From: Candidatus Saccharimonadota bacterium
GTDB lineage: Bacteria > Patescibacteriota > Saccharimonadia > Saccharimonadales > Saccharimonadaceae
Length of the DNA stretch: 64,000 nucleotides
Direction: 5' to 3'
Assembly: GCA_016290315.1 (NCBI GenBank)
Contig: JAEETK010000001.1
Location: forward strand, 83,157-147,156
In this document: positions 1-64,000 of the stretch, piece after piece
Layout of the letters: the number at the start of each line of letters is the position of its first letter
Position numbering within the stretch: the first letter of the stretch is position 1
Program-made: the position numbers and the translations under genes
Notes under the pieces: generated by a model
The model's input: the letters and a program-made list of their open reading frames with translations, nothing else
Told to the model about the DNA's origin: nothing
Database searches by the model: none

Positions 1-26
1 AAACAGGGGTGGAAAGATGGTAAAAT

Positions 27-1718
27 ATGAATATGATGGATAATCTTAAAGAAACAATCAAAGGAGCTATCAAAGACTTATATGGGGTCGACGATATTGC
101 TGTCGATTTTGCCGATGTGCCGGCTGAAATTGAAGGTGATTACTCGACTAATATTGCGATGCGTTTGGCGCGTCAGGCAGGCAAAGCTCCACGTGTGATT
201 GCGGAAGAGATTATTGAAAAGATAGGGGTTTGCAGTTTTGGACTTTCGATTGCGGGGCCGGGTTTTATAAATGTGGCGGTGTCTGGCAAAGTTTTGCAAA
301 AGCAATTAGCAGATGAGTGGTCGGATCATTATGGCGATAACGATTCTGGAAATGGCAAAGTTGCCTTAGTGGAATATCCAAGTACAAACATGGCGAAGCC
401 GTATTCAGTGGGACATTTGCGTCCCGGTACGCAAGGATGGGCGGCGAAAAAGTTGCTAGAAGCAAACGGTTGGAAAGTAATTACGGATAATCACCTTGGT
501 GATGTGGGCACGCCGTTTGGGATATGGGCGACGGGCTTTAAGCGTTCTGGTTTAGATTTTGATAAGGTTACAGTGTATGATCTCGGGAATATCTATATTG
601 AAATGAAGGCCGACATGAAGGCAGAGGAAAAAGCTGGTAAGCATGACTTAGCTGATGAGGCGCAGGAATGGTTAAAGAAGCTAGAAAACAAAGATCCAGA
701 AGCCGTAAAGATGTCGAAGCATTTTAACGAGATTTCGATTAATCATATGCACGAGGTGATGAAACGCCTTGGCATTTCTACCGACTATGAGATGGGGGAG
801 AGTCAATTTGTCGAAAGTGGGAAAAAGGCGGTAGAGAAATATGTTGCAGAAGGGGTGTTTGAAAAAAATGAAGACGGTTCGGTGATATGCCGCCTTGATG
901 AATACAAGATTGATGTGCCGATGCTGATGCTAAAGAGTAACGGTACTGCGCTGTATGCGACGACGGATTTAGGATGTATGTTGTATCGAGTGGAACATTT
1001 TAATCCAGACCTAATTATTATTAATACTGGGATGGAACAGAAGTTCTATTTTGAGCAGCTTTTTGCGATGGCGAAAAAGATTGGCTTGGCGGTAAATAAC
1101 TACCATTTGAACTTTGGTATGATTGACCAAATAGGTCCCGACGGGAAACGCGAGAAGATGTCTTCGCGTAAAGGCGTAGTTTTGATGGAGGCATTGTTGG
1201 ATGATGCCGAAAAACGCGTGCGAGAGAATTTTGGGGAAGGAGTGTCGGATGAGGATATACGCAAAATAGCTGTCGGCGCGATTAAGTTTTCAGATTTTGT
1301 GGCGGATCGTAAAACGGGGATTTTGTATGACCCAGACAAGATATTTGCTTTGACTGGACAATCGGGGCCATTTTGCCAATATGCATGCGTGAGGATGCGC
1401 AGAATTCTAGAGAAAAATGCTGATTTTGAGCGAGTAGATTTTGCCAGCTATGACTTTGATGCCGAAAAGAATGTTTTGCGACTATTATTAGCATTTCCAG
1501 AAATAGTTGCGGGAGTGGTTGATGGTTTTGCAATGCACAAGATAGCTGGCTTTGCATTTGAATTGGCGCAAGAATTGAATAGATATTATGAGAAAACGCC
1601 AATATCGTCTGCGGAAGATATTGAGCGTTCGGCGCGTTTGTGGATGATTGAGCGTGCGGACTATGTGTTGGCGCGGGCGTTGGATTTGCTTGGCGTTGAA
1701 ATCCCGTCAAAGATGTAA
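27..1718 (+). CDS. argS: arginine--tRNA ligase
   Basis: 563-aa ORF. It has a class I aaRS HIGH-type region (KPYSVGHLRPG) and a KMSKS-type motif (KMSSRKG), and a length typical of ArgRS. TGGTAAAAT at 17-25 lies immediately upstream, so the true start may be ATG 27, 33 or 36. Confidence 0.93.
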   Translation: MNMMDNLKETIKGAIKDLYGVDDIAVDFADVPAEIEGDYSTNIAMRLARQAGKAPRVIAEEIIEKIGVCSFGLSIAGPGFINVAVSGKVLQKQLADEWSDHYGDNDSGNGKVALVEYPSTNMAKPYSVGHLRPGTQGWAAKKLLEANGWKVITDNHLGDVGTPFGIWATGFKRSGLDFDKVTVYDLGNIYIEMKADMKAEEKAGKHDLADEAQEWLKKLENKDPEAVKMSKHFNEISINHMHEVMKRLGISTDYEMGESQFVESGKKAVEKYVAEGVFEKNEDGSVICRLDEYKIDVPMLMLKSNGTALYATTDLGCMLYRVEHFNPDLIIINTGMEQKFYFEQLFAMAKKIGLAVNNYHLNFGMIDQIGPDGKREKMSSRKGVVLMEALLDDAEKRVRENFGEGVSDEDIRKIAVGAIKFSDFVADRKTGILYDPDKIFALTGQSGPFCQYACVRMRRILEKNADFERVDFASYDFDAEKNVLRLLLAFPEIVAGVVDGFAMHKIAGFAFELAQELNRYYEKTPISSAEDIERSARLWMIERADYVLARALDLLGVEIPSKM

Positions 1719-1766
1719 ACGTATTACAGATGTGGTATATTTTAATTAAGTTAAAAGAGGAATAGT

Positions 1767-2141
1767 ATGGCTGAAGTTAAAGAAAAATCAAAAGAGCTCG
1801 CGAAGGCTGGTCTAGGCAAAGTAAAAGGTGCTGGTAGTGGCTTTATGACCTTTATTAGAGAGCAAAATGTTGTTGGTCTTGCGGTAGGCTTAATTCTTGG
1901 TACAGCCGCAAGTGGACTAGTGAATTCTTTAATTAATAATGTGATTATGCCGCCACTCGGATTTTTGCTTGGTAGCGCAGAAGGTATTCGCGGACTAGTT
2001 TTGACGATGGGTACTACTCCTACTGGTGAAGTTGCCGTTTTGCGTTACGGTGAGTTTATTAATGACTTAATTAATTTCTTGGTCCTAGCGCTAGTGATTT
2101 ATTGTGTAGTAAAAGCTTTGAAATTAGATATTAAGAAATAG
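1767..2141 (+). CDS. mscL: large-conductance mechanosensitive channel
   Basis: 124 aa. The FIREQNVVGLAVGLILGTAASGLV..NVIMPPLG segment is characteristic of MscL TM1 and its loop. SD AGAGGA lies upstream. Confidence 0.9.
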   Translation: MAEVKEKSKELAKAGLGKVKGAGSGFMTFIREQNVVGLAVGLILGTAASGLVNSLINNVIMPPLGFLLGSAEGIRGLVLTMGTTPTGEVAVLRYGEFINDLINFLVLALVIYCVVKALKLDIKK

Positions 2142-2142
2142 T

Positions 2143-2679
2143 ATGGCAAAAACATCTGAAAGAGCTACACTACTGTGGGTGGATCTTGAGATGACTGGAT
2201 TGTCGCCAGAAGAAGATAGAATTCTAGAAGTGGCGGCTATCGCAACGGATTGGGATTTTAAGGAGTATGATACTTATACTGCTGTAGTGAAATGTGATGA
2301 AAAACTAATGCGCGAGCGTATGGTGGGGGAGTTTTGGGAGAAGAACAAAGAGTCGTTTGACGCGTTAATGGCGCAAAATTCTGACGGCAAGGCGCCGACG
2401 GTGGTTGAGAAAGAGTTGTTGAAGTTTGTCAAAAAGAATTTTGGCGATACGGTATATTTAGCGGGAAACTCTATCCACCAAGATCGGAAGTTTATTGAGC
2501 GCGAATGGCCAAAGTTAAATGCTAAATTGCATTATCGGATGTTGGATGTGAGCGCATGGAAGATATATTTCGAAAACGCGTTACATCGTAGTTTTGCGAA
2601 ACCAGAGAATCATCGTGCGCTTGATGATATTCGCGGTAGCATAGAGGAGTTGAAGTGGTATCGGAAGATGATATCTTAG
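2143..2679 (+). CDS. orn: oligoribonuclease (DEDDh 3'-5' exonuclease)
   Basis: 178 aa. Exo I-like WVDLEMTGL and C-terminal HRALDDIRGSIEELKWYR motifs are typical of Orn. Confidence 0.88.
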   Translation: MAKTSERATLLWVDLEMTGLSPEEDRILEVAAIATDWDFKEYDTYTAVVKCDEKLMRERMVGEFWEKNKESFDALMAQNSDGKAPTVVEKELLKFVKKNFGDTVYLAGNSIHQDRKFIEREWPKLNAKLHYRMLDVSAWKIYFENALHRSFAKPENHRALDDIRGSIEELKWYRKMIS

Positions 2680-2972
2680 CGTATATTGCTAGATTAGAAG
2701 ACGTGTCGGAGCGTCGAGAAAATGATATGCGGATTTTTTCTCGTGGCGAAAGGATTTTTCTAATAATCGAGACGGGGACTTCGCCGTTGAGGATTGAGAC
2801 GCGTTGTGATCGCAAATTGAGTAAAACTTTGCAAGAGCGATATGAAAGCGTAATGACGAGCCGTTTGCTAGGAAATAACGGCATAGAAATAATATGCAGC
2901 GGCCAATTAACTAAGGACGAAGTATTGGATTTGGTTCGGCATAGTTTTGAAATATCTAAAGCTATAGAATAA
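2655..2972 (+). CDS. hypothetical protein, possibly MmcQ/YjbR-like
   Basis: 105-aa ORF with a GTG start that overlaps the orn 3' end. The pattern match to the YjbR fold family is weak (..RIETRCD..L..RYESV..). A strong terminator follows. Confidence 0.4.
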   Translation: MVSEDDILAYIARLEDVSERRENDMRIFSRGERIFLIIETGTSPLRIETRCDRKLSKTLQERYESVMTSRLLGNNGIEIICSGQLTKDEVLDLVRHSFEISKAIE

Positions 2973-3001
2973 AAACTCTCCCTGTGAAGGGGAGAGTTTT
3001 T
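2971..3001. terminator. bidirectional intrinsic terminator
   Basis: 9-bp stem AACTCTCCC / GGGAGAGTT (2974-2982 with 2990-2998). It is flanked by an A-tract and a T-tract and sits between convergent genes. Confidence 0.75.
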
Positions 3002-3015
3002 GGTCTTGGAAAGAA

Positions 3016-3633
3016 TTATAAAGAATCGTTAAAGCCTTGGAATAGTTCGTAGAGTTCGTCGAGGTCGCGAACGGATTGCTCGAGGACGGGCGTGAGTGAT
3101 TTGTTGGTGGTTTTCTTAATGATTTGCCGTTCGAGTGTTTTTAGCTTCATGATTTGATTGGCGGTTTGGCTGGAGTAGTAGGCGTCCATTTGGCCGCTGA
3201 TGGAAGCCTCTTGTAGTCGAGACATATAACTATTGAAAGCAGTGTTTTCCTCGGTTTTCACATCTTTTGTAAGCTTATCCTTAGAGACATTGAGGCTGCT
3301 CCAGATACCACTGAGGCTATTGTTTGTGTTAGTGATGGAAGTTTCTAGTTGGCTGGCATAGGATCGTAGCTGAGAGGAGCTGATGTACTTAGAATAGGTT
3401 TCGTAAGGACCTTTTTTGCCACAAAATTGAGTAACGCGAAGGTAGAGCCTTTCGTAGGATTGAGTCAATTTTGCGTTTGTATTGTTAATCATTACAGCAA
3501 CAATGACGATAGTAATGAGAGTGATAAGACCAGCAATTAATATCTTAATCATGACAGGAGTAAGCAGCGGTTCGTGGTTGACGGTTTTCTTGCCTTTGAC
3601 GGCGATTTGATCAAGATAAGCTTTATTGTCCAT
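3016..3633 (-). CDS. hypothetical membrane-anchored protein
   Basis: 205 aa with one N-terminal TM helix (LIAGLITLITIVIVAVMI) and a coiled-coil-like remainder. The start looks leaderless (see the promoter at 3640-3648). Confidence 0.6.
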   Translation of the reverse strand: MDNKAYLDQIAVKGKKTVNHEPLLTPVMIKILIAGLITLITIVIVAVMINNTNAKLTQSYERLYLRVTQFCGKKGPYETYSKYISSSQLRSYASQLETSITNTNNSLSGIWSSLNVSKDKLTKDVKTEENTAFNSYMSRLQEASISGQMDAYYSSQTANQIMKLKTLERQIIKKTTNKSLTPVLEQSVRDLDELYELFQGFNDSL

Positions 3634-3639
3634 GGTGAT

Positions 3640-3648
3640 ATTATAGCA
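3640..3648 (-). promoter_or_regulatory. extended -10 promoter (TGcTATAAT) for the 3016-3633 gene
   Basis: The reverse complement of 3640-3648 reads TGCTATAAT. Only 6 nt separate it from ATG at 3633, and there is no SD. Confidence 0.55.
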
Positions 3649-3727
3649 TAAACAGAATTGGCATTAGCATACTTTTGGGGTGCGCCGAGAGCTCTTTCCG
3701 TATGGGGTCGTATATCTGTTGTAGAGA

Positions 3728-3736
3728 TGATATAAT
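3728..3736 (+). promoter_or_regulatory. extended -10 promoter (TGaTATAAT) for dnaG
   Basis: TGATATAAT at 3728-3736. Six nt (TTTTAT) separate it from ATG 3743, and there is no SD. Confidence 0.55.
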
Positions 3737-3742
3737 TTTTAT

Positions 3743-5365
3743 ATGGAGGATGCTAAGGAAGAAATCCGGGCGAGGTTGGCGGTAGAAGATGTAGTTGGGC
3801 AATACATCGAGCTGAAACGTGCTGGAAGAAATTTCAAAGGGCATTCACCTTGGGGGACCGATCGTACGCCTAGCTTTATGGTTTCGCCAGATAAGGGAAT
3901 TTGGCATGATTTTTCTAGTAATAAAGGTGGCGATATTTTTACTTTCGTGATGGAGATGGAGGGGTGCACCTTCAGAGAGGCGCTTGAAAAACTGGCGCAG
4001 CAGGCGGGCGTGGAGCTTAAACGGTACAATAGTGACGATCGGAAACAAGCGGCGCATAAGCAGAGGATTCGGGATTGCCTGGAGTTAGCGACGAAGTATT
4101 TTCAGTTTTGTCTGACAAAAAACAAAGCCGTGATGGAATATGTTTTTTATAAAAGAAATTTAAATAAGAAAACGGTAGAGAATTTTCGAATTGGCTATGC
4201 GCCAAAATCCGGACGAGCGTTGGTGGATTTTCTGAAAAAGCGGGGTTTTACGGCTAAAGAAATGGAAGATGCCGGATTAGTGAATCGTTTTGGGGGTGAT
4301 TTATTTAAAGGTCGAATGACGGTTCCGTTAATGGATATATCTGGCAACGTAATTGGCTTCACGGGTAGAATTATTGAGAAAGACGATAATTCACCGAAGT
4401 ATTTGAATACGCCAGAAACGATTCTATACAATAAAGGTCGGCATATTTTTGGGCTTTCGCAGGCAAAAGACGCAATTAGGCGGACGGACTTTGTAGTGGT
4501 GGTGGAAGGGAATATGGACGTGATATCTTCACATCAGGCAGGGGTGAATCAGGCGGTAGCAACAGCCGGGACGGCAATGACGGAGATGCACCTGAAGAGT
4601 TTTTCGCGATTAACTAAAGATATTCGTTTGGCTTACGATGGAGATGAGGCGGGCGTGCGGGCGGCCGAGCGGGCAATTTCGATGGCCTCGAAATTCGGTA
4701 TCTATTTGTCGGTTATTGATGATTATCATGGATGCAAAGATGCGGATGAGTTGATACAGAAGGATCCAAAGTTGTGGCAAGAAGCAGTCGAGAATTATCA
4801 GCCCGCTTTGGAGTGGCTACTAGAAAAATATGTCGGAAAGTATAACCTAAAGACGGAAAAGGGCTTCCAAGAATACGCTACTGAGGCAAAGCGCCTGATA
4901 GATCAAATTGATTCAGAAGATGTAGTGTTGCGTGAGAAATATGAAAGAATTGTAGCGGATAGGCTAGGTATAACCCTGGAGGCCTTTAGGGCAAAGAAAA
5001 TTGTGCAACCAGAAAAGAAAAAACTAAAAAAAGCTAATATCTCTGGCGATGTTGTGATGGAGAGTAAAGTAGAGAAGAATTTAGCGGCATTAAAGATTCA
5101 TGGCGGAGTGGATTTAGGTGGCTTTGAGATACGGGACTATAATGTGGATGAACTTGGGCTGATTTTTGAGGAACGATACGAAAATTGGGCGCCAGCGGAT
5201 TTGCAAAAAGAAGCAATGGAATTAATGAAGAAAGCAGAGTCGGAACGGTTAGATTTAGAAAGAAAAGAGCTGGAAGAACAAATTCGCCAGGCCGAAGAAA
5301 AAGGCGACGAGAAGCTAGAAAACGAACTAATGCTAAAATTAAGCAAAATCTTGCGTCGAAAATAA
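3743..5365 (+). CDS. dnaG: DNA primase
   Basis: 540 aa. It has an N-terminal primase zinc-ribbon-like segment (RTPSFMVSP..GGDIFTF) and TOPRIM motifs (VVVVEGNMDV, AYDGDEAG). It lies directly upstream of rpoD, the classic MMS arrangement. Confidence 0.9.
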   Translation: MEDAKEEIRARLAVEDVVGQYIELKRAGRNFKGHSPWGTDRTPSFMVSPDKGIWHDFSSNKGGDIFTFVMEMEGCTFREALEKLAQQAGVELKRYNSDDRKQAAHKQRIRDCLELATKYFQFCLTKNKAVMEYVFYKRNLNKKTVENFRIGYAPKSGRALVDFLKKRGFTAKEMEDAGLVNRFGGDLFKGRMTVPLMDISGNVIGFTGRIIEKDDNSPKYLNTPETILYNKGRHIFGLSQAKDAIRRTDFVVVVEGNMDVISSHQAGVNQAVATAGTAMTEMHLKSFSRLTKDIRLAYDGDEAGVRAAERAISMASKFGIYLSVIDDYHGCKDADELIQKDPKLWQEAVENYQPALEWLLEKYVGKYNLKTEKGFQEYATEAKRLIDQIDSEDVVLREKYERIVADRLGITLEAFRAKKIVQPEKKKLKKANISGDVVMESKVEKNLAALKIHGGVDLGGFEIRDYNVDELGLIFEERYENWAPADLQKEAMELMKKAESERLDLERKELEEQIRQAEEKGDEKLENELMLKLSKILRRK

Positions 5366-5529
5366 ACTTGTGGTATAAAAATACTGAAATCAGCTGGAAT
5401 AGCGGACTTATTTTGATAGTAGTCCTTCCAGGAGAAAGTATAGATTGATCAAGAATATACAAAAACTATCAGAAACAAAAAACTTGCAAAAGCACGGGGC
5501 TTTTGTGTGCTAATAAAATAAGGAAGGAC

Positions 5530-6501
5530 ATGGACGAAGACGAAAAAGATTTACGTATCGATGACGAGCTAGATGAGCCTACGCTAGATGAGATGGGCGA
5601 AGAAAGCGAAGAGGATTATAATATCGATTTTGAGTCTGCCACCTATGATGAAGTAGCGGACGATTCAGTAAAACTATATCTGCGTGAAATTGGTAAAATT
5701 CCACTATTGTCAGCTGAAGAAGAGTTTGAGTTGGCGCAGAAGATTATCGGCGGTACGGAGAAAGAGAAGAAGAAAGCCAAGGATAAAATGGCCGAGTCGA
5801 ATATGCGTTTAGTGGTTTCGATTGCGAAGCGTTATTCTGGGCGCGGGCTAGATTTCTTGGATTTAATTCAGGAGGGCAACACTGGTCTTTTGCGCGCAGT
5901 TGAAAAGTTTGATCCGGATAAGGGCTTTAAGTTTTCAACTTATGCGACATGGTGGATTCGTCAGGCGATTACGCGCGCGATTGCGGATCAGGCGCGTACG
6001 ATTCGTATTCCAGTGCATATGGTTGAAACGATTAATAAAGTTTTGCGTACGCAACGTCGTTTGACGCAAGAGTTGAATCGTGAGCCTTCGACGGAAGAAA
6101 TTGCGAAAGCTATGGGGATGGAACCGGAAAAGATTGAGTATGTAATGAAAATCAAGCAGGACATCGCTTCCTTGGACGCATCGGTTGGGCGCGACGGCGA
6201 AGATGACGATTCGTCGTTGGGCGATTTTATCGAAGATGAAGATCGTGTTTCGCCAGAAGATTCTGCGGCTACGCAACTTTTGAAAGAGCAAATAGCTTCG
6301 ATTTTGCAGACTCTGACTGATCGTGAACAAAAGATTATTAAAATGCGTTTTGGCATAGGTGGTGGTAAGAGTCATACGCTCGAAGAGGTGGGCGCAGAGT
6401 TTTCGGTCACGCGTGAGCGTATTCGTCAAATTGAGGCGAAAGCCTTAACGAAATTACGCAAAAATAAAGATACAAAGAAGTTACACGAGTATTTGAAGTA
6501 A
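5530..6501 (+). CDS. rpoD: RNA polymerase sigma-70 factor
   Basis: Region 2 ([19 protein letters not shown]), region 3 and region 4 ([20 protein letters not shown]) are present. I place the start at ATG 5530, behind SD AGGAAGGA, rather than at the track's TTG 5503. Confidence 0.95.
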
Positions 6502-6526
6502 AAGTTGACACACAGTTGTTAATTAA

Positions 6527-6562
6527 GAAATATTTCAGGCAAGTGTCCTGAAATATTTTTTT
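6527..6562 (+). terminator. intrinsic terminator after rpoD
   Basis: 13-bp stem GAAATATTTCAGG / CCTGAAATATTTT with a 7-nt loop, followed by a T-tract. Confidence 0.8.
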
Positions 6563-6589
6563 AAAATATTGCTTTTAATAATAAAAAGT

Positions 6590-6618
6590 TTGATTTTTGC
6601 ACTAAACATAAGTACAAT
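6590..6618 (+). promoter_or_regulatory. sigma-70 promoter for the pilT-pilC operon
   Basis: TTGATT, 17 nt, then TACAAT. The -10 hexamer ends 6 nt before ATG 6625, which suggests a leaderless mRNA. Confidence 0.6.
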
Positions 6619-6624
6619 AGTGTT

Positions 6625-7770
6625 ATGGAACAAAGTGGGCAGGTGAATAATTCTGTTTCGGCAGCGGGAGCTCCGGCGATGTCGATGGCTACGCCGACGA
6701 TTTCAAATGCGGACGTTCGTATCGAAAGTCTCTTGGAGGAATGCGTTAGGACAAAGGCAAGTGATTTGCATTTGCAAGTAGGGTTGCCGCCGATTCTACG
6801 TATTGATGGCGCACTGCAACCGGTTTCTGGTTACGGAAACTTGGATGAGCCAACGGTTGAGCGATTAATTTTTTCGACGCTCGAAGAAGACCAGAAACAG
6901 ATTCTGATTAAAGATAAAGAGTTTGACTATTCGTTTTCGTTTGGCGATTTGGGTCGCTTTCGTGTAAACGCCTTCCATGAGAAGGGGAATTTGGCCGGTG
7001 CATTTCGCTTAATTCCGAACGAGATTCAGTCGATTAATGAGCTAGGTATGCCGTCGGTAGTGACGAGCTTCGCAGATTTTCCGCGTGGATTAGTATTAGT
7101 AACTGGCCCAACTGGTTCAGGTAAGTCTACGACGCTAGCAGCTTTAGTTGACAAGATAAACCGCGAAAAATCCGTTCATATCATCACAATTGAGGATCCA
7201 ATCGAGTTTACGCACAAATCTTTGCGTTCGGTAGTCGTACAGCGCGAGGTGCACTACGATACTTATTCATTCTCGGCGGCTTTACGCTCGGCACTTCGCG
7301 AAGATCCGGATGTAGTACTAATTGGTGAGATGCGCGATCTCGAGACAATTTCGGCCGCTATTACGATTGCGGAAACTGGGCACTTAGTTTTTGCGACGCT
7401 GCATACAAACTCTGCCTCTCAGAGTATTGACCGTATGATTGACGTATTCCCGCCACATCAGCAACCACAGGTACGTTCCCAGTTGTCGAACATTTTGCAG
7501 GCAATTTGCGCTCAGCGCTTGGTGCCGGCGATTGGTGGCGGACGTGTAGTTGCAGCGGAAATCTTGATTGCGAATCCAGCAGTACGCTCGGTGATTCGTG
7601 AAGGGAAAACACACCAACTTGATACGATTATTCAGACTGGTGCCGATCAAGGTATGCAGACGATGGATCGTACTTTGGTGAAACTGATTCAGACTGGTGC
7701 GATTACTTATGATAGTGCACGCGAATTTGCGGTAGATTTGCAAGAATTCGAGAGGTTAGCTAGAGGATGA
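6625..7770 (+). CDS. pilT: type IV pilus retraction ATPase PilT
   Basis: 381 aa. It has Walker A GPTGSGKSTT, Asp box/Walker B (VVLIGEMRD), a His box (HLVFATLHTNSA) and the PilT-type AIRNLIREGK-like motif (AVRSVIREGK). Confidence 0.9.
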   Translation: MEQSGQVNNSVSAAGAPAMSMATPTISNADVRIESLLEECVRTKASDLHLQVGLPPILRIDGALQPVSGYGNLDEPTVERLIFSTLEEDQKQILIKDKEFDYSFSFGDLGRFRVNAFHEKGNLAGAFRLIPNEIQSINELGMPSVVTSFADFPRGLVLVTGPTGSGKSTTLAALVDKINREKSVHIITIEDPIEFTHKSLRSVVVQREVHYDTYSFSAALRSALREDPDVVLIGEMRDLETISAAITIAETGHLVFATLHTNSASQSIDRMIDVFPPHQQPQVRSQLSNILQAICAQRLVPAIGGGRVVAAEILIANPAVRSVIREGKTHQLDTIIQTGADQGMQTMDRTLVKLIQTGAITYDSAREFAVDLQEFERLARG

Positions 7771-8966
7771 AACGTTTTACCTACAAGGCCAAAGAGCAGA
7801 GTTCTGGCAAGGTCATTAAGGGTACGATTCAGGCAGAGACTGAACGTGTTGCTGGAAAGCTCTTGGTTGATCGCGGATATGTTCCGGAATATATCAAAGA
7901 GGAAGGTGGCGGTCTTGCTGATAAGATGAATAAAGTTACGTCGAAAGACCGTATTAACTTTACTCGTCAGTTCGCGACTCTTGTAGGTGCTGGTTTACCA
8001 ATTGCGCAGTCTTTACGCTCAGTTTCAGAACAGACCCAGAATAAATCCATGAAGGCGATTATTGAAGAAATTTTGGCCGATGTGGAAGCGGGTCGTCCGC
8101 TTAGTACGGCTTTCGCTAAACACCCAGATACATTTAATAAAGTATATCTATCTTTGATTAAGGCAGGTGAAACTTCTGGTACGCTTGACCAGAGTTTGCG
8201 TCGTATTGCAGAGCAGGAAGAGAAGGACCAGAAGATGCTCGGCAAAATTAAGAGTGCCATGACGATGCCGTTAATTACTTTATTTGTAATTATTGTAGTG
8301 TTTATTTATATGATGCTTGAGGTTGTTCCGCATGTCGAATCTCTATACAGTGACCTCGGTGAAGAGTTGCCAACATTAACTTTGATAATGGTAGGCATTA
8401 AGGATTTCTTGATAAACTTCTGGTGGCTGGTAATTGTTATTTTAGGCGTGATGGTTGCCTTCTTTATGCAATGGCGTAAGACGGACAATGGTATACACGT
8501 GATGGCGACAATTAAATTAAATGTGCCGATGTTTAATGGGTTGTTTAGAATTCTTTACATGTCCCGTTTTGCACGTATTTCACAGATTTTGCTTTCCACT
8601 GGTGTTGCGGTACTAGATACGATGAATATTGCTGGAGAAGCGACGGCGAACGTGGTTATTCAGGAGAAGATAGATGCGGCGGGAGAGAAAGTGCAATCAG
8701 GTCGTCCGCTTTCAGAAGCGTTGAAAGAGCAAGAATATATTGATCCATTAGTATATCAAATGGCGGCGATTGGTGAGCAGTCTGGTAAAATGGACGAAAT
8801 GCTAGGTAAGGCCGCGCAGGTGTTTGAAGATGAGCTTGACGAGAAGATTGCGACAATTTCGGCAATGATTGAGCCAGTGATGATGATTATGCTCGCAGTC
8901 GTGGCGGGTCTCTTGGTAGGTGGCGTTTTGTTCCCGATTTACTCCTTGGTCAACTCGATTGGTTAG
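7767..8966 (+). CDS. pilC: type IV pilus platform protein PilC (GspF family)
   Basis: 399 aa with two GspF-type repeats and three TM segments. It overlaps the pilT stop by 4 nt (ATGA). Confidence 0.9.
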   Translation: MKRFTYKAKEQSSGKVIKGTIQAETERVAGKLLVDRGYVPEYIKEEGGGLADKMNKVTSKDRINFTRQFATLVGAGLPIAQSLRSVSEQTQNKSMKAIIEEILADVEAGRPLSTAFAKHPDTFNKVYLSLIKAGETSGTLDQSLRRIAEQEEKDQKMLGKIKSAMTMPLITLFVIIVVFIYMMLEVVPHVESLYSDLGEELPTLTLIMVGIKDFLINFWWLVIVILGVMVAFFMQWRKTDNGIHVMATIKLNVPMFNGLFRILYMSRFARISQILLSTGVAVLDTMNIAGEATANVVIQEKIDAAGEKVQSGRPLSEALKEQEYIDPLVYQMAAIGEQSGKMDEMLGKAAQVFEDELDEKIATISAMIEPVMMIMLAVVAGLLVGGVLFPIYSLVNSIG

Positions 8967-9007
8967 AAGAAATATAAATAAATTTATAAATTTGTTAAAA
9001 AATAAGC

Positions 9008-9036
9008 TTGATTTTAGCATAAACATTTTGTATAGT
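9008..9036 (+). promoter_or_regulatory. sigma-70 promoter for the major pilin gene
   Basis: TTGATT (9008-9013), 17 nt, then TATAGT (9031-9036). This leaves a 5' UTR of about 90 nt with small hairpins before SD AAAGGAG. Confidence 0.6.
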
Positions 9037-9133
9037 TAGTGCAGATGCAGTTTTGCAGTTGGCAATCACAGAGTGGGTATCTCTGTAGCCAAAGGGCAAT
9101 TGCTGATTGCAAAAATAAAAAAGGAGTATCAAA

Positions 9134-9664
9134 ATGACAAACAAAAATAAAAAAGGCTTCACGATCATTGAGGTAGTCTTGGTTCTTGCCATCGCAGGTC
9201 TTATCTTCTTGATGGTATTCATTGCGCTTCCTGCTTTGCAGCGTTCACAACGCAATACTCAGCGTGAAGATGATTTGGCACGTATTATTACTGCCGTTAA
9301 TAACTATCAGTCTAACAACCAAGGTAAGGTTCCATTCAAGGATGGTACGACCGCAGCTGATTTAGCTAAGTTCGTAAGCCGCTATGTAGATAGTACTTGT
9401 GTCTTGGACGGTACTGCAATCAAGTGTGATGACAACTCGAACGAGTTCCGTGATCCACAGGGTGATACCTACAAGATTGAAAGCAAAGGTAAAGCTACTG
9501 ACGGTACTGACGTAAGTGGTTCAATGCAGGAAAAGACTTTCTACGGTTACTACAACGCTACTTGTGGCGATGAAGGTATCGTAAAGGCTGGTACTGGTGA
9601 CCGCGATGTTGCTGTCTTCATGAAGCTAGAAGGTGGTGCTATCGCTTGTAACGATAACCACTAA
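9134..9664 (+). CDS. pilA: type IV pilin (prepilin with class III signal)
   Basis: The N-terminus is MTNKNKKGFTIIEVVLVLAIAGLIF, which gives a G/F cleavage site, E at +5 and a hydrophobic helix. C-terminal Cys pairs are present. The gene has its own promoter and terminator. Confidence 0.88.
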   Translation: MTNKNKKGFTIIEVVLVLAIAGLIFLMVFIALPALQRSQRNTQREDDLARIITAVNNYQSNNQGKVPFKDGTTAADLAKFVSRYVDSTCVLDGTAIKCDDNSNEFRDPQGDTYKIESKGKATDGTDVSGSMQEKTFYGYYNATCGDEGIVKAGTGDRDVAVFMKLEGGAIACNDNH

Positions 9665-9682
9665 TATCTGTCTAGATATTCA

Positions 9683-9709
9683 AAGGAGCTCCGTATGGGG
9701 CTCCTTTTT
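9683..9709 (+). terminator. intrinsic terminator after the pilin gene
   Basis: 8-bp stem GGAGCTCC / GGGGCTCC with a GTAT loop, followed by TTTTT. Confidence 0.75.
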
Positions 9710-9726
9710 GTGGTAATATAAGAGGT

Positions 9727-10530
9727 ATGGAAAGCGTAGGCGTAATATTATTATTGTTTATCTTAGGCGCAACGCTGGGGTCTTTTGGTTGCTGTCAGGC
9801 TTGGCGGATTCATAAGAACGATAAGTCAAAATGGTCACATTGCATGAAATGTAAATACCAGTTGCAATGGTATGATAATATTCCGATAATTAGCTGGGTG
9901 ACGTTAGGGGGCAAATGTCGCAAGTGCCGAAAACCAATTGGCTACTCCGAAATATTATCAGAGGTTGGTCTAGGTTTGGCTTTTGCGGCTACTTTTTGGT
10001 GGTGGCCATCAAAAAACGATTTAGTAATGGGCGATTTTGCCGAAGTACTAAAGTTTGGGTTATTTTTGGTTAACTTGGTACTGCTGCTTATTTCATTTGT
10101 GTATGATGCGAAATGGAAAGAGCTGCCTGTGGGAATATTAATAGCTTCATCGGTGTTGGCGCTGGCCTTTTTGGGGGTAGATATTTTTACGGCGTATGGA
10201 GTGGTTGGTTCTTTCGATTGGCTCAGTTTGGGAGGTGCGATCGTGATTCTGCCGGTATTTTATTATTTGATGTATAAAGTGAGTAAGGAGCGCTGGGTGG
10301 GTGGGGGAGATTGGATACTGTGCGTGCCGTTAGTGTTGATATTGGAAAATTTTTGGTTAGCTCTTTTTGCATTATTTGTTTCGAATATTATAGGAAGCGT
10401 GATATCTTTGCCGATATTGATTAGGGCGAAAAATAGAAAGATGACAATTCCGTTTGGCCCGTTTTTGATTTTAGGTTTTTTGGTTGTGTTCTTTTTGCAG
10501 TCGCAAATATTGCAGCTGATAACGGTATGA
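9727..10530 (+). CDS. pilD: prepilin peptidase / N-methyltransferase (A24 family)
   Basis: 267 aa, polytopic. It has CxxC...CxxC (CMKCKY..CRKCRKPI) and the GGGDWIL aspartyl-protease motif. Confidence 0.88.
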   Translation: MESVGVILLLFILGATLGSFGCCQAWRIHKNDKSKWSHCMKCKYQLQWYDNIPIISWVTLGGKCRKCRKPIGYSEILSEVGLGLAFAATFWWWPSKNDLVMGDFAEVLKFGLFLVNLVLLLISFVYDAKWKELPVGILIASSVLALAFLGVDIFTAYGVVGSFDWLSLGGAIVILPVFYYLMYKVSKERWVGGGDWILCVPLVLILENFWLALFALFVSNIIGSVISLPILIRAKNRKMTIPFGPFLILGFLVVFFLQSQILQLITV

Positions 10531-10536
10531 GAATAA

Positions 10537-11475
10537 ATGTACGTAGCAGATTTGATTAATGAATTCTTGGAATCATTGGAAGTAGAAAATGGTCGTTCGC
10601 GTTATACGACGAGAAACTACGAGTTATATTTGGCGCGAATAGTCGAGTTTAGCCAGGAGTCGAATCCGGAAGACGATTTAAAGCCAATCGATATAACTCC
10701 AGAGTGGTTGAGAAAATATCGATTGTGGCTGAACCGTTATGTCACGGAACGTGGCAAAGGTTTATCGGTAATGACGCAGAACTATCACTTGATTGCATTG
10801 CGCGGTTTTTTGAAATATTTGGCGAAGAGAAATATCAAGTCGTTAGACCCTGTGCTAGTAGAACTCCCACGTACACATCGAGCACAAGTGACGTTTTTGC
10901 ACGTGGACGAGATTGACCGAATCCTTGCGGAGATACCGCTGGATACAGAAGACGGCTTGCGCGATCGGGCAATTTTTGAATTGCTATTTTCGACGGGATT
11001 ACGCGTGTCGGAATTGACGAACCTTAATCGTGACCATGTAAATTTGGAACGTAGGGAATTTATGGTACGTGGAAAAGGGCAGAAAGACCGACCGGTATTT
11101 GTATCGCAGTCGGCGGCGGATGCGGTGCGTGACTACTTGGACGAAAGAAAGGACTCGTTGCCGGCATTGTTCTTGAATAACTCGCGAAATCAACCGATGG
11201 TAGGGACGTCGGGAGACTATAGAAGATTGTCGCCGCGAAGTATCGAGAGAATTATTAATAAATATGTGCGGGCGGCCGGAATAACAAAACACGTAACGCC
11301 GCATACTTTGAGACATTCGTTTGCGACGGATTTATTGATGAATGGAGCGGATTTGCGTTCGGTGCAGTCTTTGTTGGGGCATTCTAATATTTCAACGACG
11401 CAGATATATACGCACGTAACGGATCCGCATTTGCGCGAAATACATGAAAAATTCCACAGCGAAGTAGAAAAGTAG
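10537..11475 (+). CDS. xerC: tyrosine recombinase XerC/XerD family
   Basis: 312 aa. It has the catalytic-region motifs LFSTGLRVSEL and HTLRHSFATDLL..GADLRSVQSLLGHSNISTTQIYTHV. Confidence 0.85.
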   Translation: MYVADLINEFLESLEVENGRSRYTTRNYELYLARIVEFSQESNPEDDLKPIDITPEWLRKYRLWLNRYVTERGKGLSVMTQNYHLIALRGFLKYLAKRNIKSLDPVLVELPRTHRAQVTFLHVDEIDRILAEIPLDTEDGLRDRAIFELLFSTGLRVSELTNLNRDHVNLERREFMVRGKGQKDRPVFVSQSAADAVRDYLDERKDSLPALFLNNSRNQPMVGTSGDYRRLSPRSIERIINKYVRAAGITKHVTPHTLRHSFATDLLMNGADLRSVQSLLGHSNISTTQIYTHVTDPHLREIHEKFHSEVEK

Positions 11476-11617
11476 AGTCTGCATTGACAATATGATGTTT
11501 TTGTGGTAGTGTAATTAGTAATCGAGCGAGCTCGGGATTGTTTTCTCGTGTTCCTCAAGAGAGAAGCTCCTTGATGGGGGCTTCTTTTGGTATATAATGG
11601 TGAAAAGGGAGAAAAGT

Positions 11618-12232
11618 ATGGCAGAGAAAAAAGAAGCCGAAAAGAAAATTGGAAAAGCAACCGCAAAGGTAGCAGCCGAGAAAAACGTGACGGCAGCGAA
11701 CATTGGTTTTACGAAAGAGAATAATCCGAACGGCCTAGTGCAGCGTACGCTAATTGTATTCAAGCCAGATGCAGTACAGCGAGGTATTGTCGGTGAGATT
11801 TTAAGCCGATTTGAGCGTGTTGGTTTGAAGATTGTAGGCGCCAAGATGGTCAATCCTGACAAAGATCATTATTACCAGCATTATGAAGGTATTTCGAAGA
11901 TGATTTCGCGCCGTGGCCAGAAGACTTTTGATATTACTTTGAAGTTCATGACTTCTGGTCCCGTAATTGCAATGGTTCTTGAAGGCGTAGAGGCGGTGCC
12001 GCTTGTACGTAAGATGGTTGGCTCAACTGAGCCGATGGCGGCGGACATGGGTACAATTCGTGGTGATTATGCGCATATTTCCTTCGGTTATGCAGATGCG
12101 CACGATGAGGCTGTACCGAACTTGATTCACGCCTCTGGTAATCCAGAAGAAGCAGAAGCTGAGGTTTCCTACTGGTTTAAGCCAGAAGAAATTCAGATGT
12201 ATCATACTCTGAGCGAAAAGTTTACACGCTAG
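11618..12232 (+). CDS. ndk: nucleoside diphosphate kinase (long form)
   Basis: Motifs RTLIVFKPDAVQRG, GTIRGDY and NLIHAS (catalytic His) are present. It carries a Lys/Ala-rich N-terminal extension and an internal insertion. ATG 11618 follows SD GGGAG; the track ORF begins at 11597. Confidence 0.82.
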   Translation: MAEKKEAEKKIGKATAKVAAEKNVTAANIGFTKENNPNGLVQRTLIVFKPDAVQRGIVGEILSRFERVGLKIVGAKMVNPDKDHYYQHYEGISKMISRRGQKTFDITLKFMTSGPVIAMVLEGVEAVPLVRKMVGSTEPMAADMGTIRGDYAHISFGYADAHDEAVPNLIHASGNPEEAEAEVSYWFKPEEIQMYHTLSEKFTR

Positions 12233-12246
12233 TTATTGCGCACTTT

Positions 12247-12276
12247 AGACACCTCACTTGCTGGGGTGTCTTTTTG
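12247..12276 (+). terminator. intrinsic terminator after ndk
   Basis: Stem AGACACC / GGTGTCT followed by TTTTT. It overlaps the 5' end of the 12236 track ORF. Confidence 0.7.
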
Positions 12277-12304
12277 CTGGAGTGAACATGGTATATTTAT
12301 AAAT

Positions 12305-13054
12305 ATGAGGAATGGCGAATTTGCGAGACAAAGAGATCCATACGAGGTTGAACTGCAAAGGGTTTTTGAGAGAAATGGCATAAGCGATCTTGTGGCTCGT
12401 TATGAGGAAATGGGGTATGGCGGGATGACACCGATACCGCACGAAATAATCAACGAGATGCCGAATGGTCGCATCTTGTTGGGTAATAATTGCGCAGAGT
12501 ATCTAAAAATGATGATAGAAGTTACACAGCAGAGAAGAGTTGAGGTGCCATTCATAATGATTGGTGAAACGGTTTACGACACAAATGAAGTACTCTTTGA
12601 CGATTTTTACACCGTAAAAGAGAGCAGTGCTAGTCGATTGGAAGAGATGTCGTGCGATATACAAACGGTATTAGATGAACACGAAGAATTGGAGCCGAAC
12701 TTTACGGAAAGAATAAAGGCATTGCAAAAAAGAAACGATGGAAGTCGTGTAATTATATGCTTTGGCCATACTCATCCGAATCGTTCTGCTTATTATGGCA
12801 CATACAGTAAAGAAGATTTTAAAAATATAATTCAATATGATGACAGTATAGGGCGGGCTCGGTCTTCTGTGGGCGATGATAGAGCGCAAACGCTGGGTTG
12901 TATGGTGGCGGCGAATGGTGACGTGGATTTTATGTTTTATGATCGTGCGGTTTCCAATTTCTATAAGTTTAGAAGCGTAGCTGGTAGGAAGTCGGATGGT
13001 AGAGTGGAAAGATTCCAAAGCTATTCATTTAGGACTCCGATGTCGGGTAGATAA
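12305..13054 (+). CDS. hypothetical protein with a JAB/MPN-like metalloprotease signature
   Basis: FGHTHPNRSAYYGTYSKEDF gives HxH-x10-S-xx-D, close to the JAMM motif HxHx7Sx2D. I place the start at ATG 12305, downstream of the ndk terminator. Confidence 0.45.
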   Translation: MRNGEFARQRDPYEVELQRVFERNGISDLVARYEEMGYGGMTPIPHEIINEMPNGRILLGNNCAEYLKMMIEVTQQRRVEVPFIMIGETVYDTNEVLFDDFYTVKESSASRLEEMSCDIQTVLDEHEELEPNFTERIKALQKRNDGSRVIICFGHTHPNRSAYYGTYSKEDFKNIIQYDDSIGRARSSVGDDRAQTLGCMVAANGDVDFMFYDRAVSNFYKFRSVAGRKSDGRVERFQSYSFRTPMSGR

Positions 13055-13088
13055 AGACAGCGCGTAAGTGTGCTAAAATATAGACGTT

Positions 13089-13164
13089 GGCCCAGTAGCT
13101 CAATGGATAGAGCAGCTCCGTCCTAAGGAGAAGGTTGTGCGTTCGACTCGCTCCTGGGCTACCA
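13089..13164 (+). tRNA. tRNA-Arg (anticodon CCU)
   Basis: Manual cloverleaf fold. Acceptor GGCCCAG/CTGGGCT has a G1-U72 pair. D-arm is GCTC-AATGGATA-GAGC, the anticodon loop is gTCCTaa and the T-loop is TTCGACT. CCA is encoded. TGcTAAAAT lies at 13071-13079. Confidence 0.85.
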
Positions 13165-13264
13165 AATGATAACGATCGATCACGCGTATGCGGTGATTTT
13201 TTATTTGGGTTTAAGTTGAAGCGTGAGGGGCGATAGATATGGACGCTTATGGTAAAATATAGAT

Positions 13265-13756
13265 ATGGCGACTACTTTTGAGGGGCAACGAGCAAATGAG
13301 GAAGTTGTCTATATATTTCGGCGACATATTTTGACATCGATTAAGGGATTCTTCTTTTTGGTTTTTATGACGATGATTGGTTTTTTGCCAAAAATAATGT
13401 GGCCGAATAATGACAGGATGATATTTGTTTGGATGGGGGCGGTGATAATTGGTTTGTTGGGGATGGGGTATAGCTATCTGCTATGGTACTTTAGTTTTTA
13501 TATAGTGACGAATCAGCGTTTACGCCAGACGCGCCAAAAGGGACTGTTTAAAAAGACAGTTGTAGATCTGAGCTTAGAAAATGTGCAGAGCGCGTCGTTC
13601 GGTGTGCCTGGTATGTTTGGTGCGATGTTTGATTATGGTACAATTCTGATCCAGACAGGTGCGGGCGACTTGGTGCTGAGCATGGTGAGCCATCCCGAAA
13701 CAGTGTATAATGAAATAGAGAATGCGCGCCATGAAGTGCAGCCTCAGCAAGAATAG
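13265..13756 (+). CDS. membrane protein with a bacterial PH (YdbS/YdbT-like) domain
   Basis: 163 aa with two TM helices followed by a PH-like C-terminal region. The start looks leaderless (TGgTAAAAT at 13250-13258). Confidence 0.5.
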   Translation: MATTFEGQRANEEVVYIFRRHILTSIKGFFFLVFMTMIGFLPKIMWPNNDRMIFVWMGAVIIGLLGMGYSYLLWYFSFYIVTNQRLRQTRQKGLFKKTVVDLSLENVQSASFGVPGMFGAMFDYGTILIQTGAGDLVLSMVSHPETVYNEIENARHEVQPQQE

Positions 13757-13758
13757 TT

Positions 13759-14856
13759 ATGAAGAAAATAGTCGAAAAGATTAAATTAAAACGTGCAAAG
13801 AAAAAAGATATAAGCATCACACAACAGAACCTCGAGGAGAGCCGCGAGGAGATTTTGGCAAGGGGGAAGAGCTTTAAGTACCCATTCCAGTATGCGAAAC
13901 ATCGAATCGTGATTTTGACGATTATTATTTCGATAGTAGCTATTGGGACTTTTGTAGGAATTGGTTGGTTTCAGTTGTATAGGGCGCAGAATACCGGTGA
14001 GGTAATGTATCGTTTTACTAAGGTATTAGGATTGCCAGTTGCAGAAATTGACGGACACAAAGTACTATATAGCGACTATCTTATGCTATATCGCAGCAGC
14101 ATAACCTCGATAGAACGACAAAAAGGCACGTTAGATGACAGCGACAAAGAAGTTGTAAATCAGAAGTTGTTTTACAAACGACAGGCTTTAAATGACGCAG
14201 AAATGTATAGCTATGTTTTGGCAGAATTAGAAGCGCGAAAATTGACGGTTTCTACTAGCGAAATTGATGAGGTGATTGACGAACATAAGAGTATTAATGG
14301 CGAAAAGCGTAGCGATGAGGCTTTTGAAGGCATAGTTAGGGATAACTTCGGTTTAACTATGCCAGAATATCGCCGCCTAGTGATGTTGTCTTTGGCGAAG
14401 CGTAAACTGTCTATAGAAATTGATAATGAGGCTAAAGAGACGGCTGAGAAGGTTGAGGCTTTGTTGCAGGCGAACGGTAATGATTTTGCTAAGGTAGCGG
14501 ATGCATTGAAAGATAATGAGATTTTAGGATATGAATCGGCGGGAAATGCCGTTGAGGTATCAAATCTAGATAGTGGTCGCGCAGAAGTGGCGATAAAGCT
14601 AGAAAAGAAAGGTGATGTTTCAGGGCGATTTGTATCTAAGAATGGTGACGGATATTATTATGTGCGGCTAGTATCAAAAGAAAATAATAAGGTCAGTTAC
14701 GAGACGCTTTCGATTCGTTTTTCCAAGATTGATAATGAGGTTAGAAAGTTACGCGAAGACGGCAAAATTAAAGAAAAGATTGAAGTTATGGTCGAGCAAA
14801 GCGACGAAGAGATGTCGTCGCAAAGCCCAGACATAAACGAAAACACCAATAAATGA
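13759..14856 (+). CDS. hypothetical membrane-anchored protein, possibly a SurA-N/PpiD-like chaperone
   Basis: 365 aa with a single TM helix and a weak SurA N-terminal-like pattern. The start is coupled to the upstream gene. Confidence 0.35.
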   Translation: MKKIVEKIKLKRAKKKDISITQQNLEESREEILARGKSFKYPFQYAKHRIVILTIIISIVAIGTFVGIGWFQLYRAQNTGEVMYRFTKVLGLPVAEIDGHKVLYSDYLMLYRSSITSIERQKGTLDDSDKEVVNQKLFYKRQALNDAEMYSYVLAELEARKLTVSTSEIDEVIDEHKSINGEKRSDEAFEGIVRDNFGLTMPEYRRLVMLSLAKRKLSIEIDNEAKETAEKVEALLQANGNDFAKVADALKDNEILGYESAGNAVEVSNLDSGRAEVAIKLEKKGDVSGRFVSKNGDGYYYVRLVSKENNKVSYETLSIRFSKIDNEVRKLREDGKIKEKIEVMVEQSDEEMSSQSPDINENTNK

Positions 14857-14868
14857 TGTTGTGCTAGG

Positions 14869-15618
14869 TTATTGTAATTTCTGGCGGAAGTTATACATAG
14901 CTATGCCGGCTGCGATAGATAAGTTTAGACTGTCAACTAATGGAGTTTGAGAAATAAAGACGGCTTGAGTTTTGTCGGCAAATTCTTGAGGTAGACCAGA
15001 AGCTTCATTTCCGAAAATCAGGGAAAATGAGCCATCGTTTAATGTTACATCTGCGAGATTGACGGCCTCTGGATTGATCATGAAAGAATAGAGAAGACGT
15101 TTTTGTGATGAGTTTATGTTTTCATATTTTGCCAGATAATCGTCAAACGAGGTAAATAGTTCAATATTAATGTGAAATATTGCGCCCATCGAAGCGCGGA
15201 CGACTTTAGGGTCGAAATGATCTGTCGCTGGAGTAATGATGGCTAAGTTATTATAACCGAAGGCGACGGCTGAGCGGATGATTGTGCCAAGGTTGCCAGC
15301 GTCAGAGGGATTAACGAGTACGATATGGGGTGTTTCGGCGGTTGCTTCTAGTTGCATGGCAGGTTTGTCGAATTCAGCGATTATTAAACAGTTATCTTTT
15401 GCGCCGAGGACGTTAAACGCTTTAGTGTTTTCGATGATGGGAATATTGAATGCTATTAATTGAGCAATGATGGAGTCTATGTCATGGCCATGTTTTTGAT
15501 TTGGGCGTAGAAAAACACGTTTAATAAGATTAGGGCTTACTTTGAGTAATTCGTAAGTGAGCGTAGCTCCGAAAGCATAAGAAACAGGGGAGCTGCGCTT
15601 GTAGCGAGGAAGCTTCAT
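14869..15618 (-). CDS. SpoU/TrmH family RNA 2'-O-methyltransferase
   Basis: 249 aa with the three SPOUT motifs: NPSDAGNLGTIIRSA, LIFGNEASGL and LNLSIAAGIAMY. Confidence 0.85.
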   Translation of the reverse strand: MKLPRYKRSSPVSYAFGATLTYELLKVSPNLIKRVFLRPNQKHGHDIDSIIAQLIAFNIPIIENTKAFNVLGAKDNCLIIAEFDKPAMQLEATAETPHIVLVNPSDAGNLGTIIRSAVAFGYNNLAIITPATDHFDPKVVRASMGAIFHINIELFTSFDDYLAKYENINSSQKRLLYSFMINPEAVNLADVTLNDGSFSLIFGNEASGLPQEFADKTQAVFISQTPLVDSLNLSIAAGIAMYNFRQKLQ

Positions 15619-15658
15619 ATATTTCTATTATATCATAAAATATTGATTTTTGCAATAT

Positions 15659-16711
15659 CTAGAAACGTTGTGGGGTTTCGGTTGAGCCTTGAATAGTGCG
15701 AAATGTTCCTGTGACGCGATAGCTGATATTGTCCGTTCGAACAATCACGAATGCCCAACTTGAGACGGTATTGTCCATATTGCAGAAGCCGTTATCTAGC
15801 AAAAAGAGATTATAAGGACTATTTTTTAAAGCGCAGTAGCTTGGGAAGTTTGCTATTTTGGCCGCTTGCATTTGGGTGGCTAATTTTGCCTCGTCAAATA
15901 GTAGGCTGTAGTTAGTATCGCAAATATAGCTGTCTGCATTTGTCATATTATTATTTGAGTAATCGGCATGGCAGTATAAATGATCGATGCGTATTTTTTC
16001 AAAATTGGGTACTTCTGGTTTTTTGACGGTGTTGAGATAGTTACTTAGAGCAACAGTAATATTCGGCATGGCTTTGCTGAATTGGAGTGAGTCGAAGTAG
16101 ACAGCAGTCTTGTTCTTGCTGACGCGGTCGGTGCTTTTTACTAGGTAGTCGCCCGTGATTTGGAAAGATTCATCATTACTGAGCGTGATAGTCGATCCTT
16201 TCACGGTGTAGTCGCCAGCCTCGGTGCTTGGCTGGAGTTTTTTGCGGTCGGCATTAGGTTCGCGATAGTATGAAAATTCATATTTAGAATCGGTAGTAAA
16301 AGTGATGAACTCATCGTGGCTAGGGTTAATGGCGAAAGTGCGGCCGGCGAGAACGTTTTTTAGAATATCCTCTGGGGAGCCGTCAGGGATTTTAATCTGA
16401 GAGAGGGGAGTAGAGGGTTGTGCATCTAGAGCGTGCGTCTCGTTTCCGCCGGTTGGTTTCTTGTTGATGACTTTGTCGACAACGATATAGGCGACCAATC
16501 CAAGTGTGGCCAAGCCAAAAATAACTGCTAATAATAGGCTAAGATGACCTTTTTCTTTTTTAGCCTGCGGAATAGGCGTGGTTTGGTAGTTTGCGGGTGG
16601 TGTGTTCTGCGGTGGAAGGGTGTTTGGTTGAGATGCGGGTTGAACTGGTTGAACTGGTTGGGGTTGCATTGGTGCCATATTTGGCTGAAATTGCATGTTG
16701 TTTGGTTGCAT
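15659..16711 (-). CDS. hypothetical membrane protein with a Pro/Gln-rich N-terminus
   Basis: 350 aa. It has a low-complexity MQPNNMQFQPNMAPMQPQPVQPVQP N-terminus, one TM helix and a large extracytoplasmic domain. Confidence 0.55.
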   Translation of the reverse strand: MQPNNMQFQPNMAPMQPQPVQPVQPASQPNTLPPQNTPPANYQTTPIPQAKKEKGHLSLLLAVIFGLATLGLVAYIVVDKVINKKPTGGNETHALDAQPSTPLSQIKIPDGSPEDILKNVLAGRTFAINPSHDEFITFTTDSKYEFSYYREPNADRKKLQPSTEAGDYTVKGSTITLSNDESFQITGDYLVKSTDRVSKNKTAVYFDSLQFSKAMPNITVALSNYLNTVKKPEVPNFEKIRIDHLYCHADYSNNNMTNADSYICDTNYSLLFDEAKLATQMQAAKIANFPSYCALKNSPYNLFLLDNGFCNMDNTVSSWAFVIVRTDNISYRVTGTFRTIQGSTETPQRF

Positions 16712-16845
16712 AATTAACTATATTTTAACATAAACGAAATGAATTATTATGATTCAGCGCGCTTGTTTCGATTAGCAGTTTATTTTAAAATAAGTGTAGG
16801 TGAATTGCGCGTTTTATTGTCGCAGTGAAGGAGAACAGAATAATA

Positions 16846-18681
16846 ATGCGAAAAAAGATTATCATAAGCGCGGCTGTTATAGGGTTGGCTTTGTTCTTTG
16901 GGGCTTTCCTTGCTCATAATTTGTATGCTGAGGATGCTTGCTCTATCAATAATGTGAACGATCCGTTACTGTGCGGCACGCCTAGGAGCGACGAAGAAGT
17001 TGCGATTATGCAATCCGTAGAGAGCACTTTGAACGTAATATATCTTTGGATTGGTATTATTTCGGTAATCGTGGTCATCATTGGCGGCATTAATTACATG
17101 ACGTCGGTTGGCGATGCGAATAAGATTAGACAGTCTAAAAATATAATTTTCTATGCGATTTGCGGTTTGATTGTGACTTTGGCGGCTTTCGCGATTACTA
17201 ATTTGGTTCTTGATGCAATAGAGGGCGCGACGAGTATTCAAGATAGATCGGACGGTAGTGGCAGTAACATTCCGCTGGGCGAGGGACGCTATAAAGTCCG
17301 TGCGATAGATGCGATTAGTCGTACGAGCTTAATTGTTGGCCAAACAATAACCATTAAAGCAAGAGTGATTCCAGATTATGCCAAGGATCATAGTTTAACG
17401 TATAAGTCGAGCGATGATTCGATTGCGGTAGTGGATCAATCTGGGCTTGTGAAGGCTAGGAGGGAGGGAAAGGTAACGATTACGATTAGCTCAAATGATG
17501 GGCCTTCGAAAGAGGTTGCAGTGACAGTGTTGAAGCCGATTCCGGTGACTTCGATTAAGATAGATAAAAGTTCCGTGACGCTAAAAAAGAATAAAGAAGT
17601 AATAGTTCAAGCAACACCATATCCGACAAACGCGACAGATAAAACTTTGATTTGGGCAAGCGAAAATACAAAAGTTGCTACGGTTGACCAGACGGGGAAA
17701 ATTAAAGGAATTAGCTATGGGAATACTATCGTGACGATAACGGCACGTAACAAGGTGGAAGTTGCCGTAAATGATAGTGGCATTACCTTATCGGCCGCAA
17801 CTCTGGCGGCCAATGAAAACACGGTTGTTGCTAAAGTCAAAGTTTCAGTTGAAAGCGAATACTATGCGTGCCAACCTGCGACTTCCACGAAAAAGTTCTC
17901 TGGTGATTTAAATATTCGATCAATAACAATGAAGTATCTTGAACCTCATGCAAAGGATTTTTATTATTCAAATTTCTCGGGCAGGATTAATGAACTTGGT
18001 GGCTATACTAGCTACGTGAAGAAGCTTGGCGGAATTCATACAATGTATGCTGGAAAAGATAAAAAGATAAAGACGAAGTCGGCTTGCGATTTTCAGGCGG
18101 CGGCAGAATATGCATATGGTTTATGGATGGTATATGGCGTGGATTACGATAACGGAAGCACGTATCATAGGTGGGGTGACGAAACTGCCGACCAGTCGGA
18201 TGCGTATTGGAAAGGGTCGGGTTCACGCTATGCGGGTGCCGGATATGGCTATAAGGATATTGATACAAATCTGTCTGAGAATCCGGCTAAGTTCAGGACG
18301 AACTGTAATTATTCTTGCGACGCAATGACGCAAAAGACGGATTTATACTTCGTGAGTAATCTCTGTACTTCTTGGAGATCAGGGCCGTCGAGGTCGCCGG
18401 TAGGAAAGATAACGAACACCGCTCAATTGCAAGTTGGGGATATGCTTCACTACTTTAGGGATGGCGATTGGAAGCACGTGGCGGTGGTCGGCGAGGTATA
18501 CAGCGACTATATTATTACCTATGATGGTGGCGGTCGCTTTATCAGCTCAAAGCAGTATAAAAAGAAAATAAAACGTGGCGGGTCAATGCTTAATGGCACT
18601 ACGTATAGTAGTTATGATTATTGGTTTGGCGTTCGTCTTTGGAAAATTGATCAAAGTAGAACACTTGAAGGGTTAAGATAA
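16846..18681 (+). CDS. surface protein: T4SS-pilin-like TM hairpin, two Big_2 Ig-like domains and an NlpC/P60- or CHAP-like C-terminal domain
   Basis: The N-terminal hairpin is LNVIYLWIGIISVIVVIIGGINYMTSVGDANKIRQSKNIIFYAICGLIVTLAAFAITNLV. Big_2 repeats are present (VTSIKIDKSSVTLKK...TVDQTGKIKG). The C-terminus has GDMLHYFRDGDWKHVAVVGEV. ATG 16846 is preferred over GTG 16825. Confidence 0.6.
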   Translation: MRKKIIISAAVIGLALFFGAFLAHNLYAEDACSINNVNDPLLCGTPRSDEEVAIMQSVESTLNVIYLWIGIISVIVVIIGGINYMTSVGDANKIRQSKNIIFYAICGLIVTLAAFAITNLVLDAIEGATSIQDRSDGSGSNIPLGEGRYKVRAIDAISRTSLIVGQTITIKARVIPDYAKDHSLTYKSSDDSIAVVDQSGLVKARREGKVTITISSNDGPSKEVAVTVLKPIPVTSIKIDKSSVTLKKNKEVIVQATPYPTNATDKTLIWASENTKVATVDQTGKIKGISYGNTIVTITARNKVEVAVNDSGITLSAATLAANENTVVAKVKVSVESEYYACQPATSTKKFSGDLNIRSITMKYLEPHAKDFYYSNFSGRINELGGYTSYVKKLGGIHTMYAGKDKKIKTKSACDFQAAAEYAYGLWMVYGVDYDNGSTYHRWGDETADQSDAYWKGSGSRYAGAGYGYKDIDTNLSENPAKFRTNCNYSCDAMTQKTDLYFVSNLCTSWRSGPSRSPVGKITNTAQLQVGDMLHYFRDGDWKHVAVVGEVYSDYIITYDGGGRFISSKQYKKKIKRGGSMLNGTTYSSYDYWFGVRLWKIDQSRTLEGLR

Positions 18682-18709
18682 TTGGTCTCTGTAAGATTCT
18701 CTAATAACT

Positions 18710-19312
18710 ATGCCGGAACAGAGTAGTAGAAATAGATTTATGCCAATGAGGCAATATAGGCATGAAGATTTTGTTGATTTGGTGAGCGGTTTGGACGAGA
18801 GTGGCTTGCTGGAGTTGTGCGCAAATTATGGCGGGTACCCAGTGCTATTCAGAATGTCGCTCGATCGGAAGTTAAGTCATATTCCTTTTATTCAAACTGG
18901 AGCGGCCGTCGCGGCTAGAAACGAGAAAGGTGAAATATTATTACAGCAGAGGTCAGATAATGGCTTGTGGGGGTTGCCGGGTGGGTGTCAAAATTTAGGA
19001 GAAAAACTTGAAACTACCGCCGTGAGGGAGCTATACGAGGAAACGGGGATAAAAATATCAGAAGATGATTTGTTTTTGATTAATACACTATCTGGGGAAT
19101 CAAGAAGGAGAGTTTATGCTAATGGCGATATAGTTTACAATAATACGTCACTTTACTTAGCTAGCATCAAGTCTGGGGACGTAGTCCTAAAGAAAGATTT
19201 AGAATCACTGCGATTAGCCTATTTTGATATTGATAACTTGCCAAGTGAAATGAATGATGAAGATTTGGTTGCGGAGTATATAAAGTATGACGCTTCGCTC
19301 AGCCCCTTCTAA
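18710..19312 (+). CDS. NUDIX hydrolase
   Basis: Nudix box GLPGGCQNLGEKLETTAVRELYEETGI. Confidence 0.8.
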   Translation: MPEQSSRNRFMPMRQYRHEDFVDLVSGLDESGLLELCANYGGYPVLFRMSLDRKLSHIPFIQTGAAVAARNEKGEILLQQRSDNGLWGLPGGCQNLGEKLETTAVRELYEETGIKISEDDLFLINTLSGESRRRVYANGDIVYNNTSLYLASIKSGDVVLKKDLESLRLAYFDIDNLPSEMNDEDLVAEYIKYDASLSPF

Positions 19313-19529
19313 CGTAAACGATGTTCACTTATTAAGGGGAAGTACAAAAAACGACCTATCAGGTCATATCTTATATTTTGGTGTGATACAAGAGCCTATT
19401 TTGAATACTTATATCTAAAGGACAACTAATAAATAATAACTCTATATTTATTTTAGTATTAGTTTTACAAAATGAATATGTTTTTACAAAAATCATGTCA
19501 TAATAATTAAAAAAAGGAGTATGGTAATT

Positions 19530-20036
19530 ATGGCATTTGCGCCGAATGTAGCAAAAAAACGGTTTGAAAACTTATCCGTAGAAGAATTAGAGGCAAGGTA
19601 TGAAGAATTAAAGAAAAATTATTGTTTTAATTCTAAAGAAGAACAAATCGATCATATTATTAAGAATTATTTAGATGCAAGTAAGAATGTAAATAATAAT
19701 TCTACAAGGATCGCATTAGAAGAGTTACTAAAAGAAAAAACAGGTAAAGAGTATAAAATTGAACCTAACAGATTTGAAATTTCTTTATCAGATATTATTA
19801 GTTTTATAACAAGTGCGGACTCATTTTGGACTTCAACACTATCAAATTATTTTCAAAAATTAAACGAAATAAGTGAAGAAGAAAAAATGAGATTTTTAAT
19901 TGAATTAGTTCAAAACAAAGAGTCATTTAATGAATTTACAAAAGAAATAATACAAACACAAAACGTCAGAGAAACATACAATAAATATCAAAAAATCGCT
20001 CAAGATTTTGTTTCAATGAATACTAGAAAAGGATAA
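19530..20036 (+). CDS. hypothetical protein (Lys/Glu/Asn-rich) in an AT-rich islet
   Basis: ORF preceded by SD AAGGAG. Its base composition is visibly more AT-rich than the flanking DNA. No motif was recognised. Confidence 0.4.
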   Translation: MAFAPNVAKKRFENLSVEELEARYEELKKNYCFNSKEEQIDHIIKNYLDASKNVNNNSTRIALEELLKEKTGKEYKIEPNRFEISLSDIISFITSADSFWTSTLSNYFQKLNEISEEEKMRFLIELVQNKESFNEFTKEIIQTQNVRETYNKYQKIAQDFVSMNTRKG

Positions 20037-20108
20037 AACTAAGACAATTACATTTCTAGAATTGATATTTATTAGTAAATTGAACCAAAGTTCAATCAGA
20101 TTCTTTAA

Positions 20109-20183
20109 TGGTGCGGGTGGAGAGAGTCGAACTCTCGTCTTATCCTTGGGAAGGATACATAATAGCCGTTATACGACACCCGC
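20109..20183 (-). tRNA. tRNA-Gly (anticodon CCC)
   Basis: Manual fold. Acceptor GCGGGTG/CACCCGC, anticodon stem TATCC/GGATA with loop ttCCCaa, T-arm GAGAG-TTCGACT-CTCTC. CCA is encoded. The TGtTAAAAT promoter lies 9 nt upstream. Confidence 0.88.
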
Positions 20184-20230
20184 GTTATTACTATTTTAAC
20201 ATAGTTTTTTCTTTTTGATATTATAGAGAT

Positions 20231-20749
20231 ATGGTGGAAGCAAAAAAGACAACAAAGAGAAATACATTTGGAATAATAGCGATAGCTACAGCTGGAGTAG
20301 CCGTATTGATAGGCATAGTGGCGGCAATTGTATTCTTAATTGGAGGACAAGCGAAGATACGCGATGGTTCGATTGTGGAATTTTCGTTTGGCCACGGGGG
20401 TGGCATGAGCGGAGACGTCCAGTATACACTGAAGAGGCAAGATAATTTAGCATTGTTTTCGATAAATAGAACGGGGGCTCTTTATGATAAGGGTGGAAAT
20501 GTCGAGAAGGCTGTAGATAGTAAATATCTTGATAGATTGGCGGATATTATTAATGAGAATGAAGTAGCAAAGTGGGATGGGTTTGATAGGAGTGCCAATG
20601 GTATTCTTGATGGTGGCGGTTTTGTCCTGAAAGTGACCTATGATGACAAAAAAACGATTGAAGCGCACGGATATATGATGTTCCCGGATAATTATGCTGT
20701 GGTTTCGGATAAGTTTGAAGAGTTATTTTCGGAAATTGAAAATCTATAA
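20231..20749 (+). CDS. hypothetical membrane-anchored protein
   Basis: 172 aa with one N-terminal TM helix. TGaTATTAT at 20216-20224 lies 6 nt before the ATG, so the start looks leaderless. Confidence 0.55.
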   Translation: MVEAKKTTKRNTFGIIAIATAGVAVLIGIVAAIVFLIGGQAKIRDGSIVEFSFGHGGGMSGDVQYTLKRQDNLALFSINRTGALYDKGGNVEKAVDSKYLDRLADIINENEVAKWDGFDRSANGILDGGGFVLKVTYDDKKTIEAHGYMMFPDNYAVVSDKFEELFSEIENL

Positions 20750-20774
20750 ATAATTGATTATTCGCCATAAAACA

Positions 20775-20803
20775 AAAACATCTCCAGAAAATGGAGATTT
20801 TTT
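20775..20803. terminator. bidirectional intrinsic terminator
   Basis: Stem ATCTCCA / TGGAGAT (20780-20786 with 20792-20798), flanked by an A-tract and a T-tract. Confidence 0.7.
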
Positions 20804-20804
20804 G

Positions 20805-20881
20805 TGGCGGGCCCGACGCGACTCGAACGCGCGACCTCCTCCGTGACAGGGAGGCGCTCTAACCAACTGAGCTACGAGCCC
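20805..20881 (-). tRNA. tRNA-Asp (anticodon GUC)
   Basis: Manual fold. Acceptor GGGCTCG/CGGGCCC, anticodon stem CCTCC/GGAGG with loop ctGTCac, T-loop TTCGAGT. CCA is encoded. Confidence 0.88.
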
Positions 20882-21002
20882 TTGTGAATGCTATTATATA
20901 CGAATGCGGCCTGAATTACAAGGGCTTTATGTGGTTGTTTCGGGGTTGGTAAAGCTAGCATTAGATACTTTTAGATAGTTGTGTTATAATTGCAGAGGAG
21001 AT

Positions 21003-21078
21003 GCCGTTGTAGCTCAGTTGGCAGAGCAGCTCATTCGTAACGAGCAGGTCGCTGGTTCGACCCCAGTCAACGGCTCCA
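21003..21078 (+). tRNA. tRNA-Thr (anticodon CGU)
   Basis: Manual fold. Acceptor GCCGTTG/CAACGGC, loop ttCGTaa, T-loop TTCGACC. CCA is encoded. TGtTATAAT lies at 20978-20986. Confidence 0.88.
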
Positions 21079-21096
21079 GGGATAGTTTGATCAATA

Positions 21097-21136
21097 AAAA
21101 GACGTCAATTGCACTGAAGCGACTGGCGTCTTTTTC
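21097..21136. terminator. intrinsic terminator shared by tRNA-Thr and the convergent rdgB
   Basis: Stem AAAAGACGTCA / TGGCGTCTTTT followed by a T-tract. Confidence 0.65.
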
Positions 21137-21146
21137 GTGTAAATAA

Positions 21147-21785
21147 TTAGTCTATTGTAGCTAGGCGGCGAATTGCTTTTCTTAAAGATTCAAAGCGATA
21201 AGTGTGTTTTAGTGCGTCGCCGCGTAATTGGCCAAATGTGACGTCAAATCCATCTGGGACGAAAATTGAATAAAAGAATGGCTTTTCGATTATTTTTGGT
21301 ATTTCGCTCATAATAGTGCCGTTACTTTCGCCCAGTTCTTGAAAGTATTTTCCATCTGGAGTCATGAGTGTTATACAAGATTTGTATTTTGCGTGTCTAT
21401 TTGTAGTATTACGCATTTTCTCGATTAGTTTTATGATACATTGATAGCTTGGTAGACTAGGATTGGCTGCAATTTCTGCATCGGCGTATCTAGAAGTATA
21501 GACGCCGGGCTCGTCTCCTAGCACATCAACGAATAAACCGGAGTCGTCTGAAATAATAGGGAAGTGGATTTGTTTTTCTTTACAAAACGAAAAGGCCGCT
21601 CGCGCCTTCGCGAGAGAATTATCCTGAATTGTGGTTCCTTTTTCCTCAATTTCACCTCTATCCCAACCGATGTCATTTAAGCTTAGAATTCCCATATCTA
21701 AGCCCAACTCGTCAATTATGTGCTGGAGGTCTTCAATTTTTCTTTGGTTTGTAGTTGCGAAGATGATTCTTGATTTATCTGACAT
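21147..21785 (-). CDS. rdgB: non-canonical purine NTP pyrophosphatase (RdgB/HAM1 family)
   Basis: 212 aa. IIFATTNQRKIEDL and SDDSGLFVDVLGDEPGVYTSRYA are typical of the ITPase family. Confidence 0.85.
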   Translation of the reverse strand: MSDKSRIIFATTNQRKIEDLQHIIDELGLDMGILSLNDIGWDRGEIEEKGTTIQDNSLAKARAAFSFCKEKQIHFPIISDDSGLFVDVLGDEPGVYTSRYADAEIAANPSLPSYQCIIKLIEKMRNTTNRHAKYKSCITLMTPDGKYFQELGESNGTIMSEIPKIIEKPFFYSIFVPDGFDVTFGQLRGDALKHTYRFESLRKAIRRLATID

Positions 21786-21809
21786 ATAGTTTCTCGTTTT
21801 TTTGTTCTG

Positions 21810-22370
21810 CTAGGAAAGATTATACCCCTGCGATAGGTCTGTGCCACTAGATGATGGTGTGGTTGGTGGTTGTTGCGATGCTGTGGTGCCATTGGGGAAA
21901 TTGTTGTTTTTAAGGCGTTTAGTAGAGGTTACAATAAGCACGATACCTACGATGATAAAGACGATGGGGAGGACAAGGAAGAAATAGATGAACTTTATCC
22001 CAGTTCTTGTATAATCTGAGGCACAATTGTTAGGATTGGTCGATTCGTAATAAATTGTAACATTACCTTCATCGGGGCGAATGCTCGACGAGACGGATGA
22101 TTCGCAAAAGTAAGCCTTACCATTTACCTCAAATTCGTAGGTTGGCTTGTACATGGTATCGTTTTCGACATCTATTTTTTCGTGGATTGTTACCGAAGTA
22201 GAAGTGGTCTGTGTGTCTAGCTTGGAATCATTAATTTTGTACATAGCAATTAAGAAGGAGAGAGGTATTAGTAGGAAAATACCGATAATTGTGAAGATAA
22301 TGCCTAGTTTTCTGGTGGTATGTAGCTCTTTGGGCGAATTGACTGAATTATTCGTAATATCAACGTCCAT
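21810..22370 (-). CDS. hypothetical membrane protein (DUF3592-like topology)
   Basis: 186 aa arranged as TM, beta-rich ectodomain, TM, then a Pro/Thr/Ser tail. Confidence 0.5.
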   Translation of the reverse strand: MDVDITNNSVNSPKELHTTRKLGIIFTIIGIFLLIPLSFLIAMYKINDSKLDTQTTSTSVTIHEKIDVENDTMYKPTYEFEVNGKAYFCESSVSSSIRPDEGNVTIYYESTNPNNCASDYTRTGIKFIYFFLVLPIVFIIVGIVLIVTSTKRLKNNNFPNGTTASQQPPTTPSSSGTDLSQGYNLS

Positions 22371-22379
22371 TTTTATCCT

Positions 22380-22865
22380 CTAAATTGTATTCCAATCTGA
22401 TAAGTTTAGGTTTGCTATTTGATTGCGCGGTATGATTGCAACGAAGTACCAAAAAGCCATATCGTCAGTGCCGATTTCGGGTTTGTCGGTACTAATTGTA
22501 AAATTGACAGTGTTGTTATTGAGATTGACACTTTCGAGCTTGTGATTAATGCTGCCAGACGATTCGCTTTGAACTTGAATAAATATATCATTATGTTTGA
22601 AATATTCAATATTTATAGCTAATACATCGGAATATTTTTCATAAAAACGACTAAGCTCCTCGGGGGAAGTGATGTGATATTTTGAATTGTCGGAATGATC
22701 ACTAAAGACTTCGTGCGTTTGTAATTCGTATTTGATGATTTGATTGTCTGGTGTCGAACTTTCGATTTTTTTGTAGTCGTAATACAGCCAGGCGCTGCAA
22801 CCACAAATAATTAGAATGAGTAATAATGCAGTTGCTGCAATAATTTTATGTTTGAATTGAAACAT
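22380..22865 (-). CDS. hypothetical lipoprotein or secreted protein
   Basis: 161 aa. The signal peptide contains Cys residues (LLILIICGCSAW). Confidence 0.5.
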   Translation of the reverse strand: MFQFKHKIIAATALLLILIICGCSAWLYYDYKKIESSTPDNQIIKYELQTHEVFSDHSDNSKYHITSPEELSRFYEKYSDVLAINIEYFKHNDIFIQVQSESSGSINHKLESVNLNNNTVNFTISTDKPEIGTDDMAFWYFVAIIPRNQIANLNLSDWNTI

Positions 22866-22875
22866 TTTTAGGGCG

Positions 22876-23994
22876 TTATTTTATTTCAGATCCACCCCAT
22901 TCGACGACGGTGAAGCCGCTTCGTGTCGGAGTTGAGAGAATTTGCTCTTTAATGTTAATTGGTGCGTCGAGCGGCTTGTAATCCATATATACACGAATCG
23001 TAGTGTCGGCTTTTGGAGTGGTAGTTAAAGGCATGTATGAAGCGATTTCGGATTGTGTCTCGAAGCGGATGTAGTTGTAATTGTTGTGCTCGAGTTTTGG
23101 TAACCAGTAGATAATAAACTCTTCGGCTTCGCGGTAATTTAGGCCAAGCGTGGATAGCTTATCTTCTAGGAATTCTGCTGTCTCTTTGCCTTTTACGATG
23201 AAGCCGTCTTGTTGAACTGATGCGTAATGGTTTTTACCTTCCCAATAGAGGGAGTAGAGCTTGTTTCCGGTCTTTTTGTCTGTAAGCTCGCCAGTTGGTT
23301 CCGCTGTTACATTCCAACCTTTTTGATATTGTGGATAGCTGGTAGTTATTAGTTCGGGATGACCAAGAACTATACTGACGTCCGTAGTTTTGGTTGGGTA
23401 AAGATAGATAATAGGCTTGTATTCTACCGAAGAGTCACATTCGATGGTGTTGCGAGAGTGGTAATTGACGACGATGTCACCGCTTGCAACGCTTTTATCT
23501 AGCTTGAAAGCATAGAAGCGATAGGTTGGGGCGCAGAAGCCACATTTTGAGTCGTAGTCGAAAACAACACTAACTTGGCCATTGGATATATCAAACTTGC
23601 TTGGCTCGATATTTTCTTCGGAGCAGGAGTCATAGCGAACAGCTATAAGCGCATAATTATTGCCTTCAAAGTCTGCCGGCGAAAGTGTCTTGTCGCCATT
23701 TTCTAGGTTAATATCTCGCATGGCAGAGGTATATTCGTCGTAGCTGGATACAATTTGGTCTGGTATGGCTGATTCTGTGTCGTAGATATTATTGCCATTA
23801 CCGATATAGATGTATTGGCCTTTAGTTTCGTCGATTTCTTTTTTGTGCTTAGCATTATGGATCATGTTAATTGCTAGGATCGAAAGGAGGATTATTATTG
23901 CGAATATGGCAATAGACATATAGAATAAAGGATTCTTGAGCACGTTCTCGCTTTTTTTGTTTGATTTTGCTTTGGTTGACTTCTTGGCGTTCAT
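22876..23994 (-). CDS. hypothetical membrane-anchored protein
   Basis: 372 aa with a basic N-terminus, one TM helix and a large ectodomain. The reverse complement of 24001-24009 reads TGCTAAGAT, 6 nt before ATG 23994, so the start looks leaderless. Confidence 0.55.
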   Translation of the reverse strand: MNAKKSTKAKSNKKSENVLKNPLFYMSIAIFAIIILLSILAINMIHNAKHKKEIDETKGQYIYIGNGNNIYDTESAIPDQIVSSYDEYTSAMRDINLENGDKTLSPADFEGNNYALIAVRYDSCSEENIEPSKFDISNGQVSVVFDYDSKCGFCAPTYRFYAFKLDKSVASGDIVVNYHSRNTIECDSSVEYKPIIYLYPTKTTDVSIVLGHPELITTSYPQYQKGWNVTAEPTGELTDKKTGNKLYSLYWEGKNHYASVQQDGFIVKGKETAEFLEDKLSTLGLNYREAEEFIIYWLPKLEHNNYNYIRFETQSEIASYMPLTTTPKADTTIRVYMDYKPLDAPINIKEQILSTPTRSGFTVVEWGGSEIK

Positions 23995-24014
23995 AACTAT
24001 ATCTTAGCATAAAC

Positions 24015-25667
24015 GTGTTAGTAATAGGAGAAAAAGAAACATTGAGGCGTTTAATATATAATAGATACATCGTGAGTAGAAAAACGAATACTAGCTATGA
24101 TTATTATGATGTGCCAAAGTTGGCAAATTTGTGGGATTTAATAACTTATCGTAAAGATTCGGAAAGAACTGCGTTTGCGTGGCGCGAAGATGGCAAGTTG
24201 CGTCGGAAGAGCTTTGCGAATGTATTCACTGACGTAAAAGCGTTGAGTGGCTATTTTTACGCTAATTATCAAGGAAAGAATATAGCCGTAATCGGAGAGG
24301 ATAGCTATGCTTGGCTGATAATTGCGTTGGCGATTATCGTGAGCGGAAATGTATGTGTGGCACTAGATAAAGATTCGGATCCGGAATTATTAAGAAAACA
24401 ACTAAAACAGGTGGACGTAAAGGCGGTATATTATTCTTTGGATTATTGTGGTGAAATTGGTGAAGCATTCCGCGAGAGTTATCCCTTTGAAGAAGTGGAA
24501 GATTACATTAATCTTGGGAAAAAACTACACAATAAAAATACGCAGGACATTCAAAAGGATGCGATGATATTCTTTACCTCTGGCACTACGGGTTATGGTA
24601 AGGCTGTGGTTTTGTCGCAAAAAAATATTATGGCAGACTTGTATGGGGCGTCATCTATTTATTGCCCAAGAGGTCGAGCGGCTAGTTTTTTGCCGTATCA
24701 TCATGCATTCGGATTCGTGACGTCGCTGTTAATGCCGTATTATTACGGATGCTATACTTTTATTTCTGGTAGCTTAAAACGTTTACTGGACGATTTTAAA
24801 GATGGGAAGCCGGACACTATATTTGCCGTACCAATGGTTGTCGAGACAATATATCGTCAAATATGGCGTACGGCAAGACGTGAAAAGCGAGAAAGGAAGC
24901 TGAGCCGCGGGATCAAAGTCAGTAATGCTCTAATGAAGATTGGGATAGACTGGCGGAAAAAGTTTTTTAAGCAAATCTTGGATGAGTTTGGCGGAAATGT
25001 TGATTATATTATTTGTGGCGGTGCGGCGCTCGATGTGAAGTATATAGAGTGGTTTAGGAGTATAGGGATAGAGATTTTGGTCGGGTATGGTATTACTGAA
25101 TGTTCACCGGTAGTCGCGGTAAATCGCAATTATTACAAACGTGATGGTAGCGTTGGGCAAATTTGTCGAGACGTGAATGTGAGAATAATTGACGACGAAA
25201 TTGTTGTCAGTGGCGACGTCGTAATGAAGGGGTACTATAAGGACCGTAAATCGACGGAAGAAGTGTTGAAAGACGGACGTTTTTATACGGGAGATTTGGG
25301 GAGATTTGATGAGGATGGTTTTCTGTTTGTGACGGGACGGAAAAAGAATTTGATTATTTTGAGTAATGGAGAAAATGTAAGTCCGGAAGAAATAGAAGCA
25401 AGGTTGGCTAACGATAATGGCGTGGCCGAGGTAATAGCATACGAAGACAACAATAGGATAGTCGTATCGATTTATCCAGAAAAGAGTTATATGGGTGACC
25501 AAGATTATTTTGACGAGCTAATAGGGGAGTATAATAGGGAAAAGCCTAAAAATCGACAAATTGCATATGTACGATTAAGGACGGCGGAATTTCCGCGTAA
25601 CAATAATGGAAAAATAATAAGATCAAAAGTAATAGAGGAAGAGGCAAATGGAGAAAGAAGTAATTGA
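24015..25667 (+). CDS. long-chain fatty acid AMP-ligase (acyl-CoA/acyl-ACP synthetase-like)
   Basis: AMP-binding motifs FFTSGTTGYGKAV, YGITE and YYTGDLGRFDEDGFLFVTGRKKNLI are present, with an ACSL-type linker insertion. The exact start is uncertain (GTG 24015, TTG 24042 or GTG 24072). Confidence 0.8.
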   Translation: MLVIGEKETLRRLIYNRYIVSRKTNTSYDYYDVPKLANLWDLITYRKDSERTAFAWREDGKLRRKSFANVFTDVKALSGYFYANYQGKNIAVIGEDSYAWLIIALAIIVSGNVCVALDKDSDPELLRKQLKQVDVKAVYYSLDYCGEIGEAFRESYPFEEVEDYINLGKKLHNKNTQDIQKDAMIFFTSGTTGYGKAVVLSQKNIMADLYGASSIYCPRGRAASFLPYHHAFGFVTSLLMPYYYGCYTFISGSLKRLLDDFKDGKPDTIFAVPMVVETIYRQIWRTARREKRERKLSRGIKVSNALMKIGIDWRKKFFKQILDEFGGNVDYIICGGAALDVKYIEWFRSIGIEILVGYGITECSPVVAVNRNYYKRDGSVGQICRDVNVRIIDDEIVVSGDVVMKGYYKDRKSTEEVLKDGRFYTGDLGRFDEDGFLFVTGRKKNLIILSNGENVSPEEIEARLANDNGVAEVIAYEDNNRIVVSIYPEKSYMGDQDYFDELIGEYNREKPKNRQIAYVRLRTAEFPRNNNGKIIRSKVIEEEANGERSN

Positions 25668-25881
25668 ACTAATAGCGAGCACTTTAGAGGTGGACAAAAA
25701 GTCCATCAGTAAGGATACGGATTTGCTCAATGATTTAGATGTGGAATCATTAGACTTGGTAGATTTGGTTACGGCATTTGAGGATAAGTATAGTGTAGAG
25801 ATTGCTGACAAAGACATTAAAGATTTGCATACGGTTGGCGACATTGTTAGTTATATTAAGAAACGCCAGGATGAAGCTTAA
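25648..25881 (+). CDS. acyl carrier protein
   Basis: 77 aa, acidic. The phosphopantetheine attachment motif is DLDVESLDLVDLV. It overlaps the ligase gene by 20 nt. Confidence 0.8.
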   Translation: MEKEVIELIASTLEVDKKSISKDTDLLNDLDVESLDLVDLVTAFEDKYSVEIADKDIKDLHTVGDIVSYIKKRQDEA

Positions 25882-25933
25882 ATTGGCTGAATAGCATCTT
25901 TTTTAGCTTTTTGCTATAATTTATAAAGTTGTT

Positions 25934-26746
25934 ATGAATATTTTGTATTGTGGCGACCGGAATATCTTAGACGGATTGATCATCTCGATACTGTCATTAG
26001 TAAAAAATACTTCTAGGCCATTGAAGATTTTTATTTTGACGATGCGCTTAAAAGGTTTTAAAGAAGTGCCAGAGAGCGCTATAGAGAATTTGGAAAAAAT
26101 AATAAAAGCAAAGGACGAGCGGCACTCAATTAAGCTAATTGATGCTACGGATGCTTTTAATTCGGATATGCCACGAGCTAATTTAAAAACTTTTTTTACG
26201 CCATATTGCCTATTGAGGCTATATGCTGATTTGATAAAAGAACTACCCAAAAAGATTCTATATTTAGATACTGATGTTGTAGCACTAAAAGATCCGTATG
26301 AGTTATATAAGATGGATAATACTGAATATGAACTGATAGGCGCGGTGGATTATTATGGGCAGCATTGGCTAAGGACGAGCTTATTTGAGAAAACATATTT
26401 AAATTCTGGTGTGTTGCTAATGAATCTAGAGCTAATTAGGGAATCGGGATTGTTGCGACGGACGCGTCGGCGCGTAGCGAAGACAAAAATGCTATTACCG
26501 GATCAGACGTCATTAAATATTTATTCGCGTCGCAAGAAGATTATTGACCGGCGCTTTAATGAACAGAAACGAGAGACGACAGATACTGTGTTTCGGCATT
26601 TTTCGACTACTTTTCGTTTTTGGCCAGTTTTTCATACGCAGAAGATTAAACCATGGAATATAGATAAAGTTCATAATGTGTTAAAATGCCATGCGTTTGA
26701 TGACGTATTAGAGGAGTATCTAAAGGTAAGAAAGAAGGTAAAGTGA
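25934..26746 (+). CDS. glycosyltransferase family 8
   Basis: NILYCGD.., the DxD motif LYLDTDVVAL, and LNSGVLLMNL. Confidence 0.8.
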   Translation: MNILYCGDRNILDGLIISILSLVKNTSRPLKIFILTMRLKGFKEVPESAIENLEKIIKAKDERHSIKLIDATDAFNSDMPRANLKTFFTPYCLLRLYADLIKELPKKILYLDTDVVALKDPYELYKMDNTEYELIGAVDYYGQHWLRTSLFEKTYLNSGVLLMNLELIRESGLLRRTRRRVAKTKMLLPDQTSLNIYSRRKKIIDRRFNEQKRETTDTVFRHFSTTFRFWPVFHTQKIKPWNIDKVHNVLKCHAFDDVLEEYLKVRKKVK

Positions 26747-27702
26747 TGAAAAAAATGACTGTGCCAGTATTCTTTTCTGCCGACGAGAAGTACGCGCCGT
26801 ATTTAGCTGTTGCGATAGCCTCTTTGGTTGACCATGTAAATCCGGCATATAAGTATGAGCTGCATGTGGTTTACCACGATATGAAAAAACGGACAGTGCG
26901 CAGGATAGCAAGCTTGGGCGATGGGCATGAAAATATTGAAGTTTTAATGACTGAAATGAAGGATACTTTAAGTGGTATTTCAGATCGCAAAGAGACGCGC
27001 CTGAAGGGTGATTATTTCACTCCTACAATTTATTATCGGATTTTTTTGCCAGAGATGTTCAAGGATTGCGAAAAAGGTATTTATCTTGATAGTGATATTG
27101 TCGTGCTAGGCGATGTGGCGGAGCTGTATAAAGTGGATTTGGGTGGCAATTTAATTGGGGCTTGTTCTGACATTTCGGCAAACAATAACGAATTGTTTTG
27201 TGATTATTTTGAACAGGTAGTGGGGGTGGACAGCAAGAAATATATAAATTCTGGTGTACTGCTGATGGACTTCAAAAAGATGCGTGAAGAAGAATTTGTG
27301 GAAAGATTTTTGTATTTATTAAATACGTACGACTTTGATACTGTGGCGCCGGACCAGGATTATTTAAACTCAATGTGTTATGGTAGAATTTTGCATCTAG
27401 ATCAAATTTGGAATGCGATGCCGACGCCGACGAAAAAGTTTGTGCGTAACCCGATGATTGTGCATTATAATATGTTCTTTAAGCCGTGGCATTATGATGG
27501 GACAATGTATGAAGAATTCTTTTGGAAATATGCTAACGAGTCAAGCTTCTTGAAAGATATACAGCATGAAAAAAGGAATTTTACGCGTTGGGATAAAAAA
27601 GGCGACGAAAAGCGTTTGCAATGGATGGCCGATCGCGTAACGGAAATATTGGGCAATGAAGTTACATTCCGTACGGTCATGCGTGGACTGGACAAGAAAT
27701 GA
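26743..27702 (+). CDS. glycosyltransferase family 8
   Basis: PVFFSADEKYAPYLAVAIASL, the DxD motif IYLDSDIVVL, and INSGVLLMDF. There is a 4-nt ATGA overlap at both ends. Confidence 0.8.
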   Translation: MMKKMTVPVFFSADEKYAPYLAVAIASLVDHVNPAYKYELHVVYHDMKKRTVRRIASLGDGHENIEVLMTEMKDTLSGISDRKETRLKGDYFTPTIYYRIFLPEMFKDCEKGIYLDSDIVVLGDVAELYKVDLGGNLIGACSDISANNNELFCDYFEQVVGVDSKKYINSGVLLMDFKKMREEEFVERFLYLLNTYDFDTVAPDQDYLNSMCYGRILHLDQIWNAMPTPTKKFVRNPMIVHYNMFFKPWHYDGTMYEEFFWKYANESSFLKDIQHEKRNFTRWDKKGDEKRLQWMADRVTEILGNEVTFRTVMRGLDKK

Positions 27703-28574
27703 TTATAGGTGGCGATAAAACTGCGGTAGTAAAAAATATACGCAAAAACATAAAGGCAGGAAACTTAAACGCGAAAGTTGAAGTTGGCGATCCGGTTTTT
27801 TCTGATGAAGAAGCTGAGCGCGCTATAAAGAATCTGAAAGATTTTCGGAATAATCATAAGATTAAATATTGGTTCCGTAGTCGTGGCGCAGTTATTACGC
27901 AACAAACTTTTGGCATTGCTATGAGTCATTCAATCAAAGTCGAAGGAATTGAGAAATTGGATCGCATAAAGAATGGCGCAATTATCACTAGCAATCATTT
28001 TAACCATCTTGATAGCATGTGTGTGCGTAAGGTGATTAAAAAACAGTTCCGTAAGACTCCATATATCGTAATCCAAGATACGAATATCGCGATTCCTGGT
28101 CCGATTGGCTATCTGATGAATAATTTAAAAACTCTACCGTTAAGAAAAGGGCCTAATTATATTATTAAAGAATTTGTCCCAGAGCTAAAACGTTTAGTTG
28201 ATTGTGGCGAATTCGTTTTAATATATCCCGAAGAGGAAATGTGGTACAACTATCGTAAGCCGCGCCCATGTAAACGTGGGACATATATGTTTGCAGCGAT
28301 GGTAAAAGCACCGGTAATTCCAATATTTGTTGAGCTAATAGATACGGGTAAAGATGACAATGGCCAATTCAATAAGCTAAAATTCGTAGCGCATGTATTA
28401 AATCCTATCTTTCCGAACGCAAAAAAGAGCGTACGTGAGAATAGTATAGAAATGGCAAGAACGGATTACGAGCAGCGCGTAGCGGCCTATGAAAAGATAT
28501 ATGGCAAAAAACTTGATTATAAATTCTCAATCGACGATATTGTTGGCTTGAAGGCGAAAGAGCGAAATCAATAA
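27699..28574 (+). CDS. lysophospholipid acyltransferase (PlsC/LPLAT family)
   Basis: HX4D motif (NHFNHLD) and an acceptor-pocket-like VLIYPEEEMW. Confidence 0.7.
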   Translation: MIIGGDKTAVVKNIRKNIKAGNLNAKVEVGDPVFSDEEAERAIKNLKDFRNNHKIKYWFRSRGAVITQQTFGIAMSHSIKVEGIEKLDRIKNGAIITSNHFNHLDSMCVRKVIKKQFRKTPYIVIQDTNIAIPGPIGYLMNNLKTLPLRKGPNYIIKEFVPELKRLVDCGEFVLIYPEEEMWYNYRKPRPCKRGTYMFAAMVKAPVIPIFVELIDTGKDDNGQFNKLKFVAHVLNPIFPNAKKSVRENSIEMARTDYEQRVAAYEKIYGKKLDYKFSIDDIVGLKAKERNQ

Positions 28575-29336
28575 TTATTCTTTGGGAAGATATTTTATAT
28601 ATTCGTAGGTGCTGAGTTTAGCGCGTTTTTTCATGATTGATTCTACGCTATTCTGTAGAAAGCGAATCTTTTCTTTACGTGAGAGGTTATTGGGGATTTT
28701 GACGGGTCCGTCTATATAGATGGTTATTTTTGGTTTTTTGCGGAATTTGGTCTTTTGGTATGTGGTGGTAGCTACAAATACTGGAGCTTCGATAGTGATC
28801 GGAAAGTGAAAAGCGGCTAACTTCATTGGCCTAATGCCGGTATACCATGGCCAAACATGTGCTTCTGGATAAGTGATGACGGCTTTCTTTTGTGAGATAC
28901 GAGTGCGGATTGCGTCGTTGAATTTTTGAAGTTGGCGAATATTATCGGGGATTGGCAGGGCGCCGGCAAGCGGGAGATACTTTCCGATGGCGACAATTCC
29001 GAGATTTGCAGGACTGCATATAAGGTAGGGGTGTTTTGGGAAAGTAGTAATGAAGTGGTTAATGACGTCGCCAAAGACTTGTGTGTGGCTGGAGTATAAA
29101 AAATAACCTTGGTGTCCAGCTGCTTTGAGAGCGTTGCGATTTATGATTTTGATGCGTGCGTAAAATTTTTGATAGCAAAAGACATATATAACGATAATCG
29201 GGTAGAGTATGTTTTCCAAGAGACGTAGAAAAGGGCGACGGCTAATCCATTCGTAGTCTTTTGGTAACTTATAGTTTTGCTGCTTGCTTTCGGAAAAATC
29301 TTGCTCGAAAGAACTATAGTATCTTATTTCACTCAT
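28575..29336 (-). CDS. acyltransferase-like membrane protein (LPLAT-like)
   Basis: 253 aa with LYSSHTQVFGD (an H..D motif with one extra residue) and ITYPEAHVW. It is the last gene of the zur-znu transcription unit. Confidence 0.5.
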   Translation of the reverse strand: MSEIRYYSSFEQDFSESKQQNYKLPKDYEWISRRPFLRLLENILYPIIVIYVFCYQKFYARIKIINRNALKAAGHQGYFLYSSHTQVFGDVINHFITTFPKHPYLICSPANLGIVAIGKYLPLAGALPIPDNIRQLQKFNDAIRTRISQKKAVITYPEAHVWPWYTGIRPMKLAAFHFPITIEAPVFVATTTYQKTKFRKKPKITIYIDGPVKIPNNLSRKEKIRFLQNSVESIMKKRAKLSTYEYIKYLPKE

Positions 29337-30178
29337 TTTATTTTATTATATAACCAGGATAAGATTAGCGCGATTAAATTAGCAAGAACGATAGTCGCGC
29401 CAGTTGGTGTACTTAGGATATATGAAATCGTCAGACCGATAATGAAACAAATTATAGCTAAGATGACGGAAGCGATAATGCTACCGCGGAATGTTTTGCT
29501 GAGATAGAGTGCGGACAAGCAAGGAAAAATGATTAGGCTTGAGATAAGTAGCGCGCCAAGCATACGCATGCCGATTACTATAATTAGTGAACAGAGCGTA
29601 GCTAAAATAGTGTTGTATAGTTGAACTTTAATGCCAATTGCTTTAGCGAATTCTTCATCGAATGTAATAGCGAATATTTGACGTCTAAATAATAGAAATA
29701 CAAAAATGATAATGATTCCCACGATGATACAGAGTTTTAAGTCGTGTTCGCTGATAGCGAGAATACTTCCAAATAGGTAAGAGTTTAAATCGATATTTAC
29801 ACCTTTATTTATAGAAATAAGGAATGTACCTAAAGCGAGGGCGGACGCCGACAACACGGCAATTGCGGCGTCGCCGTTAATTTTAGCGTTTTGACTAAGG
29901 CGGAGGATTAGGATAGCCGATATTGCAACGATTGGAATAGAGAATTCTAGCGGCGCAATGTTAAGAATAGTAGCGATTGATGCGGCCCCAAAAGCAACGT
30001 GGGACAGTCCGTCGCCAATCATTGATTGTTTTCGAAGAACGAGACTAGACCCGATAAGCGCAGAACATATAGTGATAATGATTCCCGCCATTAATGCGCG
30101 GAGGATAAAATCATAATTTAGCATTTCGATTAAACTAGTGAGCATGGATTCTCCTAACATATTCTTTGGTGGCTCCAA
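29333..30178 (-). CDS. znuB: metal (Zn/Mn) ABC transporter permease
   Basis: 281 aa, polytopic, ABC-3 family pattern. Confidence 0.8.
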   Translation of the reverse strand: MEPPKNMLGESMLTSLIEMLNYDFILRALMAGIIITICSALIGSSLVLRKQSMIGDGLSHVAFGAASIATILNIAPLEFSIPIVAISAILILRLSQNAKINGDAAIAVLSASALALGTFLISINKGVNIDLNSYLFGSILAISEHDLKLCIIVGIIIIFVFLLFRRQIFAITFDEEFAKAIGIKVQLYNTILATLCSLIIVIGMRMLGALLISSLIIFPCLSALYLSKTFRGSIIASVILAIICFIIGLTISYILSTPTGATIVLANLIALILSWLYNKIK

Positions 30179-30803
30179 AGAACGGCAGGTTTGGATCGAG
30201 GGAGAGGATTTTGTTTCCGATTAGGTTGTTGTGGTCGAGGTCGTGCGTGACCATAAGTATGGTAGTGGATTTATTCAGTTTTTCTAGGGTACGATAAAAT
30301 TCCTGTTTCGAGTTATAATCGAGGTTATTTGACGGCTCGTCGAGTATTAACAGATTAGAGCTTGCAACGAGGGCTCGAGCGAGTAAAACACGTTGGCGTT
30401 GTCCGCCTGACAATGTGCTAAATTGTTGGCGAGCGATGTCCGCTATGCGTAATGTGCCAAGAGCTTTTTCTATTTTTTGTTTCGGATACTTGGAAAATAA
30501 ACCGATTTGGTTTAGGCTGCCGGATGCTACAACTTCGTATACAGAGGCGGGAAATGAAGGGTTATAATGCGGGTTTTGTGGCAAATAGCCTATTACTTTA
30601 CGCTGGGAATGATTTTCAAATTGAATTTCTCCTTGGTTTGGCTTGATTTCTCCAAGTAAACACTTAAGAAGAGTCGATTTGCCGCTCCCGTTAGGACCAA
30701 CAATACAGAGAAAATCATTCTTTTCGACGGTGAAAGACAAGTTGCGGAAAATATAATGATTTCCATATTTAAGACTAAGGTTTTTAATTTGTAATACGGT
30801 CAT
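30135..30803 (-). CDS. znuC: metal ABC transporter ATP-binding protein
   Basis: Walker A GPNGSGKST, signature LSGGQRQR and Walker B LILDEPSNNLD. Confidence 0.85.
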   Translation of the reverse strand: MTVLQIKNLSLKYGNHYIFRNLSFTVEKNDFLCIVGPNGSGKSTLLKCLLGEIKPNQGEIQFENHSQRKVIGYLPQNPHYNPSFPASVYEVVASGSLNQIGLFSKYPKQKIEKALGTLRIADIARQQFSTLSGGQRQRVLLARALVASSNLLILDEPSNNLDYNSKQEFYRTLEKLNKSTTILMVTHDLDHNNLIGNKILSLDPNLPFFGATKEYVRRIHAH

Positions 30804-31779
30804 GAAGAGCCTTGTCGAGGTTGTTTAAATTATCAGTCATAATGTCAACATATGAATATCCAGCGTTGAAGTCTTCTAGGGAGACATTGTGGAGAGAATG
30901 CCAAGTTAGTTGGTGGGCGCCGGTGGATTCTGCGAGCGTTTGAGCAATTTTAGTGTTCGTTAGTTCCAGATGAAAAATGATTTTTTCGTGGTTTTGCGTA
31001 ATTATTTTGCTCAGTTCTGCAATCGTCTTTGCGGAGGCTTCGGTCTGCTCGGAGCAACCTGGGAAAGCAGCGATATAGTCGAATCCGTATTCTTCGACAA
31101 AATACTTAAAAGGGAACCGATCTGCGACTATTAGCGTACCGGTCTTTTTATCAGCTAGCCGTTGGAATTTTTTGTCTAGCTCGTTAATTTCTCCAGTAAG
31201 TTGCTCTAGGTTCCGTTGATATGTAGCAGTACTGTCGGGATTGCTGTTTTTAAAGGCTTGGGCAATTGTTTTTGCTATTTTAATAGCGTTTTTGGGGCTA
31301 GTCCAAATATGCTCGTCATATTCTTCTTGCTCACCTTCTTCTTTCTCTAAGATACCGTCTTTGTTTTCTGTTTTTAGCTCAACCGAATCCATCATGCGAA
31401 TTATGATGGTGTTTGCTGTGTTGATTTCTGATATTATTTTTTCGACCCATTCCTCTGATTCTCCGCCATTGTATATGAAAATGTCTGAGTTTTTTATATC
31501 TACAATGTCTTGAGGTGAGGGTTCGTAACTGTGAAGATCGGATCCTGGCTGTATGAGCATTTTATTTTGAACGTCGGTGTCTTTGCTAATACTACGCGCC
31601 AAGTCGTAGGCAGGGAAGATGGTTGCAACTACTTTGATTTCGTGTTTTTCTGGTTCCTGTTCATTGATTGGTAGGAAAAATAGAGTAGAGAAGATGCCGA
31701 TTAGTGAGAGGATAAATAATACCTTTATAAATGTTTTCATATTACTCGGCTTCCTCCTGGCATTTCTCGCATACGCCAT
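30784..31779 (-). CDS. znuA: metal ABC transporter substrate-binding protein (TroA/ZnuA cluster 9)
   Basis: Signal/anchor sequence, VVATIFPAYDLA and EHIWTSPKNA. It has an acidic, His-containing loop (EKEEGEQEEYDEH) of the kind seen in ZnuA. Confidence 0.8.
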   Translation of the reverse strand: MAYARNARRKPSNMKTFIKVLFILSLIGIFSTLFFLPINEQEPEKHEIKVVATIFPAYDLARSISKDTDVQNKMLIQPGSDLHSYEPSPQDIVDIKNSDIFIYNGGESEEWVEKIISEINTANTIIIRMMDSVELKTENKDGILEKEEGEQEEYDEHIWTSPKNAIKIAKTIAQAFKNSNPDSTATYQRNLEQLTGEINELDKKFQRLADKKTGTLIVADRFPFKYFVEEYGFDYIAAFPGCSEQTEASAKTIAELSKIITQNHEKIIFHLELTNTKIAQTLAESTGAHQLTWHSLHNVSLEDFNAGYSYVDIMTDNLNNLDKALHDRITN

Positions 31780-32152
31780 TAATTATAAGGTCGTAATTGG
31801 TAATTTTGAATAGGTGCTTTTTTGCGATATGTTTTGAAAAGCTGCGCAAGTGTCGGCAGTCCAAGTGATATATGTGATGGCATTTGTTGCATTCTAAATA
31901 AAAATGATTTTCATTTTTGCATGGCTTCATGTAAAAGTAGCATGCCGTATTGTCTGAGGCGAGACTCTTATGGAGAACGCCCTTAGCTGAAAAATCGTCA
32001 AGAAGACGATATATTGTACTGATTCCCATGGGGTTTTCATTCTCAACTAATCTAGCAGCGATTTCTTTAGCAGTGAAGGGCTTGTGAAATGATTGGGCGG
32101 TTTGCAGAAAGTAATCTCGGTTGATGGTGTGGTATTTTGTACGGCTTGACAT
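31742..32152 (-). CDS. zur: Fur family metalloregulator (likely Zur)
   Basis: Winged-helix N-terminal half with CxxC pairs (CNKCHH.., CEKC). It is the first gene of the znu operon. I prefer ATG 32152, behind AGGAG, over the track's ATG 32182, which lies inside the operator palindrome. Confidence 0.75.
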   Translation of the reverse strand: MSSRTKYHTINRDYFLQTAQSFHKPFTAKEIAARLVENENPMGISTIYRLLDDFSAKGVLHKSLASDNTACYFYMKPCKNENHFYLECNKCHHIYHLDCRHLRSFSKHIAKKHLFKITNYDLIINGVCEKCQEEAE

Positions 32153-32170
32153 GGGCTCCTTAAATTTGGG

Positions 32171-32183
32171 AATGATTATCATT
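32171..32183. promoter_or_regulatory. Fur/Zur-box-like perfect palindrome
   Basis: AATGAT-T-ATCATT, a 6-1-6 inverted repeat that resembles half of the classical Fur box GATAATGATAATCATTATC. It lies about 20 nt upstream of the preferred zur start. Confidence 0.6.
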
Positions 32184-32276
32184 TTAGTATATGGCGAATT
32201 ATTTTATCTGTAAAGTGTCTTGTGCGGTTAATATCTTATCAATATTTGCCGTTTATGATAAAATGGTGGGGAAGCT

Positions 32277-32642
32277 ATGAAAGAATTAGCGGAAGATTAT
32301 AAGGCGATTTGGAAAAAGGATCGTGGCCTATTGTGGTGGATGGGGGCGAATTTTTTGCTTAATTTGTGGCTTTTTCTTGTTCCGTTTTTTAGCTTGGATT
32401 CGTCGCATCCGAAGATCTGGGCGCGCTATTCTGATATTAGTAATGGTTACCAGCAAAGCGAATGGTGGTATTTGTTGTCTTTCTCGATAATTGCGATAGC
32501 TATAGGTGTAGGGCACACGATTATTGGGGCGCGGATTTTTTCGAAACGTGGCAAAGATATTGCTAGATTGTTCTTGGGTGTCAGTTGCGCAATTACGATT
32601 GTAGCATTGCGCTTCTTGATGAGTATTCTTGGAGAAGGATAA
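32277..32642 (+). CDS. small hypothetical membrane protein
   Basis: 121 aa with three or four TM helices. Its stop overlaps the start of the downstream GT2 gene (TAAATG). Confidence 0.55.
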   Translation: MKELAEDYKAIWKKDRGLLWWMGANFLLNLWLFLVPFFSLDSSHPKIWARYSDISNGYQQSEWWYLLSFSIIAIAIGVGHTIIGARIFSKRGKDIARLFLGVSCAITIVALRFLMSILGEG

Positions 32643-34265
32643 ATGTCAAAGGTTGTAGAAATACCGGTGGGAAAACGTAAGCCACTGTATCGTTTTTTTG
32701 AACTATTGCCTGGATTACTAAGCTATGGAATGATTATTCTGTTATTCGTTCTCTCAGCGATAAATCCAATTTTGGGTTCATGTTATATTTTGCTGATTGT
32801 GATTATGAACTTAGTCAAGGCGATAGGGATTGCTTTTCGAACCGTGCAAGGCTATAAGGCAATAAAGCGATGTATTCGTGTAAATTGGCGCAAGAGGCTA
32901 GACGATCTAGAGAATCCTGCTGATAGTTATGATAGATTAGCGGGTACGAAGAGCAGCTCCTATGAATATGGGCAACATTTGAATAATCTTTGCATGATGG
33001 CTGCGGCCGAGGATGGTTTTTATCCAAAGCCGAGCGAGATATACCATGCCGTAATTGTTACATTGTATAACGAATCGCTCGATGTATTAGTTCCAACTAT
33101 GGAGTCTTTGCTAAAAACAACTTATGAAAAAAAGCGTATGATTGTGGTGATTGCATATGAAGAGCGAGGTGGTCCAGAAGCAGAAAGAGTTGCGAAAACA
33201 TTAGAAAAAAATTACCGAAAGAAATTCGGCGCTTTTATTATAGCGAAGCATTCAGACGGCATTAAAAATGAAGTAGTTGGCAAAGGAGCGAATATAACAA
33301 ATGCTGGTCGCGTAGTGCAAGAATACGCCAAAGAACATAATATTCGTTATAGTAATGTGATAGTAACAACTTTAGACTGCGATAATAAGCCGCATCGGGT
33401 TTATTTTGATAATGTGGCGTACGAATATATTGTTCATGAAGATCGAAAGAGGATGAGTTATCAGCCTGTTTCGTTGTTCACGAATAACATTTGGGATGCT
33501 CCGGCAATTTCACGCGTTGTGGCGTCAACGAATTCATTTTGGAACGTTATTTGTACGATGCGACCTCATATGTTGCGTAATTTTGCATCGCATTCACAAC
33601 CGCTCGATGCGCTTGTGGAAATGGATTTTTGGAGCGTGCGCACGATTGTTGAGGACGGACACCAATATTGGCGAAGTCTGTTTTATTTTGATGGAGACTA
33701 TGAGGTATTACCGATTAGAACGCCGATTTATCAGGATGCGGTATTGTCGAATACGTTATGGCGTACGCTGAAAGCGCAGTGGGTACAGTTGCGGCGTTGG
33801 GACTATGGCGCAAGCGATATAGCCTTTGTGGGCACTTATATGTTTTCAAAGAAACGAACCATAAAACTGAGTTCGTTAGTGCCGAAGTTTATACGTTTGT
33901 TGGATGGTCACGTGACTCTGGCGGCGATTGCGCCAATAATTGCATTTGGTGGCTGGGTGCCATTAATATTCCATTACGATACGCGCGATTTGCTATCGCA
34001 TAATTTGCCAATGGTAGTAAGTTATATTCAGACGGTTGCGGCGGCTGGCTTGTTTATTTCGTTGGTATTGTCCCTAAAAATGTTGCCAGAACGCCCAGTG
34101 CGCTATCCGAAAAGTAAAAAGATATGGATGGTACTGCAGTGGATTTTGGCGCCACTGACAGCTATCGTATATTCTTCGTTCTGTGCTTTCTATTCGCAAA
34201 CGCGTTTGCTTCTAGCGTTATATATGGAAAAGTTTGATGTTACTGAGAAGGTCGTTAAAAAATAA
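32643..34265 (+). CDS. processive family 2 glycosyltransferase (membrane beta-glycan synthase-like)
   Basis: 540 aa with N- and C-terminal TM bundles. Motifs are VIVTLYNES, TTLDCDNKP (DxD), IVEDGHQY (TED-like) and QLRRW (QxxRW). Confidence 0.7.
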   Translation: MSKVVEIPVGKRKPLYRFFELLPGLLSYGMIILLFVLSAINPILGSCYILLIVIMNLVKAIGIAFRTVQGYKAIKRCIRVNWRKRLDDLENPADSYDRLAGTKSSSYEYGQHLNNLCMMAAAEDGFYPKPSEIYHAVIVTLYNESLDVLVPTMESLLKTTYEKKRMIVVIAYEERGGPEAERVAKTLEKNYRKKFGAFIIAKHSDGIKNEVVGKGANITNAGRVVQEYAKEHNIRYSNVIVTTLDCDNKPHRVYFDNVAYEYIVHEDRKRMSYQPVSLFTNNIWDAPAISRVVASTNSFWNVICTMRPHMLRNFASHSQPLDALVEMDFWSVRTIVEDGHQYWRSLFYFDGDYEVLPIRTPIYQDAVLSNTLWRTLKAQWVQLRRWDYGASDIAFVGTYMFSKKRTIKLSSLVPKFIRLLDGHVTLAAIAPIIAFGGWVPLIFHYDTRDLLSHNLPMVVSYIQTVAAAGLFISLVLSLKMLPERPVRYPKSKKIWMVLQWILAPLTAIVYSSFCAFYSQTRLLLALYMEKFDVTEKVVKK

Positions 34266-34390
34266 CGTACTCATGCTTTATTGCCTCATCTTTTTAGATT
34301 AAATTTAGAGTATTAATTTAATTTGGAGGTAAAAATGAAGTCTGGGCCGTGATTTTTTGATGCTATTTGTAAATAATATTGGAGGTAATT

Positions 34391-35467
34391 GTGAGACATA
34401 TAGAGAAATATGGATTAATATTTAGTTTTTTAATGGCAGTTTTTGTAGCACCGTCAGTTGGTGCGACTAGCGCGAGGGTAGCGGATAATCCAAATAGCGC
34501 GCAATGAATTGGCGTTTCACACAGTATGACTGGTTTAACGAACTCTGCAAATAATAGTTATACATTTAATATAATTCAGGACGAACAGAATCCGGCTATA
34601 GTGGAAAATATGCCGACCGAGCTAGAAATGAATTTTCGCGGTTCGCCAGATGAGAACGGCATAGTTAACGTAACGAGCCAACTCGATATTGGACAATTGG
34701 ATTTTACGGCTTTGGGCGATTATAAGTTTTCAATACGCGAGGTAGCATCTTCCGATGCATCGAATTACCCAATCGATAGTGATGATGAGTTTTTCTTTTA
34801 TGTTAGCGTACGAAATAAATTAGATGAGAATAATCATCCAACTGGCGAGTATATAGCAAGCTTGAGCAGCCAAGTAAAGAATCATGATACTGGCGAAAAA
34901 GAAGATGCGATATTTCAGTCGAGCGCGACTAGAAGCTATGTGCGAGTAACAAATAAAGTGACTGGTAATTTGGCAAATGAAAACGATTATTTCAAGTACC
35001 GAATTGAGTTCGAAAATGCACCAGAAGGTGATGAATATGTAGTTTCTGGACAGGATGCGATAGTAAGTTATAAAGGCGAATCGATTTCGACTGTTAGTAA
35101 AATAGTTGTTGGCCAGGATAACTATATATACCTAAAGCATGGCCAGACGGCAACGATTGGCTTGAATGGAAATTACGATGAATTGCCGATTGGGCTTAAT
35201 TATAGACTCGTTGAGGTTGAGGGGAACGGCTATGCGCAGTATGTTGATGGTGTGGCCGGCGGTACTTCAGCTACGAAGACTGTTACGGTAGATGCGGATA
35301 GTAGCGGAAATATTGTAAGCTTTATTAATCATAAAGAAGGCGATATCTTGACTGGCATAGTAATGAATGTTCTGCCATATTTACTAGCTATTAGCACGAT
35401 CGGCGGTTTAGCGTTGGCATGGAGGGTGATTAAGAAAAAACATAAAGAAACAAAATGCTCAAGATAA
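34391..35467 (+). pseudogene. FctA/Spy0128-like sortase-dependent pilin paralog, interrupted by one in-frame TGA
   Basis: SD GGAGG lies 5 nt before GTG 34391. A 38-aa signal-peptide segment (..FLMAVFVAPSVGATSA..) follows, then TGA at 34505-34507. The same frame continues into the 313-aa track ORF, with GDYKFSIREV..FFFYVSVRN and the C-terminal DILTG, hydrophobic stretch and KKKHK. Confidence 0.7.
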
Positions 35468-35757
35468 GAAACAAGGCGTGGCGAGGGTGGGCGCGCCTGG
35501 TGATGAAAGTATTATTTGTTAGCGGATCAATTTATTTGTTGTTTGGAGTATTATTTGGGGTTGCTCGTGGGGTTGGGGCGTCTGACGGGGAAATGCTACT
35601 GTATTGTAGAATATGCAGACAGTATGTGGCCGGAGATGTCTTATTAATGAGTGATGGGCGTTGTGTTGAATATGGCAATGGCGGCGGTGGGATGGTGGCG
35701 GGAAAGATTATAGCTCAACTAGGCGTGCGGAATTTTACGTATGAAATTAGTGAATAG
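35455..35757 (+). CDS. truncated SipA-like (S26 signal-peptidase-like) protein
   Basis: 100 aa. The N-terminal TM and following segment align by eye with the 169-aa paralog at 53025. The C-terminal half is missing. Confidence 0.45.
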   Translation: MLKIRNKAWRGWARLVMKVLFVSGSIYLLFGVLFGVARGVGASDGEMLLYCRICRQYVAGDVLLMSDGRCVEYGNGGGGMVAGKIIAQLGVRNFTYEISE

Positions 35758-36451
35758 CTTACTAAACTTTATTATGTACGTAGCATTAGCGCCGCTTGTC
35801 TTGGTTAGTTTATACGTGATATATGATAGCTGCAAGGTTTCTAAATCGGCCGCTATAGATGCCTCATTAGTATCATTAGTAAATCAAGATGGAGATGAAG
35901 TTTTTGACGCTTTGGAAGAAGAAAGTGAGTATACAATTGCCTGGTTGCGAATTGAGGGAACTAATATAAATTATCCAGTAGTGAAAGGAAAAGATAATGC
36001 TTGGTTTTTGAATAGAAACTATAGGGGAGAATTTGCGACTGCAGGGAGTCTATTTTTAGATTATAGAAATGAGGGTGATTTTAGTGATGCCTTCTCGATT
36101 ATTTATGGTCACAGGATGGGGAATGGCGAGATGTTTTCTGACATACAAAAATTCAAAAATGACGATTTCTTCAGTGCACACAAAAGGGGGGTATTGAAGC
36201 GGCGAGGTGGCAGTTATGGGTTGGAAATATCTGCTTATGCAGAGGTAAATTCGAAAGACTGAAATATATATAATACCGAAGTGAGTCGCAACAATAATAG
36301 CTTTGCCGTAACGAAGACGATATTTGATAGTGCGATTCATAAGCGCAGTCGCGGGGATAGTGGTCGCTTTATACTGCTATCGACATGTGACGGCGAGAGT
36401 AAGGATAGGCGAGACGTGTTGCTTGTTCGTATAATGGATGACGATAGTTAA
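35741..36451 (+). pseudogene. class B-like sortase paralog, interrupted by one in-frame TGA
   Basis: Residues 1-173 (..NINYPVVKGKDNAWFLNRNY..IIYGHRMGNGEMF..) end at TGA 36260-36262. The same frame continues for 62 codons and encodes LLSTCDGESKDRRDVLLVR, which holds the catalytic Cys and Arg. Confidence 0.7.
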
Positions 36452-36613
36452 AGGTTCCTTATGCCGCCGTCGTAAGCAAAATATATAGCTCATATTAGTC
36501 ACGTTTGACACGACACGTTCCGGCCGCTTATTCCAGAGATATCCTTTTGATACGATCCTTGCTCCAGCAAATCAGGAATCGTCGGAGAATACAATACAAA
36601 CACGAGACATTGC

Positions 36614-36652
36614 AAAAGGCCACATCTAGAACTCTCACAGATGCGGCCTTTT
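36614..36652. terminator. hairpin terminator between pilus locus 1 and tRNA-Ala
   Basis: 14-bp stem AAAAGGCCACATCT / AGATGCGGCCTTTT with one mismatch, and A/T runs on both sides. Confidence 0.55.
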
Positions 36653-36721
36653 GCGGATAATTCCACGTTTATGCGAAGTTACTCATATTTTTTAAGGATA
36701 AAAATTCGAGTAACAAACTTT

Positions 36722-36797
36722 TGGTGGAGTGTAGGAGGTTCGAACTCCTGACCTACTGATTGCGAACCAGTCGCTCTACCAACTGAGCTAACACCCC
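36722..36797 (-). tRNA. tRNA-Ala (anticodon CGC)
   Basis: Manual fold. Acceptor GGGGTGT/ACACTCC carries the G3-U70 Ala identity pair. Loop is ttCGCaa, T-arm AGGAG-TTCGAAC-CTCCT. CCA is encoded. A TGcTATAAT promoter lies upstream. Confidence 0.88.
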
Positions 36798-36891
36798 GAC
36801 GGATGAAGATATTATAGCACTAAATGATTAAAAAATGCTATGATGAATAGATAGCTATGATAGCTAGTTCTTCTGTAAAAAACTGTATGAA

Positions 36892-37413
36892 ATGGGGGGT
36901 GATATATTGGCTTCGGTTACAGGCTTGAGCTATCGCGATTCGGTGTTATTGTTTGCGCATGAACTGGGGTTCATACGGGTAGTTAGGGATAATGTGCGCT
37001 ATTTTTTGTTGGACGATATTGTATCTTATTATGGAGAAAATATGCGTGGGCAGAATATTGAGCACAAAAACTTAGATTCGATTATTGCTACGTATGATAT
37101 TTGGGATTACACATTGCAACTAAAAGTTCAAACGAAAAAGGAAAAATCTTTTGTTTGGACTATCTTAAGGATGTTGCATTTAGTGTTTCCCAAAGCGGAT
37201 CTTAGTTTAAAGATAACGGAAAAAGGAATTAATAGCGAAAAGCAAGGAGCGTATGGGTATTTTCGAGAGGAAGTACTTCCGTTTTCTGGCGGTATGGAAT
37301 ATCGTTGCGTGGCGCTCGGAAGGGTTGCGTTAAGTAAGGATCAGGTAATTCGGATAATTTATAGTCTTAACGAACTTCAGGAAAACCATGAGCGATGGGC
37401 GTGTACTGACTAG
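36892..37413 (+). CDS. hypothetical protein
   Basis: 173-aa ORF. No motif was recognised. Confidence 0.45.
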   Translation: MGGDILASVTGLSYRDSVLLFAHELGFIRVVRDNVRYFLLDDIVSYYGENMRGQNIEHKNLDSIIATYDIWDYTLQLKVQTKKEKSFVWTILRMLHLVFPKADLSLKITEKGINSEKQGAYGYFREEVLPFSGGMEYRCVALGRVALSKDQVIRIIYSLNELQENHERWACTD

Positions 37414-37487
37414 GCTATAGTTAAAGAAGCGCAGTATGATATTGCGGCCGTTTGGTCGCAATTTTTAATTGATATAATTTTAAATGT

Positions 37488-38297
37488 ATGGAAGAAAAAG
37501 TTGAAGCGATTATCGAAGATGTCGAACTATATACGGGAAATTATTTAGGTGATGCTGAAAAGCGGTATTATACGGATGGCGCAACTGATGCGAAGGTTTT
37601 TAGCTTGGCAAAAAAGTATTTGATAAAAATTACGGATTTAAATACGATAAAAACGCAGGTGGTATTTTTTAGGCAAAATCACGATGCCGCATTCCAAAAC
37701 TTAGTTTGCTACAGTGAAGATCTTGGGTATTTGTGTTTCGATTTTATTGATGGGGAACGTTTTTTAGATAGCGAAATAAGTCCCGAAGAGACGATTATGC
37801 AACTATCTAGAATTGTCGGTAGTTATTGCAGATATCCGCATGATGGGTACGGATTCTTAAATGAAGAACACGTTTCTTGGCGGGCGTTTTTGTTGGACGA
37901 AATAGAATATGCGCGTAGGAATATCGGTGAGATATCTACTGAAAAAGTAATGACTGCATTGGATATTGCGGGAAGGTATAATCCAGAACAGTTTTTGATG
38001 CATGGCGATTTTGGGTCACATAATTTTTTGGTTGAAAAAGGGAAGATTAGAGTGATAGACCCCATGCCGTTGGTAGGAGATTATCTGTATGACTTTTATT
38101 TTGCGTTATTGTCTAATAATAAAATAATTGGCGAATTAGGGGCGGAAGCAATATATCGGTATTTTGGCGAGCGTGATTTGGACTATCGGCGAGCGCTTAT
38201 GGTGGTTGCTTTATATGTACGCATGAGTAGGGTGGCCATTTATGACGAAGAACATCTTCAAGCTTACATTAACTTATATAGGAACATTGCAGTTTAG
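37488..38297 (+). CDS. aminoglycoside/choline kinase-like phosphotransferase (APH family)
   Basis: Catalytic loop HGDFGSHNFLV and the metal-binding IDPMP segment. TGaTATAAT lies at 37470-37478. Confidence 0.65.
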   Translation: MEEKVEAIIEDVELYTGNYLGDAEKRYYTDGATDAKVFSLAKKYLIKITDLNTIKTQVVFFRQNHDAAFQNLVCYSEDLGYLCFDFIDGERFLDSEISPEETIMQLSRIVGSYCRYPHDGYGFLNEEHVSWRAFLLDEIEYARRNIGEISTEKVMTALDIAGRYNPEQFLMHGDFGSHNFLVEKGKIRVIDPMPLVGDYLYDFYFALLSNNKIIGELGAEAIYRYFGERDLDYRRALMVVALYVRMSRVAIYDEEHLQAYINLYRNIAV

Positions 38298-38504
38298 TGT
38301 TCGCTTGCGGTAGTTGGGGCTTCGGTGGATAGTTGTTGGTGCTGAACGAATATTGCCGTAAAGGTAAAGATTGTAACGGCTATAATTATTCCAACCATGC
38401 CCACCAACCAAAGTTTTGACTCTTTTTCTTGACTATTGTGAGTTTGGCTCATGGTTTGATTTTACTATAAATACGTTATAATTAGTGCAATTTTAAATGA
38501 AATA

Positions 38505-38966
38505 ATGAAGATTCTAATATTTGATACTGGAGATGATAACGCCGCGAGAGTATCGGCTACTCTGTTTGAAGAGAACTTTTTGCGCGAAACAGGGATAGCG
38601 GTGCAATATGAAGAAATACGGAGAAGTGAATATGGCAAACCTTTGCCAATAGCGCAATGGCATTACAACTTGAGTCATAGCGGACATTTTTGGACGATGG
38701 TATTGAATAAAAATACTGAAGTGGGGGTGGACATAGAAATGCGTCGTGTTCTGCGGGATAGGATGGAACGGAGAGTGTTAGCATGCAATGAGGAAGCGCT
38801 GAATGGAGAGTTGTTACGAAGTTGGGTACTAAAAGAGGCGTACGCGAAAAAACTGGGCTTGGGGCTGTCGTTAGATTTTCGGACTTTTACAGTAAATGAT
38901 GTCTTTAGGCGCTGTGCGGTGGTCGACCATTCGACTGATCAATATTTTTGCTATACGGTGTGTTGA
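38505..38966 (+). CDS. 4'-phosphopantetheinyl transferase (short Sfp-like)
   Basis: GVDIE and WVLKEAYAKKLG motifs. It is the likely activator of the ACP at 25648. Confidence 0.7.
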   Translation: MKILIFDTGDDNAARVSATLFEENFLRETGIAVQYEEIRRSEYGKPLPIAQWHYNLSHSGHFWTMVLNKNTEVGVDIEMRRVLRDRMERRVLACNEEALNGELLRSWVLKEAYAKKLGLGLSLDFRTFTVNDVFRRCAVVDHSTDQYFCYTVC

Positions 38967-40176
38967 TAGTAGCATTTAATTCTTCACCGCTGTCTGAGGG
39001 GAGGAAGAATGATATGATGGTTGCTGCTAGGGCCCACAAGATGAAGCCAATAACGATTTCTATGATGCGTTGTTTTGCTTTGGTAACTTGAGCTTGATTT
39101 TCACGTGCTGTTATAAAGAGGAATCCACTATAGATAATACCAATTGTGCCGAGTACGGTAATTCCTACGGTAATTGTGCCGATGGCGAATCGGATTATGG
39201 AGTTGATAGTAGCCTCTCCGTCATCTTCGGCTTTTTCGCACCATGGCAGTAAAATAGTTGCGCACTGAGCTTTTCTTGGCGGAGCTATGATAACTTCAGG
39301 GTCTTTGTTCTGTCCACCAGAGCTGCCGCCACCGCCAAGGTCGCTAGCAATAACACTGCCTTTGACCCTATACCAGGACAAAGTGTAGGGGTGATGGCCA
39401 TTATAATAGATATATAAGTCGCCATTAGAATCAAAAGAGATGTCTTCAATTTCGCCATCCACGAGAGATTTTGGTATATGAAGTGTTTTATGGAGTTGCT
39501 TATCTTTAGTTTTATAGATAAAGACGGCATTTTCGTTTTCTTGATAGGATATTTTTTGGCCAAAGGCAGTGCAGTGACAATCCCAAACCGCTAACGCAAC
39601 GTACTCTTTAAATTCGGCTCTCCCTTGCCAGGTTAGGCCACGCCCCATTCCGCTCCAGGCGGCGGCGTCTTCTTTCTTGCAGGGTACTAAGTTACCGTTG
39701 ATCCCGCTATAACACTTAGTTGTCTCGTCTACCAAAAAAGCATTGGTATCCCAACTGTAGTAGAAAGAATTTTGATGTTTCCAGTTGCCGCTAATGACTT
39801 TTTGGACTTTATAAGGAGATTTCCGATCAGCGAAATAGATATAGTTATTGCCGTTATCGCCGTTGAATACAGAAAAAGCCAAGTAGTTTTTAGTAATTGT
39901 GCCACCTTGTCCATAATAGGTTGTAGGGTAGCATATGGTACCTACGCCGTTTTTTCGGCCAGGACACTTCGAGCTATTGTCGCTAGAGCTAGGATAATAC
40001 TTAACGACCGTTTCTAACTCTTTTGCAGTGAGAGTATGCATTTTCCATTCACTCTTATAATCTGCTGGCCAGTTTTTGTACGAAAAGGCATTAACTGGTT
40101 GATTGAGCCCGATAGTAAAAAGTAATGCGCTAATTCCGGCTAGTAGTGATAATTTGGCTAGTTTTCTGTTTGACAT
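38905..40176 (-). CDS. secreted protein with a Gly/Ser linker and a C-terminal T4SS-pilin-like TM hairpin
   Basis: 423 aa. It has a signal peptide, a domain of about 270 aa of unknown type, GGGGSSGG, and then IGTITVGITVLGTIGIIYSGFLFITARENQAQVTKAKQRIIEIVIGFILWALAATIISFF. Confidence 0.6.
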   Translation of the reverse strand: MSNRKLAKLSLLAGISALLFTIGLNQPVNAFSYKNWPADYKSEWKMHTLTAKELETVVKYYPSSSDNSSKCPGRKNGVGTICYPTTYYGQGGTITKNYLAFSVFNGDNGNNYIYFADRKSPYKVQKVISGNWKHQNSFYYSWDTNAFLVDETTKCYSGINGNLVPCKKEDAAAWSGMGRGLTWQGRAEFKEYVALAVWDCHCTAFGQKISYQENENAVFIYKTKDKQLHKTLHIPKSLVDGEIEDISFDSNGDLYIYYNGHHPYTLSWYRVKGSVIASDLGGGGSSGGQNKDPEVIIAPPRKAQCATILLPWCEKAEDDGEATINSIIRFAIGTITVGITVLGTIGIIYSGFLFITARENQAQVTKAKQRIIEIVIGFILWALAATIISFFLPSDSGEELNATINTPYSKNIDQSNGRPPHSA

Positions 40177-40254
40177 GTTTATAATATATTATAATTCAAA
40201 AAATCCTTACTCGAAACATTATCTTTTTAAATAATGGCTTGAGCAAGGATTTTT

Positions 40255-40331
40255 TGGTGGGTCGCGAGGGGCTCGAACCCCCGACCTCCTCGGTGTAAAC
40301 GAGGCGCTCTAGCCAACTGAGCTAGCGACCC
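40255..40331 (-). tRNA. tRNA-Val (anticodon UAC)
   Basis: Manual fold. Acceptor GGGTCGC/GCGACCC, anticodon stem CCTCG/CGAGG with loop ttTACac, T-loop TTCGAGC. CCA is encoded. Confidence 0.88.
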
Positions 40332-40354
40332 ATTAAATTGTTAATCTCTAACCA

Positions 40355-40437
40355 AGTTGGCTAGAGCGCTGGGCGCTCGTTCTTTTACTGACTCGGCGCA
40401 AATGTGCGCCTCGGACAGCAACTGAGCTAGCGACCCA
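40355..40437. repeat. tRNA-Val-derived fragments in the tRNA leader
   Basis: The 19 nt CAACTGAGCTAGCGACCCA at 40419-40437 duplicate 40314-40332, which is the tRNA 5' acceptor plus D-stem. The 15 nt AGTTGGCTAGAGCGC at 40355-40369 are the inverted copy of 40304-40318, the D-arm. Confidence 0.8.
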
Positions 40438-40583
40438 TACGATTTAATTATTTTAGCATATTATTTCCAAAAAGGAAACTGCACACGTGATAAGCGGATA
40501 GGGCCGTTTTTTAATACGAGTGATGAAATTGAAAGAATATGGTAAAATAACAGATATAAAAATAATTAATAGAAAGGGCAGCG

Positions 40584-42389
40584 ATGTCAGATATACAACA
40601 TATTGAGAAAATGCGTCATTCGCTTAGCCATATTATGGCAGCGGCGATTAGGAACTTGTATACTGACACAACAACAATTAAGTTTGGCGTTGGCCCAGCT
40701 ATTGATAATGGTTTTTATTATGATATTGATTTTGGCGGCGTGAAGGTTTCTGAAGATGATTTCAAGAAAATTGAAAAAGAAATGCGCAAAATCATCAACA
40801 AAAAAATGCCAATTGTGCGTAGCGAGAAGACTCGCCAAGAAGCATTGAAGTGGGCTAAGGATAATAAGCAGAAGTACAAAGAAGAATTAATAAAAGATCT
40901 TCCGGAAGATGAGGCTATCTCTTTCTATACGCTGGGGAATTTTGAGGACTTATGTAAGGGGCCTCACGTAGAGAATACTGGAGAGGTTGGTGCATTTAAG
41001 CTCGATAAGGTCGCGGGCGCATATTGGCGTGGCGACGAAAAACGTGAGATGCTGACGCGTATTTATGGTCTAGCATTCGAAACGCAAGAAGAGCTAGATG
41101 AATATTTGAAGCAACAAGAGGAAGCGAAGAAGCGTGACCATCGCAAGATTGGTAAAGAATTGGGGTTATTCTGCTATTCGGAATTAGTCGGAGCGGGCTT
41201 ACCGTTATTTACTCCTAAGGGTACGATTTTGCGCGACATGGTTGCGGCTTTGGCAAATAGCTATCGCGAGCGTTGTGGTTATCAAAAGGTTTGCATTCCG
41301 CATATTGCGAATATCGATCTCTATAAGACATCTGGTCACTTTGAAAAATTCCCAGAGATGTTACGTTTTACTAGCACTGAAAGCGGCGATGAACTAGCCT
41401 TGAAGCCGGTTAACTGTCCGCACCATAGTCAGATTTTTGCGAGCGTACCGCGTTCTTATAAAGAACTGCCAGTTAAATTCCTCGAAACCACGATGGTCTA
41501 TCGTGACGAGCGTAAAGGTGAGCTTGGCGGATTGAGTCGCGTTCGTGCTATCACGCAGGATGATTCGCATGTGTTTTGCACGGAAGAGCAGGTAGGTGAT
41601 ATCTTTGGTGAATTGATTGAGTCGGCCAAAGATTTATATAAACGTATTAATATGCAGCTAAAGTTGCGCTTATCTTTTCGCGATGATGGTGATGGTTATA
41701 TTGGTACGCCAGAGATGTGGGAAAAAGCGCAGAATGCTATTAAAGAGATGGCTGAAAAATTCAAGATGGATTATTCTATCGGAGAAGGCGAGGCTGCTAT
41801 GTATGGTCCAAAGATGGACTTTATGGCCGTGGATGCTCTTGGCCGCGAATGGCAGTTGGCGACCGTGCAGCTGGATTATGCGATGCCGACGCGTTTTGGC
41901 TTGGAATATACGGCTGAGGATGGTAGCAAGAAAACGCCAATCATGATTCATTGTGCTTTGTTGGGCTCAATCGAACGTTTCTTGAGCGTATTCATTGAGC
42001 ATACGGCGGGGTGGTTTCCAGCATGGTGCGCTCCGGAACAAATACGCATCTTGACCTTGAATGATAGTGTTGCGGATTATGCTCGGAAAGTTGAGGATGC
42101 AGTCAAACATGTACGGACATCCTTCTTTGATAGAGACTATAAAGTGCGCTATACGGTCGATGATCGGAATGAAAGTCTCGGTAAGAAAATCCGTGAAGCG
42201 GTAAAGATGAAAATTCCATTTGTCTTTATTGTCGGTCCGAAAGATGCTGAAGCTGAAGAAGTATCAGTGCGTTGGTCGGTAGATGGCAATGAAACTAAGA
42301 TTGGCTTGGGGGATGTGATGGAATACGTAACGAAGAATATCGAAAGAAGTTTTTACACAGATAAAGAACTTCCCGATTTCGATGATTAA
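40584..42389 (+). CDS. thrS: threonine--tRNA ligase (no N-terminal TGS domain)
   Basis: 601 aa. It begins at the second additional domain (RHSLSHIMAAA). Class II motifs are present (FRDE-like YRDERKGEL, GLSRVRAITQDDSH), along with a C-terminal anticodon-binding domain. Confidence 0.92.
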   Translation: MSDIQHIEKMRHSLSHIMAAAIRNLYTDTTTIKFGVGPAIDNGFYYDIDFGGVKVSEDDFKKIEKEMRKIINKKMPIVRSEKTRQEALKWAKDNKQKYKEELIKDLPEDEAISFYTLGNFEDLCKGPHVENTGEVGAFKLDKVAGAYWRGDEKREMLTRIYGLAFETQEELDEYLKQQEEAKKRDHRKIGKELGLFCYSELVGAGLPLFTPKGTILRDMVAALANSYRERCGYQKVCIPHIANIDLYKTSGHFEKFPEMLRFTSTESGDELALKPVNCPHHSQIFASVPRSYKELPVKFLETTMVYRDERKGELGGLSRVRAITQDDSHVFCTEEQVGDIFGELIESAKDLYKRINMQLKLRLSFRDDGDGYIGTPEMWEKAQNAIKEMAEKFKMDYSIGEGEAAMYGPKMDFMAVDALGREWQLATVQLDYAMPTRFGLEYTAEDGSKKTPIMIHCALLGSIERFLSVFIEHTAGWFPAWCAPEQIRILTLNDSVADYARKVEDAVKHVRTSFFDRDYKVRYTVDDRNESLGKKIREAVKMKIPFVFIVGPKDAEAEEVSVRWSVDGNETKIGLGDVMEYVTKNIERSFYTDKELPDFDD

Positions 42390-42541
42390 GGTGAAGTTTT
42401 AAAAAATAGGCGTGAAGCGGTTTCGTGGTTCTGATTTGATATATTGCCTTTGTGTATAATTTATGTTGTGATATAATCTAAGCATCCTTTAGACTAAAGG
42501 TGTAGCTTGTAGTTTTGTTCGTGTTCTAACGGAGGTGCTTT

Positions 42542-42721
42542 GTGAACAAGGAAAAGGTGGAGGCGAAGAAGCCTTCTTGTTGTCAGGATTGTGAACACTT
42601 AATAAAGGAGGGGGTCGCTATCAAGTGTGGACGTAGCAAGGGGATATATCCTGATGGGTATGCGTCATGGATCATTCGCGTACGGTCGCCTGATTGTCCG
42701 TTAGATAAAAAGAGCGATTAG
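42542..42721 (+). CDS. small Cys-rich hypothetical protein (59 aa; not in the ORF track)
   Basis: SD GGAGG lies 6 nt before GTG 42542. The sequence is VNKEKVEAKKPSCCQDCEHLIKEG..KCG..SPDCPLDKKSD. A terminator follows. Confidence 0.45.
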   Translation: MNKEKVEAKKPSCCQDCEHLIKEGVAIKCGRSKGIYPDGYASWIIRVRSPDCPLDKKSD

Positions 42722-42747
42722 AATGTGAGGCGCGAAAGGCCGCGTCG

Positions 42748-42776
42748 AAAGCCCGTTGTTTACGACGGGCTTATTT
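42748..42776 (+). terminator. intrinsic terminator
   Basis: Stem GCCCGT / ACGGGC (42751-42756 with 42765-42770), followed by TTATTTTATT. Confidence 0.6.
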
Positions 42777-42832
42777 TATTGCGATTATGTTAAAATTAGT
42801 ATAGGTATACTTTTGTTAGTTGGGAGATATAA

Positions 42833-43867
42833 ATGGCAAAGAAGATGGGCGAATTTGAGAAGCGGCCGCCGGTGAAAGAGGCGACTCCTATTCCGTTACA
42901 GAGGAGAAAGCCGATTGGCTGGATGATTGCAACGGCTGTTTTTGCGATTATTGCGATGACCGCGATAAGCTATATTATTGTTAACGAGATGGAGTCGAGA
43001 AAATCTAGACGCATTATTTCGTCGGCAAAGGGAGTGGACAGGTGTGCGTATATGAACAGATCCGACAAAGAAGAACATAATAAAGAAAACGTGTCGGATG
43101 GCGAAGATGATGAGCCGGAGCAGGAGCTTGAGCAAGAAATACCAGTTGAAGTGCCCGAAAACGGTTTTAGGAAGAAGGAAGACTATGATGGGATGTTCAA
43201 GAATATTTCGATAGTTTTGAGAAATAAGATTAGTAAAGACGATGCTATAGAGTTGGATAAATATAACAGAGGGCCGAGAGTTAAAGTTGACGAGGGCGTG
43301 TATACGCTTTTGGATTATAGCAGAAATCTTAATGTTGCGTTCTATGATGGTCTCTACGATGAGATTGGCGATGATTGGGATAGTAATCTTGAAGCAATCT
43401 TGGCTAAATATGGCTTCAAACAAGACGCTACAGTGGATAACAATAGTGGATATTATAAAGATAGTCACGGCTCGATTTGTGCAGTTGATACGAGCGGAGC
43501 TATATTCATTAGTTGTGGTCACGAGTCGTGGTTAAGTGAGGAGAATAGGGCTCTAGTTAAGGCGATTTGGCCAGATTATAAAGCAAAGACGAAGAATACG
43601 ATGATTATGTTGAACGCAAAGGTCGCTAATATAAAAAATAGTTCTGTATCTGGATACCAAAGATTAGGGGCTGATGAGCATTATATATCTATTGGCGCGG
43701 GGGCTGTAGCTCTATTCTATAAGAAGGATGGTGGGACGTGGCAGTATTTCACTAGCGCACAGACAATTATGTCTTGTAAATATTATAAAGGCGATATAGC
43801 AAAAGCCTTTGCAGACGATTATTGTCTCGATGAGACGGCAGGGAAAAATCGAAAGGTTGGGCAATAG
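42833..43867 (+). CDS. hypothetical membrane-anchored protein
   Basis: 344 aa with one TM helix, an acidic linker and an ectodomain of unknown type. SD GGGAG lies upstream. Confidence 0.55.
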   Translation: MAKKMGEFEKRPPVKEATPIPLQRRKPIGWMIATAVFAIIAMTAISYIIVNEMESRKSRRIISSAKGVDRCAYMNRSDKEEHNKENVSDGEDDEPEQELEQEIPVEVPENGFRKKEDYDGMFKNISIVLRNKISKDDAIELDKYNRGPRVKVDEGVYTLLDYSRNLNVAFYDGLYDEIGDDWDSNLEAILAKYGFKQDATVDNNSGYYKDSHGSICAVDTSGAIFISCGHESWLSEENRALVKAIWPDYKAKTKNTMIMLNAKVANIKNSSVSGYQRLGADEHYISIGAGAVALFYKKDGGTWQYFTSAQTIMSCKYYKGDIAKAFADDYCLDETAGKNRKVGQ

Positions 43868-43911
43868 CTAACTAAAGCGACTTTTGAGATGGTTTGCGGT
43901 AAAATAAAAAC

Positions 43912-45933
43912 ATGTCGAAAATTTTGGAGGGATTGAATTCCGCGCAAAAAGAGGCTGTTGAGACTTTGTCTGGACCGGTTTTAATTTTGGCGGGTGCCGG
44001 TTCGGGAAAAACGAAGACTTTGACGCATAGAATTGCGAATTTGATAGCAAATGGTGTGGCGCCATATGAGATTTTGGCGCTTACTTTTACGAATAAAGCA
44101 GCGCGCGAGATGCGTGAGCGTTTGGCGCGGTTGCTCGATATGGACAATAACTTCAGTTTTATGCCATGGATGGGGACTTTTCACTCGATTTGTGTGAAGA
44201 TTTTGCGAATTGAGGCAGAGAGCGTTGGTCTATCTAAAAGTTTCGTAATTTACGATACGGATGATCGATTAGCGTTAATTAAGCGCGCAATGAAAGAACT
44301 GCACGTAAGTGACAAAAATATTAAACCGCGAGCGTGCGAGGCGGCAATTTCAAAAGCTAAGAATGAGGGCGAAGACCCAGACGAAATGTTAGCGAAGGCA
44401 TTTTATCCAAATCAGAAGCAGATTGCGGAAGTTTATGAACGTTATGAAGATATGCGCATGAAGGCGGATGCGGTAGATTTTGATGATTTACTTCTATATG
44501 TAGCGAAGTTATTACGCCGGCGTGCGGATATTCGTGCGAAGTGGCGTCGAAAATTTCAGCATATTTTGATTGACGAGTATCAGGATACGAATCATATACA
44601 GTATGAAATTGTAAAGATACTCGTGAATGACCAGATGAATATTTGTTGCGTGGGAGATGATTGGCAATCGATTTATTCTTGGCGTGGGGCGGATTTTACG
44701 AATATCTTGAATTTCGAGCGAGACTTTCCTGGTGCAAAAGTAATAAAACTGGAGCAGAATTACCGATCAACTCAGAATATTTTGGATGCGGCGCAGAAAG
44801 TGATTACGAAAAATACACAACGTAGTGATAAGGAATTATTTACAGATATTGGAAAAGGTGCGCCGGTTGAAATTCATGGTGCACGTGACGAGCAGGACGA
44901 GGCGCGATATGTGGCGGGGATAATTAAGAAAAGCGGACGCATACTGAGTGATTTTGCGGTATTATATCGGACAAATGCGCAGTCGCAAGCGTTTGAAAAA
45001 GCTTTTATGGAATACCGAATTCCGTATAAGTTAGTTGGTGGGGTGCGCTTTTATGATCGTAAAGAAATCCGAGATATTGTGGCGTATTTGCACTTGATTG
45101 TAAATCCGCGCGATATTATTTCCTTTACACGCGTAGTAAATGTGCCGGCGCGGGGGATTGGCGAGAAGTCGGTACAAAAGATTTTGGCCGGAGATATTGA
45201 TGGATTGACGGGGAAGGCGGCGAAGGCGTATTTGCAATTCGCAGATACATTGGAAGCTCTCCGAAAGAAGAACGATAGCAATGCTAATCCGGCGGATATT
45301 ATTGAGGATTTGCTGCGGAGAATCGATTATAGGGGGTATTTGAACGATGGGGATAAGTTGAAGGCCGAGGAGCGAAATGAGAACTTGACGGTACTTATTG
45401 GCGAGGCGGGGGCGTATGCTACTCTGGACGAGTTTTTGGCCGATGCGGCTTTGATGTCTTCGGCGGACGAGGATTCGGGAAAAAATGCGGTGACGCTGAT
45501 GACTTTACATGCGGCGAAAGGTTTGGAATTTCCGATTGTATTCTTGGTTGGTATGGAAGAAGGGTTGTTGCCGCATGTGCGATCGATGGATGAGTCGGCG
45601 GAGGATGTAGAAGAGGAGCGACGCTTAGCCTATGTGGGTATGACGAGGGCGATGCGAGAGCTATTTTTGACTTATGCGCAGTCGCGTTTTGCTTATGGCG
45701 GGCGGAGCTATAATTTTCCATCACGTTTTTTGCAAGACTTAGGTTTTAACCCGTACGGGAACCATGATTTAGATGGCGATGGTTTTATGGATGACGATTT
45801 TGGCGAAGATGATTTTGGTGGCGGTTCAGATGGCCTATGGACAAGGAAGCCTAGTAGGCGAAGTTTTGCGCCGGAAGGGCATAGAGAAGAGGGCTACGAT
45901 CCTTTTCCGCCGGATTTGCCAGTTTATGATTAA
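43912..45933 (+). CDS. pcrA: ATP-dependent DNA helicase (UvrD/PcrA family)
   Basis: 673 aa. SF1 motifs include ILAGAGSGKTKTL, ILIDEYQDTN, NYRSTQNIL, TLHAAKGLEFP and VGMTRA. TAAAAT at 43900-43905 lies 6 nt before the ATG. Confidence 0.9.
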   Translation: MSKILEGLNSAQKEAVETLSGPVLILAGAGSGKTKTLTHRIANLIANGVAPYEILALTFTNKAAREMRERLARLLDMDNNFSFMPWMGTFHSICVKILRIEAESVGLSKSFVIYDTDDRLALIKRAMKELHVSDKNIKPRACEAAISKAKNEGEDPDEMLAKAFYPNQKQIAEVYERYEDMRMKADAVDFDDLLLYVAKLLRRRADIRAKWRRKFQHILIDEYQDTNHIQYEIVKILVNDQMNICCVGDDWQSIYSWRGADFTNILNFERDFPGAKVIKLEQNYRSTQNILDAAQKVITKNTQRSDKELFTDIGKGAPVEIHGARDEQDEARYVAGIIKKSGRILSDFAVLYRTNAQSQAFEKAFMEYRIPYKLVGGVRFYDRKEIRDIVAYLHLIVNPRDIISFTRVVNVPARGIGEKSVQKILAGDIDGLTGKAAKAYLQFADTLEALRKKNDSNANPADIIEDLLRRIDYRGYLNDGDKLKAEERNENLTVLIGEAGAYATLDEFLADAALMSSADEDSGKNAVTLMTLHAAKGLEFPIVFLVGMEEGLLPHVRSMDESAEDVEEERRLAYVGMTRAMRELFLTYAQSRFAYGGRSYNFPSRFLQDLGFNPYGNHDLDGDGFMDDDFGEDDFGGGSDGLWTRKPSRRSFAPEGHREEGYDPFPPDLPVYD

Positions 45934-46067
45934 CTAGTGCTTTTTGAGTTCAGTTATTTTATTTTAAAAAAGTTATGATATTATTATATTAGTACCAAAT
46001 GGGAGGTACTTGGTGAGTGTAGAGTTCTTCAAATCTCAACTAGCTGCGAGAGAATGGAGAATGATCG

Positions 46068-55475: not shown

Positions 55476-56036
55476 ATGTATGGACCAACAGATTTAAAGA
55501 AAAATACCCTAATAACTTTGGATGGTCAGCCATATAAAGTGGTGGAATATTCACAAAAAGTAATGGGGCGTGGTGGTAGTATTGTGAATGTGAAGGTTAA
55601 GAACCTAATTACGGGCGCATTATTACCGAAAACCTTCAAAGGTCAGGAAAAAATTGAGCCAGCAGAGGTTGCGAATCAAACGGTGCAGTACCTCTACAAT
55701 GATGGCGAGAAATTCTATTTCATGAATCCTGAGACCTTTAACCAGTATGAGCTTACTGCTGATATGGTTGGCGATGCGAAGGATTTTATGAAAGAAGGCG
55801 AAAACTTCGATATTCAATTTTACAACGATAGTCCGATTAACTTAGTATTGCCAAAGAATGTGTGGCTAGAGGTTACTTATACCGAGAGCGTTGTTAAGGG
55901 TGACACGACGTCTTCTGTACAGAAGGACGCAAAACTTGAAACCGGTGTCGAGGTAAAAGTTCCAGCCTTCATTAAGACTGGCGATGTAATATCTGTCGAC
56001 ACGGAGACCTACGCTTACCGTGAGCGCCAAAAATAG
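55476..56036 (+). CDS. efp: elongation factor P
   Basis: 186 aa with the three-domain EF-P pattern. The tip loop is KVMGRGGS, with R32 at the tip. SD GGAGG lies upstream. Confidence 0.9.
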   Translation: MYGPTDLKKNTLITLDGQPYKVVEYSQKVMGRGGSIVNVKVKNLITGALLPKTFKGQEKIEPAEVANQTVQYLYNDGEKFYFMNPETFNQYELTADMVGDAKDFMKEGENFDIQFYNDSPINLVLPKNVWLEVTYTESVVKGDTTSSVQKDAKLETGVEVKVPAFIKTGDVISVDTETYAYRERQK

Positions 56037-56838
56037 GATCGCGAAAGAAGACAGTAGAGCGGGGAGTGGCTCTGCTGTTTTTGATGTGTCTAAATGGCCG
56101 GTATTGGTTATAGTAGGGCCTACTGCGAGCGGAAAAACTGGTTTAGCAATCGATTTGGCACTAACGCTTTCGGAACGAGGTATTTGTGACTGTGAAATAG
56201 TTTCGGCGGATTCACGCGCGATATATAAAGGAATGGATATTGGTACGGCGAAGCCTATGCTGACGGAGATGAAGGGTGTGCCACACTGGGGCATTGACTT
56301 GGTAGAACCAAATGATCGATTCACGGTTGTTGACTTTTGCAATTATGCGCTCAAGAAAATTGAAGATATACGTAGGAGAGGGCATCTGCCGATAGTTGTG
56401 GGCGGTACAGGACTGTATGTGGATGCGCTAGTCTACGACTACCATTTCAATGATGTTGTGAAAAATAATTATTCAGACAGACAAGAGATGAGTTCGGATT
56501 ATGTAGTATTTGGTATCGATTGGCCGCGCGATGAATTACGGAAACGGTTGCTGATTAGGTCGAATAAATTATTTGCTCAGCCGATTGAGAAAGAGACTCT
56601 TGCGCTGGTAGAGCAATACGGCTGGGATAGTCAAGCAATGAAGTCGGATATTTACCCAATTTGTTGGGAAATGATGCGTGGAAATATTGATCGCGAGGAG
56701 GCGATACGGCTAAATGAGATAGATGATTGGCATTTGGCAAAAAGACAATTAACATGGTTTAAGAGAAATAAGAATATTGTTTGGATAGAGCTGAATGGCG
56801 CTGTTGAGCGTATAATTAATTTTTACTTGTCTAGATAA
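56020..56838 (+). CDS. miaA: tRNA dimethylallyltransferase
   Basis: P-loop VGPTASGKTGLAIDLA, then SADSRAIYKGMDIGTAKP. The start is uncertain; GTG 56020 overlaps the efp end. Confidence 0.85.
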   Translation: MSAKNRIAKEDSRAGSGSAVFDVSKWPVLVIVGPTASGKTGLAIDLALTLSERGICDCEIVSADSRAIYKGMDIGTAKPMLTEMKGVPHWGIDLVEPNDRFTVVDFCNYALKKIEDIRRRGHLPIVVGGTGLYVDALVYDYHFNDVVKNNYSDRQEMSSDYVVFGIDWPRDELRKRLLIRSNKLFAQPIEKETLALVEQYGWDSQAMKSDIYPICWEMMRGNIDREEAIRLNEIDDWHLAKRQLTWFKRNKNIVWIELNGAVERIINFYLSR

Positions 56839-56869
56839 ATTCTAATTCTTTTGTTAATATAGTTATAGG

Positions 56870-57469
56870 ATGAGCAAAGAAAACGCAGTGCCATTAGAAA
56901 AATTGTTTGGTTCAAAAACAAGAGCTAAATTGTTGGGTTTGTTCTTCGAGAATCCAGAAAAATCGTATTATGTGCGAGAGATTACTCGCGTAATAGAAGA
57001 GCAGATAAATTCCGTGAGGCGTGAGCTGACAAACTTAAATGCGTTAGGGCTTGTAAAAATTGAGAACTATGAGAATAAAGTTTATTATTCAGCAAATATG
57101 AAACACCCATTCGCTCGTCCGATGTCAGAAATATTCTCACGAAAAATTGATTCAAAGCAAGACATCGAGGTGCATAAGCCGACTTGGGCAGATTATGTAC
57201 GTCCAGTGGAAAATCTAATACATGGCCTAATTGTTACGAATCGTCTGCCTGGCCAAGAGGGGCTGGACTTGTTGATTATCGGCGATGACTACCAGCGAAA
57301 GTTGACGAGATGGGCGGAAGTAGTGGAGAAGCGCCAGGGCAAGCCGCTTAATTATGCTATCATGAGCCGCGAGGATTATTTATATCGTAAAAGCGTGCGT
57401 GATAGATTCATAGCAGATGTGTGGTCGCTTCGAATTAGTGAAACTTATGATCCAGAAAGAATTCTGTAA
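56870..57469 (+). CDS. winged-helix (ArsR-like) domain protein
   Basis: 199 aa. The N-terminal wHTH is YYVREITRVIEEQINSVRRELTNLNALGLV. The C-terminal domain is unassigned. Confidence 0.5.
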   Translation: MSKENAVPLEKLFGSKTRAKLLGLFFENPEKSYYVREITRVIEEQINSVRRELTNLNALGLVKIENYENKVYYSANMKHPFARPMSEIFSRKIDSKQDIEVHKPTWADYVRPVENLIHGLIVTNRLPGQEGLDLLIIGDDYQRKLTRWAEVVEKRQGKPLNYAIMSREDYLYRKSVRDRFIADVWSLRISETYDPERIL

Positions 57470-57490
57470 ATAGTAGAAGAGGAGTAGAAA

Positions 57491-57940
57491 ATGTTTGAAA
57501 TTGAATTGAAAAATTCTGACGAAATGACGATAAAAGCTAAGGAAAGAGTCGTAAATATTAATGTCGCACAATCGACAATTAATGCTGACTTGAAGGTAGG
57601 CACGATTAGGGGTTCTGGGGAATTTGAGATTGGCGATATTGCAATTGTCGGCACTAGCCTAAAGGATGGCGGCATTATGTATCGCATTGACGTAGATGGC
57701 GTTAAAATTGGTATTGTAGGGAATACTGCTAAAACTGACGACCTCGATAATCTTGGCCCAGTAGATATTCTAGGGACTAGCAACCCAAAGACTGTTCCAA
57801 TTGTTGAGCCGAAGATTGTAATTCCAATGGGCAATATGGACTTTGCAGAGATAAAAGCTTCCGTAAAGACAGAGAAGAAGCTAAAGATTAAGAATGCCAA
57901 TTCGCTGCCGGCCGTAATGGAAGTATGGAAGCTAGATTAG
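57491..57940 (+). CDS. hypothetical protein
   Basis: 149 aa. SD GAGGAG lies upstream. No motif was recognised. Confidence 0.5.
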   Translation: MFEIELKNSDEMTIKAKERVVNINVAQSTINADLKVGTIRGSGEFEIGDIAIVGTSLKDGGIMYRIDVDGVKIGIVGNTAKTDDLDNLGPVDILGTSNPKTVPIVEPKIVIPMGNMDFAEIKASVKTEKKLKIKNANSLPAVMEVWKLD

Positions 57941-58010
57941 ACCCCTTGCGAAAAAGCCAATTATAAGATATAATAGAGCAAGTTTTTAATAATAAGAAGA
58001 GATAATAGAT

Positions 58011-58202
58011 ATGGCAGTATGTGAAATTACCGGCAAAGGCAAGATGTATGGCCACAACGTAAGCTTTTCGCAGCACAAGACTCGTAAAGTTTTTGAGCCA
58101 AATGTCCAGAAGCGTACCTTTATTATTGACGGCCGCAAGGTTAGAATGAAAGTTGCCGCTTCAACGCTTCGCACACTTCGTAAGAAGGGTTTGATTAAGT
58201 AA
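58011..58202 (+). CDS. rpmB: 50S ribosomal protein L28
   Basis: Begins MAVCEITGKGKMYGHNVSFSQHKTRKVFEPNVQ. Confidence 0.92.
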   Translation: MAVCEITGKGKMYGHNVSFSQHKTRKVFEPNVQKRTFIIDGRKVRMKVAASTLRTLRKKGLIK

Positions 58203-58220
58203 GTTTGCCTTTAAATAAAA

Positions 58221-58256
58221 GAGATGGACGCTTGTTGTTAGGGTCCATCTTTTTTG
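58221..58256 (+). terminator. intrinsic terminator after rpmB
   Basis: Stem AGATGGAC / GTCCATCT followed by TTTTTT. Confidence 0.75.
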
Positions 58257-58299
58257 TGCAAGAGCGTAGAGCTCTAAGTGTATATGGTATAATGATTAA

Positions 58300-58983
58300 A
58301 TGAGTGATGATTTAACTCACACCTTGGGGTATGTATTTGCGGTATTTATTATTACTTTGTTTTCGATGATTTTGCATGAGTTAATGCACGGAGTTGTTGC
58401 GCTAAAACTCGGTGATGACACGGCGAAATATAGTGGTCGATTATCTTTAAACCCACTAAAGCATATCGACCCAGTTATGACGATAATGGTGCCTATATTG
58501 CTCGCATTGATGGGTGGGCCGATTTTTGGTGGTGCAAAGCCAGTTCCAATTAATAAATACAAGCTAAAATATCGCGAGTGGGGATTTGCGCTAGTAGCGA
58601 TAGCGGGACCATTGACAAATTTCATATTAGCGCTAGTGTTTTTCTTGGTTGGATATTGGGCGGGGGCATTTCAGGTTCAAAATGGGGAAGTATATTATTC
58701 TGCGGATAGCTTTTGGAGTATGTTCGCGATGCTTGGAGTAAGTATTAATCTTGGTTTTATGCTGTTTAATATTATTCCAATTCCGCCATTAGACGGATCG
58801 CGAGTGCTATATGCGATTGCGCCGGAAGGGGGAGTTCGGGTATTTATGGAGCAAATTGAAAGATATGGTCTATTTGTAGTATATTTCTGCTTGCTATTCT
58901 TTGGTACAGCGCTCAGTTTTTATATGAGTGGCGCAATGAATGCTATTTTACGCTTCTTTACAATGTTAGTTGGTGGAGCGTAG
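58300..58983 (+). CDS. site-2 protease family (M50) membrane metalloprotease
   Basis: HExxH (LHELMHG), polytopic, with the second motif NIIPIPPLDGSRV. TGgTATAAT at 58285-58293 lies 6 nt before the ATG. Confidence 0.8.
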   Translation: MSDDLTHTLGYVFAVFIITLFSMILHELMHGVVALKLGDDTAKYSGRLSLNPLKHIDPVMTIMVPILLALMGGPIFGGAKPVPINKYKLKYREWGFALVAIAGPLTNFILALVFFLVGYWAGAFQVQNGEVYYSADSFWSMFAMLGVSINLGFMLFNIIPIPPLDGSRVLYAIAPEGGVRVFMEQIERYGLFVVYFCLLFFGTALSFYMSGAMNAILRFFTMLVGGA

Positions 58984-59036
58984 TTTCTCCCTGGCGTGTT
59001 TTTGACGGGGGGAGGTTGGCGTGGTAGAATAAAAGT

Positions 59037-59169
59037 AGCCCAAGTTGCGCATGATTTTCCTGAATAATCATGTTTTAGGGAATTCGACATATTAAGCCCG
59101 TGGGTTTAGTATGAGAGAGTTTACCCACCGTGTTCTTATCACGGGAAAACGATGCAACTTGGGTTTTTT
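59037..59169 (+). ncRNA. candidate stand-alone structured small RNA (class unknown)
   Basis: TGgTAGAAT at 59022-59030 lies about 7 nt upstream. The 10-bp closing stem CCCAAGTTGC (59039-59048) / GCAACTTGGG (59154-63) is followed by TTTTTT. Three internal hairpins are present. There is no convincing ORF. Confidence 0.45.
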
Positions 59170-59273
59170 GGTGGTTTATTTAATCTGCAAGTCGCACCGT
59201 GCGCTTCTCGTTGAAGAGTGTGGTTATGTCTGATTTTTTCGGACATTATTTTTACTACAGAGCAGGAGTTGAA

Positions 59274-59408
59274 ATGATGGGGGTTTGCGATTCTGCATCT
59301 GTTAATTCTATAATTTTTAAGTCCAAAAAAATTAGACATTGCCATATGATCGAAAAAGATGCGATGGGAGCCATAAGAGGGGGCGGAAATACTAAATGCT
59401 TGTGGTAA
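59274..59408 (+). CDS. possible small Cys/His-containing protein (44 aa)
   Basis: SD AGGAG lies 5 nt before ATG 59274. The sequence is MMGVCDSASVNSIIFKSKKIRHCHMIEKDAMGAIRGGGNTKCLW. It overlaps an 18-bp inverted repeat, so it may be non-coding. Confidence 0.25.
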   Translation: MMGVCDSASVNSIIFKSKKIRHCHMIEKDAMGAIRGGGNTKCLW

Positions 59409-59419
59409 AATGGTAATAT

Positions 59420-60307
59420 ATGAAACAGCGCATTCGGGTGACGGCGATATGCAAAAAAGACGACGAGGTCTTGCTTTTGAAGCGGGCTGGGGGAAGAATT
59501 GATGGCGGAACGCCGCATTTTGAGCTGCCGCAGGGGAAAATTATCTTTGGCGAGCAGCCAGAAGAGGCTATGACGCGGGTGATTTATGAGAACTTGGGCG
59601 CGCAAGCCGCGAGTGTGCAATTGGTTGACGCAGTGACTTTTACTAACCTGGAGGGAGCGTCCGAATTGGGAAATCTTTATATCGTATATGAGATAAAGAT
59701 TGCGAGCGGTTCAGTAAAAATTACGAACGAACGATATTCGGCCTATAAGTGGATAAAAGTATCGGAAATGGGTTCATTTGCGCTTGAAGAGGCGTCATTG
59801 ATGGTATTGCAGATTACGGCCACAAAGGCAGGGGTGCCGGCGTCGCGAATTATGCAATCGGGCGAAAACGCACAAGTGTTGCCGGCTAGCGATTTTGCGA
59901 CTATCTACACCGATGGCGGCTCACGGGGGAATCCGGGGCCAAGTGGTTTGGGCTATTATATTATCGGCCCGGATGGCAAAGAACTAAAAAGGGGTGGCGA
60001 GTTTTTGGGTTTTTCCAGCTCGCGCTTAGCGGAGTATTATGGCTTGAAAGAAGGGCTAGAGCAGGCAATCGAGTTAGGTTTGAAGAAGGTGCATTTTAAG
60101 AGTGACAGCTTAATGATGGTGAACCAGATGAATGGTGTTTATAAGGTGAAGAATCAGGATTTATTGCAAGTGCACGCAGATGTTTTGAAGTTACTGGAGA
60201 ATCTCGAAGCTTACAGTTTCACGCATGTGCCGAGAAGTATGAATGTAGAGGCCGATGCGGAAGTAAATAAGGTCATCGATGCAAATGTGCGCCGAGGAGC
60301 TTATTAA
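59420..60307 (+). CDS. rnhA: fusion protein: degenerate Nudix-like domain plus RNase HI
   Basis: The C-terminal part has the RNase H DEDD set (IYTDGGSRGNPG, AEYYGL, SDSLMMV, NVEADAE). The N-terminal 150 aa have a Nudix fold pattern with a degenerate box (GEQPEEAMTRVIYENLG). Confidence 0.8.
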   Translation: MKQRIRVTAICKKDDEVLLLKRAGGRIDGGTPHFELPQGKIIFGEQPEEAMTRVIYENLGAQAASVQLVDAVTFTNLEGASELGNLYIVYEIKIASGSVKITNERYSAYKWIKVSEMGSFALEEASLMVLQITATKAGVPASRIMQSGENAQVLPASDFATIYTDGGSRGNPGPSGLGYYIIGPDGKELKRGGEFLGFSSSRLAEYYGLKEGLEQAIELGLKKVHFKSDSLMMVNQMNGVYKVKNQDLLQVHADVLKLLENLEAYSFTHVPRSMNVEADAEVNKVIDANVRRGAY

Positions 60308-60352
60308 TAGATAACATTTGAAAAAGTTGTCAAGGTTTGGTATAATTAACGA

Positions 60353-60711
60353 CAAGCTCGTTGACGTAGTCGCTGGCCTTTTTGGCGAGAGGAAAGTCCG
60401 GGCAGCATAGGACACGGTAGTTGCTAACGGCAACCGCACGCAAGTGTAGGAAAAGTGCCACAGAAACTATACCGCTTCAGTTGTTTAACTGTTGTAAGGG
60501 TGAAAAGAGTGGGGTAAGAGCCCACAGACCTTGGTGGTGACATCGGGGTGGGGTAAACTCTACCGGCTGCAAGGAGACCTAGATACCGTGGTCCGCGGAT
60601 GGTCGCTCACCGCTAGATCCCGTGAGCAATTGCGGGGCTAGATAGATGACTGCGGGCTTTATTATATTTATATAATAAAGTCACAGAACCCGGCTTACTA
60701 TACGAGCTTTT
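60353..60711 (+). ncRNA. rnpB: RNase P RNA, bacterial type A
   Basis: Conserved GAGGAAAGTCCGGGC (60387-60401) and ACAGAACCCGGCTTA (60683-60697) are present. P1 pairs AAGCTCGT with ACGAGCTT. TGgTATAAT at 60338-60346 lies 7 nt upstream. Confidence 0.92.
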
Positions 60712-60861
60712 ATGTCTTGGAATTCCGCGTTTTGATGTGGAATTTTTTGTTGTAAAAATATCTTGAAAAGATGGGGAAGCGCACTAATACCATTGGTCCG
60801 AAAATGCTTATTGGCAGTTGTATACCTTGGAGTGCTAACGCTTTTTGGGGAAAGATTCCAC

Positions 60862-60893
60862 AAAAAATACCCCAGATAGTGGGGTATTTTTTT
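60862..60893. terminator. bidirectional intrinsic terminator (end of the infC-rpmI-rplT operon)
   Basis: Stem ATACCCC / GGGGTAT, flanked by an A-tract and a T-tract. Confidence 0.75.
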
Positions 60894-60902
60894 AGTTCCT
60901 AA

Positions 60903-61244
60903 CTATTTTACGCTTTCGCAGATGGCAGTAAAGGCTTTTGGATCGCTGACGGCAAGTTCGGCAAGAACCTTACGGTCGAGTTCGATACCCTTAGTCTTCA
61001 TACCGTTGATTAGCTTGCTATAGCTGATGCCGTTTTCGCGAGCGGCATTGTTAATGCGAGTAATCCAAAGAGCACGCAAATCGCGTTTGCGATTGCGGCG
61101 ATCGCGGTAGGAATAACGTAATGCTTTGATGACACCTTGCTTCGCAAGACGGAAGCTACGAGTGCGATAATGCTGCATGCCCTTAGCAGCTTTAAGAATC
61201 TTTTTGTGCTTTGCGCGAGCAGCGACTCCACGTTTAACTCTCAT
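60903..61244 (-). CDS. rplT: 50S ribosomal protein L20
   Basis: Begins [20 protein letters not shown], followed by the IF3-L35-L20 pattern. Confidence 0.93.
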
Positions 61245-61246
61245 GA

Positions 61247-61441
61247 TTAAGCTCCTAATGCAGTTTTAACGTTTTTCTTGATTTTGCCCTCGATAATAGC
61301 AGCAGTTTTCATGTTGCGTTTGCGGGCTTTGGACTTTTTGGCAAGGATATGGTTGCCGAAAGCACGTTCGCGGACGATTTTACCAGTTTTGGTAATGCGG
61401 ACGCGTTTGGCGGTACCCTTGTGGGTTTTCATTTTTGGCAT
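61247..61441 (-). CDS. rpmI: 50S ribosomal protein L35
   Basis: Begins [22 protein letters not shown]. Confidence 0.92.
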
Positions 61442-61517
61442 TTGATTACCTTTCCTACTTTAGTTGATATATGGAACGCTTTGGGGTGTAGGGAACCGGT
61501 GGGCGTTATAATGCAAT

Positions 61518-62053
61518 CTATTTATGGCGAACCATAAAGGTAAGATTGCGGCCGCTCATCTGCGATTTGCCGTCTACGACAACTTCGCTGCCGAGTTTTT
61601 CGATGATGCGGTTCATGAGTTCGGTGCCGATTTCTTTGTGGGCCATTTCGCGGCCACGGAAGATAATCATTACTTTGACACGATCGCCGTCATCGAGCAA
61701 TTCGATGATTTTGCGGCATTTTATATTGAGGTCATTTTCCCCAATTTTTAAACCTAGTCTGATTTGTTTGAGTTCGGAGCTTTTAGCTTTTTTCTTGGCG
61801 CGAGATTGCTCCTTCATCTTTTGATACTGGTATTTACCCCAGTCGATGATTTTGACGACGGGCGGGTTAGCGTTAGGGGAAATCTCCACTAAGTCTAAGC
61901 CGGCATCGCGCGCCATAAGCTGAGCGTCGCGACTAGACATGATACCTAACTGCGCGCCGTCGGCGCTGATAACGCGCACCTCCGGATAACGAATATCTCC
62001 ATTAATGCGTGTTTTCGAATTGTTGGTACCGATGGTAGTGCTCCTCAAAAAAT
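61518..62053 (-). CDS. infC: translation initiation factor IF-3
   Basis: RINGDIRYPEVRVI.. and a C-terminal domain are present. The proposed non-AUG start is ATC at 62053-62051, 7 nt after SD GAGGAG (62066-62061). The track's ATG 62102 adds a non-conserved extension with no SD. Confidence 0.85.
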
Positions 62054-62123
62054 TAGACTTTGTTATGGCGACAATTATACCAAAATGCTTTCGAAAATAC
62101 AAGGGGTGCGACCCCAGATATGG

Positions 62124-63647
62124 CTAATGGAGTATTTGAGGACGATACTGGATAGCTTCCGAAATGTGTTCAGTGGTAATTTTAGGGGAGAGCTCTAGGT
62201 CGGCAATGGTCTGAGCAACTTTAATGATTTTAAAATAAGAACGAGCGGATAGACAATAATGGTTTGAAGCTTGATTGAGTAGGTCTTTAGCTGTTTTCGT
62301 AAGGTGGCAGTATCTAGTAATTTCAAGCGAAGAAAGGCGAGAATTGAATCTCGTAAGATCGTGATAGCGTAGGTGTTGTTGCTGAACGGCATCGTGAATC
62401 TGTTTTTGAGCGAGAGTATGCTGCTTAATGCTGATTGTGCGGCTGTGATGGAGGATGCTGTCGGGCTCTTGCAAGACAGGAGTTGTGATATCGATACGGT
62501 CCAAAAGCGGTCCAGATAGTTTTTGACGATATCTCTGAATGGCGCTAGGAGAGCAGGTGCATTCTTTGATATTTGATTGAAAGTAGCCACAGGGGCATGG
62601 GTTCATGGTGGCAATTAGCATAAAGTCGGCAGGATATTGGGTATGTCCATTGATTCGATCGAGTTTAACGAAATGATTCTCGAGCGGTTGCCGAAGTGCC
62701 TCGAGACAATCTCGACGAAATTCTGGCAGCTCGTCGAGATGAAGGACGCCGAGATGAGCGAGGGATATTTCGCCTGGTATGAGATTTGGGCCGCCACCTA
62801 ATAGAGCAGTTAGATTGATACTATGGTGTGGGGCGCGGTATGGGCGTTCCGAGATGATATTTGTACATAGAGAGTGAAGGGAATGGACCTTTGTGATAGC
62901 GATTTGTTCAGTGAGACTTGGTGGCGGCATAAGGCTGGCACTGACTTTGGCAAGCATAGTTTTGCCAGTACCGGGCGGGCCGGTCAAGAGGATATTGTGT
63001 CGCCCTGCGACGGCGATGGTCAGGGCGCGTTTAGCGTGTTCCTGACCGATAACCTCGTCTAAATAAAAATGGTTGTGGTTATCTGTTTGTGTATTTTTAA
63101 CAAAAACAGTGGTGCTCTTGATAGTGGCTTTACCTTTTAGAAATAGTCATAATTCGCGTAGATTATGTGCAGGGATTATGTCGAGATTGTTGTCGGCTAG
63201 AAGGGTGGCTTGAGGCATGTTGCCAGCAGGAATGATGAGCTGCTTAAACCGATATTTTTTGGCGGTTTCGACGATATTTAAAATGCCCTTGATGGGCTTT
63301 AAATTGCCGTCTAAGGACAATTCGCCCACAAACATACGATTCTGTAGGTCTTTTGCCAATAGTTGCTGAGAAAGGCTGAGAATCGCTAGGGTGATAGGCA
63401 GGTCAAGATGAGTGCTATCTTTACGGAGTTCGGCTGGTGCGAGATTAATAATAATTTTGTGCCGAGGAAAGTCGAATAAAGAGTTGCGAAGAGCGGAGCG
63501 GATGCGGTCGCGACTTTCGGTAATCATTTTACCTGGCATACCGACAATATTGAAGGCGGGAAGACCGCGAGTCGCGTCGCCTTCGACCGTAACCAGATGA
63601 CCCGTATAGCCATAGGGGATGGCTGAATAAACTTTTGAGATTTTCAT
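62124..63647 (-). pseudogene. comM: Mg-chelatase-like AAA+ protein ComM/YifB, interrupted by one in-frame TGA
   Basis: The N-terminal Lon-like domain (MKISKVYSAIPYGYTGHLVTVEGD..) runs to TGA at 63149-63147. The same frame continues ..LDEVIGQEHAKRALTIAVAGRHNILLTGPPGTGKTMLA.. to TAG at 62124. Confidence 0.75.
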
Positions 63648-64000
63648 AGCGGAAGTATATAGGGGTGGGGACTTGATTTTAAAGCGTGAGTGCGATAAAA
63701 TTGTAAGTAGTTGGGGCTGACAAAGCTTAGACGGATTATTAACAGTATGCATGCGGATCGATTAACACCGTAAGTGTTTTCATAAATGCAGACAAAACTG
63801 CTAGTAAGCATGTAGCTTATATGCCTGCTTACGCAATGGCCTAAGATATACCTAGGTCTGTTATCCTCGGTGAGATACCATAACTTCGGATAATATCATA
63901 CACATGGTAATAAGGTTGACCTTCTGACAGTGGTTAGCACGAAAATTTAGTCATGACTTCGCTGAGTTTTGTTTATTCCAGCTCTAGTGAGTTTGTCGAG

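Follow-up and report, generated by a model that had tools for sequence, protein, structure and literature searches.

The codon UGA probably carries two meanings in a clade of Saccharibacteria, serving as a terminator and also, weakly, as a codon for tryptophan; in-frame UGAs would be read through, and one of them, in a pilin gene, would be kept as a probable throttle on a pilus operon. The host appears to be a gut- or rumen-type Saccharibacterium, a relative of Candidatus Nanosyncoccaceae, and the window is the whole stretch of its DNA that was analysed (64,000 nucleotides). The segment 34391–36451 is predicted from its gene content to be a pilus operon, the pilus being assembled by sortase and of the streptococcal T-antigen/PitB kind (Table 1). 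Its pilin and sortase genes each contain one in-frame TGA, as does a yifB gene. Rather than being signs of gene death, these TGAs are most likely read through, with tryptophan as the probable residue. The argument for readthrough is drawn from conservation.

Table 1. Features of the pilus operon, its uninterrupted paralogue and yifB (positions in the window)
Feature	Position	Strand	Remarks and basis
Shine–Dalgarno sequence GGAGG	34381..34385	+	5-nt spacer TAATT, then GTG 34391–34393; read directly
Pilin N-terminal segment, 38 codons	34391..34504	+	Translation VRHIEKYGLIFSFLMAVFVAPSVGATSARVADNPNSAQ
In-frame TGA, pilin codon 39	34505..34507	+	Followed by ATT; read directly
Mature pilin body	34508..35467	+	Two Ig-like domains (the second a DUF7601 match), sorting signal, TAA; Pfam, AF2 model, dN/dS
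C-terminal sorting signal	35345..35464	+	[IV]LTG, hydrophobic helix, basic tail KKKHKETKCSR; sequence, alignments, model
100-aa ORF overlapping both neighbours	35455..35757	+	Putative short relative of signal peptidase I in SipA-like operon position; identity to paralogue
Class B sortase with one in-frame TGA	35741..36451	+	TIGR03064
In-frame TGA of the sortase, site B	36260..36262	+	..NSKD*NIYN..; alignment of relatives
Uninterrupted paralogous cluster (comparator)	51965..54310	+	Pilin 343 aa, signal peptidase I 169 aa, class B sortase 257 aa
yifB/comM-type Mg-chelatase-like AAA ATPase with one in-frame TGA	62124..63752	-	TIGR00368, Pfam
In-frame TGA of yifB	63147..63149	-	..NLREL*LFLKGK..; homologue alignment

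Direct reading and translation bear out the layout given in an earlier note on this DNA: GGAGG and a GTG start 5 nt further on, a 38-codon signal segment, the TGA, and an uninterrupted continuation of 320 sense codons, which ends at TAA 35465–35467. Frame and translation likewise support that note's reading of a single pilin gene split by one TGA. The N-terminal segment reads as a Sec-type signal peptide, with a hydrophobic core and ..SVGA as the likely signal-peptidase site; the first 12–13 residues of the mature protein, TSARVADNPNSAQ, precede the TGA. As had also been pointed out, the ORF list made with translation table 11 contains only the downstream part of the pilin, 34526..35467 (313 aa). 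The internal ATG at 34526 has no Shine–Dalgarno sequence in front of it and, according to the AF2 model, most of strand 1 (residues 39–47) would be missing from a protein begun at this codon. Without readthrough of the TGA, the pilin has no signal peptide.

The mature protein matches PF24547 (DUF7601) with an E value of 2.5e-11. The AF2 model (mean pLDDT 87.9) has helices at residues 4–17 and 321–357; residue 39, at the TGA codon, opens the first β-strand (39–47), and the block 31–40 has a pLDDT of 92. The top Foldseek matches are 3gle, 3gld, 3b2m, 8f5n and 6bbw (E 1e-17 to 1e-16, TM to target 0.65–0.75), the best being the Streptococcus pyogenes major pilin/T-antigen (3gle, 3b2m), followed by PitB (4s3l). 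The match to TIGR03786, the streptococcal pilin isopeptide linkage domain, is sub-threshold (17.5 bits, cut-off 31.85). The sorting motif [IV]LTG is a variant of LPXTG, and its residues L320, T321 and G322 are nearly invariant in two alignments. With a tandem Ig-like (CnaB-type) fold, and a signal peptide and sorting signal both read from the sequence, the protein is assigned to the T-antigen/PitB-type pilins.

The middle ORF of the operon has no Pfam or NCBIfam match; it is 34% identical to 53025–53531 of the paralogous cluster, itself a TIGR02227 signal peptidase I match. Its length stays near 100 aa in nine loci, and its dN/dS is 0–0.26. The sortase matches TIGR03064 at 156.6 bits (cut-off 153.75) over positions 14–234 of the 235 in the profile, spanning the TGA, and its catalytic His, Cys and Arg motifs (YGHRM, LLSTCDG and RDVLL) are kept in the paralogue and in relatives, in agreement with class B. 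Of these residues, the Cys and Arg are encoded after the TGA, and lineages that carry the TGA conserve both. The dN/dS of the sortase, computed for the window and L001–L004, is 0.06–0.13 upstream of the TGA and 0.09–0.62 over the 62 downstream codons. The interrupted operon is a diverged duplicate of the intact cluster, with a far shorter middle gene.

The pilin TGA occupies the identical column in all nine orthologous loci of other Saccharibacteria assemblies (pilin 51–98% identical). Four of the loci (L001–L004) come from independent assemblies at 96–98% identity and five are diverged (L005–L008 and L019). The same codon in nine of nine loci excludes the consensus error that the earlier note had raised. 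The string ‘TGA AT’ is invariant in 10/10 sequences, the TGA always preceding ATN. The signal-peptide segment, in the same frame and with a start codon, is retained in each of the nine loci, the diverged ones having a G-rich ‘..GGN M’ stretch ahead of their ATG starts; none of the nine has a second stop or a frameshift in the pilin. Four-fold sites are saturated among six lineages (mean identity 0.36), and only 13 of 346 codon columns, the TGA among them, are identical in all six. The residues of outgroups in this column are T, Q, F, S, L, S, S, D or S, and one orthologue has K; no relative with a sense codon there has Trp. The Trp of the paralogue (TVPTWDG), which had been placed by eye in the same general region, is put by the alignment about seven columns upstream of the TGA column.

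In the window and L001–L004, the pilin dN/dS is 0.05–0.14 downstream of the TGA and 0–0.42 upstream of it; the upstream segment has zero nonsynonymous changes in four of the five near-identical genomes, at a dS of 0.04–0.18. A stop is thus kept where the residue is otherwise free, in one frame and with purifying selection on both flanks, as is expected of programmed readthrough. This pattern indicates that the pilin stop codon itself is kept by selection and that it is neither a sequencing or consensus error nor the mark of a pseudogene. Protein databases reflect the same break: 19 of 20 pilin orthologues (49–97% identity) are predicted without a signal peptide, and six of the 19 begin in the column directly after the TGA. 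For these orthologues, as for the yifB pieces described below, the evidence consists of protein ends.

At other sites the TGA coincides with tryptophan. Site B of the sortase is TGA in the window, L001–L004, L008 and L019; L006 and L007 have TGG (Trp) there. The invariant Trp of the sortase motif IAWL (site A) is W in 23 of 28 rows and TGA in L006, L007, L017 and L021; these carriers belong to separate clades, and the tree needs four changes, at least two of them forced by well-supported branches. In L008, a TGA falls at a W column of the short middle ORF. The yifB product scores 518.3 bits against TIGR00368 (cut-off 362.4) and covers the profile from 1 to 499 of 499 across the TGA, as a full-length member of the family does; its Pfam matches are ChlI, Mg_chelatase and Mg_chelatase_C. 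The true start is likely ATG 63647 (MKISKVYS), and homologues begin at MKISKVY. The yifB TGA column holds W in the 23 closest full-length homologues; over all 120 it holds W 36, F 77, I 3, L 2, Y 1 and V 1. Five related clusters, 70–81% identical, terminate exactly at ..NLREL. The second and third in-frame TGA genes of the earlier note, at 36260 and 63147, both exist, and the check on the residue gave Trp at each; the same check at the pilin column gave a conserved TGA with variable outgroups. Tryptophan at the pilin site would be an extrapolation from these other sites.

The 61 called genes of the window (18,979 codons) contain three internal TGA codons, no internal TAA or TAG, and 213 TGG, in keeping with the claim of three genes with exactly one in-frame TGA and without TAA or TAG interruptions. 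When TAA and TAG were read through as controls in the fetched loci, none of their internal occurrences was matched by a consistent amino acid in the alignments. The tally of residues opposite read-through stops was made on greedily chosen, non-overlapping ORFs of at least 100 aa, a restriction that keeps out ‘shadow’ ORFs, off-frame or antisense, which also align from one relative to another.

A change of the code itself has to be weighed here. Under genetic code 4, UGA would mean tryptophan genome-wide, RF2 would be lost, and the apparent TGA terminators would be read to the next TAA or TAG. Three gene families have TGA at conserved Trp columns, which would fit, as would a TAA or TAG within 0–6 codons for five of the eight TGA-ended genes in the window; a stop-to-Trp reassignment has recently been reported in the Patescibacteriota lineage JAKLIH01 (PMC13092985, in the accessible part). 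Code 4 is nonetheless very unlikely, for TGA makes up only 3/216 of the Trp-type codons in the window (1.4%) and UGA has not been dropped as a terminator. It ends 8 of 61 genes in the window and 55 of 338, about one in six, in a set consisting of the window and L005–L029 without L013, a count that includes a few N-terminal pieces of internal-TGA genes. The pilT gene terminates at a TGA that overlaps pilC (ATGA), with its profile covered as far as position 341 of 343; continuing past the stop would append 71 residues. Back-up stops are not in excess: the median distance is 14 codons after terminal TGA (n = 55), compared with 17 and 22 after TAA and TAG (one-sided Mann–Whitney p = 0.15). An excess might be expected under selection against a generally leaky UGA, for which these distances give no support; to that extent they also count against a weakly read UGA. 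Moreover, in the 37 fetched loci, in-frame TGA is confined to the pilus operon, and the accessible part of PMC10746230 applies code 11 to Saccharibacteria. Ordinary genes such as pilT still ending in TGA indicate that the clade does not use code 4. Import from a code-4 donor was considered and rejected: the pilin and sortase homologues of the Bacilli-labelled loci L030–L036 are free of in-frame TGA. Inherited relics are unlikely, the TGA positions differing among Saccharibacteria lineages. Other sense meanings are more improbable still. UGA is the selenocysteine codon, and the related CPR lineages Absconditabacteria and Gracilibacteria read it as glycine (code 25; PMC10746230, accessible part), but neither residue is at all credible at these sites: the yifB column is never C or G (0/120), both sortase columns hold W, and no aligned column has Cys. 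In addition, Rfam at the gathering threshold finds RNase P RNA and six tRNAs only, and no SECIS, in the window, and RNAalifold on seven sequences from -15 to +83 nt around the pilin TGA gives 0 pairs, hence no conserved hairpin downstream.

The remaining alternatives leave UGA as a stop. If these were plain pseudogenes, yifB and a decaying second pilus operon would between them have suffered three unrelated nonsense mutations, by TGG-to-TGA or similar changes. Small symbiont genomes do accumulate pseudogenes, TGG to TGA is a single transition, and both the origin of the operon as a duplicate and its shortened middle gene could be taken as signs of decay. Against this, the TGA is kept in nine of nine loci across saturated synonymous divergence, and the pilin dN/dS is far below 1 on both flanks; together these argue strongly against the pseudogene option of the earlier note. 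The middle ORF is conserved as well, the yifB pieces of five clusters stop at the same column, and roughly 10 separate stop events are all TGA, never TAG, TAA or an indel. Decay is thus largely refuted and highly improbable. It is also very unlikely that the pilin frame yields two products, that is, a 38-residue pre-peptide released at the UGA, exported and cut to roughly 13 residues, and a pilin body made by re-initiation at the adjacent AUU/AUA/AUG or at ATG 34526. The invariable ATN after the TGA, which is ATG in L005 and L006, would suit re-initiation, but no downstream start has a Shine–Dalgarno sequence ahead of it, and two independent ORFs would not require the frame that all lineages keep. 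The peptide segment ..ADNPxS.. is conserved in the orthologous loci, as a separate peptide might be, yet in outgroups the segment ..DNxxS.. belongs to an uninterrupted pilin. A pilin without a signal peptide could not reach the sortase, yet the sorting signal is conserved; and the sortase and yifB sites would be left unexplained, their downstream parts not being stand-alone proteins.

Readthrough thus accounts best for the sites, and the following course is proposed. A fraction of ribosomes would decode UGA 34505 as sense, most likely as Trp via tRNA-Trp, in competition with release factor 2. The product would be the full precursor, comprising signal peptide, two Ig-like domains and sorting signal, and the same decoding would apply to the TGAs of the sortase and yifB. 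UGA would then be an ordinary terminator in the clade and, in addition, a Trp codon that is seldom used and weakly read (3 TGA vs 213 TGG in the window). Since the three genes of the operon overlap, the pilin UGA probably throttles or gates the translation of the entire operon. A major pilin made at a few percent of the potential of its mRNA would be an odd design, which counts against the proposal. More tentatively, a whole clade of Saccharibacteria from animal guts may have an ambiguous UGA, a stop at gene ends and Trp at a few fixed internal sites, as an intermediate toward a stop-to-Trp reassignment; the conserved or recurrent UGAs of the pilus operon would be exploited as a translational gate. 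Pilus output would be set by RF2 in balance with the UGA-reading tRNA-Trp, or with a suppressor expressed under certain conditions, and through this balance by the growth or nutritional state on the host. This extension is possible but less likely than not to hold in full.

Low-level decoding of UGA as Trp occurs in Bacillus subtilis and Escherichia coli. The accessible part of PMC13092985 describes tRNA-Trp(CCA) variants reading UGA, with a 4-bp anticodon stem or A9C/G24A changes, as widespread in standard-code bacteria and as raising UGA readthrough in E. coli. A UCA-anticodon suppressor tRNA, which the earlier note suggested seeking, was not found by ARAGORN in the window (six tRNAs) or in 28 scanned loci, and neither was a tRNA-Trp. 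The sole mark of the pilin site is an A at the +4 position: in 18 listed in-frame TGAs the +4 base is A in 12, C in four, G in two and never T, and terminal TGAs have T in 14/55. This skew is suggestive only, the events being non-independent, with about 10 origins. A literature search returned nothing linking Saccharibacteria to genetic code 4 or to readthrough; no report of in-frame UGA was found in work on Saccharibacteria with UGA, tryptophan or stop codons, including the accessible part of PMC10746230. PMC5370408 and PMC13278184 contain nothing relevant to in-frame UGA, and the KACI preprint does not mention Saccharibacteria.

Annotation of Saccharibacteria with the standard code files the pilins, sortases and YifB discussed here as truncated or split proteins, as the orthologues without signal peptide and the yifB pieces ending at the same residue illustrate. 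If UGA is Trp at these sites, a sortase-dependent pilus of an episymbiont, likely a host-contact structure, has been overlooked or called broken. It would also be a natural bacterial case of one codon serving as stop and as sense, and the selected stop near the 5′ end of the operon would be a simple, little-described bacterial means of setting or switching expression. The case, if true, bears on the origin of stop reassignments, by ambiguous intermediate or by codon capture; the same phylum has lineages with UGA as Gly and lineages with UGA as Trp.

Among known systems, the pilus itself most resembles those of streptococci. T-antigen (Spy0128/FctA) and PitB pili are built with a class B-type sortase and a SipA/LepA signal-peptidase-like helper. 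The two-Ig-domain fold is shared (Foldseek E about 1e-17, TM about 0.7), as is the trio of pilin, signal-peptidase-like protein and class B sortase. Here, however, sequence identity is 16–17%, the sorting motif is [IV]LTG and not the typical xPxTG, the middle protein has only 100 aa, and the host is a Saccharibacterium.

With respect to decoding, the stop-to-Trp groups of translation table 4 include Mycoplasmatales, several insect endosymbionts and the Patescibacteriota family JAKLIH01 (PMC13092985, accessible part). They share with the present case TGA at conserved Trp positions and, here, a small-genome, host-dependent CPR bacterium; they differ in having given up a terminator that still ends about one gene in six here, where TGA is a very small share of Trp-type codons. 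Dual-meaning (‘homonymous’) UGA is described in the eukaryotes Condylostoma magnum and Blastocrithidia (same source, accessible part), where one codon is likewise Trp within genes and stop at gene ends. Those systems are eukaryotic, with frequent in-frame UGA and an altered eRF1 and tRNA, whereas the use proposed here is rare.

Suppression by tRNA-Trp in standard-code bacteria (PMC13092985, accessible part) is similar in that UGA remains a terminator genome-wide and is yet Trp at some in-frame sites, with TGA and TGG interchanging at Trp columns and no dedicated RNA element. In the present clade, by contrast, the UGAs are fixed across lineages at 50% protein divergence and clustered in one operon, and one of them stands at a non-Trp column, the stop itself apparently being selected. 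In this last respect the pilin gene recalls phage Qβ. The UGA between the coat protein and A1 of that phage is read by tRNA-Trp, a programmed readthrough that provides two products or a fixed low yield. Both cases have a conserved leaky UGA (putative in the pilin), purifying selection on both sides of it and Trp as the likely inserted residue. The pilin stop, however, lies near the 5′ end of its gene, so that the terminated product would be a signal peptide with 12–13 residues, and the gene is chromosomal and bacterial, encoding a secreted pilus subunit.

The interrupted pilin gene opens with a GTG preceded, across a 5-base gap, by GGAGG (34381–34385, read directly in the sequence). Its N-terminal segment, VRHIEKYGLIFSFLMAVFVAPSVGATSARVADNPNSAQ, comprises 38 sense codons and is ended by TGA; the same frame then continues through 320 further sense codons to a TAA. 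These elements, described in the earlier note, were borne out by sequence and translation. The table 11 ORF list likewise contains, as had been stated, the downstream ORF only, from ATG 34526; there is no Shine–Dalgarno sequence before this ATG. The read-through pilin matches Pfam DUF7601. At its C-terminus, alignments show an [IV]LTG motif that hardly varies, together with a hydrophobic helix and a basic tail. An AlphaFold2 model was built from a 19-sequence alignment (mean pLDDT 87.9); comparing it with PDB structures ranks the Streptococcus pyogenes major pilin/T-antigen highest (3gle, 3b2m and others; E ~1e-17, TM to target 0.65–0.75), followed by PitB. Residue 39, the TGA, is modelled as the start of the first β-strand (39–47), and translation beginning at ATG 34526 would leave out most of this strand, along with all export information. 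The pilin tail (35438–35464) has a conserved ..KKKQRKTKCS[KR] sequence with a C-terminal Cys, shared with the pilins of L005–L007 and L019; outgroup pilins lack that Cys.

Coordinates of the features discussed
Feature	Position	Strand	Details
Pilin	34391–35467	+	TGA at 34505–34507, TAA at 35465–35467
Short ORF, 100 aa	35455–35757	+	Overlaps both neighbours; short relative of signal peptidase I
Class B sortase	35741–36451	+	In-frame TGA at 36260–36262
1934-aa ORF	46068–51872	+	
Paralogous uninterrupted trio (pilin, signal peptidase I, class B sortase)	51965–54310	+	
miaA	56020–56838	+	
RNase P RNA	60354–60713	+	
yifB-type ATPase	62124–63752	-	In-frame TGA at 63147–63149
Extra N-terminal residues of yifB ORF	63648–63752	-	

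Scanning one genome per species yielded 37 loci. Record labels name Candidatus Nanosyncoccaceae or Candidatus Saccharibacteria for the closest, L001–L004 (pilin 96–98% identical). L005–L008 and L019 come next (51–55%) and are likewise labelled Saccharibacteria; several of these labels point to ruminant gut samples. Alignment with orthologues, suggested earlier as a check on the residue in this column, returned TGA itself, in exactly the same column, in all nine orthologous loci. It lies 12–13 residues past the likely signal-peptidase site, and upstream of it, in frame, each locus has a start codon, a G-rich ribosome-binding stretch and a predicted signal peptide. In outgroup loci (36–42% identity) varied sense codons occupy this column (T, Q, F, S, L, S, S, D, S); a single database orthologue carries K there. 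Identity at four-fold degenerate third positions averages 36% between lineages, which indicates synonymous saturation; the pilin TGA is one of 13 columns, out of 346, where the codon is identical across all six lineages compared. The position thus tolerates many residues, yet this clade keeps the stop codon itself. Judged by their protein ends, 19 of 20 database orthologues (49–97% identity) are predicted to lack a signal peptide, and six of the 19 begin in the column directly after the TGA. This pilin and sortase cluster also occurs, 40–42% identical, in L013 (labelled Clostridia bacterium) and L014 (labelled ‘bacterium’); in the tree L013 falls outside the Saccharibacteria sortase clade and L014 inside it, so L014 may be a contig of Saccharibacteria that was mis-binned or left unclassified.

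The companion TGAs reported in the sortase and yifB genes are both real in the sequence. The 61 called genes of the window (18,979 codons) contain three internal TGA and 213 TGG codons, TGA making up 1.4% of Trp-type codons; the absence of comparable TAA or TAG interruptions held, with none of either. A control read-through of TAA and TAG yielded supported ‘internal’ sites at gene boundaries and shadow frames only. The sortase matches TIGR03064 (156.6 bits; cut-off 153.75) in an alignment spanning the TGA. Its TGA column has TGA in the window, L001–L004, L008 and L019, and TGG in L006 and L007; a second column, the invariant Trp of ..IAWL.., has W in 23 of 28 rows and TGA in L006, L007, L017 and L021. 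A maximum-likelihood tree needs four changes to explain this latter distribution, and well-supported branches force two or more of these. Altogether, 13 of the 28 sortase rows have at least one in-frame TGA. The heaviest load seen is that of L008, with four in its operon (5980, 6962, 7278 and 7731: the pilin has one, the short ORF one, at a W column, and the sortase two), making this a good genome for gauging the efficiency of UGA reading. Across the 37 loci examined, in-frame TGAs are confined to the pilus operon.

The yifB product is a YifB/ComM-type ATPase of full length, scoring 518 bits against TIGR00368 in an alignment that crosses the TGA. At the TGA column the 23 closest full-length homologues all have W; the tally over 120 homologues is W 36, F 77, I 3, L 2, Y 1 and V 1. 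Five clusters of relatives (70–81% identity) end exactly at ..NLREL, the residue preceding this column, and no full-length protein above 72% identity was found among the matches listed. The aligned sortase, short-ORF and yifB sites point to tryptophan as the inserted residue, which we infer for the pilin site as well. From its first ATG (63752) the yifB ORF has 35 extra residues absent from most homologues; these and N-terminal pieces begin MKISKVYS (ATG 63647), and clusters P0035 and P0183 do have a similar extension. An RNase H/Nudix fusion gene and rplT flank an RNase P RNA of bacterial class A (247.8 bits); the opposite-strand ORFs listed over it are spurious.

Full reassignment of UGA to Trp is contradicted by its continued use as a terminator. 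Eight of the 61 window genes end in TGA, among them pilT, which overlaps pilC through ATGA, is covered by its family profile to position 341 of 343 and would gain 71 residues if read on. TGA terminates 55 of the 338 genes called in the window and 24 loci together, with no excess of back-up stops nearby (p = 0.15). The window's genome is not genetic code 4. That these are plain pseudogenes conflicts with the conservation, with the TGA-only pattern and with dN/dS among the window and L001–L004: 0–0.42 in the 38 codons preceding the pilin TGA (few sites) and 0.05–0.14 in the 320 past it, 0.06–0.13 upstream of the sortase TGA and 0.09–0.62 in the 62 codons downstream. Purifying selection acts on both sides of both TGAs, and the sortase catalytic Cys and Arg, downstream of the TGA, are conserved in every TGA-bearing lineage.

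Selenocysteine or glycine at UGA is contradicted by the aligned residues, and neither a SECIS element in the window (Rfam gathering threshold) nor a conserved structure after the pilin TGA (seven sequences) was found. Two separate products, a secreted leader peptide and a re-initiated pilin, are an alternative of low probability: the invariant ‘TGA AT’ (ATG in two lineages) speaks for them, but the pilin would be left without export and the sortase and yifB sites would go unaccounted for.

Most likely, a natural suppressor activity competes with RF2 at UGA; the most economical decoder would be tRNA-Trp, perhaps in a form that reads UGA more readily. The window and the 28 loci scanned contain neither a tRNA-Trp gene nor a tRNA with a UCA anticodon. 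TGA would be counter-selected at most sites (213 TGG versus 3 TGA), tolerated in a few genes and maintained in the pilin. Since the three operon genes overlap (35455 before 35467; 35741 before 35757), a UGA near the start of the first one would throttle all three. Conservation, frame, purifying selection, the match to Trp and the dual use of TGA are direct results of the analysis; the decoder, the efficiency and the purpose are inferred, as is the residue at the pilin site. The window also encodes miaA (tRNA A37 dimethylallyltransferase); in E. coli, tRNA-Trp reads UGA better when it has the i6A37 modification, and miaA could bear on the proposed readthrough. According to one study (PMC13092985, 2026), tRNA-Trp(CCA) genes whose anticodon stem has 4 bp, or which have the A9C/G24A changes, are common in standard-code bacteria, and such a tRNA increases readthrough of UGA in E. 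coli; the study also describes a new case of stop-to-Trp reassignment, in a different family of Patescibacteriota.

The paralogous uninterrupted trio is 28–34% identical to the interrupted operon. The short ORF has no family match of its own in Pfam or family-model searches; compared with the 169-aa signal peptidase I paralogue, it is without the C-terminal half and part of the segment near ..SMNGRIN... It is kept at ~100 aa in the nine orthologous loci, under purifying selection, and may be a non-catalytic helper like SipA, a helper of streptococcal pili. Directly upstream of the intact cluster, the giant 1934-aa ORF has 17 PARCEL repeats and a weak VWA/sortase-target match; its product may be a tip adhesin or other substrate of that cluster's sortase. 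GC skew (2-kb bins) is very strong, 0.16–0.35, over 1–46000 and 54000–64000 and falls to ~0–0.07 at 46–54 kb, a stretch that contains both this gene and the intact cluster and may be foreign or recently rearranged DNA.

Saccharibacteria are treated as code 11 in one paper (PMC10746230), and a literature search for Saccharibacteria with genetic code 4, readthrough or UGA/tryptophan/stop codon found no prior description. The apparent novelty is a conserved, operon-concentrated, putative UGA readthrough, with dual-meaning UGA, in a standard-code CPR bacterium; it would be a variant of a known phenomenon. In operon make-up, a pilin grouped with a signal-peptidase-like protein and a class B sortase is reminiscent of streptococcal T-antigen and PitB pilus loci; the likeness of the interrupted-operon pilin to T-antigen and PitB pili is a fold match, computed here.
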